DNA from: a virus
Strand: one strand, 5' to 3'
Virus record (IMG/VR): IMGVR_UViG_3300045988_175595
Coordinates: 101,597 to 165,596 of that record
Length of the DNA stretch: 64,000 nucleotides
Shown here: in pieces, positions 1-64,000 of the stretch
How the letters are laid out: each line of letters opens with the position of its first letter
Numbering within the stretch: the stretch's first letter is position 1
Made by a program: the position numbers and the translations under genes
Notes under the pieces: model-generated
Told to the model about the DNA's origin: nothing
What the model saw: the letters and a program-made list of their open reading frames with translations, nothing else
Databases searched by the model: none

Positions 1-7260: not shown

Positions 7261-8382
7261 TTAATTTGCTTTAAAATTATAAATTGGTTTAATTATTTTT
7301 ACAATATCAACTGTATCTTTAATATTGTTTATAATTTCTTCTGAAGGTTTATATGCACCTTTAGATTCGTCTATTGTTGCATTATTACAAGTTGAACTAA
7401 AAATATTATTTTCTTTCATTGCATTAATATCATCTTCAACTTTTAACAATTCTTTAGCTTTAGAACGGCTCAAGATTCTACCTGCACCATGAGGAGCAGA
7501 ATAATTCCAATCTGGATTTCCTTTTCCTATAGCTATTATGCTACCATCTATTCTATTTAATGGTATTATTACTTTTTCTCCTTTTTTTGCAGATATAGCT
7601 CCTTTTCTTAATATTTTATTAGCTAAATCTATATAGTTATGAATTGTTGTAAAATGACTTTCTTCTTCCCAATTCATTTTATTGATTATAGTATCTGCAA
7701 TAGCCTCTCTATTAAATTGAGCATAAGCTTGTGCTATACCCATATCGTAAAGATAATTTTTTAAATTATCTCCTTGTAAATAGCATAAGGCTTTTGGAAC
7801 TTTATTTATTTTCGGATCATCATTTATTTCTTTAATAGCTAAATTTTGATAATATTCAGCTATTTGTTTTCCTAAACAACTTGATCCAGAATGTATAACT
7901 AAATATATATTATTTTCTGAATCTTTGTTCATTTCTATAAAATGATTTCCTCTACCTAATACACCTATAGATTTTTTTGCTATGTCTATATTTATATTAG
8001 ATTTACATTTTAATAGAGATAAATCTACATATTTATTATATGGATGTTCTTTATCTCTTATATTGGTTCCGTTAGGGATATATTGTTTTATACATTCATC
8101 TACTTTCTGTAAATCAATGTCCTCTAGTTTTTGTTTTAATTTTACTACAAACATTCCACAACCTATATCACTTCCAACTAAATTAGGAGTAACTTTGTCA
8201 TCGATTGTCATTGTAGTTCCTATTGTACACCCCGCGCCTGCATGTGTGTCTGGCATAATCTTTATAACAGAATTTTTATATGCCTCTTGATTACACAATT
8301 CAATAATTTGTGATATTGCCTCTTGGTCTATATCAAATGTATAAACTAAAGCAGTATTATATTGTCCTTGTAAAGGTATCAT
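7261..8382 (-). CDS. rtcB: RNA 3'-phosphate/5'-OH ligase RtcB (compact 373-aa form)
   Basis: Motifs MPDTHAGAGCTIGTT, GRGNHFIE and HSGS match the RtcB metal- and GTP-binding signatures. Confidence 0.8.
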   Translation of the reverse strand: MIPLQGQYNTALVYTFDIDQEAISQIIELCNQEAYKNSVIKIMPDTHAGAGCTIGTTMTIDDKVTPNLVGSDIGCGMFVVKLKQKLEDIDLQKVDECIKQYIPNGTNIRDKEHPYNKYVDLSLLKCKSNINIDIAKKSIGVLGRGNHFIEMNKDSENNIYLVIHSGSSCLGKQIAEYYQNLAIKEINDDPKINKVPKALCYLQGDNLKNYLYDMGIAQAYAQFNREAIADTIINKMNWEEESHFTTIHNYIDLANKILRKGAISAKKGEKVIIPLNRIDGSIIAIGKGNPDWNYSAPHGAGRILSRSKAKELLKVEDDINAMKENNIFSSTCNNATIDESKGAYKPSEEIINNIKDTVDIVKIIKPIYNFKAN

Positions 8383-8424
8383 TTAATAACACCTCTTTCT
8401 ATTTTTTATTTCATTTATAAGCTA

Positions 8425-8715
8425 TTAAAGAGTAACATCTTTCATTACTTCTCTAAATAATTTTATTTTCTTTTGAAAAACATCTAATTTATATAATTCT
8501 CCACCATAGCTAGTAGATGAAGTAATCATAAATTCTTGAGAACGTGGCCTATATATTAAATTAATTCCTTCTTGAATTACAATTTCTTCATATACGCCAT
8601 TTTTATCATATTTTTTTCTTGATAATTTTCCTAATGTAACATCATTATCAATAAATTTTGCTTTAATTACCTTAAGGTAACTTCGCCATTCTGATTCATT
8701 ATTTATACTTATCAT
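8425..8715 (-). CDS. Hypothetical protein
   Basis: 96-aa ORF in the track with no recognisable motif. Confidence 0.4.
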   Translation of the reverse strand: MISINNESEWRSYLKVIKAKFIDNDVTLGKLSRKKYDKNGVYEEIVIQEGINLIYRPRSQEFMITSSTSYGGELYKLDVFQKKIKLFREVMKDVTL

Positions 8716-8856
8716 AAATAACTTCTCCTTAAGTAAATATTAAAACTATATTAAAATTTACTTTATATATTTTATTATTATTTTTATTATATATTAATCT
8801 TATTTTTTGCAATTTAATAATACGCTATGATTATCTTTTATTGCTATATTATATTG

Positions 8857-8888
8857 TAAACAAGGATTAAGTATCCTCAAGTTTATCC
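8857..8888. promoter_or_regulatory. Copy a of a conserved ~35-bp dyad promoter/operator-like element (minus-strand AAACTTGAGG-N19-AATATAAT)
   Basis: Plus-strand sequence taaacaaggattaagtatcctcaagtttatcc. On the minus strand TTGAGG is followed 19 bp later by AATATAAT. Confidence 0.4.
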
Positions 8889-8977
8889 AAAAAATTTATT
8901 TTTAAATTCAATTAAGTTTATAATCCTTGTTACACTATGAACTTAGATTATTTATATATTATTTTTTATTAGCTATT

Positions 8978-9016
8978 AAACTTGAATTAAGGAATTAGTT
9001 CCCCTCAAGTTTAATC
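8978..9016. promoter_or_regulatory. Copy b of the same dyad element
   Basis: Plus-strand sequence aaacttgaattaaggaattagttcccctcaagtttaatc. Confidence 0.35.
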
Positions 9017-9168
9017 ATATAAAACCTATAAAGTAATTTTAATTATTTTCATTATTGTCTAAAAAATCTTGATATTTTATTTTTAATTTATCAATATCAA
9101 AATTTTCTAATATATTTATCATTGTGTCAATTTCTTTTTCTTCTTGATGCAAAAATAATTCTATTATA

Positions 9169-9531
9169 TTATAATCCATGAGTTGTTTGTTCTATTTTTC
9201 CTGTTGTAGGATTTCTAGAAAAAGTGTCTCCATATAAATTTGTAAATTCAACCATATCATTAGTAATTAATGGTCCTGACGGAAAATCTCCTGGACCTTC
9301 TATTGGAAAAATATTTGGACCAAATACTCTTTCCTTTGATTCTAATTTTGCTACTCTTATTTCTAATTCTTCGATCTTTTTTTTTAAATGTTCTATTATA
9401 GAACTTTGATCTTCTTTTTTATTCTTTTTTTCTTTAAATTTGATTGATTGATAACATATTGTATTATCTCTACAATCAAAACACATACCTTTACATCTTA
9501 TTCCTTGGTTATATTGTTCTTCGGAAATCAT
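9169..9531 (-). CDS. Hypothetical Cys-containing protein
   Basis: 120-aa ORF with CKGMCFDCRDNTIC near the N-terminus. Confidence 0.4.
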   Translation of the reverse strand: MISEEQYNQGIRCKGMCFDCRDNTICYQSIKFKEKKNKKEDQSSIIEHLKKKIEELEIRVAKLESKERVFGPNIFPIEGPGDFPSGPLITNDMVEFTNLYGDTFSRNPTTGKIEQTTHGL

Positions 9532-9890
9532 TTTTGTCTCCTATTTTGCCAAGTTCTAAAATTTTGGATTTTAGATAATAAATCTTTTGCTTTTCCATCA
9601 AAACAAATAGTTCTATCATCAATATTTAATAAAGCTGGCTGTTTTTCTTTACAAACATTATCAACAACTATATTATATTTATCTAGCCATTGTTTAATAG
9701 CTTGTATACCTTCTTCTGTAGAACATCTTGAAGATACAATTACTACAGAATAGCCTGCATTTCTTATTTCTTCTATTGCTTCTTGTATACCTTCTACTGG
9801 CGGATCAGGTATATTTGTAATTCCCTTCCAACCAGAAGTATAACTATGAATAACTCCATCAAAGTCAAATTGAATTATTTTTTGTGCCAT
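9528..9890 (-). CDS. Small HAD-superfamily hydrolase/phosphatase
   Basis: HAD motif I FDFDGVIHSY near the N-terminus. It overlaps the upstream ORF by 4 nt. Confidence 0.5.
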   Translation of the reverse strand: MAQKIIQFDFDGVIHSYTSGWKGITNIPDPPVEGIQEAIEEIRNAGYSVVIVSSRCSTEEGIQAIKQWLDKYNIVVDNVCKEKQPALLNIDDRTICFDGKAKDLLSKIQNFRTWQNRRQK

Positions 9891-10139
9891 AATATATCCT
9901 TTCTTTATATATATTCTATACTTGTCACCAAGGGGTTATTGTTTTTAAAAAGAAATATAACTCTTCTATTAATGACAATATTATAAATGCAAAATAATAA
10001 TGTTCAGTAGTAAAAGAAGTATTAAATATTTTATTAATAATATTTAATATAAAAATATTAAAGTTAAAAATTGTTAAAAAATAAGCAAATAGTAAATTTA
10101 CTAAAACATTTAAAACAATATCCATAATCTTTCCGTTAC

Positions 10140-10292
10140 TGAAAACTTATAAAAAGTTATAAAATAAACTTTTACGTTTCATTCTTGATTCAACGTGACC
10201 TATTTCACTATATAAGCTACTCTAGTTTGGTATATCACTCCACAAGCGTAAATTCCCGACTAACTATCGGTACATATCTATAATTGCTTTCA
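10140..10292 (-). ncRNA. Candidate TnpB-associated omega RNA (reRNA) / IS right end
   Basis: This segment is locally GC-richer than its surroundings (ttgattcaacgtgacctatttcactatataagctactctagtttggtatatcactccacaagcgtaaattcccgactaactatcggtac). It is placed where TnpB guide RNAs are normally encoded. Confidence 0.4.
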
Positions 10293-11465
10293 TTATGCTA
10301 CATTATAGATTGCTGAATCTTTTAAATTTAATGATGCTTGATAATCTCTATCTATTATATTTCCACATTCTGGACAAATATAAATTCTATCACTAAGTTT
10401 CAAATCTTTTTTAATAGAACCACATTCATGACATAACTTGCTTGAAGGGAAATATCTATCAACAATTCTTAATTCTATATTATTCCATTTACACTTATAT
10501 TCTAATTGTCTGCGAAATTCATATAATTTCTGTTGTTGAATAGCTTTAGATATATGCTTATTTTTTATCATACCACTTATATTTAAATCTTCTATTGTAA
10601 TAAACATTGGTTTTCTGTTTACTATTTCAGAAGTTACTTCATGTAAATAATTATCTCTAATGTTAGTTAGTCTATGATTTAATTTTAAAAGTCTTTTTTC
10701 ACTTTTTACAATATTACTTGTTTTGCAGTAACTATCTCCTTTCTTATTTATTAGATATTTTTTAGATATCTTACGTTGTAACCTACGTTTTCTTTTCTCT
10801 AATTTTCTTATCCTTTGTGTTTTATTTATATTATTATAAATATTTCCATCAGAACATATTGCTAAATCTTTAACACCTAAATCTATTCCTATTCCTTCAT
10901 TTGTAGGTATTTCTATATTATCTTCATATTCAATACCAACACATATAAACCAATTAACTCCGTCATAAACCACATGAGGATTTATATATTTACAATTAGT
11001 AGGTATTTTATTCTTTTCTGATAATTTAACCCAATTTAATTTAGCTTTATTTTTCTTTTTACTTGTTGCAATATTCTCTAATTTAACATGAGTATCAGTA
11101 AATTTAATTTTTATATTATCTACATAAAAACTAGGTCTGTCTAACTTTTTTGATTTAAATTTAGGAAATTTAGATTGTCCTTTAAAGAATCTTTTATAAC
11201 TCATACAAGCATCTTTAATAGCCTGTTTAGTTACATTATTACTTATAGAATATAGCCACTTATATTCTTCTTGTTTTTTTAATTTAGTAAATTCTTTTCT
11301 TAACTCATAGTCAGAAATAAATTTACCACCATTTTTATAATTTTCTTGTTGTCTAGCTATTGTCCAATTATAAGCAAATCTTTTTACTCCACAAAACTGA
11401 AACATCTTTGTCTGTTGTTTATTATTAGGCTTTAACTTAATCTTTAATGTTTTTATCATCCTCAA
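10293..11465 (-). CDS. tnpB: TnpB (IS605 OrfB-family RuvC-like nuclease with C-terminal zinc finger)
   Basis: GIDLGVKDLAICSDG RuvC-I-like motif and CHECGS...CPECG zinc finger. Confidence 0.75.
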   Translation of the reverse strand: MRMIKTLKIKLKPNNKQQTKMFQFCGVKRFAYNWTIARQQENYKNGGKFISDYELRKEFTKLKKQEEYKWLYSISNNVTKQAIKDACMSYKRFFKGQSKFPKFKSKKLDRPSFYVDNIKIKFTDTHVKLENIATSKKKNKAKLNWVKLSEKNKIPTNCKYINPHVVYDGVNWFICVGIEYEDNIEIPTNEGIGIDLGVKDLAICSDGNIYNNINKTQRIRKLEKRKRRLQRKISKKYLINKKGDSYCKTSNIVKSEKRLLKLNHRLTNIRDNYLHEVTSEIVNRKPMFITIEDLNISGMIKNKHISKAIQQQKLYEFRRQLEYKCKWNNIELRIVDRYFPSSKLCHECGSIKKDLKLSDRIYICPECGNIIDRDYQASLNLKDSAIYNVA

Positions 11466-11907
11466 TCAACTCCTTTACCATTTTTCTAGTTTTATTCGCA
11501 CGTTTTCCTTGTAATTTACAACTAAACACAGTAATTATTTGAACTAAATCTTCCACTAATTCTTGTTGCTCTGATTTTTTAGTGGTATCAACTATTTCTA
11601 TTTCACAATTATAAAGACTTGCTATATATTCAACTAACTCAAATCCAAATCTTAATAATCTATCTTTATATAATACGACTATTTTTTCTACTTTATTTTG
11701 AGTTATTAATCTAATTAATTGTCTCAATCCTTTCTTTTTATAATTAATACCACTACCTATATCTGATATTATTTCAAAGGGTTTACCTTGTGACAATAAA
11801 TACATTCTCATATTTTCAATTTGTCTTTCTAAGTCATCTTTTTGTTTATGAGAACTAACTCTACAATATCCTATTATTTTTTTATCTAATATTGGATTTA
11901 AATTCAT
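11437..11907 (-). CDS. tnpA: IS607-type serine recombinase TnpA
   Basis: The resolvase catalytic region YCRVSSHKQKDDLERQ, with a 156-aa length, is typical of IS607 TnpA. Confidence 0.7.
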   Translation of the reverse strand: MNLNPILDKKIIGYCRVSSHKQKDDLERQIENMRMYLLSQGKPFEIISDIGSGINYKKKGLRQLIRLITQNKVEKIVVLYKDRLLRFGFELVEYIASLYNCEIEIVDTTKKSEQQELVEDLVQIITVFSCKLQGKRANKTRKMVKELIEDDKNIKD

Positions 11908-11969
11908 AACTTGATTTAATTGTTCATGTGAATAATATCTATATCCATTAGTTGAAGTATGATGAGGCT

Positions 11970-12254
11970 TTAATTAGTTCTTTTTATTTTCATTATATAT
12001 TCTCTATCATCATCATCTTTAAAATATAAAGCATCTTTAAAAGAAGTAAATTTATTATCTGCATATTTTTTTAATAATAATAACATTCTTACTCCTTGTG
12101 CTATATATTTTGGTTTATTTGATGTTAAGTTCTTTTGACCAACAAAATAATAGAAATTATATAAAGAATATAAATTAATTTTTGCTATTTCTTCTCTTTT
12201 TTCAAATAAGCTATTAATAAGAAGTTTTGATCTTTCATTTAATAGCTTATTCAT
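11970..12254 (-). CDS. Hypothetical protein; the frame stays open upstream, so it may be a fragment of a gene disrupted near the IS
   Basis: 94-aa ORF. The same reading frame remains open for at least about 16 codons upstream of the annotated Met. Confidence 0.3.
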   Translation of the reverse strand: MNKLLNERSKLLINSLFEKREEIAKINLYSLYNFYYFVGQKNLTSNKPKYIAQGVRMLLLLKKYADNKFTSFKDALYFKDDDDREYIMKIKRTN

Positions 12255-12572
12255 TTTAATATCATTAGAAAATAAAATCTGAATAGCAGATCCATTACCT
12301 TTTACAATTAAATTAATTAATTTTCTTATATCAGATACTTCTGTATCTACTAATATTGTAATATTTTCTTTACTATATTGTCTTTTAAAATATAAATCAT
12401 TAAAAGAAGGACATAAAAAAACTCTTTATATCTACATTAGATTGTTCATCATTTAAATTATATAAATGAGAACCTATAGATACAGAAAATAATTCTAATC
12501 TATCTTGATTTTCTTTATTTGTATCAATTATATTTTTAATGCAACTATTGCATAACATATATATTTCTCCTT

Positions 12573-13052
12573 TTAATTTTCTATAGGAACATAAATATGA
12601 TATTTAAAATCAATAGGAAGATTATCTTCTACTATTTTACTTTCTTGTTTACTATTACAGTAAATTTTACAAGAAAGAACTTTTTCCATCTTAGTATTAT
12701 ATTCTATAGAAGTTTTTACAGGTAAATTAAGTTCTCTAATTTCATCAGCAAACGTTTTCCCTTCATTAAGAGGAGCAGTAATTTCAAAGATATATAATTT
12801 ATCTCTTTCAGATTTCTTTATAATTATACCTGGTATATATGTACCTAAAAATGTTGCTATACACATAGATATAATACTATATAAAGAATTATCTTTTGTT
12901 AATTGAACTACTCCTAATAAATAAAAGAATGTAGATAAGGCATTAAAAATGCCCCCAATAAAAAATTTTTCTTTTTGTAAATATATTGTTTTACAAGTAC
13001 TAAGGGCATTATCTAATGCTTTTAATGTAAATGCTATTAATATTCTTAACAT
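12573..13052 (-). CDS. UPF0316/DUF2179-like membrane protein
   Basis: An N-terminal MLRIL start with two transmembrane segments and a soluble C-terminal domain resembles the YebE/UPF0316 family. Confidence 0.4.
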   Translation of the reverse strand: MLRILIAFTLKALDNALSTCKTIYLQKEKFFIGGIFNALSTFFYLLGVVQLTKDNSLYSIISMCIATFLGTYIPGIIIKKSERDKLYIFEITAPLNEGKTFADEIRELNLPVKTSIEYNTKMEKVLSCKIYCNSKQESKIVEDNLPIDFKYHIYVPIEN

Positions 13053-13055
13053 TAA

Positions 13056-14837
13056 TTATACAACTGTTTTATCTGATTCAACTGAGTTTAATTCAATAAT
13101 ATCATTAAGATATTTTAACTTAATTCCTGTATTCTTAGATAAAGCCATAGAATAAGCTAATCTAATTGTATTCTTTATAACTCTACCGTTTATTTCATGT
13201 TTTGCTAACATAGGAATATTATTATATACTTCTTCTTCTATTCCTACTTTATTTGTACATTTTGCCTTGTTTAATATACTTTCCCATATATTAGCTCTTA
13301 CATCAGCTGTTAAACTAGCATATTCAATTGCTGATGTACATCTAGAGATAAAGGCTTCGTCTAGATTATCTTTAAGATTAGTAGTCATGAACATTATTCC
13401 ATTATATCTTTCTAATAATCTTAAGAATATAGCTGTCATTGCATTTCTTTCTAGATTCATATTATCTCTTCTAGTAACGAATGCATCTACTTCATCAAAT
13501 AAAACTACTGCATCCCATGCTGTAGCTATTTTCATTACTTGACTTAAGTTTTCTTCAAGTTGTCTTGGTTGAGTTCCTAATTCTCCTACAGATACAAAAT
13601 ATAAAGGTTTCTTTAAATATTCTGCAACTGATTCTGCTGTCATGGTTTTTCCACAACCAGCTGGTCCATATAATAAGAAGATCTTTCCTTCTCCTTTTCC
13701 AGCAATACTATCTAATGAAGGCATTTCATTAGTAAGTGCAGCAATAATAATATCTTTATAGCTATCCTTTATCTTTAATTCATTAAATGATTGTGAAGCA
13801 AATACAATATCGTTAACATTTTCTATTGACATCTTACACCATTCCTTGTTATTGAATGAGAATCCATAAACTACTGGAGAACATTGCCAATAATTATTTT
13901 CATCTAATGATATTCCTTTATTTTCTTCTGAGAAATCTATTCCATCATACCAATCATCATCAAGACTAGGATTCATTTCTCGGAAATTAGTTATATCTAT
14001 CATAACTCTTCCATTTATATTTGTTCTGTCGTTAGAGAAAAATCCAAATGTGTATGCAAATCCATCATAATATGAATATGTTGTATCTACATATTTCAAG
14101 TATTTCTTTCCTCTTTCAGTATATTTTTGAATGCTATCTTCAGTTAATTCTTCTACGTTAACCAAATCATTTAATTCAAGAATTTCTTCTATTACAGGTA
14201 CTTTAACATAAATATTATGTTTTAGAAATACATTTCCATTAAATGAAATTATTTCTAGACAAAGAGAAAGACTTTCACCGAAGAAAGATCTAGAATAGTT
14301 AATACTTTTTAATGTTCCAGCATAAGTATTATTTTCAGAATCTTTTACTGCAACTTTTTTATTTGGTCTTAATTTATTATATACATAAGTAAACAATGGA
14401 AGTCTTAATGGCTTTTCTAATTCATCTATATTCTTTATATTATTTAAAATATAGCTTAAATAACTATTAAGAATATAGCAAATAAAATCATTTTGATCAT
14501 CTGAGCTTATTGTTGAATCTTCTTCCTCTTTTAATTTTTCTATTATATCTTTAGCTCTAGATGCAAAATGATTTGCATTATTTTGAATAGTTCTTAAAGC
14601 TCTATCTTCTCCATACATTAATTCAAGAGCTTTGTACTCTTTCTTCTCTTTATAATAATATCCAAGAATATCATCTGAATACATACTATATCTTACATCA
14701 TCATCTGGTATCTCAAATATTAAATCTCCTTTATCAAATTTAATAGAGAAACCAGGATGCTCCATATCTTTTATTATTTTAGGAATTTTTAATTTCTCCA
14801 TTATTTCTATTTCATTTTTGTTTAATAAATTACTCAT
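13056..14837 (-). CDS. AAA+ ATPase with a large unknown N-terminal domain
   Basis: Walker A LLYGPAGCGKT, Walker B VLFDEVDAF and the downstream arginine-finger region are present. Confidence 0.7.
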   Translation of the reverse strand: MSNLLNKNEIEIMEKLKIPKIIKDMEHPGFSIKFDKGDLIFEIPDDDVRYSMYSDDILGYYYKEKKEYKALELMYGEDRALRTIQNNANHFASRAKDIIEKLKEEEDSTISSDDQNDFICYILNSYLSYILNNIKNIDELEKPLRLPLFTYVYNKLRPNKKVAVKDSENNTYAGTLKSINYSRSFFGESLSLCLEIISFNGNVFLKHNIYVKVPVIEEILELNDLVNVEELTEDSIQKYTERGKKYLKYVDTTYSYYDGFAYTFGFFSNDRTNINGRVMIDITNFREMNPSLDDDWYDGIDFSEENKGISLDENNYWQCSPVVYGFSFNNKEWCKMSIENVNDIVFASQSFNELKIKDSYKDIIIAALTNEMPSLDSIAGKGEGKIFLLYGPAGCGKTMTAESVAEYLKKPLYFVSVGELGTQPRQLEENLSQVMKIATAWDAVVLFDEVDAFVTRRDNMNLERNAMTAIFLRLLERYNGIMFMTTNLKDNLDEAFISRCTSAIEYASLTADVRANIWESILNKAKCTNKVGIEEEVYNNIPMLAKHEINGRVIKNTIRLAYSMALSKNTGIKLKYLNDIIELNSVESDKTVV

Positions 14838-14858
14838 GTTACATCAACCTTTCCTTTT

Positions 14859-15464
14859 TTATTTGTTTTTAAATTTTTCTACTATGTATAAACTGCTTAA
14901 AGCTGTTTGTGTTCCTATAATATTGTTTTCTATAAAATCAGCTACATCTTCTAACTTTACTTTAATAGCTGACTCTATTATTTCTTTTCCTACTGTATTT
15001 TCATTTGTAAAACTACCAGTAACTTTTGCTAGATAAATACTAACTGCTTCATCCGATATTCCGATGGAATCATATGCTGCACCTAATATTTTTTCTGTAC
15101 TTAAAACTTCTAATCCTGTTTCTTCTGCTAATTCTCTTATAATAGCTTCTTCTATATTTTCTCCTTCTTCTATTAATCCTGCTGGAAAACCATATTCAAA
15201 GCTATTAATAGCAGGTCTATATTCTCTGATAAATAGTAATTCATTACTATCTTCAAAATATGGGGCTATAACTATTCCATTAGATTTAACAGAATAATCT
15301 TGATAACTAGCTCTTAATGCTGCCATATCTTCTGGTTTATTTCTTGTAACCATATAATAACTATTAGTATCTTTACTTGTGCTATCTTTTCTATATTTGA
15401 TTTCACAAAATCTAAGATAGTCATTATTGGAATCCAAGATTTTTACTTCTTCTAATCTTGGCAT
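14859..15464 (-). CDS. NUDIX hydrolase (ADP-ribose / NAD-related pyrophosphatase candidate)
   Basis: Nudix box GFPAGLIEEGENIEEAIIRELAEETGL. Confidence 0.7.
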   Translation of the reverse strand: MPRLEEVKILDSNNDYLRFCEIKYRKDSTSKDTNSYYMVTRNKPEDMAALRASYQDYSVKSNGIVIAPYFEDSNELLFIREYRPAINSFEYGFPAGLIEEGENIEEAIIRELAEETGLEVLSTEKILGAAYDSIGISDEAVSIYLAKVTGSFTNENTVGKEIIESAIKVKLEDVADFIENNIIGTQTALSSLYIVEKFKNK

Positions 15465-15709
15465 TATTCATCATCCTCCTTTACTTTTAAATATATATAT
15501 AAAGTATAAAATTATTAACTATTTATTTGTTTTGTTTTTATTTATATATTTTTAGTACACTATGACAAAAATATATTTCTTATTTATTTAAATTTTTCTT
15601 TTTATATCAACCATCAACTAACTTGTTAATAGCTTATATAAAAAGAAAAAAGAGGCAATATAAGCCTCTTAAATCTTATATTATATTAATATAGATTGTC
15701 AATTTATTT

Positions 15710-16189
15710 TTAGCCTACAGAAACTGATCCTTCTTCAACTTCTTTTACATTTATATCACTATTTAAAATGTTAAAAGTTGCATTAAATCCATCTACTAGA
15801 ATTTGTCCTTCTACAGATATAGGTTTTTCATCTAATTTTTCAGTATTATGTCTTATTATATTATAAATATGACTATACTTTTCTCCTAATGTTCTTGCTA
15901 CTTCAGCAATACTTCTATATCTATGTATTTCTGGATTTTTTAAATCAATTATTGGAACACCTCTTTTTATTCTGCGTTCTTTTGTTGTAATCGATTTCTT
16001 TTTACCTGTTTCAATTTCTTTTGGTTTTACTTTATTATGTATTTTGTTTTCCTTCTTTTTTAAATCTTTCCTTAATCTTTTTTGTTTTAATTTTTTAGAA
16101 TTCTTCTTTGTCATTTTTTGTTCATACCTCCATAATAAAAAATAAGCTATTAATAGCTTATAATAAGTATTTTTATTTAAAAATGACAA
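15710..16189 (-). CDS. Lys-rich putative DNA-binding protein (HTH-like C-terminal region)
   Basis: A KKxK-rich N-terminal region and GVPIIDLKNPEIHRYRSIAEVARTLGEKYSHIYNII resembling a NUMOD/sigma-region-4-like HTH. The true start may be an internal Met. Confidence 0.35.
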   Translation of the reverse strand: MSFLNKNTYYKLLIAYFLLWRYEQKMTKKNSKKLKQKRLRKDLKKKENKIHNKVKPKEIETGKKKSITTKERRIKRGVPIIDLKNPEIHRYRSIAEVARTLGEKYSHIYNIIRHNTEKLDEKPISVEGQILVDGFNATFNILNSDINVKEVEEGSVSVG

Positions 16190-16207
16190 TCTATATTATT
16201 TTCAACT

Positions 16208-16642
16208 TTATAAATCTTTTACTAATATAGTTTCATTTAATGTTTCTATTTTTTCTATTCCAGCATTAATAATTAATCTACTACATATAGTACAAGGTTT
16301 AGGATTTAATATTTCTTCATTTTTTTCTTTATCAAATCCATATAAATATAATGTACTTCCTATCATATCTTTTCTTGATGCAGATATTATTGCATTCATT
16401 TCTGCATGAACAGAAGCACAAAGTTCATATTTTTCGCCACTTGGTACATTAAGTCTTTGTCTTTCACATTGACCTATATCATTACAATTTATTCTACCTC
16501 GAGGCGAACCTGTATAACCTGTTGCTATTATTTCATCATTTTTTACAATAATAGCTCCATAATTTCTTCTTAAACATGTTCCTCTTTGAGAAACTGCTTT
16601 TGCTATATTTAAATAATATTCTTTTTTATCGATTCTACTCAT
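16208..16642 (-). CDS. dCMP deaminase (cytidine/deoxycytidylate deaminase zinc-binding family)
   Basis: HAEMNAI and PCTICSRLI zinc-ligand motifs. Confidence 0.75.
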   Translation of the reverse strand: MSRIDKKEYYLNIAKAVSQRGTCLRRNYGAIIVKNDEIIATGYTGSPRGRINCNDIGQCERQRLNVPSGEKYELCASVHAEMNAIISASRKDMIGSTLYLYGFDKEKNEEILNPKPCTICSRLIINAGIEKIETLNETILVKDL

Positions 16643-16664
16643 TAGTAGTAAGCTCCTTATATTA

Positions 16665-16696
16665 TTGATTTAAGACATTAAGTTGCCTCAAGTTTA
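16665..16696. promoter_or_regulatory. Copy c of the dyad promoter/operator-like element, 20-60 nt upstream of the dCMP deaminase start
   Basis: Plus-strand sequence ttgatttaagacattaagttgcctcaagttta. The minus strand reads CTTGAGG-N19-AATAATAT-aaggag-ATG. Confidence 0.45.
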
Positions 16697-16867
16697 CTTA
16701 TCTATAACAAGTTCTAATAATCCATAACCTGTATGGTCTAAAACTACTAAGCTTTTTTCGTCTTTTATAGTGATATCACAAGAACCAAATTTTTTTAATG
16801 TTTCTGCTACTTCTTCTGCTGTTTTATCACTATAATCAACAGTTTTCATCAATGTAACATTATTCAT
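16694..16867 (-). CDS. Small hypothetical protein (57 aa)
   Basis: Hand-translated MNNVTLMKTVDYSDKTAEEVAETLKKFGSCDITIKDEKSLVVLDHTGYGLLELVIDK, flanked by two copies of the dyad element. Confidence 0.35.
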   Translation of the reverse strand: MNNVTLMKTVDYSDKTAEEVAETLKKFGSCDITIKDEKSLVVLDHTGYGLLELVIDK

Positions 16868-16885
16868 ATTTATTCCTTTTTATTA

Positions 16886-16917
16886 TTGACTTAAAGAATT
16901 AAGTCCCCTCAAGTTTA
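16886..16917. promoter_or_regulatory. Copy d of the dyad promoter/operator-like element
   Basis: Plus-strand sequence ttgacttaaagaattaagtcccctcaagttta, with the internal inverted repeat GACTTAA..TTAAGTC. Confidence 0.45.
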
Positions 16918-16975
16918 AATATATAAAAACAAAAAAGAATAGCTATAATTAATAGCTATCCTTTAATAATTTATT

Positions 16976-17932
16976 TTATTGTTTAACGGCTACACCATGT
17001 CCATCTATAGTATAACCATATATAGTAATATCATGTGCCATTTGGCCATTACTATATAGTAAATAATCTTTCCCTTGATCTTTTATCCAACCTGTAGCCA
17101 TACTTCCATCAGGGTTAAAATAATACCATTCATTATCTATTTTTAACCAACCTATTTGCATAGCTCCATCTGAATTCATATAATACCATTTACCTTCAGT
17201 AAGTATCCATCCAGTTTTCATTGAACCATCATTTTCATCACCTAAATAGTACCAATTTGCACCATTTGAATATTGCCATCCATAAAGCATATATCCTTCA
17301 GTATCGAAAAGATACCATTCATTATTAATTTTTTCCCAATCATTAGAAGTATAACTTCCATCTGAATGTTTATACCACCAACCTCTACTATCTAAAATCC
17401 ATTCTCCTTTTTTAGATTCTAGAGTTTGTCCAGTTAATCCTTCTACTATTTCTGTAGAGATAACTTCTTCTCCTATGCTATTATATAAATAGCTATCAGA
17501 AGAATCTACAAAACATATTTCGATTAACATAGCAGTAGATTTTGGTCTTTTTACCATAGCTAAATTTGACCCATCTTTAATTCCTCTATTTCTAAATCCT
17601 AAAGAAACTAAGTTATTCAATACAGCTCTTGCTTCTGGAATTTCTTTTGCTCCATAAGTAAATACTTCTGAACCAATTCCTCCACCTGCATTAGCATGTA
17701 AACTAACACACATATCTACATTATTTATATCTGCTTTATTATATCTTTGATATAAACTATCATTAACGCTTGAAGCATTTTGAGGTCTTAATCTAATAAC
17801 TTCATGACCTAATTGTATTAATTTTTCGATTATTAATTCTCCAACTGAATTAATAATTGTTTCTTCTGCTATATTTCCAACAGCACCTCTATCTGGACCT
17901 ACTCCATGACCTAAATCAATAGCAAATTTCAT
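16976..17932 (-). CDS. Endolysin: N-acetylmuramoyl-L-alanine amidase (Amidase_3) with C-terminal clostridial/choline-type cell-wall-binding repeats
   Basis: An N-terminal MKFAIDLGHGVGPDRGAVGN amidase_3 signature, followed by 5-6 repeats of the GW(I/L)xxxGxWYY(F/M)xxDGxM type. Confidence 0.8.
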   Translation of the reverse strand: MKFAIDLGHGVGPDRGAVGNIAEETIINSVGELIIEKLIQLGHEVIRLRPQNASSVNDSLYQRYNKADINNVDMCVSLHANAGGGIGSEVFTYGAKEIPEARAVLNNLVSLGFRNRGIKDGSNLAMVKRPKSTAMLIEICFVDSSDSYLYNSIGEEVISTEIVEGLTGQTLESKKGEWILDSRGWWYKHSDGSYTSNDWEKINNEWYLFDTEGYMLYGWQYSNGANWYYLGDENDGSMKTGWILTEGKWYYMNSDGAMQIGWLKIDNEWYYFNPDGSMATGWIKDQGKDYLLYSNGQMAHDITIYGYTIDGHGVAVKQ

Positions 17933-17997
17933 ATAAAATTTTCATCTCCTATTATTAGTAATAATTTTACTTAATATTATTACTAATAATATTATTA

Positions 17998-18519
17998 TTA
18001 TATACTTTTATCTAAATTAGCTATTAATTTAACAGCTTTTTTAGCAGAAGTATATACTTGTTTTATATTAACTTTTTTTATTGCTTCTTCTGGTGGATAT
18101 AATTCACTATATTCAGGAATAGGAAAACAAATACAATAGTCTCCTATTTCTCCTGTATTTAAATCTTTTCCCATTCCTTTTGCTGGAGATATTCCTTCAT
18201 CTTTTATCATAAGCTCATCAAATGTTTCTATTCTTTCATCATAAAATATTGCATCAGTTGACACAATAATATCGTTAGGGAATAAGCTTTTAACTGCTTC
18301 CCATTTTTCTTTTACATTTAATGCAGTAATAGTATCATTTAATGAACCTATAGATACTATATTTTTTAAATCTATTTCACTTAATAAAGTACCTAAAAGG
18401 GGACCAAAACTGTCACCTAATCTTTTTTCTGTACCTATATTAAATAATATTATTCTTTTATTTGTGTCTTTAATTTCTTTTTTTATTTGTTTTAAAAAAT
18501 TTTCCTCTGTTAAATACAT
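17998..18519 (-). CDS. YyaC-like (DUF1256) sporulation-protease-family protein
   Basis: The motif IGTEKRLGDSFGPLLGTLL resembles the YyaC GTDRSTGDALGPLVG motif. Confidence 0.45.
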   Translation of the reverse strand: MYLTEENFLKQIKKEIKDTNKRIILFNIGTEKRLGDSFGPLLGTLLSEIDLKNIVSIGSLNDTITALNVKEKWEAVKSLFPNDIIVSTDAIFYDERIETFDELMIKDEGISPAKGMGKDLNTGEIGDYCICFPIPEYSELYPPEEAIKKVNIKQVYTSAKKAVKLIANLDKSI

Positions 18520-18596
18520 CTTTCTTTTTCCTTTCTAATATAATATTTTATTATGTCTTACTTTATTTGTTCTTAATATTTTATTAGAAGGTAATT

Positions 18597-18953
18597 TTAT
18601 TTTTTTATTTGTTTTTGGGGGCTCTTTTTTTTTACTCTAAAATGATCTTTTATATCAATAAAGAATCCTCTTTCTTCTATTTCTTTTGTTATAAAATCAG
18701 GAATACCATAATATTTAAATAACATAAGTTTTCTTTCATTATTTAAAAATTCTTCACTTGTTTTTCCATCTTTATAACGATTATAATTATAATCTAATTT
18801 TTTTAAATAATTATTTAGAATAAATTTAGGTATATTACATAAATGACTATCTTTTAAGTCTTCTACATAAAATTCGTCCCCATTATATGTTTCCCATGTT
18901 CCTTTAGAATAATTTTCCAGATATAATTCTCGTATTTTCTTTACAAGATCCAT
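18597..18953 (-). CDS. Hypothetical protein
   Basis: 118-aa ORF. Confidence 0.4.
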   Translation of the reverse strand: MDLVKKIRELYLENYSKGTWETYNGDEFYVEDLKDSHLCNIPKFILNNYLKKLDYNYNRYKDGKTSEEFLNNERKLMLFKYYGIPDFITKEIEERGFFIDIKDHFRVKKKSPQKQIKK

Positions 18954-18959
18954 AAGCTA

Positions 18960-19445
18960 TTAACTTAAGCTTTTGCATATACTTCTATTTGCATATAGAT
19001 TAGGATTATCTTTCTTTGTTTCTTTTACTTTTCCATAGTCTATACCATTTTTAGAATATGCTACAACTACTTCTCCAATTTTATGTTCTTTATCTGATTT
19101 GAACCAATAAATCTTTCCATTTGGTTCAAATTCAATTCCATAAACAGTATAATCTGGAATTGGAACATCTTTCAATAATGTATTATAAGCAATAATAGCT
19201 TCTTTTATTTTAGCTGCTATTAATAAAGCTGCATAATTATCTATTTCTTCATCAGAAGTATTATCTGAAACAATAATTTGAGATTGTGTAATCTTTATAT
19301 CTACTCCGTTAATAGGAGCTATTCCTAGATATAAAGCTAATGAATCAGTTAATGGTAAATAATCATCATTATTTCCTTTTACATTTATTGAAACCTTATT
19401 TCCTGTTACATTTACATCTGCATTTATTCCTTTACAATATTGCAT
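18960..19445 (-). CDS. Hypothetical protein
   Basis: 161-aa ORF. Confidence 0.4.
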   Translation of the reverse strand: MQYCKGINADVNVTGNKVSINVKGNNDDYLPLTDSLALYLGIAPINGVDIKITQSQIIVSDNTSDEEIDNYAALLIAAKIKEAIIAYNTLLKDVPIPDYTVYGIEFEPNGKIYWFKSDKEHKIGEVVVAYSKNGIDYGKVKETKKDNPNLYANRSICKSLS

Positions 19446-19460
19446 ATAATTACCTTCTTT

Positions 19461-20009
19461 CTATTTTTCTAGTTCTTTTATTATTTTTTCTACTATTATA
19501 TCACAACCTTCATCAGTTGGTTCTACAACACTATATTCTATTGCTTTTTCATCTAATAAATTTTTCAATTTATTATCATTTGCAATAGCCTCTTCTACTG
19601 TTTTTTCGTTTCTGCCATTTGGATTAAATTTATGAATTCTTTTTAAATAAAAATTCATATTATTGAATTCATTAAATTTATCAATAACAGTTTGAATAAA
19701 ATGTGGCCTTTGTTGAGGATCGTATAGAGCAGATAAAACAATAGGACTATCTACGATAACAACATTTACTTTATCATATACTCTAAAGATTTTCCATAAT
19801 TGTTTACCATAAATATAATCTTGGCAATTAAAAACAGAACTTCTTCCTTCCCAAACCATATCTTTTACCCATTCTTGGATATTTTCACATTCTATTCCTC
19901 TTTCTTTTAATTTAGCAAATATTTTACTTGCGCAAGTGGATTTTCCTATTCCACTTCCTCCTAATAAATTTACTACTATATGTTTATCTTTATTCATATA
20001 GCTATTCAT
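19461..20009 (-). CDS. P-loop NTPase, putative nucleoside/nucleotide kinase
   Basis: Walker A NLLGGSGIGKST near the N-terminus with a small kinase-sized fold. Confidence 0.5.
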   Translation of the reverse strand: MNSYMNKDKHIVVNLLGGSGIGKSTCASKIFAKLKERGIECENIQEWVKDMVWEGRSSVFNCQDYIYGKQLWKIFRVYDKVNVVIVDSPIVLSALYDPQQRPHFIQTVIDKFNEFNNMNFYLKRIHKFNPNGRNEKTVEEAIANDNKLKNLLDEKAIEYSVVEPTDEGCDIIVEKIIKELEK

Positions 20010-20033
20010 CCCCCTTTATATTTGATATAAAAA

Positions 20034-20066
20034 AGACTTGAGACATTAAGTCACCTCAAGTTCTAA
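20034..20066. promoter_or_regulatory. Copy e of the dyad promoter/operator-like element, upstream of the kinase gene
   Basis: Plus-strand sequence agacttgagacattaagtcacctcaagttcta, with inverted repeat acttgag/ctcaagt. Confidence 0.45.
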
Positions 20067-20069
20067 TTT

Positions 20070-20276
20070 TTAATAGCTTATAAATTTAGATTCCATATTT
20101 ATAAAGTCATATTGTGGACCTAACTCAATACATTGAGTAGTATCTTTACATTTAGGACAATATATAGTTTTTATATGTCCTTTTTTCTTCAATCTAACCA
20201 TATTTCTTTGTATAGGAATTAGTTGACCACAACATGTACATTTTAACATAGTCATTGTTGTTTTCATTATTATCAT
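20070..20276 (-). CDS. Small zinc-ribbon protein
   Basis: CTCCGQ...CPKCKD, four Cys in two CxxC pairs. Confidence 0.45.
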   Translation of the reverse strand: MIIMKTTMTMLKCTCCGQLIPIQRNMVRLKKKGHIKTIYCPKCKDTTQCIELGPQYDFINMESKFISY

Positions 20277-20827
20277 TCCTTTTTATTTTTGATTTTTAAA
20301 TATTCTATTCCAAAATATATATTATCTAATGTTATACCTAAAAACATAAATATAAAACTAATAACTAATGGTATATTAATTATTATACATATACTAGATC
20401 CTAATAATGTAGCTATACTTGAATATATTTGTATATCATTATCATATCTATTTCTACTTTCTTTATTACTATATTTAATAGCTTTTAACGTATTTCCTCC
20501 TATTAATATATTTTTACTTATAGCAGAAAATATTAATGTATCTAATATATAAAATCCTATTAAATTATTATATATAGTTGCTATTATTACAGCTATTACA
20601 TATAGTATAGCTTCAGCTATTAAGAAAATAAGATAATAATTAAACAGTATATCTTTATATTTATTCCATAGATGTCCTATAACTATAGTAAATATACATA
20701 TAATCATACTATTAATAGCTATTAACTTATAGTCTATTGCATCCATTATGTGTTTTTGTATACATGGATAAGATATAGAGTAGAATATTGTCGAGAAGAA
20801 TGTTGCTTTTATTAAGTTATCTTTCAT
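20273..20827 (-). CDS. Polytopic membrane protein
   Basis: Multiple hydrophobic segments. Confidence 0.45.
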   Translation of the reverse strand: MKDNLIKATFFSTIFYSISYPCIQKHIMDAIDYKLIAINSMIICIFTIVIGHLWNKYKDILFNYYLIFLIAEAILYVIAVIIATIYNNLIGFYILDTLIFSAISKNILIGGNTLKAIKYSNKESRNRYDNDIQIYSSIATLLGSSICIIINIPLVISFIFMFLGITLDNIYFGIEYLKIKNKKE

Positions 20828-21426
20828 TCATTACTTTCACCATTCTTTCTTATTAATTTATTATTTAATTTTTATACTTTTTTGAATATTAGTCTTGACG
20901 AATGAATATGAGGAAAGATACAGTTTTTGAAGTTGTGGACACATTTTTGGACATAAAAACCCTTAATCGTAAAGACTAAAAGGGTTATGTAAAAACATAC
21001 AGTTTTTGTTTTGAATTGTATCTTTGTTACATCTATATCAGCTATTATAACTTAATTGTATCATTTCTGCCCCTAATACAACGAATTTAATAATTCTTAT
21101 TATAATATTAGCCATCTTCTTTATCGAAGATCAGAACTACCAGCCTCATATTTATTTTAACCTCGTAGGGAGTCTCACCTTGCTATGCACACGAGGGGTT
21201 TATACTTATAGGATATAGTCTATAAGTATAGATTTACCCCTTGCCCTTTGTTGACTTTTTTCACAACGTGGGGAGATAGACACCTTTTACGATAGGTTAT
21301 TTTTATGTGATTATTCCTTCTCAACACAACCTTATAGGATTTTTCGATATTAAATTATTAAAATTACTTATTTTTACTTTAATTTTTATACTTAATTAAT
21401 TAGAGTAAAAAATAGATATTTTTTTA

Positions 21427-21455
21427 TTGACATTGTATTTATTATTTGTTATTAT
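21427..21455 (+). promoter_or_regulatory. Near-consensus sigma70-type promoter on the plus strand (TTGACA-N17-TATTAT)
   Basis: Read directly from the sequence: ttgacattgtatttattatttgttattat. Confidence 0.5.
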
Positions 21456-21459
21456 AAAT

Positions 21460-21586
21460 ACATAAAGGTTAGTTTTATAAAGCAATTTATATTTCTACTT
21501 TACAAAACCTAAAAAACTTAATAAACATTATTTGAGAGTCTTTTATATTTTACTTTTCCACGGCAAGAATATAAAAGACTTTTTTC
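21460..21586 (+). ncRNA. Candidate small RNA between the plus-strand promoter and an intrinsic terminator
   Basis: No ORF is present. A 13-bp stem agtcttttatatt/aatataaaagact with a T6 tract lies at 21537-21586. Confidence 0.3.
21537..21586 (+). terminator. Rho-independent terminator hairpin with U-tract
   Basis: Inverted repeat with loop ttacttttccacggcaag, followed by tttttt. Confidence 0.5.
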
Positions 21587-21864
21587 TTGTATTTAATTTT
21601 ACACTATTTTTTCTTTTTTGTCCATATATATTTAAAATATATATTATTATACCTACAAATCATACTATTTTTATATTAATGAAAGGATGATGTATATGAT
21701 TAAACATTTCAGCTAAATTATTTAATCTTTTTATTAATATGACTTGTAGATATAATATTATATACTTACAAAAACTAACACCCTTAAAAAAAGAAACAAA
21801 TAACGGCCAAATTATTTAAATATTTTATTTAAAGAGTGTTAGTTAAATTATATATTATTATATT

Positions 21865-21900
21865 AATTTCGCTAAATTTGTGTTTAGCGAAATATTTTAT
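21865..21900. terminator. Terminator-like hairpin (11-bp stem atttcgctaaa/tttagcgaaat) just past the stop of the 21904-22089 gene
   Basis: A perfect inverted repeat followed by a T-rich tract on the plus strand. Confidence 0.45.
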
Positions 21901-21903
21901 TAT

Positions 21904-22089
21904 TTAAAATATTAGAATTACTTCTATTATTATTAATAAGAAGCATAAGTAAAATTGAAAAGCTATAAAAGCAAAAAAAGCTATTACGAAACATATTAAT
22001 CCAAAAACTAATCTTAAAGTAAAAGCTATATTCTTTTTTATATATATTGAAAATGCTATTGTTAATAATAATGCTATTAATTCATACAA
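21904..22089 (-). CDS. Small membrane protein
   Basis: 61-aa hydrophobic ORF. Confidence 0.35.
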   Translation of the reverse strand: MYELIALLLTIAFSIYIKKNIAFTLRLVFGLICFVIAFFAFIAFQFYLCFLLIIIEVILIF

Positions 22090-22091
22090 TA

Positions 22092-23201
22092 TTAATATCT
22101 TCTTTCTATTGATTCAGTATCTATAATAAATATAGATATAATACTTATTATAGTTAATATTCCTAATATAACTTTACTAATTTTAGATAATTCAATTTGT
22201 AAATATGAAAAATCAGCAAATTGTTTTCTTTCATATTTATCTTCAATAGATTTTCCTACTAAATCTATTTTCTCAGATAATGAAAGATCTTCTTTTGTCA
22301 TTATATTTTTTACTTCATATTTACAATCTTCTGATTCAGACCAGCTAAATGGATAACTCCAAATAATTTTATTATTATCGTCTGTTCCAAATGTTACTAC
22401 AAAATCATTTTTGTTACCATTTTGCCATAAATCTTGTAATGCTATTCCATAATCTTGTGTAACATTACCAAGATTTACAAAAATAACATTAACTTGTTTA
22501 TATGATTTTACATTATCTATATTATTAGGATTATTTGTATTATTTAAGTATGAGTTTAATTTATTTACTTGATTAATAATATCTTCTTTATCTTCAATAG
22601 TTTCTCCAATATATCTAGTTATACAATAATTTTCTACATTTTTAGGATATTCGGGTAAATTTGGATAAGTATCTAAATTTATATCTGTATGCTTATATAT
22701 TGAATAACTAGCTTGTACTTTATTTTCATAAGTGTGTATACTAGCTGTTGGTCTACCTATTGGATAAAATTCTTCTAATTCTTTATCTGAATTTACAAAA
22801 GAATCAGTAAATATTCTTCCATCTGGAGCTTGTCTAACATAAAAAGTACCATCATCTGTTGTTTTAATATAATTTTCAGCATCATGATGCTCCCAATATC
22901 CAGGATGATGTTTTATTTTTGTATGGACATTACCCTTAGAATCAGTTTCTGTTATTTCTTCATCCCAAGGTTCATGCCATTCGTCCCATTCCTCTTTATG
23001 ATTTACTGAGACGATTTCTCCAGACCATACTTCTTTACATGATGTTTGACATTTATAATCAATAAATACTACAATACTTCCTATTATTAAATTAGCTATT
23101 AATAATATAATAACTAATAATATTTCAACATGTTTACTAACTACATATTTAATAAAACTGGCTAGACATATAAAAAATAGAAAAATAAATAAAGTATTCA
23201 T
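22092..23201 (-). CDS. Membrane-anchored hypothetical protein
   Basis: N-terminal transmembrane segments with a large extracellular domain. Confidence 0.45.
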   Translation of the reverse strand: MNTLFIFLFFICLASFIKYVVSKHVEILLVIILLIANLIIGSIVVFIDYKCQTSCKEVWSGEIVSVNHKEEWDEWHEPWDEEITETDSKGNVHTKIKHHPGYWEHHDAENYIKTTDDGTFYVRQAPDGRIFTDSFVNSDKELEEFYPIGRPTASIHTYENKVQASYSIYKHTDINLDTYPNLPEYPKNVENYCITRYIGETIEDKEDIINQVNKLNSYLNNTNNPNNIDNVKSYKQVNVIFVNLGNVTQDYGIALQDLWQNGNKNDFVVTFGTDDNNKIIWSYPFSWSESEDCKYEVKNIMTKEDLSLSEKIDLVGKSIEDKYERKQFADFSYLQIELSKISKVILGILTIISIISIFIIDTESIERRY

Positions 23202-23755
23202 TAATCTATACTTATATCTGTTTCTATTCCAGATTCATATGAACCAGCAGTAGCATCTGAAATTATAATATCTTTTGTAGGATCTAATTCTTGTCTACCA
23301 GTTAATGTTTTCATGATTAGATGAGTATCAATATAACTATTATATTCTCTAGCTATATCTGCTAAAGCTTTTTGATTATTATCAAAAGAGTTTCTTCCTG
23401 ATACTATTTCATCAGAAAGTTTATTATACACATCTGCTGATAAAGATGGATTCTCTTCTTTAATAGCTTTAAATAAAAGATTTTCATCTTTATTTCTTCC
23501 TTCTATTAAAGAAGTATATACGTCTTTAAAATGTTCAGCTTGTTTATCTGTAACTTGAGTAAGCTGTTTTACTTTCGTCCACATTGCACTATGATTTGAC
23601 TTGTTAGCTGCTAATTGAGCTTCATATCTTTTTTCAATTTTTACTGCAGTATTTCTCTGACCGTATATAATTCCTCCAGATATTACTGCTATTAATAATA
23701 AACCTGCTACAATTATCGAGGCGATTGCTCCGCCTCCAACTTTATTTTTTTCCAT
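23201..23755 (-). CDS. LemA-family-like membrane protein
   Basis: An N-terminal transmembrane segment plus a helical domain resembling LemA. Confidence 0.35.
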   Translation of the reverse strand: MEKNKVGGGAIASIIVAGLLLIAVISGGIIYGQRNTAVKIEKRYEAQLAANKSNHSAMWTKVKQLTQVTDKQAEHFKDVYTSLIEGRNKDENLLFKAIKEENPSLSADVYNKLSDEIVSGRNSFDNNQKALADIAREYNSYIDTHLIMKTLTGRQELDPTKDIIISDATAGSYESGIETDISID

Positions 23756-23769
23756 TTATATCTTCTCCT

Positions 23770-24801
23770 TTAAAATAAATCAATAAATAATACTCTTATT
23801 CCAACTATTTCATCTTGTTCATTTTTATATGTTAAATAAGTTGAAATATCTATACCTCCAGTAGAACTAACCACTCCTCCTGGAATAATACCTGCTTCAT
23901 CTTGTTGTGATATTACAGTATCACAACATTTTCCATAATATTTTTCTCTTTTATTATTATATATATCTCCAAAATTATTTTCTGGTATATAATCTTCTGG
24001 AAAAATATTATCATTTCTAAAATAAGATAATTTAGAAATTACAATCATATCATTATCTGTTATAATTTCTATGTCTCCACCTTCTCTTTTTCCTTCATAA
24101 AATATACTAAATATTTCATTATTTTCTTTAAATTCTTCATGTCTAAAGACTAATTCAGTATTTTTATTGTCTTCTTTTTTTATTATTTCTGCAGTCCATA
24201 AACCATGTTTTACATCTAGTATATTATAATTATTTTTTTTATTTATCATATGTTCTAAAGGTGAAGCAATTATTATCTCTTCATCAATATTTATTGTACC
24301 TAATGGAATTGTTTCTATTTCTGTATCATCTATTGCTTTTAACAATTCTCCAAAAGGAGTATCTTTTAACTTTATAAAAATATTTTCATCGCTAAAAGGA
24401 TCTAGTTCTAATCTGAATACCTTTCTATCAAACAATGAATATATAATTTCTGCAATTATTCTTATTTCTGAAATTAATAAGTATACTTCTTCATCAATTT
24501 CAGAATAAATAATATCTTCATTAGATAATGAAGTTATATTTGCTTCTTCTTTTGTGTCTTTATTAATAGCTGATATTAAATATTCTGAATCTTCATCATC
24601 AAAATCAAATTCAAATGATATTATATATTTAGATTCTTTTGAATTATTTGATTTATCTGCTTCTAATAATTGATTTAAAATTCCTATATACTCAGAAGAA
24701 AAAATCTCATCTAAAGAATGAGATTCAAGAATTTCTTGAATTATTCTATCTTGAGTGTATTTTTTTAAAATATTAATAACATTCATTTTTTTATCCCCCA
24801 T
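23770..24801 (-). CDS. Acidic hypothetical protein
   Basis: 343 aa, D/E-rich. Confidence 0.4.
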   Translation of the reverse strand: MGDKKMNVINILKKYTQDRIIQEILESHSLDEIFSSEYIGILNQLLEADKSNNSKESKYIISFEFDFDDEDSEYLISAINKDTKEEANITSLSNEDIIYSEIDEEVYLLISEIRIIAEIIYSLFDRKVFRLELDPFSDENIFIKLKDTPFGELLKAIDDTEIETIPLGTINIDEEIIIASPLEHMINKKNNYNILDVKHGLWTAEIIKKEDNKNTELVFRHEEFKENNEIFSIFYEGKREGGDIEIITDNDMIVISKLSYFRNDNIFPEDYIPENNFGDIYNNKREKYYGKCCDTVISQQDEAGIIPGGVVSSTGGIDISTYLTYKNEQDEIVGIRVLFIDLF

Positions 24802-24804
24802 TAT

Positions 24805-25251
24805 TTAAAAGCAAAATTTATGCACAAAAAATTTACAATCTTCATATAAACTATTTAATCCTTCTTTTGCTACTTGCTCTATAATATCTTTTTGGCTATT
24901 TATTGTGTTTTCTTTAGCAAAACAATCTGTAAATGTATCAAATTTTTTTATATAATTTACTAATTGTTTATTACTTACTAAATAAATATACCATAAATAT
25001 TTATAATATGCAGTTAAATATTTTAAAGAAAATATTTGATTATTAACTTTAAAATCTATTAGTTTATATTCATTCTTGTATTGCCAGTGTTTTGCTTGTT
25101 TAAAATTTTCTGGATGTAAAATTTTTTGATTATACAAAAATTTTTTTAATAATTGATATCTATCTTCTATAGATATATTATTTATTTTTGCATATAAGGC
25201 TGAAAACCTTTTATCTCCCTTACTACTACATTCTAAATTCATAATTGTCAC
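24805..25251 (-). CDS. Hypothetical protein
   Basis: 148-aa ORF. Confidence 0.4.
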   Translation of the reverse strand: MTIMNLECSSKGDKRFSALYAKINNISIEDRYQLLKKFLYNQKILHPENFKQAKHWQYKNEYKLIDFKVNNQIFSLKYLTAYYKYLWYIYLVSNKQLVNYIKKFDTFTDCFAKENTINSQKDIIEQVAKEGLNSLYEDCKFFVHKFCF

Positions 25252-25456
25252 CTCTACATGACATTTTTGTATTTATACTTTATTAATATATCCTCCAATC
25301 TTTCAATCTTATACCATCCTAACCAATCTTTATCCTTATTTTTTGATTCCTTTATTAATTGGTTTAATTCCTTAGTATATAATTCTTTTTCATCCATGAA
25401 AAATCCCCCTGAAAAATATATTTAATATTTTATTATTTGAAATCTTGGAATATTAT

Positions 25457-26110
25457 TTATATTATATTAATATCGTTCATAATTGTAAGCATAATAAATG
25501 CCGTACAATTTTCTCTATCTTTTGTATTTTCATTTCTTATAATATAATCAGCTTGTTCTTTTAATTCTCTTATTTCTCTTTTGTCATTTAACATGCGTTG
25601 GCAAAAAGAATAAACCTTTTTATCTGTTATATCATTTTTTTCTCTTTCTATCATTCTAAAGAGTCTTGTTTTTGCTGTAGTTGAAATATAAATGATTCTA
25701 ATTATATCATTTATATCATAACCTTCATTTCTTACATATTTTTTAAAATTTGATATGCCATTTGAATCTAAGGTTATTAAATATACATTATCTGATTCTA
25801 AGTCAATAGAATCTTTTAATGTACCATATCTTTTAATATTACCTTCATCATCTTTAGTTTCAGTATATTCGATAAATTTATCTTCTCTTATATATTTATC
25901 GAAATCTTCTTTTGTTTTAAAATAATAATCTTTACCATAGAATTCATTAGATCTTTGTTGTCTATCTGTATATGTAACAACTTTATTTATTTTTATAGTA
26001 GAAGGAATACTATATTGTTTTGATAAACTTGTTAATGTACAGTTAATTAAATCTGTTTTTCCTACTGAGCTTGGCCCACTAAAAATATAAATCTTACACA
26101 TGCTATACAC
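25457..26110 (-). CDS. Guanylate-kinase-like / dNMP kinase P-loop protein
   Basis: IYIFSGPSSVGKT P-loop, with the downstream TTR..R..E..G.DY.F pattern. Confidence 0.55.
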   Translation of the reverse strand: MYSMCKIYIFSGPSSVGKTDLINCTLTSLSKQYSIPSTIKINKVVTYTDRQQRSNEFYGKDYYFKTKEDFDKYIREDKFIEYTETKDDEGNIKRYGTLKDSIDLESDNVYLITLDSNGISNFKKYVRNEGYDINDIIRIIYISTTAKTRLFRMIEREKNDITDKKVYSFCQRMLNDKREIRELKEQADYIIRNENTKDRENCTAFIMLTIMNDINII

Positions 26111-26127
26111 TCCTTTATTTTAATTTA

Positions 26128-26607
26128 TTATTTACCAGATGTATAATATCTGATTAAATCATCTTTAAAAATTTCTATAGCTTTATCTGTTACTTCCTTA
26201 CAACTAAATGATATTGCACCAAAACAATAATTTTGTTCATCAGGTAATGATATTAACTTATTTTGTTTTCTATCATAATAAATTGTCCATACACCATCAA
26301 GAGATATTACATCATTTTCGTAAGCAAATATTTCTAATTCTCTATGAAGTTTAATTTCAAATGCTTTTCTTTCTGCTTCTTCTTTTGTTTTAAAACAATT
26401 TTTTGCTTTGAAAATATATTCATTTGTAATGTTCCCCCAAAAAATTAAAGAACAAACATTTAAATTTCCATCAATATACCAATATAATTCTTTTTCTTTT
26501 GGTATCCATATTTTTCTTTTTTCATGTTTTTTCTTAAAATCTTCAATTTTTTGAAGACATTCTTCTTTTAATATCTCTAATTCTTTTTCAATGTCCATAT
26601 TTATCAC
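26128..26607 (-). CDS. Hypothetical protein, paralog of 33061-33567
   Basis: The segment KTKEEAERKAFEIKLHRELEIFAYEN is shared (compare KTKEEAERKCFEIRLHRKLELFALEN). Confidence 0.45.
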   Translation of the reverse strand: MINMDIEKELEILKEECLQKIEDFKKKHEKRKIWIPKEKELYWYIDGNLNVCSLIFWGNITNEYIFKAKNCFKTKEEAERKAFEIKLHRELEIFAYENDVISLDGVWTIYYDRKQNKLISLPDEQNYCFGAISFSCKEVTDKAIEIFKDDLIRYYTSGK

Positions 26608-26613
26608 CTCTTT

Positions 26614-26970
26614 TTATTTTATATTAAAATTAATATCATCTATTTTTTCATTGTCAAAAAATATAGAAATATTAATTTTTTTACTTCCTGGAACTAATCC
26701 TGCATTAGCTGTTAAAGAAATCCTTAAATTTTCTTTAAGAACTTCTTTTATTAAATTTTTTTCTTCTGTTTTCTTCTCTTCTTTATATTCATTTGCTTGA
26801 GCTATTATATCATCTTCTAATGGTTTATCAATAGGATCAATTATTTCTCCTATTTCTTCTTTATATATGCAATTATTGATTTCTTTTAAATTATTTCTTT
26901 TTACAATAGAACACCAACCATAATTATTATTTTTGCAATTTTTACAGAAATAATCTTTTTTATTTGCCAC
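26614..26970 (-). CDS. Hypothetical protein with N-terminal CxxC...C motif
   Basis: CKNCKNNNYGWCS. Confidence 0.35.
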   Translation of the reverse strand: MANKKDYFCKNCKNNNYGWCSIVKRNNLKEINNCIYKEEIGEIIDPIDKPLEDDIIAQANEYKEEKKTEEKNLIKEVLKENLRISLTANAGLVPGSKKINISIFFDNEKIDDINFNIK

Positions 26971-27217
26971 AATTATTCCTCCTTAAAAATCTTCAAAGTC
27001 ATAAATCTCTTTATAACATTTAATAACTTTACTTTCTTTTACTAATTTTTTCTACCATTATTAAATTCTATTAATAGCTTTTTCTTTGTTTCTAAACCTA
27101 AAAAATCAAAATATCTTTTTTCGCCTATAATTTTACATTCTTTTGTTAATAATCCAAAGAAATAAATATAATAGTGTGTTTCTTTCTTTTTCAAATAATA
27201 ATCACCTTCTTCGCATA

Positions 27218-27592
27218 TTATTTTATTAACTCAATATATGTATCTATATGATTTAAAAAATTTTGCAATGAATTTCTTATTGAATTTTCATATTTATATA
27301 TATCTCCAAAGAATATTATATTTTTTGTTTTTTTACAACATTCTATTATTTTCTTTATCATATTTATATTTCTATTATTTTTTAATAATTGATATGTTTT
27401 TTCTTTAGCTTGTATGTATACTTTATTTTCATCTCTTACCCAAGTATATTGTTTTTTATAATGAAAATAAATTAATACTTGAATTAAATTTTCTTTATCT
27501 TCTAATAATATAGAAAGATTGTTTCTTATTTCTAATGCTTTTTTATTTGTATATGTATTTTGTTTGTTTATATAATTAGCTATTAATTCCAT
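27218..27592 (-). CDS. Hypothetical protein
   Basis: 124-aa ORF. Confidence 0.35.
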   Translation of the reverse strand: MELIANYINKQNTYTNKKALEIRNNLSILLEDKENLIQVLIYFHYKKQYTWVRDENKVYIQAKEKTYQLLKNNRNINMIKKIIECCKKTKNIIFFGDIYKYENSIRNSLQNFLNHIDTYIELIK

Positions 27593-27663
27593 AATTACTC
27601 CTTTATGTAAATAAGAAGGGACATAAAAATATGCCCCAACTCTTATCTTATTTCTTAATTTAA

Positions 27664-28431
27664 TTAAACATCAGTAGTTCCTTCTATTTGTTCAGAATTT
27701 GAATTACCTTTTAAGCTTTCAATATAAGCTTTTCTATCTTGAACTCTCATATTGTTCTTAATTCTGTTTAATTTAAAATCTCTAGAATTTTCATAGATAA
27801 CTTTTGAGCCAATTGCTTGTTCTTCAGCTTCTTCCATGCTTTCTTTTACTTTAGACATTAATTTATCAGTGCCATCTATATCTTTAAGTTTATCCATGCT
27901 GTCATATACTTTTTGAACCTCAAGATTCATTTTTAGCTTTTGAATACTCATTTTTTTCTCTTGTTTTAATTGATTTATTCTGTTTTGGATCTCAGTATTA
28001 AGTTCTTCTGCTTCCTCCATTTTAGGAGTGTATATTCTTATTTGTTCTTGATAAGCATCCATTTGTTCTTTTAAAAGACAAACTTCATCAGCTAATAACA
28101 TAGCATTTTCTTCGTCTCCGTCTTCTACTAGTCTTCTACATTCTTTATCTAATCTTTCGTATTCTGCTTGTGCTTTTTTTAAATTATTTTCTGCCATTTT
28201 TACTATTCCAGTAAATTTCTTATAACTATCATTAATTATCTTATAGTTATCTTTTGCCTTCTCGATTTGTTTATCATAAATTGCTTCTGCTGCTTTTGGA
28301 TTCTTAGCTGCATTTCCAATTCCTAAACCAATCATACTTCCTGCTAACGATAATAATTTTCCTCCATTTCCTGTAACTACTACTAAAAATAATGCTACTC
28401 CTGCTCCAATTTCTAAACAAGTTAATAACAT
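27664..28431 (-). CDS. Membrane-anchored coiled-coil protein (PspA/IM30-like)
   Basis: An N-terminal transmembrane segment and a long heptad-rich helical region. Confidence 0.3.
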   Translation of the reverse strand: MLLTCLEIGAGVALFLVVVTGNGGKLLSLAGSMIGLGIGNAAKNPKAAEAIYDKQIEKAKDNYKIINDSYKKFTGIVKMAENNLKKAQAEYERLDKECRRLVEDGDEENAMLLADEVCLLKEQMDAYQEQIRIYTPKMEEAEELNTEIQNRINQLKQEKKMSIQKLKMNLEVQKVYDSMDKLKDIDGTDKLMSKVKESMEEAEEQAIGSKVIYENSRDFKLNRIKNNMRVQDRKAYIESLKGNSNSEQIEGTTDV

Positions 28432-28478
28432 AAAACATCTCTCCTTTTTAAAAATTATTGTATATATTTTTTATTTAG

Positions 28479-29009
28479 TTATTGTCTTTTTTCTTCTTCT
28501 CTATCTTTCATTTCTTCTTCAAAAATTTCAGTTATATCTTTAAAATTCTTATTTAATAACTTCATTTTTTCTAAGTCTTCAAGAGCTTCTTCTTTTGTTA
28601 TTCTTTCTTCATCTACAAAAACTGAATACAATACTGCTACTCCACATTTATATCCTTGTTCAAATGTGCTTTTATTATAAAGTCTCATTCTTTTTACATC
28701 TTTAGGAACTTCATCTTTATCTTTGTCTAAAATACCTATACATACAGCTGTTAAACTATCAGGTTCTAATTCTGTTTTACCTGCATCTCTAACTGTATAT
28801 TTTGGATATTTATTAGCATATTCTTCTAGTTTATTTTGTGGACAATCTAATACTATTTTAGTTTGATTACTTTCCATATGTTTGCTAATTAATTCTTTAT
28901 CTTCACAATTATAAAGATAAGATTCAATAGCATGTCCCACTTGACCTGCTACTTTACCTGAAGACATTTTTAAATCTCCATTAACAAGTATATACATTGC
29001 TAAATTCAT
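28479..29009 (-). CDS. Peptidyl-tRNA hydrolase, PTH2 family
   Basis: YILVNGDLKMSSGKVAGQVGHA and RDAGKTELEPDSLTAV match the conserved PTH2 motifs. Confidence 0.65.
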   Translation of the reverse strand: MNLAMYILVNGDLKMSSGKVAGQVGHAIESYLYNCEDKELISKHMESNQTKIVLDCPQNKLEEYANKYPKYTVRDAGKTELEPDSLTAVCIGILDKDKDEVPKDVKRMRLYNKSTFEQGYKCGVAVLYSVFVDEERITKEEALEDLEKMKLLNKNFKDITEIFEEEMKDREEEKRQ

Positions 29010-29020
29010 ATTTACCCCTC

Positions 29021-29275
29021 CTATTGTTTAGCTGTTGGTTTATATCTTGAATCCCATTCATTATGAGAAAAATCATCATAATCTTTGCTTGCTCGGATAT
29101 AAAGACTAAATAATTCCTTAACAGCTAATCTCTCATCTTTTTCTACTTTTTCAATAAATTCAGATTTATTTTCAACTTTCTTACAATCTGGTTTTAAAGA
29201 TTTAATTGCAATTACTAAATCTTCAACTTTTGTTCTTAACTTTTTTTCTTGTTCAATAATTTCTAAAGTTGTCAT
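29021..29275 (-). CDS. Hypothetical protein
   Basis: 84-aa ORF. Confidence 0.35.
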   Translation of the reverse strand: MTTLEIIEQEKKLRTKVEDLVIAIKSLKPDCKKVENKSEFIEKVEKDERLAVKELFSLYIRASKDYDDFSHNEWDSRYKPTAKQ

Positions 29276-29293
29276 TTAATCATCTCCTTTTTA

Positions 29294-29905
29294 TTATACA
29301 TATAGATTGTTTTCTTTTATATAATTAAATGTAGAATTAGCTATTAAATCTTCACATTGATCTTCATAGAATTGATCAATTCTATTTCTTACTTTAGTAG
29401 AAGATATTTCATTAGCTATTATATTAGTAACTATAATCTTATCTTTATATTTACTTAACAGCTTAGAATTATCTACTATTTCTACTAAATTATCATCATT
29501 TCTATTGAAAACCATTACATTATAGCTCTGTAAAAGCTCTTCTCCATTATACCAGTTTTCTATATCAGCTAAAACATCTAAACCTATTACTGGTATAATT
29601 TCTAAGCATAACACTCTACTTAAAAAGTCTAACAATCCTTTTAATGAAAAAGTTTCAAGATTAAAAAGACATGAAATATTAAGAACTTCAACTCCAGGAA
29701 TATTTAGATTTTTAATCATATTTATTCTGTGCTGAATGTCTACAAGTTCTGGTTTAATAGCTCTATAAAAGTTAGGCATTGGAGCTACAAATACTTTTTT
29801 AGCATCATAATCTTTTAATAAGCTATTAATAAGTAATTTATGACCTAAAGTTATAGGATTAAAACTACCATCATATAAATATATTGTTTTTCCCATTTTA
29901 ATCAC
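29294..29905 (-). CDS. Nicotinamide/nicotinate mononucleotide adenylyltransferase (NMNAT/NadD-like)
   Basis: YDGSFNPITLGHKLL (the (H/T)xGH motif) and ISSTKVR (the ISST motif). Confidence 0.7.
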   Translation of the reverse strand: MIKMGKTIYLYDGSFNPITLGHKLLINSLLKDYDAKKVFVAPMPNFYRAIKPELVDIQHRINMIKNLNIPGVEVLNISCLFNLETFSLKGLLDFLSRVLCLEIIPVIGLDVLADIENWYNGEELLQSYNVMVFNRNDDNLVEIVDNSKLLSKYKDKIIVTNIIANEISSTKVRNRIDQFYEDQCEDLIANSTFNYIKENNLYV

Positions 29906-29921
29906 CTCTACTTTTTTATTC

Positions 29922-30323
29922 TTATCTATCTGGAATTTTGCAAATAGAATAATCTATATGTCCATCGCTACATGCCCAATAATAATAACTTAGAGTTCCT
30001 TCTCCTACTTTTACATATTGATCATGTTTCATTATACAGTCAGTCTTACCAAAATAGTAATCCTTACCGTCTATTGACATAAAACCTCTTGCTGCACAAC
30101 CATCAAATTTATCAAAGTAATACCAATTATTTCCTATATATTCCCAGCCACAACCTTTTGTGCCATCATCGTATTGGTATTCCCAGGCGCCTTTATATAT
30201 TCCACCTGTTATTGACAAATCGTATCCTTCATGTGGAATCCATGTTCCTGCTGATGCTGGAATAATTAATGAATTAGCTATTAACAGCATACTAACTACT
30301 GTTTTAATTATTTTCTTTTTCAT
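29922..30323 (-). CDS. Secreted protein with cell-wall-binding (choline-binding-type) repeats
   Basis: Signal peptide, then GWEYIGNNWYYFDKFDG..GFMSIDGKDYYF repeats. Confidence 0.5.
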   Translation of the reverse strand: MKKKIIKTVVSMLLIANSLIIPASAGTWIPHEGYDLSITGGIYKGAWEYQYDDGTKGCGWEYIGNNWYYFDKFDGCAARGFMSIDGKDYYFGKTDCIMKHDQYVKVGEGTLSYYYWACSDGHIDYSICKIPDR

Positions 30324-30474
30324 AATTTAATCCTTTCTTTTTTCTTGATATTTTTGTTATTTTACCTGTAATTTTTATTACTTTTCTAGGTTTAATATTT
30401 AATTTTTCTATTTTTGTTTCTCCTTCATTTGGTTCTTTTTTTATTTTATTTTGCCATCGCATAAAAATTATCTT

Positions 30475-31152
30475 CTATGATTTATTATCTTTTGAATTAA
30501 CTTCTTTAGTATATTTATTAATAGCTTCTTTCCATTCTTCATTTTTTGGAATAAATATATCTCCATCATGTCTTATAAAACCGCATAAGACATGTACTAA
30601 TTCTCCAAATCTTAAATCAGGTACTTTTTTCCATAATTCATAAAATTTTGTTATTAAATCGAATTTTTCTGAATGTACATTGTCTTTACCAAAAATATCT
30701 TCTAATGAAAGAGTAATAATTTCACCTTTATCTATTGCTGTATCAAATTCTTCCATTCTTCGTTCTAGTTCTTTTTTTGCTTCTATTAAATTATCTTCAG
30801 TATAGCCATTAAAAGTTATCTGCCACAAAATAATAGCTAATACTTCTTTTTCTGATAATACTTCGAATGATTCAGGTCTTATTTCTTTACCTAACCATTC
30901 TCCCCAGGATATATAATCCAGTCCCCAAATTTGACCAGTATTATCTATTCCTTCACAGCAATAACCATTAAAACCATTTTCGTCTGCATAAGTAATAATA
31001 TCTATTCCATCGTATTCTATTATTTCTTGTTTTTCTTTTAGCTCTTCTATTGCGCTTCTATAACTTTCTTCATCTGATTTTTCATCATATTTTAGAATTG
31101 CTTCTATAATAGAATCAGTTGTATATTTAGAAAGTAAATTCTTTAATGTCAT
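30475..31152 (-). CDS. Hypothetical protein
   Basis: 225-aa ORF. Confidence 0.4.
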   Translation of the reverse strand: MTLKNLLSKYTTDSIIEAILKYDEKSDEESYRSAIEELKEKQEIIEYDGIDIITYADENGFNGYCCEGIDNTGQIWGLDYISWGEWLGKEIRPESFEVLSEKEVLAIILWQITFNGYTEDNLIEAKKELERRMEEFDTAIDKGEIITLSLEDIFGKDNVHSEKFDLITKFYELWKKVPDLRFGELVHVLCGFIRHDGDIFIPKNEEWKEAINKYTKEVNSKDNKS

Positions 31153-31223
31153 AAGAAAATCATCTCCTTATTTTTATTGTTATGGAAAGGGGTTTATGCG
31201 AACACCCCTTAAAACGCTTTATA

Positions 31224-32756
31224 TTATTCTTCTACAGAGTTAGTTGTTTCTGTTTCTTGAATAATTGTAGGATCATTATTAGATGTAGCAATTTTACCTC
31301 CAATAACTCCTCCTATAAGACTCTTAAGATCTAAACCAATAGTATCTTTTAATCCTTCAGAAATCTTATTTCCAGTTTTCATTATACCACCAATTAATTC
31401 AGCTTCATTGCCTGTACCATACATTGTTATCTTATCAACTTTGCTTAATGGTTCTGCAACATTCTTGTATATTTCAGGTAATTTGTTTACAACAAGCTCA
31501 ATTACAGCTGCTTGTTGCATTTTATTCATTGCCTCTGCTTTCTTTTCAAGACCTTCAGCTTCAGCGAATAAGTTTGCTTTTGTTGCTTCTGCAGTAGCTT
31601 TACCAGCAAGTTCAATACCTTTAGCTTCATTTTCTTTAGCTATTAATTGAGCAGCAGCTTTTGTTTTAATAGCTTCTGCTTCCTGTTCCATTTCATATTT
31701 AGTTGCTTCTGCCTTTTTAGCTCTTTCTACTTTATCTGCTTCTGCATTTTTTTCTCTTGTATAAAGCATTGCATCTGCTTCTTGTTGCATTTTATATTTT
31801 TCTGCATCTGCTTGTTTCTTTATAGCAGCATCTAATTCTTGTTCTTTAACATTTGCTTCTTTTTTCTTAAGCTCAATTTCCTTATCTTGCTTAGCTATAT
31901 CAGCTTCTGTTTTAGCAATTTCTATTACTTTTCTTTGAGCTTCTTTTTGAATTTCATATGCAGCATCAGCTTCTGCTTGAGCTGAATCAGATTGTTTCTT
32001 TAATTCTGCTTTCTTAATAGCTAATTCATTATTCTTTTCTGCTATAGCTTGTTCTGAAGCTACTCTTGCATCATTTGCAGCTTTTGATGCTTCAGATTGT
32101 ACTATTGCAACTTCTTTATCAGCATTTGCTTTTGCTATACTAGCATTTTTCTTAATTTGAGACATATTATCTTGACCTAAAGCAGTAATTAAATTATTTT
32201 CATCTTCTAGTTTTTGGATATTGCATGATTCTATCCAAATACCTAAAGCATTCATATCTTTTTGAGCTTTTGATTGAACTTCATCTCCAAATGCTTTTCT
32301 ATCGTTACATAGATCTTTTAAATTCTGTGTACCGATAATTTCTCTCATATTACCTTGTAAAGAATCTGTTAATGCATCTCTAATTGAATTACTTCCCATA
32401 TTTAAGAAGTTTTTCATAGCAGCTTTTACCATTTCTTTTGTTATGCCTTTTTCTTCATTAATATCTGAATCAGTTAAAACTCTTACTTTTGCAACAGCGT
32501 CTATATCCACACCAATAAAATCCTTGGTTGGAATAAAACCATTAGTTTTAATATCAATAGATATTTGTTTTAATAGTAATTCATCCTTTCTTTCAAAGAA
32601 TGGAACTCGGAATCCAGCTCTTCCTACTAAAACTCTAGGCTCTTTTTTAATACCTGAAATTATAAAAGCTTTATTTGTTGGTGCTTTTACATAACCAAAA
32701 ATTAATAATACTGCAGCTAAAATAATAACTACTCCTCCAATTCCTAATAATAACAT
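31224..32756 (-). CDS. Flotillin / SPFH (band-7) family protein with long Ala/Glu-rich coiled coil
   Basis: An N-terminal transmembrane segment, an SPFH-like region (ISGIKKEPRVLVGRAGFRVPFFE) and a long A/E/K coiled coil. Confidence 0.6.
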   Translation of the reverse strand: MLLLGIGGVVIILAAVLLIFGYVKAPTNKAFIISGIKKEPRVLVGRAGFRVPFFERKDELLLKQISIDIKTNGFIPTKDFIGVDIDAVAKVRVLTDSDINEEKGITKEMVKAAMKNFLNMGSNSIRDALTDSLQGNMREIIGTQNLKDLCNDRKAFGDEVQSKAQKDMNALGIWIESCNIQKLEDENNLITALGQDNMSQIKKNASIAKANADKEVAIVQSEASKAANDARVASEQAIAEKNNELAIKKAELKKQSDSAQAEADAAYEIQKEAQRKVIEIAKTEADIAKQDKEIELKKKEANVKEQELDAAIKKQADAEKYKMQQEADAMLYTREKNAEADKVERAKKAEATKYEMEQEAEAIKTKAAAQLIAKENEAKGIELAGKATAEATKANLFAEAEGLEKKAEAMNKMQQAAVIELVVNKLPEIYKNVAEPLSKVDKITMYGTGNEAELIGGIMKTGNKISEGLKDTIGLDLKSLIGGVIGGKIATSNNDPTIIQETETTNSVEE

Positions 32757-33060
32757 AGAATTTCCCCCTTTAAATTATAATTTTTATTTTAATATATTAT
32801 TTATTAGCTATTTTATCTGGTATTAAATCAAATCTTTTTAATAAAGGTAATATTTGATTTTCTAAATTTGTTTACTAAAATTCTATTTGTTTTTCTTTTT
32901 ATAGATAGAATGTTTTTATCTTTACTAAGAAAAACACCTGCTGCTGAATTTATATAAATTATACAATTTTTAAAATGTACTCTATACATGATTCCTTTGA
33001 TTGTCTCAATCAACATTTTAATTATCTCTTAAAATCCTTATATTCATTATAACATACCCC

Positions 33061-33567
33061 CTATTTATTACTTGTAAAATATCTGATTAACTCATGTCTA
33101 AAAGTTTCTAATGCTTTTTCTGCTATTTCTTTTGAAGTGAAATATACTTGTCCAAGATCTTTAAAACTATAAACTTTATCTATGAATATATTCCCATCTA
33201 TACGATAACTTATAATGTACTTTTCGCTGTGAATATTTAAATCAATTTCTGCATCATTATTTTCTAAAGCAAACAATTCTAATTTTCTGTGTAATCTTAT
33301 TTCAAAACATTTCCTTTCTGCTTCTTCTTTTGTTTTAAAATAGTTTCCAAAATTTATAAATTCTTTATCTATGTCACTATTAAAAAAATTATACGTAAAA
33401 ATATCACCATTAGCAAAAATCGTATAGTATTTTTCACCGAATTTATTAGGTTTAAAAACCTTCTTATCACATTCTTCAATTTGTTTCTTAATATCAGCAA
33501 CCTGTGTATTAAAATCTTTCTCTAATTGTTTTAACTTGTTTAATAGTTCTTCTTTATTTTTATTCAT
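33061..33567 (-). CDS. Hypothetical protein, paralog of 26128-26607
   Basis: Shared motifs as noted for 26128-26607. Confidence 0.45.
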   Translation of the reverse strand: MNKNKEELLNKLKQLEKDFNTQVADIKKQIEECDKKVFKPNKFGEKYYTIFANGDIFTYNFFNSDIDKEFINFGNYFKTKEEAERKCFEIRLHRKLELFALENNDAEIDLNIHSEKYIISYRIDGNIFIDKVYSFKDLGQVYFTSKEIAEKALETFRHELIRYFTSNK

Positions 33568-33794
33568 AACATCAATCCTTTTAACTTTTCTTAATAAAAC
33601 CTTTATTACATACCATCTAAGTATTATACAGTGAATTCTTCAATCAAAATTTTAAATGTCTTATCACATCCATTACTTTTTATTATTATTTCATTTTCTT
33701 TTAATCGCTTATCTGCACCTGGGAAAATAGTATAAGATATATCCTCAGCCTTAGAAATTTCTCTCGTAACTATACTTAAATCATTTCTCCTTTT

Positions 33795-34256
33795 TTAAGA
33801 TTCAAAGAAAATGTAAGTCCATACAGCTACTGTAGCTATTCCACCTATGTTCATAATAGTACCATCATTAACAGCTGATCCATAAAATAAAGTAGAAACA
33901 CTAGCAATACCTAAAGCGATAGATATAAATGAAAGTATATCGCCAAATGTTTTTCTAGCTTTTTTACCTTTTTGCTTTTTTTCTACATGATCTCTATTTT
34001 CTTTATAAGTTAGCTCTTTCCAATAACATTGAATTTCGCTATTTCTTGTACTTCTTTTTGCATAAATATCATCTTCTTTAAAACATTCAATAATATCATC
34101 AATTATATCTTTATCAGAATAATCAATTTCTAGTTTACATTGATAATATCCTTCACTATTTTTTTCTTTTATATAATTAAAATATTTCTGATATCGTTCT
34201 TTTAGCTTGTCTTCTCTTTCACTATATAAAGATAAAATGTCATTTGTCTCATTCAT
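33795..34256 (-). CDS. Hypothetical C-terminally membrane-anchored protein, paralog of 34622-35062
   Basis: Shared DIYA..CYW..LTY motifs and a C-terminal transmembrane segment. Confidence 0.4.
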   Translation of the reverse strand: MNETNDILSLYSEREDKLKERYQKYFNYIKEKNSEGYYQCKLEIDYSDKDIIDDIIECFKEDDIYAKRSTRNSEIQCYWKELTYKENRDHVEKKQKGKKARKTFGDILSFISIALGIASVSTLFYGSAVNDGTIMNIGGIATVAVWTYIFFES

Positions 34257-34261
34257 TATTT

Positions 34262-34620
34262 TGCCCCCTTTTCTTTTATCATTGCTTTATATTCATCCAA
34301 TTTCATAGGTAATTTATCTTCACCTATGTATGGAATATAAGTTGTTCTACCTGAATATGTTACAAATTTATGATAAATAATATTCGTTTTAGTATCTACC
34401 CAAATTTGTTTTTTTCAGTAGAAATATGTCCATCTTTATAATATTCAGTAAAAGTTGAATCATATCCTGTATAAATATAATCACTTATACATGTAGAATT
34501 ATTATTCATTATTTCATTTTTTGTAGTTTCTTCCATTGCGTCACATCAAATAAAAGAAAGTAACATTGTGCTAATAACTAATAATGATAATATTTTTTTA
34601 TTTATTATATTTTACCTCCT
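34262..34620 (-). pseudogene. Disrupted lipoprotein-like ORF (in-frame stop or frameshift near a T7 homopolymer)
   Basis: The minus-strand read gives a signal-peptide-like start (MNKKILSLLVISTMLLSF) but is interrupted. A T7 run lies at about 34413-34419 and no intact ORF is reported. Confidence 0.3.
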
Positions 34621-34621
34621 A

Positions 34622-35062
34622 TTAATCTATTGCAAATAAACAAATAATTGATACTATTAATCCTGCTATTAATAGCCACATTAAAAGTGCTGTATGATGT
34701 ATTATCATATAAACTGTAAAAGCTATTAAAGCAATAATTCCAATTATTATTCCAATTTTAAATGAATTTAATGATCTTTTAGCTTTTTTAGCATGTTTCT
34801 TATTTAAAGAATAAGTTAAATCGCCCCAATAGCAATATAATCTTCCTTTACTATCTATTTCTGCATAAATATCTTGTTCTTTTAATTCTGCAATTATACT
34901 ATTTATGCATTTTTCTTCATTTGAATATAAAGATATAGTTGCTTCAACACATCCATCATCATTATTGTATTCTTTTATTTCTCTAATGATTCTATCTGAA
35001 TTTTTATTGTCGCAACTTTGTCTTTTGTTATACAGATCCATTATTAAATTTTCATTACTCAT
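34622..35062 (-). CDS. Hypothetical membrane-anchored protein (paralog of 33795-34256)
   Basis: 146-aa ORF. Confidence 0.4.
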   Translation of the reverse strand: MSNENLIMDLYNKRQSCDNKNSDRIIREIKEYNNDDGCVEATISLYSNEEKCINSIIAELKEQDIYAEIDSKGRLYCYWGDLTYSLNKKHAKKAKRSLNSFKIGIIIGIIALIAFTVYMIIHHTALLMWLLIAGLIVSIICLFAID

Positions 35063-35202
35063 ATTTTTTACCTCCTAATCTATCAATATTATACTAAAGT
35101 AGAAAATAATCCATATAATTTATCTTCTACAAATCTGCCTATTAACATAGAGGCAACTAATACTATTCCTTTTATTAATAATAGCATATAAACACTTCCT
35201 TT

Positions 35203-35529
35203 TTATAGTTTTTTTAGCATTTTTCCAAAAATATTATTTCTACTAATCCAGCCATTTACATGACCATGATTATTTGATATTTGATAAGTACCATTTTTTA
35301 CAGCTGATATTAAATGACAATAATAATGTCCTTTAACTTTACAAAATACAATATCTCCTTTTTCTAATATTGTGTTTTCTTTTACAGGTGTCATAAGTAC
35401 AGCCTGTCCACTTTTTAATTTAGGAGTCATTGATTGTCCATATCCAACAAGGATTATATTTTTGCCTTCTTTTAATTTATCAGCAGATATCTTATTCTCT
35501 TTTCCTTTGTAATATTTTTCTTTATCCAT
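35203..35529 (-). CDS. S24/S26-like peptidase domain protein (LexA/signal-peptidase fold)
   Basis: VGYGQSMTPKLKSGQAVLM resembles the Ser-nucleophile region GDSMxP. Confidence 0.4.
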   Translation of the reverse strand: MDKEKYYKGKENKISADKLKEGKNIILVGYGQSMTPKLKSGQAVLMTPVKENTILEKGDIVFCKVKGHYYCHLISAVKNGTYQISNNHGHVNGWISRNNIFGKMLKKL

Positions 35530-35618
35530 ACTTATCAGTCCTTTATATATTAAATATAATATTAGCTTTTAATAGCTAATACTTTAGTTAATATATAATA
35601 TAAAAAGAGGCATATTAA

Positions 35619-36206
35619 TTATGCCTCTTTAACAAATTCCATAATTCTATTTAATTCTTTTTGTGTATCTACAATAACTAAACTTCTACCTGCATGTAAT
35701 TCATTACCATACCATTCTCCAGCCCAATTTATTGGTCTTATATAATATTTATTATCTGTTGTTTTTCCAAATAATAATTGAATATTATTATTGTTTGCTT
35801 GATATTCTTTTATTGATTCTGCTTTTTCCATAATTAATACATCTGTTAATAAATTATAAGCTGTTAATAAACCAGCTCTATCATCAAGTAGTATATTATA
35901 ATATACTTTTCTGCCATTTGGCATTCCTTCTACTCCTTCATTAACATAATCACATGGAATATTATTATTAATAATATAGCTCCATATTTCTTTGTATCTT
36001 TCTGGTTTACTAGCAGTAAAACAAATAAAAGTTGCTTTATCTTTCCATTGTCTTAATAGATTAATTACATCATTATAATTTCTATCTTTTTTATGAAAAT
36101 CATAAATAGTATCATCAAAATCGTAAGCTATAATAAGCTTACCATATTTTTTATACTCTTTATATAATCTATCAAGACAATTATTATAATTTAGATAATA
36201 ATCCAT
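35619..36206 (-). CDS. HAD-like hydrolase domain protein
   Basis: IIAYDFDDTIYDF DxDxT motif. Confidence 0.4.
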   Translation of the reverse strand: MDYYLNYNNCLDRLYKEYKKYGKLIIAYDFDDTIYDFHKKDRNYNDVINLLRQWKDKATFICFTASKPERYKEIWSYIINNNIPCDYVNEGVEGMPNGRKVYYNILLDDRAGLLTAYNLLTDVLIMEKAESIKEYQANNNNIQLLFGKTTDNKYYIRPINWAGEWYGNELHAGRSLVIVDTQKELNRIMEFVKEA

Positions 36207-36958
36207 TATTGATTAACTGATAATGGAATACAATAAGGCATTGGTAATAACTTATGCATATTTTCTTTATGCATTTTATCTATCTTATTCTTAACAGCTT
36301 GATCTTCACATACTCCTTCTCTGATATATTTATCAAGAACTTCGTATGAGAATCCTAACTTATCTTCATCTGTTTGTCCACAAAGACCATCTGTTGGTAC
36401 TTTGTTTATAAACTTATCTGGCAATCCTAATTCCTTGCCTAAAGCCTTAACTTCTTGAACTGTAAAATGAGATAATGGAGAAAAGTCTCCAGCTCCATCT
36501 CCGAACTTTGTTGCATATCCAACCCAGTCTTCTGAAAGATTACAAGTATTGGCAACTCTGCCGCCAACTATTCCGCTAATTCCATAAAGTGTTGACATTC
36601 TTATTCTTGCTGGTGTATTTATTGTAGCTACATCATTTATTTTTAAGCCTGTATGGCTAATTGTTTCAAATAAAGATTTAGTTGTATCACCTATATTTAC
36701 AGTATAAGCAGTAATTCCTAGATGCTTAACAAGATCTTTTGCATAATCAATGTCAGATTGTTCTCCATCTGGCATTAATACTCCTATTACTCTATCTTTT
36801 CCTAATGCTTTAACACATGCTGCCGCTACTGTTGTGCTATCTTTTCCTCCTGATAATCCTACAACAGCTTTTGTTTCATCTGATCCATTTCTTCTAAAAT
36901 ATACTTTTATCCATTCTATAAGATTATTTAATTGTTCTTTTGCATCAAATTTATACAT
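36206..36958 (-). CDS. nadE: NH3-dependent NAD+ synthetase NadE
   Basis: PP-loop VVGLSGGKDSTTVAAAC, 250 aa. Confidence 0.8.
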   Translation of the reverse strand: MYKFDAKEQLNNLIEWIKVYFRRNGSDETKAVVGLSGGKDSTTVAAACVKALGKDRVIGVLMPDGEQSDIDYAKDLVKHLGITAYTVNIGDTTKSLFETISHTGLKINDVATINTPARIRMSTLYGISGIVGGRVANTCNLSEDWVGYATKFGDGAGDFSPLSHFTVQEVKALGKELGLPDKFINKVPTDGLCGQTDEDKLGFSYEVLDKYIREGVCEDQAVKNKIDKMHKENMHKLLPMPYCIPLSVNQ

Positions 36959-36982
36959 AATAAATACCTCACTTTCTGTTTT

Positions 36983-37243
36983 TTATAATGGAAATTCTTT
37001 TGTTTTTTCCATTATAATTCCACTTAATGTTCCTAAGACATATAAAATTTGTTCTTTTTCTGTTAAATCTTTAAAAAAACTATCTTCTTCAGATAATTCT
37101 TCTTTAATATTTTCTTTTACAAACTCATTAAAAGATAATCTTTTGCTTAATTCATCTAATACTATATTATAAGCATTTTCTATTCCTTGTATTATTTCTA
37201 ATTGTTTTTTTGTAAAATCTAAATTTTCAATATTTTCTAACAT
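36983..37243 (-). CDS. Hypothetical protein
   Basis: 86-aa ORF. Confidence 0.35.
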   Translation of the reverse strand: MLENIENLDFTKKQLEIIQGIENAYNIVLDELSKRLSFNEFVKENIKEELSEEDSFFKDLTEKEQILYVLGTLSGIIMEKTKEFPL

Positions 37244-37254
37244 TATAATTTCTC

Positions 37255-37509
37255 CTAATATTTTTTAAATGGACTTCTATTCATCCATTCATGTAATTTA
37301 CTATCTTCATATATTTTTTCATAGAATAGATATATAGAATAAATTGAAAATCCTATAATAGTTCCAGGTAAGAAAATAATACAAGATATTATCTTACCAT
37401 TTGTCATGCATTCTATTCCATAATAACTTATATCAGTAATTACATCTATCGTCATTACAATACAAGCACTAATGTAAAAACATAGTGCTAACATTAAAAA
37501 AATTAACAA
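37255..37509 (-). CDS. Small membrane protein
   Basis: 84-aa hydrophobic ORF. Confidence 0.35.
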   Translation of the reverse strand: MLIFLMLALCFYISACIVMTIDVITDISYYGIECMTNGKIISCIIFLPGTIIGFSIYSIYLFYEKIYEDSKLHEWMNRSPFKKY

Positions 37510-38979
37510 TTAAAAATTGCCTCCATTTAATCTTTCTCTTATTGTTGATAAACTTTCTTCTTTTAATAGCTTACCATCTTTAAATACTGGTTTAAGCAAA
37601 TTATGTTGATCTTCATATGCTTTATTCCAACTATAACAATCAGCATATGTTATTTTGTCATTATCTAAATAAACAACACAACAGCCTTTTTGAGATTTTT
37701 TGAAACTGCCTTCTTTAGGATTTTTAAAAATTAGAGTTGGCTTATCATCCAACTCACAATAAGTTGCTTTGATACACATACTAAATGTATCTCTAGTAAA
37801 TGGTTTTAATACGCCATTTTCTTCTATTGCCTGCATTGAAAATGACCCTACTCCTAGAGCAACATTATTACAAGCAAATCCATTAGCTATTAAAATTTCA
37901 TAGATTTCTTTGCAGCGTTGTACAGTTATGCTATCTCCATATATAGCTTTAACATGCGGATCTAAAATTTTATAACCTTTACTATTTACTGTTCCTCCAA
38001 AGATATCCCATAATTTAAAGACTGTCTTTGTTACAACTTCAACGCAATCTCCGCTATCTCCGCGGACTAAAAAACAACCATTATGATTTAATATTTCTTC
38101 TTTTAATTGAGGTAGAACATTTTCTACAATGTTCCAGTAATCATAGCTATCTAACACAGCTGAAAAGCTTGTATTAGGATATATTTCTGTTAAAAGTCTT
38201 CTTAATAAAGTTATTTCATCGCCATCAGCAGAAAAGTTTGAACACATTACTGAATGTTCTGTTGATACTGCTCCTAATAATACTGGTTCTTTAGTACAGT
38301 CACAGTTGTAATTATCTTCTAGATAAATTATTGCTGGAACCGTTGCACTATTTAAGAATGATAGTGCCCAACCAGCTGAGCTCTTAATAGCTGACTGTAG
38401 GCATTCTTGCCCACGAAAACTAAAATCTCCTAAAGCTTTAGATCTAGGTATATCATCATCTACAGAAATATCATAATACTTGTTTACAATATCTCTATAT
38501 GTGCTTCCTACAGTTGCTGAGATCATTGGATGCCATATTTCAGCCGATATAAGTGATTCTAATGCTTGAGGTAACCATGCAAAATCTGGATGTGTATTTG
38601 TAATACAAAACATAGGAACATGTATTGGCACTTTAGTTCCTTCTGGAAGCGATAAAACTTCAATAGGTAAGTAACCTAATTCATGAAGTTTTCTAATTTT
38701 TTCGCTTGAATAAGCTCCTTTTCCAAGACTTGCAGATAAAACTCTATCATATTCATTTACTACTTCTTCTAAATCTTTCTTAAAGAAATATTCAGTGAAA
38801 TAGTCAATGAGATATGTTTTAATAAACCCTTGCAAACCAAACATGACTACTTTTGGCCACATATCTACTCTACTCATTCTTGGAGTAAAATAACTAGCAC
38901 TTTTTGTTATATTTTTTGGTAGCATATCGCTATGACATGCTTTATAAAAATCTATTAATAACATTGGATTTGTTTTCAT
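37510..38979 (-). CDS. Nicotinamide phosphoribosyltransferase family protein (NAMPT/NadV-like, or NARP1 Namat-like)
   Basis: 489 aa with the N-terminal DFYKxxH pattern (LIDFYKACHSD) typical of the NAMPT/PBEF family. Confidence 0.6.
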   Translation of the reverse strand: MKTNPMLLIDFYKACHSDMLPKNITKSASYFTPRMSRVDMWPKVVMFGLQGFIKTYLIDYFTEYFFKKDLEEVVNEYDRVLSASLGKGAYSSEKIRKLHELGYLPIEVLSLPEGTKVPIHVPMFCITNTHPDFAWLPQALESLISAEIWHPMISATVGSTYRDIVNKYYDISVDDDIPRSKALGDFSFRGQECLQSAIKSSAGWALSFLNSATVPAIIYLEDNYNCDCTKEPVLLGAVSTEHSVMCSNFSADGDEITLLRRLLTEIYPNTSFSAVLDSYDYWNIVENVLPQLKEEILNHNGCFLVRGDSGDCVEVVTKTVFKLWDIFGGTVNSKGYKILDPHVKAIYGDSITVQRCKEIYEILIANGFACNNVALGVGSFSMQAIEENGVLKPFTRDTFSMCIKATYCELDDKPTLIFKNPKEGSFKKSQKGCCVVYLDNDKITYADCYSWNKAYEDQHNLLKPVFKDGKLLKEESLSTIRERLNGGNF

Positions 38980-39012
38980 TATAAATTCCTCCTTTAATAC
39001 AAAAATAATGAT

Positions 39013-39294
39013 TTATAGTTCTTTTTCTAATACATTATTTTCATTTAAGATATTATTTTTTATATCTTCAACTATTTTAATATGACCTTTAATAGCTTGA
39101 ACATTAGTATCATATTGTTGTATAACTATCCATTCTCCATTTTTAATATTTTTATTGCTTATAGCAGTTTCATAAGGATATAATGAATATTTAATAAAAC
39201 AAGTACTAACTATAAAATCTTTTATTTTTGTATTTTCAATTTTCATTTCTACATATTCTTTTACTTTTTTGTTTCTATTAAATAAATTAAACAT
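39013..39294 (-). CDS. Hypothetical protein
   Basis: 93-aa ORF. Confidence 0.35.
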   Translation of the reverse strand: MFNLFNRNKKVKEYVEMKIENTKIKDFIVSTCFIKYSLYPYETAISNKNIKNGEWIVIQQYDTNVQAIKGHIKIVEDIKNNILNENNVLEKEL

Positions 39295-39299
39295 AATAT

Positions 39300-39710
39300 T
39301 TACTTAATAATTACAGATCCACCCGCATCAATTTCTCCTTCATGCTTTCCTTGGATCTGTACTGATCCTCCACAATCAATACTTCCATTAACATCTCCAG
39401 ATATTTGTACTGATCCTCCACAATCAATAGTGCCTCCAACATTTCCTACAACTTCAACGCTGCCATTACAATTAATTTCTTGTACATCACCTTCAACTTT
39501 AATATTAACAATAGAATTTGAATTGAAAGTCATGTCTTTATCTTCTAATTCTTTTCCATTGACAAAAACTTTGCCATTTACAATGCTAATGTTACCATTA
39601 GCCTGTATTTGTTTTCCATTTATAGTAATTGTTCCATTATTACAAGAAATAGAATTACAATTACTATTAGTTATATTAAATTTACTAAAGAAATCTTTCA
39701 TTATATTCAT
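39300..39710 (-). CDS. Bactofilin-like (polymer-forming cytoskeletal, DUF583) protein
   Basis: Repeated G(S/N)V(E/Q)(V/I)xG(D/N)V beta-helix repeats. Confidence 0.5.
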   Translation of the reverse strand: MNIMKDFFSKFNITNSNCNSISCNNGTITINGKQIQANGNISIVNGKVFVNGKELEDKDMTFNSNSIVNIKVEGDVQEINCNGSVEVVGNVGGTIDCGGSVQISGDVNGSIDCGGSVQIQGKHEGEIDAGGSVIIK

Positions 39711-39717
39711 TCCTTTC

Positions 39718-40530
39718 TTATAATGTAATATCAGTTATTTTACTATGCTGATCATGTCTTAAACTGTTAGTTGTATATATGTGATCAACATAATCAGTTT
39801 TAAGTAAATCACCAGCATGTATATTGTCTTCACAATGAGAACAATAAAAAATAACTGATTTTGCTCCCAATTCTTTAAGTTTTTTTGCAGCAAATAATGT
39901 AGTATAACCTTTAACGCATAGATCATCTACAATAAGTATATTTTTATCTTTTACAATATAATCACCTATTATATCATAATCTGTAATTCTGCCATCATCA
40001 AGATCTCGGTGCTTATTACCCCAGAACTTTGGCAAATCTATTGCTGAAAGTACTTCTGAGTATTTTTTATACGCTCCTACATCTGGCATAAATATTGCAT
40101 CTATATTATTTGCTTTTTCTCTTTCATCATCTATAACTTGTCTAACATAATAAGTTAAATCAAGTTGAATTATTCTTTCTAATGCTCCAACTGATACATT
40201 AGAATGAGGATCTAATACAAATATTTTAGAGAAGTTTAAGCTATTAATAAGCTGTGCAAAATATTTGCATGTAAACATCTGATTATATGTTTCTCTATCC
40301 ATTCTTTCATATGGAATATAATACATATATAGATTAACTTGTGTATTGGTTGGATATTTTTCGTCTATATATTTCTTAAGAAATATTAGATTCATTATAT
40401 CTATTGAATTATCATAAAATAATTCAATTTTTATATCATTATCACAATTTACTGATAATGGTGCGATTTTTATTTCATTGTTTGGAAATAATGAATATTT
40501 TATTTCAACATAATTATTTACTTTAATCAT
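39718..40530 (-). CDS. Ribose-phosphate pyrophosphokinase (PRPP synthetase) family protein, possible ADP-ribose pyrophosphokinase (Adps-like)
   Basis: FVLDPHS (DLHA-like) region and DDLCVKGYTTLFAAKKLKELGAKSV resembling the PRPP-binding loop. Confidence 0.55.
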   Translation of the reverse strand: MIKVNNYVEIKYSLFPNNEIKIAPLSVNCDNDIKIELFYDNSIDIMNLIFLKKYIDEKYPTNTQVNLYMYYIPYERMDRETYNQMFTCKYFAQLINSLNFSKIFVLDPHSNVSVGALERIIQLDLTYYVRQVIDDEREKANNIDAIFMPDVGAYKKYSEVLSAIDLPKFWGNKHRDLDDGRITDYDIIGDYIVKDKNILIVDDLCVKGYTTLFAAKKLKELGAKSVIFYCSHCEDNIHAGDLLKTDYVDHIYTTNSLRHDQHSKITDITL

Positions 40531-40542
40531 TTTTTGTTCTCC

Positions 40543-41163
40543 TTATATTATTTCAATTTGATTACTTTTCATAGCTATTAAAGCAGCTTTATGATTTTCT
40601 GGTGTTGTTCCTGCGCAACACTCTGAATCTACTATTATTTTTGCTTCTGGTAAATTAGCTTTTAAACCAATAGCATTTGAAAGTACGCAAATATCTGTAC
40701 ATAATCCTACTATTTCAATTTGTACATCTTTTCCCATTTCTAATTGAGTTTGAATATTTTCGTCATCCATGAAAAAATCATCATTTTGTTTTGTCAAATA
40801 ATCACAGAATAGATCATCCCATAAATTAATACTTCCAAATGTAGGCTTTTCATACTTTGTAATTCTACCTTCTAAATTAGAAAATAAAGGTACATTTTGT
40901 AATTCTTTTTGAACCTCTTCTTGTAACTTCCAGCCATCTGTATCTTTTATACAGTGTTTTATTGGTAAATTTTTTCCTTCTTGAGTTTCAAGATAATTAT
41001 CAAAATGTGTATCTTGAGTAATAAGAATTTCAGCATTTTCATCTTCTTTGTATTTTTTAATTTTTTCAATAACTTTAGGTACAATAGCTTGTGCCTCTTT
41101 TGTTCCTAATGCTCCATTTATGAAGTCTTTTTGCATGTCTACTACTATTAAATATTTTTGCAT
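40543..41163 (-). CDS. Isochorismatase-family hydrolase, likely nicotinamidase PncA
   Basis: LIVVDMQKDF, a catalytic-Cys region GLCTDICV, and a length of 206 aa. Confidence 0.6.
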   Translation of the reverse strand: MQKYLIVVDMQKDFINGALGTKEAQAIVPKVIEKIKKYKEDENAEILITQDTHFDNYLETQEGKNLPIKHCIKDTDGWKLQEEVQKELQNVPLFSNLEGRITKYEKPTFGSINLWDDLFCDYLTKQNDDFFMDDENIQTQLEMGKDVQIEIVGLCTDICVLSNAIGLKANLPEAKIIVDSECCAGTTPENHKAALIAMKSNQIEII

Positions 41164-41188
41164 AATAAATTCCTCCTAATTATCTTAA

Positions 41189-41503
41189 TTAAAATTTTTG
41201 ATATTCTTCACTATTCATATTAGCTTCTTTTAAATCAGCTTTTTTGAATATTTCATTCCAGTCTTTATATTTATTTAAATTTTCAGCATGAATAAATAAA
41301 TCATATTCAGCTTCAATTTCTTTAGTAGTTCCATATCCATTTTCTGAAGGACAGCTACCTATTTCAAATTCATTATGTCTTTCTAAATTTCTAAATATTA
41401 TAATCATCCCATTGTCAGAATATCTATTCATATGTATAGCAAAACTATCTATTTGTATTAAATTTGTTTTATTTTTAGATATATAAATATCTCCTAATCT
41501 CAT
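41189..41503 (-). CDS. Hypothetical protein
   Basis: 104-aa ORF. Confidence 0.35.
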   Translation of the reverse strand: MRLGDIYISKNKTNLIQIDSFAIHMNRYSDNGMIIIFRNLERHNEFEIGSCPSENGYGTTKEIEAEYDLFIHAENLNKYKDWNEIFKKADLKEANMNSEEYQKF

Positions 41504-41698
41504 TATTATTTTACCTTTCTTTTTTTATATATTCCTTACATTTAATATCTATTCCAATAAAATCAGAATAAATAATTAAACTTTTGTCTGAATTAATTTG
41601 TTTAATAACATCATTATATTCTTTTCTAAGACTGCATACATTTTTATGAATACATTCACTACATTCTCTATTTTCTAATGTCATTAATATCCTCTCCT

Positions 41699-42181
41699 TT
41701 ATTGATTAACTTCTAATATACTATCTTCTGGAATATATATCTCATATTCATTATTAATAACAAATTTGAATATGAGATTATTCAAAAAGTTATTTTTAGG
41801 CTGCATTTGATATTTTACTATTTTATTTTCTGTTGAATTATATCTTTCAATTTCATCTTCAAATAATTCAATGGGTATTATTTCTTGTTCTGTTTCTATG
41901 TTTATTTTATATACTTTTTTATTATCTTTATTGCAAGTAAGCATAGTATAATCTTTGTTGTCTATATTTACAACAGATATTTTATTTTCGAAAAGAATTA
42001 TTTTTTCTTTTTGAATACCTAAATCAGTAATTATTCCAGAAACTATTAATAATAAAATAAATATAATAATACCAGATATTAAACTAAAAAAAATTGATTC
42101 TAATATTGTATTATGTTCATCTTTTATTGAAGAAATAAAGAATATAATTGCTACTAATATAGTTATTATTGTAAATATCAT
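41699..42181 (-). CDS. Membrane protein
   Basis: Two N-terminal transmembrane segments. Confidence 0.4.
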   Translation of the reverse strand: MIFTIITILVAIIFFISSIKDEHNTILESIFFSLISGIIIFILLLIVSGIITDLGIQKEKIILFENKISVVNIDNKDYTMLTCNKDNKKVYKINIETEQEIIPIELFEDEIERYNSTENKIVKYQMQPKNNFLNNLIFKFVINNEYEIYIPEDSILEVNQ

Positions 42182-42340
42182 TCTTTTTGTTCCTCCTTTT
42201 TTGATTTTTCTTCTATTTGTTTTTTAGTAAGTTCATTTAGCATTCTTCTACCAAACATTTGGTAGTCTTTCTTCTTATGGTTTAATAAATCTTCTATAGT
42301 TATTATTTTATTGTCCATAATGAATGCCTCCTATTATTTA

Positions 42341-42634
42341 TTAAAGTTTTTCACCAGTATTAATATCTTTATCATTTTTACTTGAATCCCAAGGATCAAC
42401 GTAAACTCTTTTGAATCCTAATTTATCTAGTTCTTCTAATTCTTCGTCTTCAAAAGTATAATGTTTACTTTGTGTAAATACTCCTAATTTCCAATCTAAT
42501 TTTTCTCCAGTTTCTGCATCTAATACTTTAATATAAGATTTTAAAGAATCTTGTCCATTACTATATCCATTTACAGTTACTAATTCATTTCTTTGTATAC
42601 TTAATATATATAATTCTTGATTTTTATTTTTCAT
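42341..42634 (-). CDS. Hypothetical protein
   Basis: 97-aa ORF. Confidence 0.35.
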   Translation of the reverse strand: MKNKNQELYILSIQRNELVTVNGYSNGQDSLKSYIKVLDAETGEKLDWKLGVFTQSKHYTFEDEELEELDKLGFKRVYVDPWDSSKNDKDINTGEKL

Positions 42635-42700
42635 TTATATCACCTTTTATTCTTTTATTTTGGAAAAGATTTTTATAGATTTGCACCCTTTTAAAACTTT

Positions 42701-43099
42701 TTATTCTTTTTCTATTAATTCAAAATTATCTTCTCCTATGTATTTAAATGTAAATTCATTGTCTTTTTTTATTTCTTGCATATAATAATCTTTATCGCAA
42801 CATTGAAATTCTACACTTTTAGTATAATTATTATATCTTAATAAATAAATTCTGTTACTAAGCGTAACAATATATTCTTCTATCATAGTGAATATATATA
42901 AATTATTTTTTTTAGCTAAATTTAACAATTGAAGTCTATTATTCATTATATCTTCTATTCCTAAAAGTATTAAAAAATAATAATCTTTTTGTTGATTATA
43001 TTCTTTTTTATATAATTGAATAATTTCTTCCATACTAAAAAACTTTTTACTTTGATTTTTTTTATAAATATTTTCTATTAATTCCATATTATCCTCCAT
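42701..43099 (-). CDS. Hypothetical protein
   Basis: 132-aa ORF. Confidence 0.35.
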   Translation of the reverse strand: MEDNMELIENIYKKNQSKKFFSMEEIIQLYKKEYNQQKDYYFLILLGIEDIMNNRLQLLNLAKKNNLYIFTMIEEYIVTLSNRIYLLRYNNYTKSVEFQCCDKDYYMQEIKKDNEFTFKYIGEDNFELIEKE

Positions 43100-43169
43100 A
43101 TAAATAAGCTATTAATAAGTAGCTTAGATCTATCTACTATTAATAGCTTATGTTATTATTTATAGAGTT

Positions 43170-43427
43170 TTAATTTGCAGCAACTTTTTCTTGATTATTT
43201 TTGCAATTCTTATTGATACATACTTTACAAATTTCAGCCTCAGGCTTATCTTTTAACTGATTTATATTAAAACCTTTTTCTGTTATTAACCCATGTTTTT
43301 TACATAGGTCATATTTTAACACTGTACCTTTTTTAAACAATTTTGCTGATGCAGCTCTTAATTGATCTCTTAAATCTTCTCCTGCTAATATACTTTCTTC
43401 TTTTCTTTTTTTAATATTTTTCTTCAT
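43170..43427 (-). CDS. Hypothetical Cys-containing protein
   Basis: CKVCINKNCKNN. Confidence 0.35.
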   Translation of the reverse strand: MKKNIKKRKEESILAGEDLRDQLRAASAKLFKKGTVLKYDLCKKHGLITEKGFNINQLKDKPEAEICKVCINKNCKNNQEKVAAN

Positions 43428-43639
43428 AATATAAAATCCTCCTCTATATTTTGACTAACTCATTTTGCATTAATCAAAAAAATAATATTTTTAAAATAAA
43501 ACTTATTATAAAGATAAAAATTAATCCAACTACTAAACCTCCAATTACTCCAAAAACTATTAATAGCTGAATTAATCTTTTATATCCTTTAGGTAAATAA
43601 TTATTATTCAAATTAATCATCCTTTACCTTATTTATTCT

Positions 43640-43916
43640 TTTTTATATTCTTTGATGATTACTTCTCCTTCTAAGATTCCAAAGTTACTATCTTCTTTAA
43701 AAGAATAATTTTCAGCATTTTCATCTTCTCGCATATCACGAGTAAGAATCCAAAGACTTCCATCATCTTTCCATGTACATTCCTGTAACTTTTATCCTTT
43801 TTCTAAATCTACTTTGGTTGTTCCACCAAAGTTCTTAGCTGCATAATTACAGCCACATAAATTACTTAATATTCCTATTGCTAAGATGCTTGATAGTATT
43901 ATTTTCTTTTTCATCT
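43640..43916 (-). pseudogene. Lipoprotein-like ORF interrupted by an in-frame stop
   Basis: The minus-strand read is MKKKIILSSILAIGILSNLCGCNYAAKNFGGTTKVDLEKG, then a stop (TAA at about 43797), then KLQECTWKDDGSLWILTRDMRED.... It has a lipobox-like LCGC. Confidence 0.3.
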
Positions 43917-44263
43917 TTCTTTATCTCCTCAATATATTCTTTAAATGTACAATCAACTTCTTTGATTATAACTTTTTCTAAGTCTAATCTTAAGTCGTTG
44001 ATTTTTAAAATTAGAGTAGTATTTAATTCTTCCATTATCTTCTTTTGTATTTCTTCACTCTTTAATTGATTATCTTCTTCTATTAATAGCTTACTATTTA
44101 TTTCATTGTATTTAGATAATGTTTGATTATATTTTCTTAATTCAATTATATGATTTATTATTAAGAATATTAATCCTAATCCAATGATAATAAGAGTAAT
44201 TCCAATTATATCTATCATATTATTCTGCCCCCTTATAATCTTCTTCTTTATATACTGGGACAT
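43862..44263 (-). CDS. Membrane-anchored coiled-coil protein
   Basis: 133-aa ORF with a transmembrane segment and a heptad-rich region. It overlaps the pseudogene region in another frame. Confidence 0.3.
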   Translation of the reverse strand: MSQYIKKKIIRGQNNMIDIIGITLIIIGLGLIFLIINHIIELRKYNQTLSKYNEINSKLLIEEDNQLKSEEIQKKIMEELNTTLILKINDLRLDLEKVIIKEVDCTFKEYIEEIKKDEKENNTIKHLSNRNIK

Positions 44264-44762
44264 GAATTTTATATTTTATTTTAGATATATCTGAATTCAT
44301 TTCTTCTCCTAATAATTTATTAGTGAAATCAGACTTTATCTTTTTATCATATTTTTCGATAAACATATCTTCTTTTGTTTCTACTTTTTCATCATGAACT
44401 ATTTCACACTTATCTTTTAATAAGCTAGTACATTCTATTTCTCCAGTATCAGTAGAAAAAGTAAAAACTGTATAATAGTCTTCACTTTCGTTTAGACCAT
44501 AATACATTTTATTAGTTTGAATTAAAACATCTTCTTTTTCTGCTAAACTTTCTATAATAGCTCCAGATATAGCATATAAAATCATCCAAGCAAGAAATGA
44601 TACAATTAAAAACAAGAAAAGTAAAGCTGCACAATCTCCTCTTTTTAAACGATCTCTATTATGCTTTATTTTATCTTTTTTTCTATCATTTATTAAATCT
44701 ATTATAAATATTATATTTATTAATACAACAAAACTTATAATAATATTATTTAACAACCCCAT
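44220..44762 (-). CDS. Membrane-anchored hypothetical protein, paralog of 44795-45316
   Basis: Shared C-terminal motif KLLG...K.KY.IHVPV. Confidence 0.4.
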   Translation of the reverse strand: MGLLNNIIISFVVLINIIFIIDLINDRKKDKIKHNRDRLKRGDCAALLFLFLIVSFLAWMILYAISGAIIESLAEKEDVLIQTNKMYYGLNESEDYYTVFTFSTDTGEIECTSLLKDKCEIVHDEKVETKEDMFIEKYDKKIKSDFTNKLLGEEMNSDISKIKYKIHVPVYKEEDYKGAE

Positions 44763-44794
44763 ATTATCACCTCACTTTATAATCTATTAATAGC

Positions 44795-45316
44795 TTATTC
44801 TTCTTTAAACTTTATTTCAGTTCCTACTGGTACATGAATATAATATTTATCATTTTTTATATAAATATCTGTGCCTAATAATTTAATGATAGTATCTGAG
44901 GTATATTTTTTACCTATTGTTTCTATATATATATCAGAATCAGTTTTTACCTCTTCATCTTCTATAATTTTAACTTCTGATTTCTTAAATTGTACTTTTT
45001 CTTTTTCTGTTGTATCTTCATTTTTTATATTTGTTGTATAATAATAATTTTTTTCATCTCTTTCGTTTTCTTCTTTGTATATTCCATAGTATGTTTCTTG
45101 TGTCTTATATACAAATTCTTCTGTATTAGCTGAACCACTTATTGCTACATTTAATATAAATCCTATTAATAAACTACTTAAAATAATTAAAAAATCAAAA
45201 CATAAAAATGCTTCAAATCTATCTTCTATATCATCAAATGCACAAATAATTATAATATTTGCTATTATTACTATTAATAATGTAACACATATTATAATTT
45301 GATTTAATAAACACAT
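44795..45316 (-). CDS. Membrane-anchored hypothetical protein, paralog of 44220-44762
   Basis: As for 44220-44762. Confidence 0.4.
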   Translation of the reverse strand: MCLLNQIIICVTLLIVIIANIIIICAFDDIEDRFEAFLCFDFLIILSSLLIGFILNVAISGSANTEEFVYKTQETYYGIYKEENERDEKNYYYTTNIKNEDTTEKEKVQFKKSEVKIIEDEEVKTDSDIYIETIGKKYTSDTIIKLLGTDIYIKNDKYYIHVPVGTEIKFKEE

Positions 45317-45592
45317 AGTTAAATTCCTCCTTTCAATATTAAAATAGGAATTATTTTCTTAAATTTTCTTTTTCAACAATAAAATTTATTTTTCTCCCCC
45401 TTACTAATAAAGTTCTTTTTCTAATTCTTCTATTCCAGTTTTAATAAGAGTTAATTGAGTTTTTATATATTCCTTATCAATTTCTTCTTTTTCTATATTT
45501 TCTGAAATTTTAGAATATGCATAGCGTATATTTTCTACTGAATTTCTAATAGTATTTTTCTTTTTATTTTTCATACTATTCACCCCTTTATT

Positions 45593-46258
45593 TTATACAT
45601 AGAATTCTTGCATATCATCTAGTCTTAGACAAGCTAAATATCCATCTCTAGCACATGCACCACAATCTATATATATATTATTATTTATTTTGACTATTCT
45701 ATTTTCTCCACATATATTTTTAGTCATAGTATGTCCATATATATGTATATAATCTTTATAAGTTGGCCCGCCTATATTATCTCTATCCCATAGACAATAT
45801 TCTTCTTCTTGTCCACTTATAAAATCTTCTATACTTAACATATTAGAATAATTAGGTAGAACTATAGTAGAAGCATGAGCTAATATATATTTATTATCTA
45901 CTACTTCTACTATAGGTAAGCTTTTAATAAAGTTATAAAATTCTTTAAAACTTACTTTTTGTCTATACATATTTCTTTTTGTATATCTACCACCATTATA
46001 TTTCCAATCACTATAATTATAATCTAAATTTTGTTCTATATATTCTTGAAACATTAATTCATGATTACCTTTTAGTAAATGAATACATTCTTTATTCTCT
46101 AATATATGTTTATATATTTCCATACTATATAATCCTCTATCTATAATATCTCCTAATATATAGAGTTCATCCTTTGTTGTGTCAAATTTTATTAATTCTA
46201 ACATAGATATATATTTATAATATTCTCCATGTAAATCTGACATTACATATTTACTCAA
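45593..46258 (-). CDS. Ser/Thr protein phosphatase (lambda-PPase-like calcineurin-fold metallophosphoesterase)
   Basis: SDLHG, GDIIDRG and GNHE motifs. Confidence 0.7.
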   Translation of the reverse strand: MSKYVMSDLHGEYYKYISMLELIKFDTTKDELYILGDIIDRGLYSMEIYKHILENKECIHLLKGNHELMFQEYIEQNLDYNYSDWKYNGGRYTKRNMYRQKVSFKEFYNFIKSLPIVEVVDNKYILAHASTIVLPNYSNMLSIEDFISGQEEEYCLWDRDNIGGPTYKDYIHIYGHTMTKNICGENRIVKINNNIYIDCGACARDGYLACLRLDDMQEFYV

Positions 46259-46276
46259 TTATTCTTTCCCTCTCTT

Positions 46277-46777
46277 TTAATAGCTTATATTTACTCTATA
46301 AACTATATCTTTATAATAAGTTTTTCTTATATGAATAAAAAAGTTATCTATTAATCTGACAACCTTTTTATCACTTTTATATTTAAATCCATTTCCTTCA
46401 TTATCCCAAAAAAGACCGTCATAGCGATCTTTAAACTCTTTTTCGCCACAATATGCTAGAAGAGTATGACTTATAGAATGTTTATTATCAAGCCAAAAAG
46501 AATAATCATTTGTTTCTTTTTGAATTTGATTTAATATTCTTCTTGCTTTTGGATCAAAATATTTTAATAATACTAAAACTGCTTGTAAATCATATTTCTT
46601 TTCTTCTTCATATTCTGATTTACTACCTTCTATTAAGTCTCTTACAGCTTTATTTATTTTTTGTTCTTCTTTCATATTATCAATTATATCTTTTATATTA
46701 TTTTCTTCTAAGATATTATTAATATCTTTTTCATTATTATGTTCTCCATCATATCTTAATACTTTTAATTTTATCAT
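46277..46777 (-). CDS. Hypothetical protein
   Basis: 166-aa ORF. Confidence 0.4.
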   Translation of the reverse strand: MIKLKVLRYDGEHNNEKDINNILEENNIKDIIDNMKEEQKINKAVRDLIEGSKSEYEEEKKYDLQAVLVLLKYFDPKARRILNQIQKETNDYSFWLDNKHSISHTLLAYCGEKEFKDRYDGLFWDNEGNGFKYKSDKKVVRLIDNFFIHIRKTYYKDIVYRVNISY

Positions 46778-46857
46778 GAATTTTTATCTTTCTCCTTTTT
46801 ATTATATTTATATATAAAAATAAGCCATATAAATTATGACTCCTTTAATAGCTTATT

Positions 46858-48279
46858 TTAAAAATCACTTTGAAGATTTAATAATTTAGCAAATTTTAGC
46901 TGTGATTTTAGCAATATTTCTACTAAATTTCTTCTTATATATTCACTATAGTTTTCATTAAAATTATTTATATCATTTACTTCTTGTGAATATTTGACAA
47001 CATATTCAGAATCCCATCCTGAACCTTCTTTTACTAAAAATTCTATTTTAATTATACTATTGTCTTTTAATGTACAATAGATTTTATTCCCATTTTTTAA
47101 TTCAGATTCTGAACTATATTTTCCATCTCTATTTCTATTATCTTCAATTGCTTTAAAAATATAAGAAATAGCTTCAGATAATTTATTTTTTACAGTATTA
47201 TCTAATCCATTATCTATATCTGTTATTTTATATTTCAATAAGATATTTAATGGATTAATTTTATTTAAGTCTTTATTAGTTATAGTAATGCCTTTCATAT
47301 CGAAGATCATATCATCTATATCGGCTCCCCAACATAGACCTACTATTGCATTTGCATCTGAATTAGTAATATTAGTACCGTTTTTAACGGCAAAACAAAT
47401 TGGATCTAACCTTTCATATAAAGATTGTATTTCTTGTTGTTGTTTAATAATTGTGTTCTTTAAATTCTCTTGTTCTTCTTTTGCTTTATTTTTTATTTCT
47501 TCCATCTTTTTTTCTTGTTCTTGGAATCTTTTAATCATTTCATTTTCAAGAGAATTTATTTTTGAGGACATCTTATTGATTCTTTTATTAATCATCTGCA
47601 TATTTTGATTGAAATTTTCATTTATACTCTGAATATTTTCATTATTAATTTTATTTGCAAGATATAGATTTTTCTGTGACGGAATTAATAACTCCAATGT
47701 TTCAAACATTGTATCAAAATATTCAGGATAAAAAATATCTCTTATTTTATCTGATTTTACTTGCTCCCATACAGAATAATATGGTATTGGACATAATATA
47801 TACATATCATATTCTGTAGTAAAATCATTTTTTAATGCTGTCTTAAACATTTCAAGACCTTTTTTTAAGTCGTCTTTATTTTCTTCCAGCACAAATAATT
47901 TATCTATTTCTGTATATTCAATAGGTATAATAACCATATTAAATTTTTCAGCTAAATCTCTTGCATCAGATAATTTTATTTTTGGAAGCTTATCAAGCAA
48001 AGTATATGCATCTTCCTTAATTCCATCTATAGAATAATATCCTTTTAATGTTGAAGGAAATCTTTCTTTATTTTCCCAGTAATTTTTTCTAAGTTTATTT
48101 GATCTATATTTAAGCTGCGCATTTATTATATCTTCTATACTATCTTTTTTATCTATTATTCTTCTAATAGATAATGCAGCTTTTTGAAGTTCAAGAATAT
48201 CTTCAAGTTCCTTACTATCATTCTTTAAAACATTTACAGCTTTAGTATCGAATTTTAATCCTTGTAATATATTCGACAT
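46858..48279 (-). CDS. Hypothetical protein with central coiled coil
   Basis: 473 aa with a K/E/Q-rich heptad region. Confidence 0.4.
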   Translation of the reverse strand: MSNILQGLKFDTKAVNVLKNDSKELEDILELQKAALSIRRIIDKKDSIEDIINAQLKYRSNKLRKNYWENKERFPSTLKGYYSIDGIKEDAYTLLDKLPKIKLSDARDLAEKFNMVIIPIEYTEIDKLFVLEENKDDLKKGLEMFKTALKNDFTTEYDMYILCPIPYYSVWEQVKSDKIRDIFYPEYFDTMFETLELLIPSQKNLYLANKINNENIQSINENFNQNMQMINKRINKMSSKINSLENEMIKRFQEQEKKMEEIKNKAKEEQENLKNTIIKQQQEIQSLYERLDPICFAVKNGTNITNSDANAIVGLCWGADIDDMIFDMKGITITNKDLNKINPLNILLKYKITDIDNGLDNTVKNKLSEAISYIFKAIEDNRNRDGKYSSESELKNGNKIYCTLKDNSIIKIEFLVKEGSGWDSEYVVKYSQEVNDINNFNENYSEYIRRNLVEILLKSQLKFAKLLNLQSDF

Positions 48280-48303
48280 ATTATAATCATCCTCTCTTAA
48301 ACA

Positions 48304-49683
48304 TTATATTTCTCTTTTTATTTTATTATTTTTTGTAGTTTTTTCTAAAATCTCTGCATTTATAGCATTTGTTTTAGCAAATGCTCTTAAGCTTTTAATC
48401 TTGTTTTCATCTGTAGTATATATTGAAGTAACATAATTTGTAGCTTCTTCAAGACTTATTTCTAAGCTATTAGCTAGTTTGCAAATTGTTTCTATTTCTG
48501 CTCCAGTATAATTTGTTTCTTCAATATTTATATCATCCTCAATATTATATTTTTCTTTATACATATTAAGAATATTTCTTTTTGTTTCATTTTTAGGCAT
48601 GTCTACAAAAAATATAGCATCCCATCTTCCACTTCTTAAATATTCTGATGGAAGACATGATATATCATTTGCAGTAGCTACAACAAATGTATCACTTTTA
48701 TGACTTTGGAGCCATTTTAAAAATTGTCCTCCTTGTCTTTTTGATACGGAATCTCCATTTGAAGAAGTCCCTGATAATCCTTTCTCTATTTCATCTATAA
48801 ATAAAATAGATTTTTTAAATCCATCTATTATTTTAAGAGCTTCTCTTGTGTTCTTTTCAGTTTCTCCAACATAGCTTCCCATAAGATTACCAAAATCTAA
48901 ACTTATTGTAGTTCTATTAGTTTCATTTCCTAATGATTCTGCAAAAGCTGTTTTACCTCCACCAGGCACTCCTAATATTAATATTCCTTTAGAATTTCCT
49001 TTTTCTATAACTTTTTTACAAAAGTTTTTCATTACATCCATTCCACATATATCTTTAAATGTTTTATCTCCTTTAAAGATATCAAGTATTCCACTTTTTG
49101 TTACAATAGAATATTTAATATCTTCAATGTATTTTTTATCTATTGTTTTAGTGTTATATATACTATTCCAGATAGCATTCTTAAATTCAAACTCATTTAG
49201 TCCTAATCCAATTTGTGCTATTTGTTCTTTTTCTTCTTCTTTCATTTTTATTTTATGATTCTTACTTTCTTTATTTATTATATTAATAAAGTCTTCTTTA
49301 TTTGGAAGAGGAAGAACTACTACTTGAAAATAATGACTTATTTCCATTGGAATATTAATAATTGGAGACACAATAATAATATTATTATTATTTATAATAT
49401 TATTGCTTACTGTATTAGCTAATGCTCGCCAATTTTTAACTTCTTTAATATCACAATGGAAATCTTTCATTATTAATATTGTATTCTCTTTATCTTCAAT
49501 GAAAGAAAAAGGATCTTCTGCAAAACATTCATCTGTTTCATTAGAATATATATTCTTATCAATATCCCAAATATATATTTCTTTTTCACTTAATGATTTT
49601 ATTAACTTTTCGGCTCTTTCATATTCCTTGGTTTCAATCCATATTATAGGATTATTCCCAATTATACTTTCTTTTAAATCCAT
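48304..49683 (-). CDS. AAA+ ATPase (classic AAA clade)
   Basis: Walker A GVPGGGKTAFAESL, Walker B ILFIDEIEK, and sensor/arginine-finger region ATANDISCLPSEYLRSGRWD. Confidence 0.7.
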   Translation of the reverse strand: MDLKESIIGNNPIIWIETKEYERAEKLIKSLSEKEIYIWDIDKNIYSNETDECFAEDPFSFIEDKENTILIMKDFHCDIKEVKNWRALANTVSNNIINNNNIIIVSPIINIPMEISHYFQVVVLPLPNKEDFINIINKESKNHKIKMKEEEKEQIAQIGLGLNEFEFKNAIWNSIYNTKTIDKKYIEDIKYSIVTKSGILDIFKGDKTFKDICGMDVMKNFCKKVIEKGNSKGILILGVPGGGKTAFAESLGNETNRTTISLDFGNLMGSYVGETEKNTREALKIIDGFKKSILFIDEIEKGLSGTSSNGDSVSKRQGGQFLKWLQSHKSDTFVVATANDISCLPSEYLRSGRWDAIFFVDMPKNETKRNILNMYKEKYNIEDDINIEETNYTGAEIETICKLANSLEISLEEATNYVTSIYTTDENKIKSLRAFAKTNAINAEILEKTTKNNKIKREI

Positions 49684-49714
49684 ATTATCCTTCCTTTCTC
49701 TTTCTCTTAATAGC

Positions 49715-50800
49715 TTATTTTATTCCTTTTTTATCAAAAATAAAACCAATAGGAAATTTATATTCTTCTATTGGTTCTTTCTTATAGAAATCAGTATAAC
49801 ATAAGCCATCATCGTTGATGACATATTCTATACCTCTTGTTACTGCGCCTGTTTCTTCTACTCCTTTTATCATAAAGATAAAAAATCCTTCTGGATCTGA
49901 TAATCTACACCATAAACTATCATTAGTATCTTCATATTGAATAGTATGAATATCTTTTCTATTAATTGTTTGTTGCATATATTCTTTAAATTTACTATTT
50001 TTCCAGAATACATTATTTCTTATTCTTAAACTTTGAAAACCAGCTTCTTTACACCAGAATATAAAATTATTTAAGAATATATTAAATTTTGATATATCTT
50101 TATGGATAACACATACTGCAGATGCATCTATTCCTATATCTAATAATTTAGCTATTAAATTTCTATATTCTTCTATACTTAATGATTTAGTTCCTAATAT
50201 TTTATCTCTTTCTTCTTTATCATAATGATGTATAGAGATATTAATATAATCAATTACTCCTTTAAAATATGGAATAACTTTATCTAAATTAAATCCATTT
50301 GTAGTTATTGTAATTCTACAAATTTTATCCTTTAAATAAAATCTTCTTAACTTTAATAATACTTTTATTAATAATTTAGTATCAAAAGTAGGCTCATTTC
50401 CTGTAATGTCCAATGAAATTGGCTGCCTACCATTTATCTCCATTATTAAATATTCTAATGAGTTAATAAAGTTATTTAAGAATTCTTCTTTATTATAACT
50501 CATTACATTATTATTTTTATTATAACAGAATTCACATTTAGCATTACATCCACTTGGAATTACTAATTTTACTGTTATAACATTATTAAAGTCTTTTCTA
50601 TAAGTATAGTCTTTTAATATATTTAATTGATTCAATGCTTTTATTTTTATTTCAGCATTTTCATTTGTATTATATAATTGTCTTAATTCTTCTTCAGTAT
50701 ATTTAAAATCATTAAGATTCTTATATATTTCTATCCAATCATTTTTAGGCTTAAGTTGTTTATAAAAATTCACTTCTTGTTTTACTTTTTCCCATTTCAT
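49715..50800 (-). CDS. Radical SAM enzyme of unknown function
   Basis: CNAKCEFCYN (Cx3Cx2C) and the ITGNEPT (GGEP-like SAM-binding) motif. Confidence 0.6.
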   Translation of the reverse strand: MKWEKVKQEVNFYKQLKPKNDWIEIYKNLNDFKYTEEELRQLYNTNENAEIKIKALNQLNILKDYTYRKDFNNVITVKLVIPSGCNAKCEFCYNKNNNVMSYNKEEFLNNFINSLEYLIMEINGRQPISLDITGNEPTFDTKLLIKVLLKLRRFYLKDKICRITITTNGFNLDKVIPYFKGVIDYINISIHHYDKEERDKILGTKSLSIEEYRNLIAKLLDIGIDASAVCVIHKDISKFNIFLNNFIFWCKEAGFQSLRIRNNVFWKNSKFKEYMQQTINRKDIHTIQYEDTNDSLWCRLSDPEGFFIFMIKGVEETGAVTRGIEYVINDDGLCYTDFYKKEPIEEYKFPIGFIFDKKGIK

Positions 50801-51155
50801 TTTATATACACCTTCTTCTTTATTTTTTTATTAGCTATTAATATACTACTAAATCAGTATTACATATATCTATTATTTTTAATATATTTTCTCCTACTAC
50901 ATTACATAAACTTACTACACCATAGCAGGCTAAAAAATATATTATTGTTTCCATTATATTCCCATTATTTAATAGCATAATAACAACCTAATTCTATTGC
51001 TTCTTCATTGCTTATACCTAATCTTTCTAACATTTCTCTTCTTTCAGGCATATAACTTGCACCTATACAACTATCTAATATCCAATCTAAACATATTCTT
51101 GCTATCTCTTCTTTTCTTTTTTCTTTCATATATTTTTATCTCCTTATTATATTAT

Positions 51156-51356
51156 TTAATCTATTATTGGTTCTGACCATATTAAATCTACCCATTCTTC
51201 CATTGTATAAAATTGTAATTCTCTATTTTTATGTCCTTCTTCTAATTCTTTAATGGTTTTATATGTTCCGTCTGCAAACCCTATTTTATCTCCAAATACT
51301 ATTCCTATTTGTGGATTTCTTGCATATTCTGCTTCTGCTACTATTACTTTTTTCAT
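51156..51356 (-). CDS. Hypothetical small protein
   Basis: 66-aa ORF. Confidence 0.3.
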   Translation of the reverse strand: MKKVIVAEAEYARNPQIGIVFGDKIGFADGTYKTIKELEEGHKNRELQFYTMEEWVDLIWSEPIID

Positions 51357-51393
51357 GAATTTATATTCTTTATCTATTTTTATCTCCTCCTTA

Positions 51394-51885
51394 TTAGATA
51401 TTCATCCACCAAAAATCTACATCAGTATTTTTTCCATATATATCTTTATGTTCATATATCTCTTCTCCATAACATTCTTCTCTTCTTATACTTATTAATT
51501 TTCTATTCTCTATATCGATCTTATAATATCTTATGGCGGCATATCTTAATTTCTTCCTTACTTTTCTTTCACATAGTCTTATTGGTATCCATCTAAATGT
51601 ATCTTCTTCTACTTTATTATCTCCATAGAATATTCTTATCTTCCCTTTATTATCTTTCTCTTCTATTGGATTTAATATAGTATTCTCTCTATATGTATAT
51701 AATTCATCTATATCTACATTCTCTTCTCCTAATATATCTTCCATTTTTATCTCTTCAAGTAATACTTCTATTTCTTCTTTTGTTTCTATTTTTATTAATA
51801 TTATATTTTTATTTATCCATTTCTTTATCTCTTCTACTATATTCTTTCCTTCTTCATTTTTACTTTTTCCTATTATTCTTTTCAT
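51394..51885 (-). CDS. K/E-rich hypothetical protein, N-terminal domain paralogous to 51981-52220
   Basis: Shared pattern I.KKI.K..ILI.I.....E..L..IK. Confidence 0.35.
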   Translation of the reverse strand: MKRIIGKSKNEEGKNIVEEIKKWINKNIILIKIETKEEIEVLLEEIKMEDILGEENVDIDELYTYRENTILNPIEEKDNKGKIRIFYGDNKVEEDTFRWIPIRLCERKVRKKLRYAAIRYYKIDIENRKLISIRREECYGEEIYEHKDIYGKNTDVDFWWMNI

Positions 51886-51980
51886 ATATATTTCGCCCCC
51901 CCCACTTATTATTTATTCCTTTTTCTTTCTTTAATAGCTTATTATTCTCTTATTATTTTTAATCTATCTATATTATATTT

Positions 51981-52220
51981 TCATTTATCTTCTCCTTCTT
52001 CTATCTCTCTTCTTAATGTTATTATTGTCTTATCTTCATAATATTTATATATTAATCCTCCATATCCTATTTTCTCTTTTATTTTTTTTAATACTAATTC
52101 TAATTCATTTAAACTTCTTATTCTTATTAATATTGTCTCTTTATCTATTTTCTTTTCTATGTATCTTAATATGTCTTTTTTATCTTCTATGTCTTCTATT
52201 ATTTTATTCATTATCTCCAT
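51981..52220 (-). CDS. K/E-rich hypothetical small protein
   Basis: 79-aa ORF. Confidence 0.3.
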   Translation of the reverse strand: MEIMNKIIEDIEDKKDILRYIEKKIDKETILIRIRSLNELELVLKKIKEKIGYGGLIYKYYEDKTIITLRREIEEGEDK

Positions 52221-52430
52221 TTCTCTTTTTCTCCTTTCTTCTTACTTTATTATGTATATATTTATTTTACTACTAGTAATACTATTCTTCTTTATTTTTA
52301 CTATTCTTTATTGTTTTCTTTATTCTATCTTATTCTCTCCTTTTAATAGCTTATTTCTTCTTCTTTTACCTTTCTTTTCTTCTTTTTATGTTTATTTTTT
52401 TAAAACGGAGTCTTAAACTATAAATAATTA

Positions 52431-52560
52431 AATAAATATAATATATATTATTTTAACCAAATAAATATAATATATATTATTTTAACCAGCTAAATATAAT
52501 ATATATTATTTTATATTATTTAAACCAGCTAAATATAATATATATTATTTAAACCAGCTT
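52431..52560. repeat. Four tandem direct repeats (iteron-like) of about 29-38 bp: TAAATATAATATATATTATTT(TA)AACCAGC
   Basis: Read directly at 52431-52460, 52461-52490, 52491-52528 and 52529-52558. Confidence 0.7.
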
Positions 52561-52974
52561 ACGCTCGAAAAAATTATTACTTTTTCTTATAAATATTAAA
52601 ACGGGCTCTAGCGACCTATTTAATAATAAAAATAGGCACTCGTGTATACCCACACAATAAGCCATAAATAATATCATACAATTCAAAATAGATGTATTTA
52701 AATAGATAATTAAATATAAAGCGATTTAAGAGAGATAAAAGATATATATGTATAGGGATACAAGGGACGAAATAAAAAACGTATATAATAAAAACTAACG
52801 TTAAAAAAATACTAACGCTAAAAAAGAGATAAGGGCTCGCTAACGCTCGCCCTCGTATGTAAGTTAGTCCGATACTATTTAGGCACTCGTGTATAAACGT
52901 GTCCATAAAAAGACAAGTATTAACTAAACTTAGGAATTAGTATTGAATTGTAAATAGAAAGTTTAAACAAATAA

Positions 52975-53007
52975 CCCGTAATAAGATAGCGATAGCTTTT
53001 TGTTTTT
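52975..53007. promoter_or_regulatory. Copy of promoter-like motif CGTAAT(C/T)AAGATA-N5-8-TTTTTGTT (minus-strand AACAAAAA..TATCTTGATTACG)
   Basis: Plus-strand sequence cccgtaataagatagcgatagctttttgttttt. Confidence 0.35.
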
Positions 53008-53981
53008 AAAAAAAGTTTATATAATAAATAGATAGTTTAGTTTAATACTTGTAAAAATATTAAATAATCTATCTATAATATAAACTTATATTTTTTGTAT
53101 GGAATAAGAGATATATAAAAATAAATATCTAGAATAAATTATATATATCTCTTATGTGGGGTTAATAATGATTAAACACTTTTGCGATGCCCAACTATGT
53201 TCTCTTCGTCTTTTCTGAGATTAAGGGCCCAACCTTATTATATTTTTGGTTATTATATATAATAAGGATTTTTAATTGATTTTAGCATTTTTGACACTCT
53301 TGCCTTATCAATTTATTATTTAAATGTAAGGTTTATTAAATTATTTTTATTCTTTACCTAGGATAGAATAATAATTTAATAATTTCTATCTTGTTTTATT
53401 AACAAATTATTAATCAGATAGATATAAATTAATAATTGTTAAGTGAGTCAACATTCACATCATCTTATACATTTATCACTTACAAATTATATAAGAATTT
53501 AGGAAAAGTATTTATTGGCTACTTCCTTGACCTTTTTAATTTTATTTTTGTGTTATTAAGGTGTTATTAAGCGAAACTGTACATTATATAAAAAGAAAAA
53601 CATTAAAAAGCCAATAAAAAACAAAAGAAAAAATTAGGCAACTAAATTAATTTAAAATTACTATTATGATTTCCTTTGCCTTTCTTAATTTATTTTTTAT
53701 TTAATTTAATATTTTTTTTGGAACTATACAACTAGCTCCTTAAATCATATAAGCTGTTAAAAGTGGTATAGAAACTTACTCTTAATAGCTTATATGATAT
53801 TAGCAACCAATTGATAATAAAAAATAATATATTTATATATAATACTTTAAACCCTCAAGGCAAATCAGTCCTTTTTATATTGAGCTTATATATAATCATT
53901 ATACTAGCTATCTATCGCATAATGAATCACTCCTCTCTTAATTATCAATTAATTTATTTTTGAAAGTGATTTAATAGAAAA

Positions 53982-54797
53982 CTAATTATTTATATGGATA
54001 CCAGAACCACCCATTTTATTTCTTTGATGATTAACTTTTCTTGTTATAGTATTTTTAGCATTCAATATTTGATTGCTTGCCTTTAACAATTCTGGGTCTG
54101 TTGTCATAGCAGTTTTTGTTTCTTCTACTGCTTGGACACCAGAATTTAATAATGATGCACCTATTTTAATAGCTGAATGGAACAATCCTTTACCTAAATT
54201 CATTGCTCCTTTTCCTGCTATTTTAGCTACAGGAGTAACTAACTCTGTTGCAATATAATTAGCAGAGTCAGTAGTTGTTTTAACAGCTCTATCTGTAACA
54301 TCAACTGATTTATTAATTATATTTTCAGCTGTATACTTTTTCTGGATTTTTGCATATTCCATAGGAGTAACATTTTTAATATTTAATTCTATGATATCAG
54401 ATTTTAGATTTTTACTAATCTTTGTTTCTGTTATACCTATAGAAGATAACCAATTATCAAACTTTTGCGCATTCAAAGTCTGATAAAAATCTAAAGTTAA
54501 ATCATAATTATCTACTTCTTGTAGTTTTTGTTCTCTTTTTATTCTTTTTAAGTTATCTTCTTCTTGTTGTATTCCTTCTACTGTTTGTTGAAAGAATTCT
54601 TGTTTTTGTGCTGAAGCAACTACTTTTTCTTCTGGAGTAGATGTATCAATTACTTCTATTTTTCCTTGTTTCTCTAATATATTTAATGTAGCTATAACAA
54701 GGTTAATATCTTCAAGTGGCAAACTTAATTTTTCTGCTAATTCTGGAACAGAGTAAGTTTTTTGCTGATATTTTATCATATCATTAAAATTAATCAT
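53982..54797 (-). CDS. Hypothetical protein
   Basis: 271-aa ORF. Confidence 0.4.
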   Translation of the reverse strand: MINFNDMIKYQQKTYSVPELAEKLSLPLEDINLVIATLNILEKQGKIEVIDTSTPEEKVVASAQKQEFFQQTVEGIQQEEDNLKRIKREQKLQEVDNYDLTLDFYQTLNAQKFDNWLSSIGITETKISKNLKSDIIELNIKNVTPMEYAKIQKKYTAENIINKSVDVTDRAVKTTTDSANYIATELVTPVAKIAGKGAMNLGKGLFHSAIKIGASLLNSGVQAVEETKTAMTTDPELLKASNQILNAKNTITRKVNHQRNKMGGSGIHINN

Positions 54798-54799
54798 TA

Positions 54800-55027
54800 T
54801 TAAACTGCCTCCTTATTCCTTTCCTCTTCAATTTCTTTTGATGCTTTTTCAGCTGTTAACATAGCGTCTTTAATGCCTTCAACTAATTGTGGCAAATCCT
54901 TAACTATTTCCTTTTGTGCTTGATGAAGTTCTTTTATTTCTGCAGGATTAAAAGTTGCTCCTATTACTATATTTTCAAGCTTAACTTCATTGATTTCTAT
55001 TTTTCCTAAATTGATATTAAATTTCAT
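54800..55027 (-). CDS. Hypothetical small protein
   Basis: 75-aa ORF. Confidence 0.35.
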   Translation of the reverse strand: MKFNINLGKIEINEVKLENIVIGATFNPAEIKELHQAQKEIVKDLPQLVEGIKDAMLTAEKASKEIEEERNKEAV

Positions 55028-55049
55028 GTTTTATTCCTCTTTTCTTTAA

Positions 55050-55517
55050 TTAATTTTTTGCTGGGGCTAACATTAAACTATTAACTCCAATTCTGGCTAA
55101 TTTATCTGTATATTTATTCATTTCTTCATCTTTAGATAATAATCCTTTTTGATGAGAAATTATATTATGCATTCTAAATCTGCCAGCTATTTTATTACAT
55201 AATGGTTCTATTTTGTCCCATAAATCTCGATTACTCTTTCTTTCTGAATAACCAATTACTCCTGAGACTAATGATTCATTATCACAATATATATCAAATT
55301 TTACACTTGATTTATATTTTGATATTATTAATAAAACTTGATAAAAAGCCTCCAATTCTGCTCTTATTGCTGATTGTGGCCCTTTTCTTAATTTTCCGTT
55401 GGCTTGTTGTTCAATATTATATTCTTTATCACATATAATATATCCCCACCCTCCAACTAAGGTTTTGTCTTTCATCAATTTGCAAGCTCCGTCTGTGTAT
55501 ACTTTAAGCTTTTTCAT
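55050..55517 (-). CDS. rnhA: Ribonuclease HI
   Basis: VYTDGAC (catalytic D), ELEAFYQVL (catalytic E) and IYCDNESL (catalytic D) in RNase H order. Confidence 0.65.
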   Translation of the reverse strand: MKKLKVYTDGACKLMKDKTLVGGWGYIICDKEYNIEQQANGKLRKGPQSAIRAELEAFYQVLLIISKYKSSVKFDIYCDNESLVSGVIGYSERKSNRDLWDKIEPLCNKIAGRFRMHNIISHQKGLLSKDEEMNKYTDKLARIGVNSLMLAPAKN

Positions 55518-55692
55518 ATGGATGTTTTTCTCCTAATATTATTAAGTTTCTTGCTTTAAATCCAAACTTCCTTTGAAAAAAATACCTAGCTTGCTTTTCT
55601 GTTTTTGCAAAGAAGTTTTCATAAGTAAATATTTCATTTACTACTCCCACAACAGTATATTCGTTAAGGGTACAATCCATATCTACAATCAT
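55504..55692 (-). CDS. Hypothetical small protein
   Basis: 62-aa ORF. Confidence 0.3.
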   Translation of the reverse strand: MIVDMDCTLNEYTVVGVVNEIFTYENFFAKTEKQARYFFQRKFGFKARNLIILGEKHPYEKA

Positions 55693-55934
55693 ATAGATTA
55701 ACCTACTTTCTTTTTGTTCATTTGCTGTTCTATATATTTCTTTCCTTGTGCCTTAATTTTCCCATTTGATTTTAGAAACATTTCTGGCACAAATATTTCT
55801 TTTGCTCCTCTCGTAATTATGATTCCTCCATTTACTTTTTTGAACTTTTCTTTCATTTCTTTATTTCCCCCTACTTATTATTTTTTTTGTTATTAGAGAC
55901 TACTATAATTAAACAGTAGTCTCTTTTTTTTATG

Positions 55935-56477
55935 CTAATAAATAGCACGAGTTCCACTAACACTAGCAATATTACTAGAAATACTTTCAGAATATCTCTT
56001 CTGAACTTCTGTCCAACATGCTGATGAGTATGCGTCATTTTGCCTTGTATATTCACTAACTTTTATTAGCTTATTTGCGTCTGCTTTTGTTTCTTCAGAG
56101 ATTTTACATGTCATTATATCTCTAAGGACATAATCATCTCCTTTTTCTTTCCATAATTCATTCCATTTTTTTAACAATTTCATATCTGTTTCTGATACTG
56201 GTTGACCTTTACTATTAAGACCAGTCTTTAACCAGAACTTATAACCTCCGTTATTTAAGAACTGATATGTGTTGCTATTAATGAATATAGGCACCACATT
56301 AGTTAATTCTGTAGTGTCAGCCTTTTCAATATAAGTGATAAGATTTCTCAAAGCTGTATTGTCCTCTGTGTCTCCTTTTGGTGTGAACTCTAACCACATT
56401 GATGAGTGATTTGTCACATCAAACTCGATTCCAACAGAGAACGAACCCTTACTTGCAATATAAATTCTTTTTTCCAT
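55935..56477 (-). CDS. Hypothetical protein
   Basis: 180-aa ORF. Confidence 0.4.
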   Translation of the reverse strand: MEKRIYIASKGSFSVGIEFDVTNHSSMWLEFTPKGDTEDNTALRNLITYIEKADTTELTNVVPIFINSNTYQFLNNGGYKFWLKTGLNSKGQPVSETDMKLLKKWNELWKEKGDDYVLRDIMTCKISEETKADANKLIKVSEYTRQNDAYSSACWTEVQKRYSESISSNIASVSGTRAIY

Positions 56478-56609
56478 AATATTTACCTTCTTTCTACCCG
56501 TTTCGGGATTTTTGAATTCCTGTTTCGACTACCAATATTTTCTTAACATAGTCATCATCAGTGGGGCTGTTTCTCCCCAGACAGGATAAATAAAAAACTA
56601 CACTAAACT

Positions 56610-56636
56610 CGTAATCAAGATAGCGTAGCTTTTTGT
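56610..56636. promoter_or_regulatory. Copy of the CGTAATCAAGATA...TTTTTGTT promoter-like motif, about 130 nt upstream of the 55935-56477 start
   Basis: Plus-strand sequence cgtaatcaagatagcgtagctttttgtt. The minus strand gives TTGATT-N17-TTTTAT. Confidence 0.4.
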
Positions 56637-56814
56637 TACCTATTATATTGTATCAAAATAATCATTAAAAGGTGTTGAGAACCATGGACAACTTTTGTCA
56701 GAACAATAATGATTCTCAACATTTCCTTCTTCTGTATATTCTATTTCTATTGGTTTACCACATATAGGACACTTTTTGTTATTTGATATTTTTATATCCA
56801 TTTTTATTGTCCTC

Positions 56815-57228
56815 CTATATTACTTGATTATAATATGATTTCTTTTCTTCTTCTGTTTGAAGTTCTGATGGACTAAATCCACATTCTTTACAGAACTCTT
56901 CTAATTTATTCTTTTTGTTTACAACCATTGTCCCTCCACATGATGGACATAATTTTGTTGTAATTTGATATGGATTATCTATCATACTATCTTGTATATC
57001 TGTTATCATTTTGACAACATTACAAGCTTTAAGAGTACCTTGTATAGATATTCTTTTTGTACTGATGTTATAATAAATACCATTCTTTACTTTAGTAGTA
57101 TTATCGGCACTCATATGTACGTCAGTACTTTTGTAGATAAAGAAATCCACCTCACTATTATCAATACAATCAACTTGATAACCTCTTTTTTGTAGATTTC
57201 TTTTTATTCTTTCTAACATTTCAATCAT
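56815..57228 (-). CDS. Zinc-ribbon protein
   Basis: CPSCGG...CKECG near the C-terminus. Confidence 0.4.
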   Translation of the reverse strand: MIEMLERIKRNLQKRGYQVDCIDNSEVDFFIYKSTDVHMSADNTTKVKNGIYYNISTKRISIQGTLKACNVVKMITDIQDSMIDNPYQITTKLCPSCGGTMVVNKKNKLEEFCKECGFSPSELQTEEEKKSYYNQVI

Positions 57229-57257
57229 CTCCTAAATATTTATTTTTACATATAACA

Positions 57258-57287
57258 CGTAATTAAGATAACTACGTTTTTTTGTTT
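57258..57287. promoter_or_regulatory. Copy of the promoter-like motif, 30 nt upstream of the 56815-57228 start
   Basis: Plus-strand sequence cgtaattaagataactacgtttttttgttt. Confidence 0.4.
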
Positions 57288-57387
57288 ATATAGCTTTTAA
57301 TAGCTTATTTTATTAATCGTTTTTTTACATAGTAGAACTTTTTGTCTCTATATAAAATATTTTTTGTTTTATTATTTTTACACAACT

Positions 57388-57416
57388 CGTAATTAAGATA
57401 ACTTAAGTTTTTTGTT
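57388..57416. promoter_or_regulatory. Copy of the promoter-like motif
   Basis: Plus-strand sequence cgtaattaagataacttaagttttttgtt. Confidence 0.4.
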
Positions 57417-57455
57417 GTGGGTTTATATCAAAAATTAAAAAATTTATACTTAATC

Positions 57456-57490
57456 CGTAATCAAGATACCCGTAGGGTTTTTGTGTGAAG
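57456..57490. promoter_or_regulatory. Copy of the promoter-like motif
   Basis: Plus-strand sequence ccgtaatcaagatacccgtagggtttttgtgtg. The minus strand gives TTGATT-N17-TTTTTA. Confidence 0.4.
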
Positions 57491-57604
57491 GTTTCAAATA
57501 TCCTTCAGTTTTTTCAAAAAGTCTAGGGTAACTTTTTGTTTGTTTCCGAAGGATATTTTTCTCTTGTCCCCGAAGGGGGCTGAACATACTTCTCTAGCTC
57601 CATC

Positions 57605-58798
57605 TCACTCTACTATATATGTGTGTCCATCCTCTCTATTAAATATTTTATCTTCTTTATCTATAACAATAACCATGAAATTATTATCTACTTGATCCAT
57701 AAAGAAGTTTCTAAAATATCGTTTAGTACTATCTATTCCACATTCTCCATAAGTCTTTTTACCTGCTGGATGTGGTTGATTACTTATATCTATACATTTC
57801 AATGTCTCTCCTTTCTCATTTTCTAATTTTATCTTTCCTATCTCAAATGTTACATATATATGATTTTCTTTTCTTAATTTATATTTATTATTTGAAGATA
57901 TAGTACATTCTTTATTCTTATCTTCAGTTCTTATTTCTTGCACTGGTTTATTATTTTCTTTTTCTTCTTTCTTTTCTTTAAATGATATTATCTTAGCTAC
58001 TGCTACCTCTTTGCTACTATTAGTTATTAAAGAATGTACTCTTTCCCAAGCTTCTTTAACACAAAAGCTTAATCTATCTCTATAAGCTGTTTTCTTAAAT
58101 AATTCATCTTCTGCTTCATATTTTCTTCTTAATTTATGAGCTAATTTAAATACATAACTTCTTATCTTATTATTATTTAATTTTATATCTTGTTTTTTAG
58201 TTTCATCTTTTGCTACTGCTATTTCATCTTCAGCATTATCTACTATTTTTGTTTCTTTAGGTGGAGTAATATCATTATTAAATTTATCACTCATATCACT
58301 TTCATTTGGATTTACTAATTTAACATTAGCTTCTTCTACTAATTTTAAAGTAGATTGGTGTTTAATACTATTTTTACTTAAACGTTTTCCATTAAGCATG
58401 AATGTAAATACAACAGCATAGTTATTCATAATATATTTAACACATTTAAATTTTCTTATAATTTTTTCATCTGTATTTAGCATATGAGTATATATTTTTT
58501 GCGCCGCTATTTTTAGTTCTTTATTGTATACTTCCATATAAGGTAAAGCTTTGCCATTAAAATAAAAGTCTATTATTTCATTTCCATTGTTTAATTTTAA
58601 TAATATAGTTTTACCATTTGTATACATAGTCCAGTTTTCATAACTTGAAAGATGAACTGAACCTCCATCTAAATATCCTTTTTCTTCATTAAAGAATCTT
58701 AATATATTTAATACTTGTTCTTCTCCTATTAATTCTCTTGCTTCTTTTAATATAACTCCTATTGGTAATTGTTTGTTCATAATAAATCTTCCTTTCAT
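57605..58798 (-). CDS. Hypothetical protein
   Basis: 397-aa ORF. Confidence 0.4.
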   Translation of the reverse strand: MKGRFIMNKQLPIGVILKEARELIGEEQVLNILRFFNEEKGYLDGGSVHLSSYENWTMYTNGKTILLKLNNGNEIIDFYFNGKALPYMEVYNKELKIAAQKIYTHMLNTDEKIIRKFKCVKYIMNNYAVVFTFMLNGKRLSKNSIKHQSTLKLVEEANVKLVNPNESDMSDKFNNDITPPKETKIVDNAEDEIAVAKDETKKQDIKLNNNKIRSYVFKLAHKLRRKYEAEDELFKKTAYRDRLSFCVKEAWERVHSLITNSSKEVAVAKIISFKEKKEEKENNKPVQEIRTEDKNKECTISSNNKYKLRKENHIYVTFEIGKIKLENEKGETLKCIDISNQPHPAGKKTYGECGIDSTKRYFRNFFMDQVDNNFMVIVIDKEDKIFNREDGHTYIVE

Positions 58799-58865
58799 AT
58801 TTAAAAATTAAAATAATAAAAAAGAGAGAGTACGAAACTCTCTCTTATATAAATCATAAATAGAA

Positions 58866-61800
58866 TTATTTAGGCATTACTATTCCATCCATTAATATTC
58901 TATTTAATTCATCTTGTTTACTTTCTTCTTTAGTTTCTTCTACTTTTAAAGTATTTTGAGGCATAGCAATACCATCTAATAAAATATTACTATTTGGTGT
59001 TTCTTGATCTTTATCTATAGCAACTTCTCTTTCTACAGATGTAGGCATAACAATACCATCCATTAATATATTATTAATATTATTATTGTTAACTGGAGTA
59101 GAAGATAGAGAAATATTATTTGTAGGCATATTTATTCCATCCATTAATATACTATTTATCTTTTCTTTGTTTTCTTTAATAACTGATGCTTGTTCTGCTG
59201 CTATATCATATAGTCCATCAGCGTTAAGATACATACAAGTTGATTTTTCAGAAACAAAGAAATTAATTGTTGCTGTTTTAAAATCTATACTATCTAAAAC
59301 GTTTGCAACATAGCTATTAATAGCTAGATTACACACTTTAAATTCTGCACCTGTAGAAGTTACTGCCATTATTACATTGTAATCAGATTTACCAGTGTAA
59401 ATATTTTGATCTGCTTTAATATATTTATATTCTACTATTGTAGCATTTCTTAATTCTTGAGAAACACCTTGTTTAGTTATTGGAAGATAAACTCCTTTAT
59501 TATAATTAGAAGTTGAAACTTTTCTTTCAGTTTCTACAAAGTATTTACCATTGCCATCTGTAATAACAACACCATCATCAAAAGTAGCTTTCTTATTATC
59601 AAAAGTAATAAATTCATTATCTTCAGTTATTCCATGTCCTTTATTAGCTGATACATGTTTACCTAATAAATCAGGAAGATAAACAACTTTCTTATTATCA
59701 TCTATAGCACAAATGATTCTTTCAGCGGCAACTATATTTAATCCTTCTGATTTTAAGAATGCAACTAATTCTTTTTCAAATATAGTTATTAAATTAGTAT
59801 TAACTGTAGCACAAGATTCAATATCTTTTTCATAGCTATCAATACTATAGCATACAATAGCTCTTCCTATTTCTTCTGGAGTTAATACAGTTTCAGCTGA
59901 TAATAATGATAATTCAGCATAGTTTCTACAAACTTCTAAGATAGTTGTTTTTAAATATTTCTTAGTTGTTATCTCTTGTTCTTCATCTTTATCTTTTATA
60001 TTGATACAAGTTAATTCTTTAAGAGTTTCGTTTATATTTATATTCATTCTCATAATAGTTCTTAATAACTTATCAATATTAAATTTAGAAGTTTTATCTT
60101 TATCTCCTACGTTTATGTCATCTTCTTGAGTTTTTATCTTTTGTCTTAATTCATTTGATTCTGCACTTTTTATTTGAATTTCTAATTCTTTTGCTACCAT
60201 AACAATAGCTAAGTTCGCATAATCAACTAATTCATTTCTTATTGCTCCTAATGGATCAACAATACAAGGAATCTTTTCTTGATTATATTCAAACATAAAT
60301 TCTTCTTCTGTCATTTCATCAGTTACTAAGAATTCTCCAGTTGCAGAAGCAGCTAATTTATTTTTTAATAATGGTAAATTAAAGAAATTAGTTTTAGTGT
60401 ATTCTCCTTCTATTATTTCATTTAGTATTTCTACATTTTCTTCAAATAACATATCATTTGTTTCTTTCTCTTCATAAATATCTAATGGAGCTGTTAACAT
60501 GTTCTTATATGAACCACAAGCTCTGATTACATCTTTTAAGTTAAACATATCAACAACCTTGTACATGTTTTTAGCTGCATCAATAGAAGTTTCTCCTGGA
60601 TATCTATTACAATATAAAGTATCTTCTAAGAAAGCTATAGTTTCTTGTAATGTTCCATTTCCTTCTTTGTATCTTAACATAACTTCTTCACACATTCTCT
60701 TACTTAAAGTAACTTGAGTTCTAGTTTGTCCATTTCTTAATCTATAAGTTTTATATGATTTATCTGTTTTTACTGGAGAGATATAATCTTTAGTGTGTTC
60801 AACTCCAAAGAACATAGATATTGTTTTAACTATTTTATCTTTAACATTATCTGAAACATTTGGAGATATTAATGCTAAATATAATAATGCATTATTATAG
60901 AATCCAGTAGATATAAAACCTATAGGAGCAACTGGATTTAAGAAGTAATCTAATATTAATCTACCAGTATTTTCAAATGTTATACTATAGTTTCCATCAA
61001 AATCTTTAACACAAGAACTTTGACTGTTTTGAGCATCAACTTTCATATTATTTTTACCTATATTAGATTTCTTACTAATACCAAAAGCGGCTTTCTTCTT
61101 ATTAACAGCTGACTCTTCTTTCTTTATTACAGATTTATTACATCTACCAAATGAAGTTGCAAAACCAGATAAGAATTTAGCAATACTTAAAGAGTTTAAT
61201 GATTCATAGTGACTAATATCTCCTTCATCTGGATCGTTTTCATCTAATGATCTATCAACAATAGTACCAAAATCAGTAATTTGAGATAATATATCAACTA
61301 CTTGTTTATCTTTAAATATTTGCATAGAGTCTATATCAAAGTCAGCTCCATCATGTTTTTCCATGAAATAGTGACAAGCTGGAATTAATATAAATCCATC
61401 CATATCTAATACATAATCAGTTAAGAACTTCTTAGCATTATTAGTTAAATTCATCCTTTGTATTCTATCTAATAATTCTTCTGTACCTACAACTTTAAAA
61501 GTAGTAACAGCTTTATGACCACTGATTGGATGTCTTGCTGCTGATACTTTTTCTATTTCTCCTGCAACTAATGAATGAGAATAACATTCACCATCATCTA
61601 ATAATCTAGTACCAAATATAGGAGCTGGATCTGCTTGAATAACAGTATAGTCTGCATCAACATCTACTCTTAACATATTTAATAAGTTACCAGTAGAAGT
61701 AACTATATTATTAAGAATTGATTTAACAACTCCAGGGAAATAAGCTAATATTTCTTTTGGTGATAATTTATATAACCAAGTTGCAGTTTGTTGATCATTA

Positions 61801-63875
61801 TTGTATCTAATAAATTTACTAGTATCAACATCTACTGATTCTATATTTGAACCATCGTCTGATAATTTAATATAGATACCTAATTCTTCGAATTTAGCCA
61901 TTATTGTTTTCTTAGCTCTTTCTAATAATAATTCTGTAGCTTGTTCTTCGTTTTGAATTAACATCATAAAGTTAATAACCATATTTAATCCTGTATTTGC
62001 TTCATGTGCTTTCTTTAAGCATACTAAATCAAATTCATTATCATGTTCTACTAACTTCATACAGTTTTCATCAAATACACCATCTAATTTACTCATAGCA
62101 TCATCAAGTTCTTCTTTAGATAATTCATTAATATCTAAATCTTCACCGTCTATTACTAATTTAGCTACAGATGCATTATTTTCTAATAAAGCTAAAGCTA
62201 ATGTTTCTAAGTTCTTTCTCTTTTGTATTTGAGATGAGTTCTTATTTCCGCCTCCTCTTGCTTGTAAACAAATACCTAATAATTCTTTATTAGATACTGA
62301 TAAGTTACATTGTTGTAAATATTCTAATACCATTTCAACAGATATGAAACAAGTACCATCTTTTGTATTGCTACAATCAATAACATTTGCATTTTCATTT
62401 TGAGTATAAGGAGTAAAGTAATCGTTTTTATTGTATCCAGCTTTATGAGCTATATTATTAAATACAATATAGTTTCTTACTCTACCTATCTTTTTAGATG
62501 GAGTAGAAACCATCATAACTCTTGTCATAGCTTTGAATAATTTAACTAATGAATTATATTTAGCAAATTCAACAGTTCCATCTTCATTCTTTTTAGTTAC
62601 AAATGACATAGAAAATGCATTGTTTGAAGCTTTGTCTAATAATTCAATTCTTCTATCAACATTTGTTAATTCTGTATCTCCATGTTTAAAAGTATTAACA
62701 GCTGCTAATGAAATAGAACCTGTTCTTAATCCAGATGGAGTTACTCCTAATAATTGGTATTCAATTGCATATTCACCTTCTCTTACATAATTCTTTATTT
62801 CTGATCTTGTACAGAATACTGATCTAGATAATCCAGATTTCATTCTTATAATGAATATTCTAGTATCTTTTTGATGACAACCAATCATTATCTTGAATAA
62901 GTTTATTAATTTCTTCTTATTGTTTCTTAATTGTGTTCCCATAGATATACTACAAATTTCTTCTGTATATTTACCTTCAAGAGTCATAGCTTTATCAGCC
63001 ATTACACCTTCTTTTGTTTCACAAGCTCTTAATAATTCTGATTCTTGAAGAGGTTCAACCATTACTGCAACTCTTAATTCTTCTGTATTATAATCAGTCT
63101 TATAAGCTTCTAATTCTATTCTGTTCTTTAATACAACTTCCATTTCTTTAGTGAACATTTCAAAAGCTTTTTGTTTTATATAACTCTTAGTCTTTGAAAC
63201 AGTCATGAAATCAGCTATTAATTTTGCTTTAGCTTGTGAGTTTGGTAAATATTGAATTAAGAAGTTAAATTCTTTTATATCTAAGTCTGCTACTTTCTTA
63301 TTAGCTAATACTTGAGCTTTTAATGAATTAACAGCAAACTTTCTGATGTTTTTATTTCTCTTAGCTACTTCTTCTGCTGCAAAATGTTTCTTATCAAAAG
63401 CATCTTTAACTACTTTACTCATTGGAGCATATAAATCATAGTTTATTTCTTCATATACTGATTCCATGATTTCATCTTTAATTGTTTCTTTAGTTTCTTT
63501 TATCTCTTCTACTTTTACTCCTTTGTTGTAAGCTGCTACAGCTTTCTTAATATTTTTTACTACTATTTCTGCTTCTGTTATTGTATCTTTATTTTCATCT
63601 AAGATAGTTGGTATTATAACTTCATCTCTTATTACTTTTGTGATGTGTTTTGATCCTTCAGCTAATTCATTTACTCTTCTTACTACTACTTCCATATTTA
63701 ATCCCCCGTTTATTACTGTATTATTCATTTTTACTCCACCTTCCATTACTTCATTGTTTACTACTGTGTTATTGTTATTATTCATTGTATTTTCCCCCTT
63801 TAAAGTTGTGTTTACCATTTCATTGTTTTTTGTGTTCATCATTTTCTTTTCCTCCAATTTTTCATATATATACAA
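58866..63875 (-). CDS. Giant (1669 aa) protein with a beta-prime-like catalytic loop; candidate single-subunit multisubunit-type RNA polymerase (YonO-like or crAss-like two-barrel RNAP), with C-terminal tandem ILMDGIxMP repeats
   Basis: The motif HDGADFDIDSMQ (protein residues about 840-850, DNA about 61330-61365) resembles the universally conserved beta-prime NADFDGDQM Mg-binding loop and the DxDxD triad of crAss-like and YonO RNAPs. There are four C-terminal repeats of (N/R)IL(M/L)DGI(N/V/A)MP(T/Q/K). Confidence 0.45.
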   Translation of the reverse strand: MYIYEKLEEKKMMNTKNNEMVNTTLKGENTMNNNNNTVVNNEVMEGGVKMNNTVINGGLNMEVVVRRVNELAEGSKHITKVIRDEVIIPTILDENKDTITEAEIVVKNIKKAVAAYNKGVKVEEIKETKETIKDEIMESVYEEINYDLYAPMSKVVKDAFDKKHFAAEEVAKRNKNIRKFAVNSLKAQVLANKKVADLDIKEFNFLIQYLPNSQAKAKLIADFMTVSKTKSYIKQKAFEMFTKEMEVVLKNRIELEAYKTDYNTEELRVAVMVEPLQESELLRACETKEGVMADKAMTLEGKYTEEICSISMGTQLRNNKKKLINLFKIMIGCHQKDTRIFIIRMKSGLSRSVFCTRSEIKNYVREGEYAIEYQLLGVTPSGLRTGSISLAAVNTFKHGDTELTNVDRRIELLDKASNNAFSMSFVTKKNEDGTVEFAKYNSLVKLFKAMTRVMMVSTPSKKIGRVRNYIVFNNIAHKAGYNKNDYFTPYTQNENANVIDCSNTKDGTCFISVEMVLEYLQQCNLSVSNKELLGICLQARGGGNKNSSQIQKRKNLETLALALLENNASVAKLVIDGEDLDINELSKEELDDAMSKLDGVFDENCMKLVEHDNEFDLVCLKKAHEANTGLNMVINFMMLIQNEEQATELLLERAKKTIMAKFEELGIYIKLSDDGSNIESVDVDTSKFIRYNNDQQTATWLYKLSPKEILAYFPGVVKSILNNIVTSTGNLLNMLRVDVDADYTVIQADPAPIFGTRLLDDGECYSHSLVAGEIEKVSAARHPISGHKAVTTFKVVGTEELLDRIQRMNLTNNAKKFLTDYVLDMDGFILIPACHYFMEKHDGADFDIDSMQIFKDKQVVDILSQITDFGTIVDRSLDENDPDEGDISHYESLNSLSIAKFLSGFATSFGRCNKSVIKKEESAVNKKKAAFGISKKSNIGKNNMKVDAQNSQSSCVKDFDGNYSITFENTGRLILDYFLNPVAPIGFISTGFYNNALLYLALISPNVSDNVKDKIVKTISMFFGVEHTKDYISPVKTDKSYKTYRLRNGQTRTQVTLSKRMCEEVMLRYKEGNGTLQETIAFLEDTLYCNRYPGETSIDAAKNMYKVVDMFNLKDVIRACGSYKNMLTAPLDIYEEKETNDMLFEENVEILNEIIEGEYTKTNFFNLPLLKNKLAASATGEFLVTDEMTEEEFMFEYNQEKIPCIVDPLGAIRNELVDYANLAIVMVAKELEIQIKSAESNELRQKIKTQEDDINVGDKDKTSKFNIDKLLRTIMRMNININETLKELTCINIKDKDEEQEITTKKYLKTTILEVCRNYAELSLLSAETVLTPEEIGRAIVCYSIDSYEKDIESCATVNTNLITIFEKELVAFLKSEGLNIVAAERIICAIDDNKKVVYLPDLLGKHVSANKGHGITEDNEFITFDNKKATFDDGVVITDGNGKYFVETERKVSTSNYNKGVYLPITKQGVSQELRNATIVEYKYIKADQNIYTGKSDYNVIMAVTSTGAEFKVCNLAINSYVANVLDSIDFKTATINFFVSEKSTCMYLNADGLYDIAAEQASVIKENKEKINSILMDGINMPTNNISLSSTPVNNNNINNILMDGIVMPTSVEREVAIDKDQETPNSNILLDGIAMPQNTLKVEETKEESKQDELNRILMDGIVMPK

Positions 63876-64000
63876 TTTTTAGTTTTTAAAGAACTATAAC
63901 TTTTTTTAGTTTATTATTCTTTAAGTCATAACAATCATCTCCTTAATATATTTGTGTATTTGTTAATACACATTTAAGGAGACAAATGATTGTCCCCTTA

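Follow-up and report, generated by a model that had tools for sequence, protein, structure and literature searches.

Analysis of a gene-free interval in a 64,000-nt stretch of viral DNA (hereafter the window, to whose numbering all coordinates refer unless another sequence is named) revealed a real, selected noncoding element. The element is conserved above the level of coding sequence, has no open reading frame (ORF) shared between its copies, carries compensatory changes at predicted base pairs and belongs to no known family. It forms a module of about 460 nt, the core of which would work as a folded RNA; that a functional RNA is made from one strand or the other we consider probable. Our preferred reading, held tentatively and with a little less than even confidence, is a stand-alone, moron-like noncoding RNA gene on the plus strand, placed in an accessory slot. 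The first-pass annotation had offered four candidates for this interval, namely a structured noncoding RNA, a packaging site, a replication origin and a degenerate self-splicing intron. The first of these is favored by the conservation above coding level, the lack of a shared ORF and the compensatory changes.

The window is a piece of a large phage genome of 22-30% GC, in which all ORFs of at least 300 aa lie on the minus strand. Its cargo includes 18 tRNA genes, an RtcB ligase, a DUF2828/vWA protein, a TnpB with an adjoining RAGATH-18 RNA, and an endolysin with choline-binding repeats. The 369-aa protein to the right of the gap is related to gp144 of Bacillus phage G and to other jumbo-phage and megaphage proteins, and the phage is most likely a gut Firmicute-type jumbo phage. 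DNA with 100% identity was found in a 144-kb ENA gut-metagenome contig and in short contigs from several gut samples; being identical, these copies supply no variation. The gap and its neighbors, as defined by ORF lists and public gene calls, are as follows:

20828 to 21903, no strand assigned: gene-free interval
20273 to 20827, minus strand: left neighbor, gene for a 184-aa membrane protein
22092 to 23201, minus strand: right neighbor, gene for the 369-aa protein related to phage G gp144

Between 20828 and 21903, no ORF of at least 60 aa was found on the gene strand, and the short ORFs of the gap (at most 52 aa) are not conserved. A minus-strand ORF of 61 aa, whose start sets the right boundary at 21904, is absent from the public gene calls, in which the 369-aa and 184-aa genes of the same contig are separated by 1,264 nt with no gene. 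The gene-free interval of about 1 kb proposed in the first-pass annotation thus holds no credible ORF. Downstream of the gap, in the minus sense, lies an operon encoding the 184-aa membrane protein or a 102-aa protein, a Zn-ribbon protein and a NadR-like AAA_28 kinase. The slot following the 369-aa gene is plastic: it is occupied by TnpB in the related locus L020, by a 505-aa DUF2828/DUF7788 protein, not TnpB, in L004, and by other genes elsewhere. The second 1-kb gap of the window (52907-53981) has no homology with the element.

Related loci were gathered through three flanking anchors, the 369-aa, 184-aa and AAA_28 proteins. Among the 33 loci obtained, searches with nhmmer and with a covariance model of the core found the element only in L018 (Logan SRR25948551) and in L054, its 99.5%-identical sibling. 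In more distant relatives (40-57% amino acid identity), the slot contains tightly packed genes or other cargo, with no match to the element. In L018 and L054, the module occupies the corresponding gene-free gap (L018 8819-9757), with slot and orientation as in the window. Alignment with blastn and nhmmer delimits it as follows:

20895 to 21357, no strand assigned: conserved noncoding module, corresponding to L018:9245-9690 in equal relative orientation

The left edge of the module coincides with a TTGAC at 20895, and its right edge closes with TTCGATATTAAATTA at 21357. The span of 20830-21330 proposed in the first-pass annotation therefore took in most of the feature but not its actual limits. 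One alignment between the window and L018 had 78% identity over 342 nt, and the alignment of the whole module (about 480 nt) has a mean column identity of 84%. Identity reaches 90% over 21125-21340 and is 87% over the core at 21128-21335 (26 substitutions in 204 columns), compared with 68-80% nucleotide identity for the neighboring genes and 61% and 73% amino acid identity for the flanking proteins. From the core it falls off smoothly into a left part of 68-70%, and the right-hand 550 nt or so of the gap, beyond 21360, cannot be aligned to L018. Since its identity lies above that of the neighboring genes and the rest of the gap is unalignable, the core is, by these alignments, the best-conserved stretch in about 16 kb. 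Comparison with related phages, which the first-pass annotation had named as a check, thus places the element above the coding level of conservation in a second lineage. The immediate neighbors in L018 differ, with a 241-aa gene on one side and, on the other, genes of 102, 66 and 97 aa before the AAA_28 gene; the homologue of the 184-aa gene sits further downstream, and the first gene downstream of the element is not the same in the two lineages.

L018 and L054 differ by five SNPs. Three of these lie inside the core, which is not expected under very strong constraint, though the counts are tiny.

Protein coding was considered and ruled out. Six-frame translation of both copies gave stops in every frame of the core and no frame common to both, and a 1-nt indel puts the conserved TCCTTCTCAAC into different frames in the two copies.

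The composition of the core sets it apart from its surroundings. In 100-nt windows, GC content is 0.34-0.40 at 21100-21349, while it is 0.10-0.21 to the right of the core within the gap and 0.15-0.28 in the flanking genes, in line with the GC-richer segment of sharply different composition described from the sequence. The same segment had been called highly structured, which folding bears out: the plus strand of 21100-21340 has a minimum free energy (MFE) of -61.2 kcal/mol, where dinucleotide shuffles give -44.4 +/- 4.1 (z -4.06), and none of 200 shuffles was as good. The minus strand of this segment gives z -2.20. In a separate shuffle run on 21131-21335, the z scores were -4.47 for the plus and -1.98 for the minus strand. 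The L018 core gives -1.65 and -0.50, respectively, so that this copy is not significantly more stable than its shuffles.

MFE and consensus folds of the plus strand place a three-way junction in the core, flanked on both sides by smaller elements:

21114 to 21131, no strand assigned: small hairpin ATCTTC-TTTATC-GAAGAT (ATCTC-TTTAA-GAGAT in L018)
21128 to 21159, no strand assigned: 32-nt run of identical alignment columns, AGATCAGAACTACCAGCCTCATATTTATTTTA, predicted to be mostly unpaired in the folds
21158 to 21299, plus strand: GC-richer three-way-junction domain
21158 to 21172 with 21284 to 21299, plus strand: helix P1 of the junction
21194 to 21241, plus strand: P2, GGGG/CCCC and an AU-rich hairpin
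21244 to 21273, plus strand: P3, CCCT.TGTTG/CAACG.GGGG
21306 to 21328, no strand assigned: hairpin TGTG/CACA (AGGG/CCCT in L018), with two pairs changed on both sides, outside the MFE structure of the window sequence alone
21330 to 21344, plus strand: CCT-TAT-AGG, a very weak hairpin with TTTTT after it and no stability of its own (z about 0)

The helices quoted in the first-pass annotation are all present: CCTCGT at 21161-21166 and ACGAGG at 21191-21196, then GGGGT (21195-21199) and ACCCC (21236-21240) enclosing ATACTTATAG (21202-21211) and CTATAAGTAT (21220-21229). Their nesting as drawn there is retained in part, as the GGGG/CCCC helix and the AU-rich hairpin are kept while the CCTCGT/ACGAGG pairing competes with P1. 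In P1, CCTCGT pairs at long range with ACGA..GG at 21289-21296, which is equally conserved; all three segments are invariant, so that no variation decides between the two pairings.

Several of the differences between the two lineages are matched on both arms of a helix. Within the junction, G-C becomes A-U in L018 at 21198/21237 and at 21253/21264, and U-A becomes C-G at 21251/21266. In the following hairpin, U-A becomes A-U at 21306/21328 and G-C at 21308/21326, and the 5' hairpin at 21114-21131 has lost one matched pair on both arms in L018. The 15-nt loop of the 21306-21328 hairpin reads ATTATTCCTTCTCAA on the plus strand, where it is CU-rich, and GAGAAGGAA on the minus strand. Its L018 counterpart is ATTG-TCCTTCTCAA, with one substitution and a 1-nt deletion at the 5' end and TCCTTCTCAA identical.

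The covariation test was based on the MFE structure of the window sequence alone, a choice made to avoid circularity. In this structure, three pairs are changed on both sides and still paired. Sliding the structure by 1-3 columns as a control gave no double changes on the plus strand and 0-2 per slide on the minus strand. When the same number of substitutions was placed at random 50,000 times, at least three such pairs were obtained with P=0.0046 (plus) and P=0.0057 (minus); the same test on the longer and partly ill-aligned 21100-21340 gave P=0.034. Outside this structure there are two additional pairs with both sides changed, in the 21306-21328 hairpin, and two hairpins that L018 has rebuilt. 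Compensatory changes from two lineages therefore exceed chance, and pairing in the core is under selection. As only two independent lineages are available, the power of covariation is low and the full fold is not uniquely fixed.

These double changes bear on the idea that the module is a non-functional relic, left by a recent exchange of DNA between the lineages or by the decay of a mobile element, intron or omega-RNA, its similarity reflecting recency. Such an origin would suit the plasticity of the slot, the absence of the element from all other relatives, the active-looking TnpB/RAGATH-18 unit elsewhere in the phage, and a 16-nt direct repeat that brackets the module in the window. However, a relic does not account for double changes on predicted pairs (P about 0.005) or for hairpins rebuilt with new sequence, and identity decays smoothly, as expected if constraint is graded and unlike the sharp block that recombination would leave. 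The module has no terminal inverted repeats, and it resembles neither the 3' region of the window TnpB nor any intron, ribozyme or omega-RNA family of Rfam. We regard a relic as very improbable. The 16-nt bracketing repeat, considered as the terminal repeats of a mobile element, was rejected since it is not reproduced in L018.

An omega-RNA of TnpB or IscB, or an insertion-sequence remnant, was considered in its own right after TnpB was found in the slot in L020. The element resembles TnpB omega-RNAs and the right-end RNAs of IS200/IS605 in size (100-200 nt), in being a structured noncoding RNA and in its place between phage genes, and L020 has tnpB in exactly its slot. It differs from them in that 20828-21903 holds no tnpB ORF or frame remnant, and no similarity was found to the Rfam omega-RNA and HEARO models or between the core and the TnpB/RAGATH-18 locus, which includes the only TnpB of the window (10293-11465). 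This candidate was rejected. The degenerate self-splicing intron of the first-pass annotation likewise has no support: no split ORF flanks the element, no gene is interrupted, and neither Intron_gpI nor any other Rfam intron or ribozyme model matched at E<=10.

At the gathering threshold, Rfam 15 recognizes only tRNAs and RAGATH-18 (10182-10246) in the whole window. At E<=10, the region 20700-22150 gave three sub-threshold matches to unrelated families and L018:8820-9760 gave six, none in common with the window. The Rfam search suggested in the first-pass annotation thus returned no relevant family at either threshold in either lineage. The families without a match include riboswitches, ribozymes, group I and II introns, ROOL, GOLLD, HEARO, RAGATH, 6S, tmRNA, RNase P and Y RNA. 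ARAGORN found no tRNA or tmRNA in the gap, all 18 tRNAs lying at 621-7165. No similar DNA was detected by blastn in GenBank phages or PLSDB plasmids, and exact-pattern scans of IMG/VR had no occurrence. A pattern scan of JGI metagenomes returned 9 chance matches in unrelated DNA. In GTDB genomes, a first pattern scan found none and a second gave 20 matches in high-GC organisms, which we judged to be chance; nhmmer over those 20 loci yielded no extended match to the module. None of the 12-13-mers of the core occurs in the searchable supplementary files, 200 of 408, of a catalogue of human-microbiome structured RNAs (PMC8040213). Judging from these searches, the element most likely belongs to no described RNA family and is restricted to two lineages.

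One likeness is to orphan structured RNAs. As with orphan GC-rich intergenic motifs of the GC-IGR/DIMPL type and with ROOL and GOLLD, a segment richer in GC stands out within a long gap of a genome rich in AT. The element shares with these RNAs a multi-helix fold, covarying pairs, conserved unpaired stretches, the lack of an ORF and its location in a phage, here one that has a tRNA array. However, it is much smaller (about 205 nt for the core and about 460 nt for the module), 14 kb separate it from the tRNA array, it is known from two lineages, and neither its sequence nor its structure matches any Rfam 15 family at E<=10.

The left part of the module is less conserved and contains the following features:

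20895 to 20924, plus strand: sigma-70-like promoter match TTGACG-18-TACAGT, 9/12 in both lineages
20918 to 20929 and 20997 to 21008, no strand assigned: two exact 12-nt direct repeats, ATACAGTTTTTG, flanking a hairpin
20948 to 20987, minus strand: the hairpin, AACCCTT (20958-20964) with AAGGGTT (20980-20986), rebuilt in L018
21011 to 21073, no strand assigned: moderately conserved spacer in the alignment, with two well-kept blocks, TTGAATTGTATCTTTGTTACATCTATATC and TATCATTTCTGCCCC

The promoter match has kept its position at the module edge, its L018 counterpart being TTGACT-17-AATACT at 9690..9662. Its spacer is as conserved as its hexamers, and 23 such matches were found in the AT-rich window where 18.9 are expected. 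Because matches of this kind are common here, this one is suggestive only. If it is real, a plus-strand transcript would start near 20931.

The repeated word acagtttttg reported in the first-pass annotation is present, but the true repeat is the 12-mer ATACAGTTTTTG. The two exact copies are the only ones in 64 kb. In L018, both copies read ATACTTTTAG, with a spacing of 68 nt compared with 79 nt in the window, so the repeat copies change together. These co-varying repeats are the only feature for which a protein-binding DNA site is the best explanation. With no enrichment elsewhere in the 64 kb, ATACAGTTTTTG was discarded as a genome-wide promoter motif.

Extended to the whole module, this explanation would make it a DNA-level site bound by a regulator, an initiator or a packaging protein (an operator, origin or pac site), in which the repeats are the protein sites and the adjacent DNA of 10-20% GC is an unwinding element. 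Repeats that are identical within but different between lineages, and a spacing shift of 11 bp, close to one helical turn, agree with it, as do the 32-nt invariant unpaired block and the strong promoters and extreme AT-richness of the adjoining region. However, double-stranded binding sites are not expected to show compensatory changes in GC-rich hairpins, and there are only two repeats of a motif that is unused elsewhere in the 64 kb. We consider a DNA-level site to be quite improbable. The replication origin listed in the first-pass annotation gains no positive support: cumulative GC skew falls monotonically over the 64 kb with no inflection, gene orientation does not switch, the repeats are two and short, and no initiator gene was identified among the neighbors of the element.

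Mapping of virion ends had been suggested as a check for a packaging site. Contigs from other samples end at 21909, 21872, 21679, 21663, 21580, 21522, 21519, 20932 and 20929. Contig ends are shared between the ERZ2661xxx and ERZ9xxxxx assembly sets, inside genes as well, and some carry Illumina adapter sequence; the likeliest explanation is that one set of low-coverage runs was assembled twice. Virion ends as the source of these breaks were rejected because the ends are scattered, come from duplicate assemblies and include adapter sequence; as scattered artefacts they lend no support to a packaging site.

The 7-bp hairpin AACCCTT/AAGGGTT, also reported in the first-pass annotation, was found at 20958-20986. 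On the minus strand, it gains a G-U pair and is followed by UUUUUAUG, which makes it terminator-like on that strand. In L018, it is rebuilt with other sequence, GAATTCTTAGT/ACTAAGGATTC on the L018 plus strand, and there too wobble pairs form only on the minus strand. The left region of L018 has a z of -3.35 on the gene-sense strand versus +0.22 on the opposite strand. A long-range pairing of 20951-20973 with 21286-21308 was dropped, as by eye it is not conserved in L018.

The strand of the RNA is a matter of weighing several observations. Composition-corrected stability is better on the plus strand in both lineages. Seven G-U pairs in the curated plus-strand fold would be A-C mismatches on the minus strand, and two of the five L018/L054 SNPs, in P1 and P2, are A/G opposite U, which is neutral on the plus strand and a mismatch on the minus strand. 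Conservation starts exactly at the TTGAC -35-like element in both lineages. The gap also has an 11/12 promoter with an extended -10 on the plus strand at 21427-21455, and plus-strand terminators at 21537-21588 (13 bp) and at 21866-21893; with a near-consensus promoter and canonical terminators present, plus-strand transcription is plausible in this all-minus region. A convincing plus-strand terminator was not found after the core. The weak hairpin at 21330-21344, whose L018 counterpart is CCAG...CTGG followed by ATTTATTC, is a possible but poor plus-strand 3' end.

Other observations favor the minus strand and an alternative in which the element is a cis-acting leader RNA of the downstream operon. 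This RNA would start at the conserved promoter at 21624..21596, which faces the element, and its core would govern read-through of the hairpin and U-tract at 20987..20948, by attenuation, a riboswitch-like mechanism or processive antitermination of the put type. Its orientation equals that of every gene in the window, and the promoter, TGGACA-17-TAAAAT/TACAAT, is found upstream in both lineages, inside otherwise unalignable sequence. The hairpin is terminator-like on the minus strand only, with wobble pairs in both lineages, and the change T21206C in L018 gives G-U on the minus strand and a C-A mismatch on the plus strand. Consensus folding gives similar covariation terms for both strands, and the compensatory pairs are equally significant on the minus strand. 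Conservation that extends about 50 nt beyond the hairpin is also better explained by a leader than by a terminated small RNA. In its succession of structured RNA, U-tract hairpin and operon, the minus strand does resemble leader RNAs such as riboswitches, attenuators and the HK022 put sites.

The distances, however, are long for a leader: the hairpin is 150 nt away from the core and the start codon 300-470 nt, a long way for a riboswitch. Neither a conserved anti-terminator pairing nor a terminator/anti-terminator alternative was found, an 11-bp terminator lies between promoter and core in L018 (9109-9135), and the first downstream gene is variable between lineages. Homologues of the 184-aa gene in L057, L055 and L056 have no such leader. 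The minus-strand fold is the weaker one after composition correction, and the element matches no Rfam riboswitch or leader and no known aptamer or family of the put/EAR type. Overall, a leader RNA is a serious rival, although we consider it unlikely. One reading that reconciles the two sets of observations is that the core belongs to a plus-strand RNA, that the left hairpin serves minus-strand transcription, and that the two RNAs are antisense partners.

For the preferred plus-strand gene, transcription would run opposite to every neighboring gene, from the putative host-type promoter at 20895-20924, and would yield an RNA of roughly 375-420 nt; strand and ends are those suggested by the signals described above. 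The 3' two-fifths of this transcript would fold into the three-way junction at 21158-21299, preceded by the 32-nt invariant stretch, predicted to be single-stranded, and followed by the small hairpin with its conserved CU-rich loop. The RNA may act through these conserved unpaired segments, by protein binding or by base pairing. A candidate partner is the long leader of the minus-strand operon from the promoter at 21624..21596, which would be perfectly complementary. Matches to the complement of the conserved loop, sought as a trans target within the window, occur at chance level.

A plus-strand gene of this kind resembles phage morons and phage small RNAs, which in lambdoid phages are autonomous promoter-gene-terminator units inserted between phage genes. 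Like morons, the element occupies a variable slot in which relatives have other cargo, its composition is unlike that of its neighbors, it has its own promoter-like signal, and its orientation is independent of the flanking operons. It differs from them in that its cargo would be an RNA and that, as far as the sequence signals go, the promoter match is modest and the terminator weak.

Going further, the element could be the first example of a new structured-RNA class confined to a small group of related gut jumbo phages. Transcribed from its own antisense gene, it would target machinery of the host or the phage in trans by means of the 32-nt single strand and the CU-rich, anti-Shine-Dalgarno-like loop, either as a decoy for a protein or the ribosome or as the antisense partner in a switch with convergent promoters that sets the timing of the nucleotide/NAD-enzyme operon. 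In this full form, we hold the proposal to be rather doubtful.

Jumbo phages of gut Firmicutes are barely characterized, and their noncoding content is essentially unannotated. As a candidate for a new phage RNA, the element is a clean one, located in a plastic slot beside nucleotide- and NAD-related enzyme genes and accompanied by conserved convergent promoters. If expressed, it would offer a tractable entry to RNA-based regulation or host takeover in jumbo phages; as a leader, it would count as a new RNA regulating in cis. Its value for now is modest, given a family of two members and the lack of a functional clue.

The right part of the gene-free gap that holds the conserved module, a candidate structured RNA, contains two promoters facing each other across a terminator, while a hairpin closes its edge and a direct repeat brackets the module:

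20864-20879 and 21378-21393: 16-nt exact direct repeat TTTAATTTTTATACTT, on either side of the module
21427-21455, plus strand: near-consensus promoter TTGACA-17-TGnTATTAT
21537-21588: 13-bp terminator with U tract, about 130 nt downstream of the plus-strand promoter
21624..21596, minus strand: promoter TGGACA-17-TAAAAT, facing the plus-strand promoter
21866-21893, plus strand: 12-bp hairpin ATTTCGCTAAA/TTTAGCGAAAT followed by a U-rich tail

The same promoter/terminator/promoter trio occupies the equivalent positions (9097..9069, about 8930, and 8893-8921) in L018, a second phage lineage carrying the module, although the region 21427-21624 is not alignable with L018 despite the matching signals. 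The presence of the trio in both lineages suggests convergent small transcripts that would overlap in full, and their arrangement at 21427-21624 is suggestive of either a further sRNA gene or a switch that works by antisense pairing. At the right edge of the gap, the hairpin would halt plus-strand transcripts before they enter the 369-aa gene (phage G gp144-like) in antisense; the word ATTTCGCTAAAT from this region is also present at the corresponding edge of the L018 gap. The direct repeat, which belongs to a longer match of 39 nt at 77%, could be an insertion scar. Since no counterpart of it was found in L018, it is probably a chance occurrence in AT-rich DNA.

Another gene-free gap of about 1.07 kb, at 52907-53981, shows no homology with the module-bearing gap (20828-21903). 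Within its all-minus-strand surroundings it also contains a promoter:

53291-53319, plus strand: TTGACA-17-TATTAT, 11/12 match

The slot directly after the 369-aa gene holds a 487-aa TnpB in one of the more distantly related phages (L020:7345-8808) and a DUF2828/DUF7788 protein in another (L004:7279-8796). Because the cargo differs between the two, the slot is a hot spot for accessory insertions. Judging from predicted gene functions, the module locus is surrounded by NAD/nucleotide and anti-defence themes. The downstream operon encodes an AAA_28 protein, named nicotinamide riboside kinase by JGI, and the upstream genes include those for guanylate kinase and a NADAR-DarT1-like protein (19461-20009 and 24805-25251 for the AAA_28 gene and the upstream set). 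In the relative L019, a protein with an Apyc1-like anti-Pycsar domain is encoded at L019:465-1646.

Illumina adapter was left untrimmed at the ends of public ENA contigs of the phage (L010:1-26, L015:2709-2742, L017:1-21). Contig pairs from two assembly sets have end positions that agree within a few bases, and the assemblies are therefore not independent samples.

Two further loci of the window concern RNA:

621-7165: array of 18 tRNA genes
1536-3092: DUF2828/DUF7788/vWA protein, in the tRNA-array region
7261-8382: RtcB RNA ligase, adjoining the array
10182-10246, minus strand: RAGATH-18 RNA (Rfam, 69 bits), directly 3' of the TnpB gene
10293-11465, minus strand: TnpB, 390 aa, with HTH_OrfB_IS605, OrfB_IS605 and Cas12f1-like TNB domains

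The first (621-8382) resembles an RNA-repair or Ro-like module; the Rfam scan gave no match to a Y-RNA-like family. The second (10182-11465) looks like a TnpB that resides in a jumbo phage together with its right-end/omega-type RNA.

Follow-up and report, generated by a model that had tools for sequence, protein, structure and literature searches.

What does the 1761-base gap at 52221-53981 do, between the stop of a 271-amino-acid (aa) gene (53982) and the start of a 79-aa gene (52220)? It lies in a stretch of 64,000 nucleotides (referred to below as the window) from an AT-rich gut jumbo phage of a family of about 250 kb, with every gene on the minus strand. A choline-binding endolysin encoded by the phage points to a probable Firmicute host; the same phage also has a tRNA cluster. 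An RNase H gene lies at 55050-55517, two genes upstream of the gap. For uncultivated jumbo phages there is essentially no map of replication origins, and a precisely bounded candidate with named bases would make the question testable. An earlier reading of the sequence alone had proposed a gene-free candidate origin of replication or genome terminus.

The absence of genes was confirmed, no conserved open reading frame (ORF) being found in 52221-53981. The largest sense-strand ORF in the gap, and the sole sizeable one, is 52616-52906 (96 aa); it was rejected as a gene, since over the same boxes the ORFs of the relatives shift frame or length or vanish. Gene callers placed no gene in the gap of a near-identical contig. 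Pfam and PHROGs searches of the genes flanking the gap gave nothing Rep-like, and no initiator, primase or helicase gene was recognised adjoining it. The 271-aa neighbour, whose predicted structure is partly confident (mean pLDDT 65.8), gave no fold match at E < 0.05 and no significant PDB match, and the 79-aa and 163-aa proteins encoded downstream were not recognised by Pfam or PHROGs.

Relatives were obtained solely via protein search and contig look-ups. A DNA similarity search with the gap and the surrounding 24 kb gave no match among 50,697 phage records, and single-protein locus searches of IMG/VR with 271-aa, AAA ATPase and 1669-aa queries confirmed no relative. In the 11 further relative loci fetched, the gap is found at a constant position after the same 271-aa gene, and its size among the relatives is 1.1-1.9 kb. 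The proteins of the 271-aa family (n=21) have just 33-65% identity to the copy in the window. Genes upstream of the gap are conserved, whereas those downstream differ by lineage, and the gap is the boundary between two co-oriented gene blocks. The minus strand, which is the gene-sense strand, carries all conserved structure. What the gap contains is a working noncoding module, conserved and strand-specific, both its function and its conservation being supported; an origin role is possible.

The most eye-catching part of the gap is a repeat:

52430-52560, no strand assigned: AT-rich tandem repeat, 29-nt unit (one of 39), 4 copies, each with the palindrome AATATATATT

The four copies described by the sequence-only reading are present; the 20-mer AAATATAATATATATTATTT occurs exactly at 52434, 52463, 52492 and 52531 on the plus strand (spacing 29, 29 and 39). 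With up to three mismatches, it has ten matches against 1.6 expected, and none of 100 shuffles reached ten. TRF reported 52430-52513 with a period of 29 (2.9 copies, 96% matches) and 52473-52550 with a period of 39. The name of iterons, given to these copies earlier, has to be withdrawn, since the AT-rich repeat is polymorphic, with 3 (L002) or 4 copies in near-identical genomes, and unconserved, no equivalent or homologous tandem repeat being found in the relatives; conserved tandem repeats serving as initiator sites are not what the 29-nt repeat represents. It is a recent, unstable, lineage-specific amplification. A likeness to type III antitoxin repeats was unsupported, the repeat not being conserved and the downstream 79-aa and 163-aa proteins having no recognised domain.

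The repeat also bears on the reading of the gap as a genome terminus, or a pac or cos site recognised by terminase. Repeated boxes are a typical feature of sites bound by terminase, and the contigs L003, L004, L006, L007, L008, L016 and L264 end inside the gap. The near-identical contigs L003, L004, L006 and L007, however, stop exactly at the first 29-nt copy, whereas L002, L005 and the window read through and L002 differs by one unit, which is the pattern of an assembly break. These contig ends, which coincide with the tandem repeat, are there because the repeat breaks assembly and do not mark a terminus. The gap is, moreover, internal to contigs of 248 and 252 kb, and no terminase or structural genes were recognised near it; a terminus is extremely improbable. 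For scans of this kind the lesson is that the eye-catching AT-rich tandem repeat was the least conserved part and breaks assemblies, and contig ends at such a repeat are not to be taken as termini.

An inflection of the cumulative GC skew had been named earlier as a check on an origin. The skew falls monotonically over the 64 kb, with no inflection or sign change at 52-54 kb; the test, which covers 64 kb, can inform on a bidirectional origin only. That all genes point one way and that the skew is monotonic is compatible with unidirectional replication in the gene direction. The candidate origin has the conserved module and boxes like priming-site sequences in its favour and an unconserved AT repeat against it, and gains no positive support from the skew; sequence comparison tentatively suggests an origin function for the gap.

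Structure that had been missed in the sequence-only reading is confined to the sense strand and includes block A, in the 5' half of the gap:

53729-53813, minus strand: long, very stable hairpin right after the 271-aa gene (inverted repeat I5)
53236-53268, minus strand: hairpin P1, directly 5' of block A (MFE fold)
53181-53235, minus strand: block A core (covariation and covariance model R1)
53107-53148, minus strand: hairpin after block A, AAGAGATATATA...TATATATCTCTT (fold)
52913-53052, minus strand: domain B, about 140 nt, with an 18-bp closing helix, ACAAGTATTAAACTAAAC / GTTTAGTTAATACTTGT (RNAalifold)

The first hairpin (fold of 53725-53815, minus strand: -33.6 kcal/mol, z = -7.3) looks like a terminator or processing site; in the alignment, L008 has a hairpin of other sequence at the equivalent place. 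The arms of P1 are wholly different in W, L008, L012, L013 and L015 with complementarity kept, and U-G wobbles are present in L009, L012 and L265.

Block A is composed, in order, of TTGG, the helix P2 (GCCC/GGGC) enclosing P3 (TCTC/GAGA) with the conserved loop GAAAAGACGA, and ATCGCA; a third helix, P4, in the relatives makes it a three-way junction, and a further pairing, of TTGG with CCAA, is proposed. In alignment A2, 97.2% of cells are paired and seven of eight pairs show compensatory changes, with a covariation score of 0.81 against 0.29 for shuffles (0/500) and at most 0.19 for slid controls; in alignment A6, 96% of cells are paired. The covariance model R1 scores 67.6 bits at the block A of the window and 45-78 bits in the relatives. 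Block A was found in all lineages but L264, in two copies in L013, and has no Rfam match. A loose pattern (GAAAAGACGA..ATCGCA) gave chance matches only; a stricter one found one extra family member in IMG/VR and gave no match in the genomes of 185,579 species, so that by exact-pattern scans block A is known from this phage family only. It is a new structured motif with strong covariation, so far restricted to this family, and the three-way-junction element behaves like an RNA gene.

The hairpin after block A folds with -13.0 kcal/mol (53100-53155, minus strand; z = -3.5). Its equivalent in the L015 clade, together with a T-run, scores as an intrinsic terminator, and L265 has a terminator-like site immediately after block A. 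Rfam 15 gave no match for the gap of the window at E up to 5, and for seven relatives none at the gathering score and none for the gap at permissive thresholds either; the one match obtained, to Hammerhead_3 in the L015 clade, is below threshold. In L265 it covers 2467-2525, upstream of block A on the same strand (full model, 33.4 bits, E = 4.6e-6, gathering score 48.5), with a one-base insertion after CUGAUGA, and in the alignment its stem I covaries between L015 and L017. A putative hammerhead-like ribozyme (type III) seems to precede block A in the L015 clade only, and not in the window. Domain B is confined to the clade of the window (W). RNAalifold of five lineages gave 18 pairs, eight of them with compensatory changes, and single-sequence folds gave the same helix (z = -3.3); its U-G wobbles would be C-A on the other strand. 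A -10-like box lies just 5' of it.

These structures bear on the main rival explanation, in which the locus serves RNA alone: one or two stable noncoding RNAs, with no replication role for the DNA, would comprise block A, domain B, the boxes, and hairpin H (see below) with its repeats, and the invariant motifs would be protein-binding sites (sponge or scaffold) or tertiary-contact elements. All the structures are on the strand of all genes. Block A is RNA-like in its three-way junction, its invariant loops and its 96-97% of paired cells, and its loop and tail could pair (CGA with UCG); the hammerhead-like ribozyme and terminators of one clade are on that strand, and domain B has a long, U-G-wobble-containing helix with a -10-like box just 5' of it. 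No part, however, matches any Rfam family, and in the L015 clade an intrinsic terminator precedes the boxes and H, no clear promoter lying between it and them. The purely RNA locus is judged somewhat unlikely, and hairpin H supplies further points on both sides.

The GC-richer boxes, hairpin H and the mini-hairpin motifs lie further along in the gene direction:

52880-52895, minus strand: Box 1, TAGGCACTCGTGTATA, which is sense-strand TATACACGAGTGCCTA with the core ACGAGTGCC (exact copy)
52826-52859, minus strand: hairpin H, with a covarying stem, the invariant 14-mer CGAGCGTTAGCGAG (52836-52849) and the tip GCGTTAGC
52794-52825, minus strand: two degenerate copies of the H tip (sense TTTTTTAGCGTTAGT and TTTTTTAACGTTAGT)
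52633-52648, minus strand: Box 2, second exact copy of TATACACGAGTGCCTA
52557-52564, minus strand: GCGTAAGC, of the mini-hairpin type, within CGAGCGTAAGC, just before the tandem repeat
52400-52413, minus strand: CCGTTTTAA box and small hairpin (direct repeat D15; second copy at 52596-52609)

Two of the duplicated boxes named earlier were recovered as described: TAGGCACTCGTGTATA is exact at 52633 and 52880 with no other site in the 64 kb, and actaacg(t/c)taaaaaa, which corresponds to the two degenerate tip copies, occurs as ACTAACGYTAAAAAA at 52794 and 52811. A third, gggctc..cgctcgcc, exists as GGGCTC-N5-CGCTCG at the single site 52833, and is hairpin H read on the opposite strand; the other 'gggctc' (52603) is merely a partial copy. 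Within the 64 kb the ACGAGTGCC core is found nowhere but in the gap, and all relatives have 2-5 copies in the same orientation; the 3' part of Box 2 appears, by reading of the sequence, to enter a small hairpin (GCCTATTT/AAATAGGT). At the site equivalent to 52794-52825 the relatives have 2-4 perfect GCGT(T/C)AGC copies, 18-30 nt apart. The CCGTTTTAA box is kept in all relatives, its 'CGTTTTA' columns being invariant in the alignment, where its L012 and L013 stems contain sense-strand G-U pairs. Constraint in the gap is highest at the GC-richer boxes, which stay invariant where the flanking protein is 33-65% identical to that of the window. They resemble priming-site sequences of phage and plasmid origins; of the initiator or terminase that had been suggested to bind them, no gene was recognised next to the gap.

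Hairpin H was compared in 12 lineages (alignment A3). It was found that 91.7% of cells are paired and that five of six pairs show compensatory changes, the covariation score being 0.80 against 0.23 for shuffles (0/500). Six cells are G-U with G on the 5' side, pairs that are possible only on the sense strand, and the fold is -14.5 kcal/mol for the sense against -10.1 for the antisense strand. The tip is GCGTTAGC, GCGTCAGC or GCGTAGC in 12/12 lineages on a covarying stem. A mini-hairpin consensus, GCGNNAGC/GCGNAGC, has been reported at primase-dependent phage origins (PMC13037366), and H, a strand-specific hairpin, carries it at its tip; each of the loop variants GTTA, GTCA and GTA agrees with it, and none is GNRA. 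Over 11 gaps, GCGN(1-2)AGC occurs 33 times on the sense and five times on the antisense strand, with a density of 2.13 per kb in gaps and 0.048 per kb in the flanks. Most copies are arrayed in groups of two to five at 18-30 nt spacing.

The covariation and G-U (G-T) pairs of H fit an RNA hairpin equally well as a single-stranded DNA hairpin. For the purely RNA locus, H under RNA energy parameters is a stem with tandem G-A pairs, G-C pairs and a tetraloop, and in the W clade it may simply be part of a transcript, because nothing terminator-like was found between domain B and H. Against it, none of the loops GUUA, GUCA and GUA is of the GNRA type, and as RNA these mini-hairpins are far less stable than as DNA (PMC13037366). 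H was rejected as an intrinsic terminator, as its stem has no consistent T-run after it. The boxes were rejected as general phage promoters, each being restricted, in the 64 kb, to the gap, and N4-type hairpin promoters are unlikely, since the stable hairpins form on the sense and not the template strand of the downstream genes.

One further element is found at the gap end:

52254-52281, minus strand: promoter-like TATTAC-N15-TATATAC, about 35 nt upstream of the ribosome-binding site of the 79-aa gene

Its conserved form, A[TC]TAC-N16-19-TATATACACA, occurs once per relative locus scanned, at the gap end; L266 has one further match to the pattern outside the gap, and in L265 the block overlaps a TTGATA-16-TAAAAT match. 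The presence of this block in every lineage, together with terminator-like hairpins, would suit a region of transcriptional control only, with terminators for the upstream block, one or more promoters for the downstream small genes, and the boxes as operators or enhancers for a phage regulator. Candidate regulators would include the HTH proteins whose genes closely follow the gap in some relatives, the HTH_3/XRE genes being first after the gap in L263 and nearby in L265, and lineage-variable downstream genes beside conserved upstream genes would also fit. Sites bound as double-stranded DNA, however, need no compensatory changes, and H, domain B and block A covary. The boxes are 500-700 bp away from the promoter-like block, and they are invariant whereas the candidate regulators are unconserved across lineages; control of transcription as the sole function is therefore very unlikely.

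The explanation preferred here, tentatively and at somewhat short of an even chance, is a gene for a structured RNA and, after it, a module for unidirectional priming or origin activity coupled to transcription. In its first part, P1 and block A would be an RNA gene with a three-way junction and invariant loop and junction bases, preceded by the hammerhead-like element and followed by an intrinsic terminator in one clade, and followed by domain B in that of the window. The second part would be clustered invariant motifs in direct orientation that act as sense-strand single-stranded hairpins, namely the ACGAGTGCC boxes, H and one to four further GCGT(T/C)AGC, whose tips fit the mini-hairpin DNA consensus of primase- or RNA-polymerase-dependent priming sites. 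The third part would be easily melted AT-rich DNA (the 29-nt repeat in this lineage), followed by the promoter of the downstream genes. By a ColE1-like logic, transcription in the gene direction would open the region. Either the transcript itself or an R-loop that the phage RNase H had trimmed would serve as primer, and the leading strand would be made in the gene direction. The displaced sense strand would then fold into the mini-hairpin array and recruit primase or RNA polymerase for the other strand. Conservation, covariation, strand specificity, the identity and enrichment of the motifs and the instability of the AT repeat are observed; that the hairpins act as DNA, that priming takes place at the gap and that the gap is an origin, we infer.

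Tandem arrays of CGAGCGTTAGCGAG were also found at more than 120 loci in many unrelated metagenome contigs, where complementary flanks are commoner than in shuffled sequence. They are absent from Rfam, have mixed orientation relative to neighbouring genes and, outside the phage family, do not co-occur with ACGAGTGCC; the shared hairpin is the sole established relation to the phage element. As the arrays occur in unrelated contigs and in mixed orientation, CGAGCGTTAGCGAG may form a stable hairpin of generic kind instead of signalling priming. A bolder and distinctly unlikely form of the preferred explanation is that gut phages of about 250 kb start replication, or second-strand priming, from single-stranded DNA mini-hairpin arrays (CGAGCGTTAGCGAG, tip GCGNNAGC) that become exposed, on the displaced sense strand, when the new three-way-junction RNA is transcribed. 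If true, the G4-type and single-strand-origin (sso)-type priming logic of small single-stranded DNA replicons would extend to giant double-stranded DNA phages, and the 14-mer arrays in unrelated bacterial contigs would be a widespread, undescribed class of hairpin signal.

Transcription-primed origins are known from ColE1 (RNA II, RNase H and a primosome site on the displaced strand), T4 (oriF and oriG) and T7 (primary origin). The gap shares with them the order of a promoter or structured transcript, displaced sense-strand hairpins and AT-rich DNA, an RNase H gene close by and a unidirectional strand logic; it differs in having no sequence similarity, in that block A is new and in that its R-loop, primer and initiation site are proposed ones. 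Iteron origins (lambda, P1 and many plasmids) likewise have direct repeats beside AT-rich noncoding DNA. The AT-rich repeat of the phage, in contrast, is unconserved and variable in copy number, and no Rep-like gene was recognised adjacent. The short GC-rich motifs of the gap are conserved and clustered, but as hairpin tips; their 8-9 nt cores are invariant over distant lineages without co-variation with a cognate initiator. The large RNAs GOLLD and ROOL of phages and prophages are comparable to the gap, which has several covarying domains over some hundreds of nt in a phage with a tRNA cluster, but no Rfam 15 family, these included, matched the gap of the window or of the relatives at either a gathering or a permissive threshold.

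A hairpin loop with CS-6, TAGCG(T/A), characterises the single-strand origins of rolling-circle plasmids (PMC4598088; PMC8860593). TAGCGA is present in the H loop and TAGCGT in the downstream copies, and pT181 palA (GTTAGCGAG) matches the H loop at 9/9 positions. The phage element is, like ssoA of Firmicutes rolling-circle plasmids, orientation-specific and noncoding with TAGCG(T/A) in a hairpin loop, and in some lineages it has (A)TGCCGAG, like the RSB core. The RSB itself (TTATGCCGAGAAAATTT in the loop-distal stem, ~160-nt imperfect palindrome) was not found; there is no long palindrome around H, and the RSB-like bases are directly beside the loop, in the covarying stem, and are unconserved in the W clade, which reads GGGCGAG or GTGCGAG. 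A BLAST search of the H region against plasmids found nothing, and the phage element, lacking plasmid similarity at that level, is in a large double-stranded DNA phage.

GCGTTAGC is also the mini-hairpin of the primase-dependent origins of St-1 and alpha3 (PMC13037366), and a check of the alpha3 sequence placed it at 5048-5055. The origins of G4, St-1 and alpha3 share with the gap a strand-specific hairpin with a GCGNNAGC mini-hairpin tip in noncoding DNA. They differ in that only 8 bases are shared, the alpha3 flanks reading GGAAGGCGTTAGCCGCCTTCC, and in that the phage motif has no CTG start triplet after H and, flanked by tandem G-A (CGAG...CGAG), forms an array of two to five in a double-stranded DNA phage of 250 kb. 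No more than 8-9 bases make up the likeness to G4-type and sso signals. The mini-hairpin array ties G4/St-1/alpha3, the sso CS-6 and mini-hairpin DNA biochemistry to large double-stranded DNA phages.

Downstream of a 271-aa gene (53982-54797) the window is gene-free from 52221 to 53981, up to a 79-aa gene (51981-52220); both genes lie on the minus strand, which is the sense strand of this gap. The sequence-only reading had called the region gene-free, and gene callers indeed leave it empty in a near-identical contig; the repeats it listed are all present where it placed them and are commoner than chance gives. The only sizeable sense ORF, 96 aa at 52616-52906, was rejected as a gene, since ORFs over the same conserved boxes in relatives differ in frame or length or are missing. 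Relatives, covered over 10 kb on either side of the gene, encode homologues of the 271-aa protein that are 33-65% identical to it. Wherever a locus had enough sequence, a stretch of 1.1-1.9 kb with no sizeable called gene comes next, and then a small-gene block that differs between lineages. Comparison of the gaps by BLAST and MAFFT revealed short, strongly conserved blocks amid diverged DNA. In gene direction, the parts are:

53729-53813, terminator-like hairpin (z = -7.3)
53181-53268 (minus strand), variable hairpin P1, then block A; with domain B (52913-53052 in the window's own clade), structured RNA
52826-52859 (minus strand), hairpin H, with ACGAGTGCC boxes and mini-hairpin copies
AT-rich DNA with lineage-specific repeats
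CCGTTTTAA hairpin
Gap end, promoter-like block, in every relative locus scanned

The 271-aa protein is the constant neighbour of the gap. Its N-terminal 160 residues are modelled confidently, with no significant PDB match, and by our own reading of the secondary structure their strand and helix order would correspond to a small winged-helix-like unit and, after it, a ferredoxin-like one. The glycine-rich C-terminal half (VAPVAKIAGxxxMNLGKGLFH) shows high conservation, but its model is of low confidence.

The GC-richer boxes, earlier proposed as a mark of an origin or terminus, are the conserved part of the gap and are specific to the sense strand. The box 'gggctc..cgctcgcc' is hairpin H when read on the minus strand; taggcactcgtgtata is the sense-strand box ACGAGTGCC, of which every lineage has 2-5 direct copies, the last forming the 5' arm of H; and the 'actaacgYtaaaaaa' boxes are degenerate extra copies of the H tip, perfect GCGT(T/C)AGC copies in relatives numbering two to five in total, 18-30 nt apart. 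The 14-mer CGAGCGTTAGCGAG of H is invariant in 12 lineages, save that three have C in place of T and one lacks a single base, and the stem occurs in compensatory versions (GGGC/GCCC, GTGC/GCAC, GAGCGC/GCGCTC, TGCC/GGCA, TAGCC/GGCTA and GCAACC/GGTTGC). On the 12-lineage alignment, 91.7% of cells are paired and five of six pairs are compensatory, with a covariation score of 0.80 against 0.23 in shuffles (0/500) and at most 0.18 in slid controls. Covariation speaks against the gap being a pure promoter or operator region. Six G-U cells would turn into C-A mismatches if the opposite strand were read. The folding energy given by ViennaRNA is -14.5 kcal/mol for sense versus -10.1 for antisense; the fold has a stem, an internal loop (2x2, G-A/A-G), two G-C pairs and the loop GUUA. 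On their sense strand the gaps contain the mini-hairpin motif at about 44 times the density of the flanks, and within gaps 33 sense copies stand against 5 antisense.

The element of P1 and block A had not been noticed from the sequence alone. Block A consists of TTGG, helix P2 enclosing P3 (with the conserved loop GAAAAG(A/T)CGA), in most relatives a third helix, P4, and then ATCGCA. P2 and P3 are 97.2% paired, with compensatory changes in 7/8 pairs and a score of 0.81 against 0.29 in shuffles (0/500) and at most 0.19 in slid controls. P1, P4 and the TTGG/CCAA and CGA/UCG pairings are proposed from reading the sequences. With a covariance model, block A is found in every lineage except L264 (45-78 bits) and has no further match elsewhere in the window; pattern scans placed it in this phage family only, with none in the genomes of 185,579 species. 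In L013, the lineage with the longest gap, a second, diverged copy (11136-11199, plus strand; 50.7 bits) keeps the pairs and lies some 300 nt upstream of the main one; the element can duplicate. An 18-bp helix, with U-G wobbles and compensatory changes in eight of its pairs, closes domain B. Rfam has no family that matches the gap itself, whether in the window or in relatives. Of the sigma-70-like matches in the region, the best (TTGACA-17-TATTAT, 11/12) lies at 53291-53319 on the plus strand, antisense and directed toward the 271-aa gene; its TTGACA part is conserved in the relative L008, and it may be an antisense promoter.

In the clade of L015, the gap opens with two small hydrophobic ORFs of 27-41 aa (positions 23-115 and 235-342 of the L015 gap, with equivalents in L016 and L263-L265). 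Both are conserved, combine a hydrophobic stretch with a charged tail, and look like small membrane peptides or type I toxins. Of the second, just a remnant survives in the window (CTTAATAACAC twice, about 53550-53571). Between the ORFs lies a full-length sense-strand match to Hammerhead_3 (L265 2467-2525, plus strand) with a one-base insertion after CUGAUGA; its 33.4 bits fall short of the gathering score, 48.5 (E = 4.6e-6 in 121 bases searched). This sequence, a putative hammerhead type III-like ribozyme, is also present in L015, L016, L017, L263, L264 and L266 and absent from the window. Terminator-like sites in this clade (4 vs 0.4 expected) lie before the hammerhead match and directly after block A. 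The match and these sites are evidence that the 5' half of the gap is RNA. That everything in the gap is RNA is the main rival explanation, judged somewhat less probable than the reading that follows.

The best single reading, put forward tentatively, is that the gap serves as a priming or origin module, unidirectional and coupled to transcription. The hairpins sit on the sense strand, which transcription or an R-loop would displace and which would be the lagging-strand template for a fork travelling with the genes. In line with this reading, the second gene upstream of the gap encodes an RNase H. GC skew is monotonic across the window and gene orientation is uniform, which is compatible with unidirectional replication and no positive evidence for it. 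As for the AT-rich tandem repeat, it is no conserved iteron: its copy number is four (window, L005) or three (L002) among near-identical genomes, and relatives have, near its position, no repeat or short unrelated ones. As judged tentatively from an AT-rich alignment, the repeat unit of the window's clade may derive from a single-copy promoter-like block in relatives. Four contigs end exactly at the first copy and others read through it; these ends are assembly breaks, and the read-through contigs speak against a genome terminus or pac site.

The window is AT-rich (about 25% GC), with essentially all ORFs of at least 100 aa on its minus strand. Exact-protein look-ups place the phage in gut metagenomes, on contigs of up to 245 kb, and relatives were found on 248- and 252-kb contigs; no nucleotide match to the window was obtained among 50,697 deposited phages. 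It encodes NAMPT as well as an endolysin of the amidase type that has choline-binding repeats. About 19 tRNA genes are clustered at 621-8382 (minus strand), flanked by an RtcB ligase (7261-8382) and a DUF2828/DUF7788/VWA protein (1536-3092, minus strand; phrog_850, annotated 'RNA-binding protein'), and together these look like an RNA repair module; Rfam reported no Y-RNA-like family. A RAGATH-18 RNA (10182-10246, minus strand; 69.2 bits) adjoins a TnpB/OrfB_IS605 gene (10293-11465, minus strand), and the two make up an IS605-family element, guide RNA included, within the phage. A 1669-aa ORF (58866-63875, minus strand) has no Pfam, PHROGs or PDB sequence match, and homologues in relatives match Rho_N weakly. 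It contains HDGADFDIDSM, which resembles NADFDGD, the catalytic motif in beta' of multisubunit-type RNA polymerases, and may be a phage-encoded single-chain RNA polymerase.

Intergenic tandem arrays of CGAGCGTTAGCGAG and variants of it (including GCGAAGC, GCGTAGC and GCGCCAGC) were also observed on many unrelated metagenome contigs of 27-72% GC (L141-L260), with flanks complementary more often than in shuffles; such arrays are not in Rfam, and the string was not found in the literature. The likeness of the H array to known priming signals is one of short motifs and not homology, since BLAST showed no similarity behind it, the RSB that accompanies CS-6 (TAGCG(T/A), in a hairpin loop) in single-strand origins of rolling-circle plasmids is not conserved in the phage gaps, and a long palindrome is absent there. 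The palA of pT181 reads GTTAGCGAG, the same as nine bases of the H loop. In a 2026 review, 'mini-hairpin DNA' is given as GCGNNAGC or GCGNAGC, with a stability that is extraordinary for the DNA form and much lower for the RNA form, and the primase-dependent origins of St-1 and alpha3 contain exactly GCGTTAGC (PMC13037366). The octamer was confirmed in the alpha3 G-H intergenic region, and all loop variants of the phage family (GTTA, GTCA and GTA, none of them GNRA) fit the mini-hairpin consensus.

Follow-up and report, generated by a model that had tools for sequence, protein, structure and literature searches.

A conserved repeat with a covarying mini-hairpin as a candidate promoter class beside a two-barrel RNA polymerase gene in a phage and its jumbo relatives

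The question raised by this locus is what reads a family of repeats that stand before small genes on the minus strand of a 245-kb phage genome, from which a 64-kb window (the whole stretch of DNA analyzed here) was used to describe the distribution of the motif. The initial annotation had placed copies of a promoter-like motif at plus-strand positions 52975, 56610, 57258, 57388, and 57456, and all five were present. The motif search it suggested, run over the 64-kb window, returned these five strong copies and a degenerate sixth. The family is real, oriented, intergenic, and distinct from the AAACTTGAGGnnACTTAAT family found elsewhere. It is therefore plausible that regulatory signals of more than one class exist, as the proposal of at least two promoter classes had it, although the sigma-70 anatomy assigned to this class is not supported. 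The features of the locus are as follows.

58866 to 63875, minus strand: gene for a predicted two-barrel (double-psi beta-barrel) RNA polymerase of 1,669 amino acids, with motifs VSAARHPIS...HDGADFDIDSM and CLQARGGGNKNS
58822 to 58846, minus strand: canonical intrinsic terminator immediately past the polymerase gene; by eye, its position is conserved across all of the relatives
57545 to 57579, minus strand: pair of short GC hairpins (CCCCCTTCGGGG, TCCTTCGGA), just past the stop of gene 57605 to 58798 and just before the array
57520 to 57541, minus strand: motif remnant, ACAAAAA-AGT..ACT only
57440 to 57486, minus strand: strong copy (57456), ACACAAAA-ACCC/TAC/GGGT-ATCTTGATTACGGATTAAGTATAAAT, 30.4 bits, first full unit of the array
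57373 to 57417, minus strand: strong copy (57388), ACAAAA-AAC(T)/TA/(A)GTT-ATCTTAATTACGAGTTGTGTAAAAAT, 32.3 bits
57304 to 57347, minus strand: degenerate copy, absent from the initial annotation, ACAAAA-AGT/TCT/ACT-ATGTAAAA..., 22.5 bits, E about 0.07
57242 to 57285, minus strand: strong copy (57258), ACAAAAA-AAC/GTA/GTT-ATCTTAATTACGTGTTATATGTAAAAAT, 38.3 bits, last unit of the array
56815 to 57228, minus strand: gene for a 137-amino-acid protein, first after the array, with a C-terminal Zn ribbon, PF08792 (A2L/TFIIB-like)
56594 to 56638, minus strand: strong copy (56610), AACAAAA-AGC/TAC/GCT-ATCTTGATTACGAGTTTAGTGTAGTTTT, 53.1 bits
56517 to 56587, minus strand: type III hammerhead ribozyme, RF00008, 32.6 bits, E 4.7e-4, below the gathering score
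52962 to 53005, minus strand: strong copy (52975), ACAAAA-AGC/TATC/GCT-ATCTT-ATTACGGGTTATTTGTTTAAA, 37.4 bits

The array occupies a 376-bp gap (57229 to 57604), with units spaced about 62 to 70 bp apart. Three stacked copies had been described here; the array exists, with four copies and the remnant. The remnant is the weaker copy noted near 57520, which keeps ACAAAAA and AGT...ACT but lacks the right half and was missed by the covariance model. In the degenerate copy the right half has decayed and a T-A third pair preserves the stem. The GC hairpins before the array are conserved in the relatives L028, L030, L038, L039, and L041, and neither has a T-run. The last unit ends 8 nt ahead of the AGGAG ribosome-binding site of the Zn-ribbon gene (orthologs at L028 9090 to 9134 and L030 15230 to 15272). 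The copy at 56594 lies 5 nt past the stop of a 52-amino-acid open reading frame (ORF) and immediately upstream of the hammerhead, which falls between it and gene 55935 to 56477 (orthologs at L028 10121 to 10165 and L030 15579 to 15622). The copy at 52962 sits in a 1-kb conserved noncoding locus, with no ORF after it (orthologs at L028 13435 to 13478, L030 19005 to 19047, and L039 20087 to 20129).

Allowing up to three mismatches, the pattern CGTAATNAAGATA-N9-TTTTTG matched four times against 0.58 expected, a count reached in none of 100 shuffles, and the fifth copy (52977), which has a 1-nt deletion relative to the pattern, was recovered with a gapped regular expression. The 13-mer core alone, at three mismatches, gave 41 matches against 39 expected and was not above chance, so the significance of the motif comes from its exact or near-exact copies and its longer form. 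A covariance model trained on the relatives' copies and two from the window scored the five strong copies at 30 to 53 bits (E 3e-9 to 1e-3) and found no other convincing copy in the 64-kb window, its next match being the degenerate unit. All six copies share the orientation of the genes and lie outside minus-strand ORFs of at least 50 amino acids, a category of DNA that makes up 20% of the window.

Read on the gene strand, the unit spans about 45 bases: ACAAAA, a mini-hairpin (stem of 3 to 5 bp, loop of 3 to 4 nt), TATCTT, N5-6, ACGNGT, N4, TRTG, and an A/T-rich tail, of which the four named sequences and the mini-hairpin are the best conserved parts. The mini-hairpin, a feature absent from the initial annotation, covaries. 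Its outer A-T and inner C-G pairs are nearly fixed, and changes at the middle pair and at an optional fourth pair are always compensated; across 22 copies the middle pair takes all four Watson-Crick types (GC 15, AU 3, CG 3, UA 1). In the alignment used for these counts, which had been fitted to the model, 65 of 66 pair cells (98.5%) were paired, compared to 84% in shuffles and 0 to 35% in slid registers, and none were G-U wobbles. The observed covariation score, carried mainly by one pair and the optional extra pairs in orthologous copies that are not independent, was reached in 0 of 500 shuffles. RNAalifold recovered the same helix and no other, with a folding term of −0.18 kcal/mol. The predicted stability of the hairpin as DNA is marginal (−0.7 to −2.2 kcal/mol), no better than that of shuffles.

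Four related uncultivated jumbo phages (L028, L030, L039, and L041/42) carry syntenic copies and arrays. Arrays contain 4 to 6 units and in the relatives always follow a gene of 350 to 470 amino acids located after the polymerase gene; single copies stand before the same downstream genes and within the same noncoding locus. All 22 copies are co-oriented with genes, each array ends in a unit whose distance from a ribosome-binding site is promoter-like, and wherever a gene follows directly this site is 8 to 30 nt beyond the motif. It is very improbable that the repeats are selfish or neutral elements with no regulatory function, for example a miniature mobile element or products of tandem duplication. 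The array does resemble tandem duplication of a unit of about 65 bp, and degenerate units exist (57304 to 57347 and 57520 to 57541), but orthologous single copies have kept their intergenic positions even though polymerase identity between the phages is only 47 to 56%, and the motif and its stem complementarity were preserved while the intergenic flanks diverged.

Ordinary bacterial promoters were the original reading, with TTGATT or TTAATT as the −35 element and an A/T hexamer as the −10. At orthologous sites in relatives the supposed −35 is TTTTGG/TTTTAG, TTATAA, or TAATAT, the hexamer is not conserved, and no motif copy passed a lenient sigma-70 scan, for which 9 matches out of 12 sufficed. 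There is nevertheless a modest chance that bacterial RNA polymerase reads the copies as host sigma-A (sigma-70 type) promoters, through a UP-like A-tract, a weak −35, and an extended −10. In such an arrangement the A-tract would fall near −45 to −51, the −10 would be TRTG-N-TAAAAT-like, and ACGNGT might be an activator site. Several copies (w3, w4, and L028 9090 and 9652) do have TRTG, one base, and then AAAAAT, TAAAAT, or AAAATT, like the Gram-positive TRTG "−16 region"; in many copies TRTG-N-AAAAAT or TAAAAT resembles a Gram-positive extended −10, which makes host RNA polymerase a possible reader. Taking this hexamer as the −10 puts the A-tract where a UP element would be, and the copies lie just upstream of ribosome-binding sites, as sigma-A promoters do. 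Phages commonly stack strong early promoters for the host polymerase, and the canonical terminator after the polymerase gene shows that transcription of host type takes place nearby. However, few parts of the unit are less conserved than the putative −10 (AGTTTT, AGTGAG, TTTAAA, TATTAA...), and whichever −10 is chosen, the −35 (TATCTT/TATATT or TTGATT/TTTTGG/TTATAA) is unconserved and a poor match to TTGACA. Sigma-A recognition also leaves the covarying hairpin unexplained; the hairpin, like the ACGNGT box, is foreign to that promoter class. In the more distant relatives L031, L033, and L038 the motif has changed wholesale, to ACAAAAyTAnGTC..GTCTTTGAATyTTATG. Such drift between phages is expected from a co-evolving phage-encoded reader but not from a fixed host sigma factor.

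The ACGNGT box also stands alone, as ACGAGTGCC repeats in the conserved noncoding locus; the sub-box ACGAGTG(CC) recurs there at 17- to 38-bp spacing in all relatives and lies at 52882 to 52890 in the window. These iteron-like arrays suggest that the sub-box, at least, is read by a DNA-binding protein and not by a polymerase. It is unlikely that the whole unit is only a binding site for a phage protein, either an operator autoregulating the Zn-ribbon gene or a site, also present in the noncoding locus, at which a replication or packaging protein binds. Regular unit spacing and the small Zn-ribbon ORF that always comes next after the array would suit this, but all 22 copies follow gene orientation, several unrelated genes are preceded by copies at a promoter-like ribosome-binding-site distance, a dimer binding duplex DNA would not predict compensatory stem changes, and an asymmetric 45-bp unit is long for an operator.

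The helix also fits RNA, and the hammerhead, whose core and compensatory stem I and II changes are found in L028, L030, L031, L033, and L038, indicates that transcripts of its intergenic region are processed. In L041 and L031 a motif copy stands downstream of a hammerhead and is therefore carried by read-through RNA, and on the plus strand the unit reads as a hairpin followed by a T-run, TTTTTGTT. A processing or stability site in minus-strand polycistronic transcripts, or a plus-strand mini-terminator against antisense transcription, is nonetheless quite improbable: a 3-bp stem has essentially no stability as RNA, no G-U pair occurs among the 66 pair cells, the motif fails the scan's terminator criteria, the majority of conserved positions are unpaired and outside the helix, and arrays of 4 to 6 units are hard to square with a leader or processing site.

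A candidate reader lies just upstream of the motif-bearing small-gene cluster. The AF2 model of the 1,669-amino-acid protein (pLDDT 88.4) matched RDR2, QDE-1, and crAss phi14:2 gp66 in Foldseek (E 1e-10 to 8e-7), and the protein shares the catalytic motif DFDID with gp66, placing the predicted polymerase in the same class. No sequence relatives were detectable among 50,697 deposited phage records. The genes served by the motif encode small proteins of unknown function, the Zn-ribbon protein (PF08792, 24.9 bits against a cutoff of 22.9), and RNase H; the label of late region given to this polymerase-proximal cluster is unsupported. The closest characterized phage homolog, gp66, transcribes denatured DNA in vitro, and it has no known promoter, no common motif having been found for its early transcripts; the promoter of SPbeta YonO is also undefined. 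Unlike both, the phage studied here has a conserved motif, and P23-45 (gp96/gp64 motifs) provides a case in which phage two-barrel polymerases use their own dedicated conserved DNA motifs.

The logic of the motif resembles that of N4 early promoters: a short stretch of conserved sequence encloses an inverted repeat that folds into a hairpin with a 3-nt loop, an A-run is adjacent, and a few copies are grouped before an early-type gene cluster. Variable stem bases in promoters of the N4 virion RNA polymerase matter only for pairing (PMC4496689), a precedent for a phage polymerase reading a hairpin in this way. The motif is nevertheless not a member of the N4 hairpin-promoter family. N4 stems are GC-rich and 5 to 7 bp long, with a conserved purine-rich loop centered at −11, whereas stems here are 3 to 5 bp with varying loops (TAC, TTC, GTA, TGC, TAT) and marginal predicted stability; the flanks TATCTT, ACGNGT, and TRTG have no N4 counterpart; and the N4 enzyme is a T7-like single-subunit polymerase rather than a two-barrel one. 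T7-type promoters, which are highly conserved and specific to their enzyme, are likewise long (>20 bp), phage-specific units that drift with lineage, with a few to several copies per region, but they are read as duplex by single-subunit polymerases and have no paired structural element. No T7-type single-subunit polymerase was seen in the 64-kb window.

From position, we infer a promoter role for the repeats, and with it a reading enzyme and a transcription start. With roughly even confidence, we favor a phage-specific promoter class, dependent in part on structure, that serves the small genes clustered near the polymerase gene. Each copy would be a composite transcription initiation signal of about 45 bp, specific to this phage group, heading small genes just downstream of the polymerase gene or, in one case, a noncoding stretch. 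Adjacency makes the two-barrel polymerase (58866 to 63875) the candidate reader, acting alone or together with another phage factor, for example the Zn-ribbon protein or a protein binding ACGAGTG. The element may be recognized where very AT-rich DNA is locally melted and the short hairpin forms, as known from N4 virion polymerase promoters, and the tandem array of 4 to 6 units before the Zn-ribbon gene could act as stacked promoters. The motif is most likely the phage's private transcription start signal rather than an ordinary bacterial promoter.

Five strong copies of a ~45-base minus-strand repeat were present in the window at exactly the positions reported in the initial annotation, which had read them as sigma-70-like promoters (52962-53005, 56594-56638, 57242-57285, 57373-57417, and 57440-57486). 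The long form of the motif had 4 matches compared to 0.58 expected, a number reached by 0 of 100 shuffles, and the fifth copy, a one-base deletion variant, was recovered by gapped search. A covariance model scored the five copies at 30 to 53 bits and found nothing comparable elsewhere in the 64 kb; its next-best match was a sixth, degenerate copy (57304-57347) inside the 376-bp gap at 57229-57604. The stacking described for this gap held up, with four units ~62 to 70 bp apart rather than three, plus a remnant: the weak copy proposed near 57520 retained an A-tract and an AGT..ACT inverted repeat and lacked the remainder of the unit. All six copies lay outside every minus-strand ORF of at least 50 aa, in a window that is only 20% noncoding, and all six were oriented with the genes. 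No Rfam family matched the motif, and an exact-pattern scan of IMG/VR (CGTAATNAAGATA-N6-10-TTTTTG) returned 27 contigs with one match each and no multicopy locus, matches that were taken as chance.

The window has a G+C content of 21 to 32% (mean, ~25%), ~20 tRNA genes, and essentially all of its genes on the minus strand. The 1669-aa product of the gene at 58866-63875 (minus strand) is identical to a JGI protein encoded on a 245,223-bp contig, which places the window in the genome of an uncultivated jumbo phage; megablast of the region against 50,697 deposited phages found no match. This protein, a candidate polymerase, has three relatives in protein databases (56, 47, and 30% identity), and an exhaustive profile search defined a family of ~35 full-length clusters of 1350 to 1700 aa seen only in metagenomes. 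The loci compared were contigs for five members of this family plus IMG/VR and ENA loci; the genome_contigs collection held no relative, and metagenome_contigs held three distant loci only. In all relatives, the polymerase gene and an intrinsic terminator come first, then a 350-470-aa gene, short GC hairpins (CCCCCTTCGGGG), and a gap of 350 to 1070 bp; beyond the gap are a small ORF for a Zn-ribbon protein, other small genes (RNase H among them), and a large conserved noncoding locus.

Related phage loci L028, L030, L039, and L041/42 contain 4 to 6 units of the window type in this gap, along with single units at positions orthologous to window copies 56594-56638 and 52962-53005. The variable bases are phage specific, reading ATATTTTRGACGAGT in L028, ATCTTATAACGNGT in L030, and ATCTAATATCRCG in L039 and L041. 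In three further loci, with polymerases ~30% identical, the arrays at this position consist of another unit, ACAAAAyTAnGTC..GTCTTTGAATyTTATG:

L031, 7990-10310
L033, 15300-16400 and 18370-18560
L038, 10900-12060

Phage-specific bases in some relatives and a different unit in distant ones show that the signal evolves with the phage lineage. As a separate observation, L031 (~2275) and L033 (~9455) share a conserved box, CAAGTGCCATGTAAAA(A)TTT, in front of the polymerase gene itself.

Read in the gene sense, the unit consists of ACAAAA, a hairpin, TATCTT, N5-6, ACGNGT, ~N4, TRTG, and an A/T-rich stretch. The 9 to 11 bases between ACAAAA and TATCTT, overlooked in the initial annotation, always form a small inverted repeat, with stem/loop/stem sequences in the window copies of AGC/TAC/GCT, AGC/TATC/GCT, AAC/GTA/GTT, AACT/TA/AGTT, ACCC/TAC/GGGT, and AGT/TCT/ACT. 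Covariation was counted over 22 copies from four phages, among which orthologous copies are not independent, using an alignment fitted to the model. The outer stem pair was A-T in 22 of 22 copies, the middle pair used all four Watson-Crick types with 0 mismatches (GC 15, AU 3, CG 3, UA 1), and the inner pair was CG in 20, UA in 1, and mismatched in one. Paired cells numbered 65 of 66 (98.5%), compared to 84% in column shuffles and 0 to 35% when the partner was slid; the observed covariation score was reached by 0 of 500 shuffles, with the variation concentrated in one pair. An optional fourth pair was also complementary (C-G four times, T-A once), and additional stems were seen by eye in L039 and L041 (ATC/GAT, ACT/AGT, and ACC/GGT). 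Stems were 3 to 5 bp long (2 bp in one L030 copy), and loops were 3 nt in 20 of 22 copies. Loop sequences varied (TAC, TTC, TAT, GTA, TGC, TCT), and only the outer A-T and inner C-G pairs were nearly fixed. This pattern argues that the mini-hairpin is under selection, and a view of the units as functionless repeats, which would have to accommodate both the compensatory changes and the conservation at orthologous sites, appears very improbable.

Folded as DNA, the hairpin has an energy of −0.7 to −2.2 kcal/mol, not better than shuffles, and because it is so weak, any function must be protein assisted. The helix contains no wobble pairs and holds nearly all of the G+C of a very AT-rich element, which favors a DNA-level structure in melted DNA over an RNA structure; the former fits somewhat better. 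RNAalifold recovered the same 3-bp helix and no further structure, which ruled out a structured small RNA gene in each repeat unit. Signals acting at the RNA level are very unlikely.

In N4 promoter hairpins, the variable stem bases need only pair (PMC4496689). The motif is like these promoters in having an inverted repeat, a hairpin with a 3-nt loop, and compensatory stem changes. It was rejected as a member of the N4 class on stem length, loop conservation, and polymerase type: its stems are short and marginal in folding energy, unlike the stable GC-rich 5-7-bp stems of N4, which can extrude from supercoiled DNA; its loops vary, unlike the conserved −11 purine, −10G, and −8G contacts; and its neighboring polymerase has a predicted two-barrel fold, unlike the T7-like single-subunit virion polymerase of N4, which depends on gyrase and SSB.

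The sigma-70 anatomy originally proposed for the units was not supported. The putative −35 TTGATT or TTAATT is not conserved, with orthologous copies carrying TTTTGG, TTTTAG, or TTTTAA (L028), TTATAA or TTATAG (L030), and TAATAT (L039 and L041), and the alternative −35, taken 17 bp ahead of the TRTG-linked hexamer, is TATCTT or TATATT, a poor match to TTGACA. The hexamers that could serve as a −10 (AAAAAT, TAAAAT, AGTTTT, AGTGAG, TTTAAA) fall at some of the least conserved positions, and none of the motif copies was among the 48 sites found by a lenient sigma-70 scan of the region. Considered as an extended −10, or “−16 region,” TRTG has an invariant T and a TG in ~15 of 22 copies, with a good hexamer next to it in some only. 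Host sigma-A promoters could explain the several copies in which TRTG precedes AAAAAT or TAAAAT, an arrangement like a Gram-positive extended −10, but the absence of any copy from the lenient scan and the unconserved −35 and −10 candidates make this explanation unlikely. Judged by its sequence, the motif does not appear to be a standard bacterial promoter. Sigma-54, ECF, and T4-late type readings were also rejected, as no consistent GG-N10-GC or TATAAATA element was seen by eye. An intrinsic terminator was rejected on the 3-5-bp stems, the sole terminator in the regional scan being at 58846-58822.

The copies had further been placed in a late region, which was not supported. The genes they would serve encode a Zn-ribbon protein, a protein of 180 aa, RNase H, and small proteins of unknown function. 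The window has no structural gene in their vicinity, and in L030, L039, and L041 the structural genes occupy the other strand and gave no strong match to the motif model. The distinction drawn from TTGAGG-type elements was borne out, since these form a real family elsewhere in the window, with five minus-strand copies of AAACTTGAGGnnACTTAATnnCTTnAAnTC at 8875, 9003, 16686, 16907, and 20054. Their flanks are hairpin-like (e.g., ACTTGAG...CTCAAGT), and they lie 15 to 40 nt upstream of ribosome-binding sites. The family is confined to the longer AAACTTGAGGnnACTTAAT unit, as the bare hexamer TTGAGG was not enriched (16 matches compared to 19 expected). The existence of this second family indicates that more than one signal class is real.

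The 1669-aa protein, encoded near the array, contains the invariant motifs VSAARHPIS...MEKHDGxDxDIDxMQ and CxQxRGxxxKxS; we take these to resemble NRAPTLH...NADFDGDQM of beta' and GRHGNKG of beta. D845, D847, and D849 of its DxDxD motif (HDGADFDIDSM) are invariant in 4 close sequences, G582, D584, D586, and D588 (core numbering) are invariant in a 40-sequence alignment, and the DFDID motif is the same as that of crAss gp66. Searches of Pfam, PHROG, and PDB sequences, with the protein singly and with a 4-sequence profile, gave nothing usable. The family profile reached the distant proteins P0047, P0053, and P0062 (E values of 1e-13 to 3e-10), of which P0053 (24.1 bits) and P0062 (38.9 bits) pass the 23.8-bit cutoff of the eukaryotic RdRP family PF05183, which includes QDE-1, and P0047 (23.6 bits) is just under it. 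A 40-sequence profile gave a weak match to the QDE-1 catalytic motif (E value of 2.3). An AlphaFold model based on the 4-sequence alignment had a pLDDT of 43 and was discarded; AlphaFold (AF2) with 40 sequences reached a pLDDT of 88.4 and a pTM of 0.85. The top 22 PDB matches of this model in Foldseek were all RDR2, QDE-1, or crAss gp66 (E values of 1e-10 to 8e-7, probability of 1.0) at TM scores of only 0.28 to 0.39, and multisubunit beta' chains were further down the list. The model indicates that the protein is a two-barrel (DPBB) RNA polymerase with a fold like that of QDE-1, RDR2, and gp66.

A tblastn search with the polymerase core found no match in the 50,697 deposited phages. YonO-like enzymes are known in jumbo phages (PMC7824862), and these are too distant to be detected by tblastn with this core. 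The virion RNA polymerase of crAss-like phage phi14:2, gp66, transcribes early genes and uses denatured DNA, and no common motif is detectable upstream of its transcripts. The YonO promoter is undefined, and the P23-45 two-barrel polymerases (n = 2) have one dedicated motif each.

Several other features lie near the array, all on the minus strand:

57545-57579, hairpins CCCCCTTCGGGG and TCCTTCGGA, immediately past the stop codon of the 397-aa gene (57605-58798) that separates the polymerase gene from the array
56815-57228 and 56643-56801, two small proteins with Zn ribbons, encoded immediately past the array
56517-56587, type III hammerhead ribozyme candidate in the leader of gene 55935-56477, directly after motif copy 56594-56638

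The hairpins have no T-run, are conserved in five relatives, and may be a noncanonical 3'-end or termination signal. Every relative has a Zn-ribbon ORF after the array. The first of the two proteins matches the A2L zinc ribbon (24.9 bits) and, more weakly, the TFIIB, Lar, and Cas12f-TNB ribbons, and it may serve the two-barrel polymerase as a transcription factor. The hammerhead candidate is a full-length RF00008 match of 32.6 bits (E value of 4.7e-4), short of the 48.5 gathering score, and the relative loci had no Rfam match at gathering score, hammerhead included. By eye, the CUGAUGA...GAAAC core with compensatory stem I/II changes was present in five relatives (L028 ~10160, L030 ~15640, L031 ~8660, L033 ~18225, and L038 ~13715). 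A permuted hammerhead version was also seen upstream of a motif copy in L041 (~16250-16310).

A second cluster of features, whose order is conserved in L028, L030, L033, L038, L039, and L041, occupies the noncoding locus at 52400-53980:

53183-53234, minus strand, ~50-nt highly conserved element GGTTGGGCCCTTAATCTCAGAAAAGACGAAGAGAACATAGTTGGGCATCGCA, no Rfam match
52962-53005, minus strand, motif copy followed by no ORF
52882-52890, minus strand, ACGAGTGCC box downstream of that copy
52833-52856, minus strand, GC box/hairpin ACGAGGGCGAGCGTTAGCGAGCCC and then a T-run, after the ACGAGTGCC box
~52795-52820, minus strand, AGCGTTAG/AACGTTAG repeats
52410-52574, minus strand, five 29-bp tandem repeats

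The locus could function as an origin, in packaging, or as the source of a noncoding RNA; because its motif copy precedes a box and a T-run hairpin rather than an ORF, this copy may drive a noncoding RNA. Also inside the locus is the best sigma-70-like site of the region (53291-53319, plus strand; TTGACA-17-TATTAT, 11/12 matches), which points opposite to all genes; its TTGACA part, reading GGCAAGAGTGTCAAA on the gene strand, is conserved in L028 and more weakly matched in L030. The ACGAGTG sub-box occurs alone in iteron-like arrays in the locus, so part of the unit may be recognized by a different DNA-binding factor, for which the Zn-ribbon protein encoded after the array is a speculative candidate. 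Recurrence of this box outside the unit could also fit arrays that bind protein without being promoters, a reading we regard as quite unlikely for units with a promoter-like distance to ribosome-binding sites.

Across the whole window, AAGCTATTAAWA, one half of the palindromic word AAGCTATTAATAGCTT, occurred 62 times at ≤1 mismatch compared to 8.8 expected. It was found on both strands in coding and intergenic sequence (e.g., 57295-57306 on the minus strand, 16144-16159, and 43106-43149); in L030, L031, and L038, it also closely precedes ribosome-binding sites. Further minus-strand features were as follows:

10293-11465, transposase-family ORF of 390 aa (PHROG 506)
10182-10246, RAGATH-18 RNA immediately downstream of this ORF (69 bits, above gathering score)
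621-7165, array of ~20 tRNAs
7261-8382, RtcB-type RNA ligase
1536-3092, RNA-binding protein of 518 aa (PHROG 850)

The RAGATH-18 RNA and transposase ORF look like an insertion-sequence-type mobile element within the phage genome. The pairing of an RNA-repair module with products of self-cleaving ribozymes (5'-OH and 2',3'-cyclic phosphate ends) may not be coincidental.

The simplest account of the motif is a phage-specific promoter class for the small-gene cluster beside the polymerase gene. It draws on the orientation of the copies, their placement between genes and at promoter-like distances from ribosome-binding sites, their conservation at orthologous sites and drift with the phage lineage, the selected mini-hairpin, the poor sigma-70 fit, and the proximity of a polymerase from a class known to need unusual templates. 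Phage-encoded machinery would read the unit, and the hairpin would form in melted DNA, following the logic of N4; we give this account about an even chance. That the two-barrel polymerase itself reads the hairpin is possible but doubtful. Only tentatively, the motif could be the first recognizable promoter class of a crAss-gp66/QDE-1-like polymerase, with a mini-hairpin that forms in melted AT-rich DNA and is read by its structure. Such promoters would parallel the hairpin promoters of N4 by convergence, the polymerase lineages being unrelated, and arrays would mark the genes switched on first by the two-barrel polymerase, possibly delivered by the virion.

If host polymerase reads these sites, the finding reduces to an unusual early-promoter array. 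Two-barrel single-chain phage polymerases (YonO, crAss gp66, and relatives) are widespread, and how they find start sites is largely unexplained. In these uncultivated phages of ~250 kb, a conserved candidate signal with a built-in structural feature adjoins the polymerase gene. Through the motif, promoter recognition by this polymerase class becomes directly testable, and the regulon of the polymerase would become predictable in metagenomic phage genomes.
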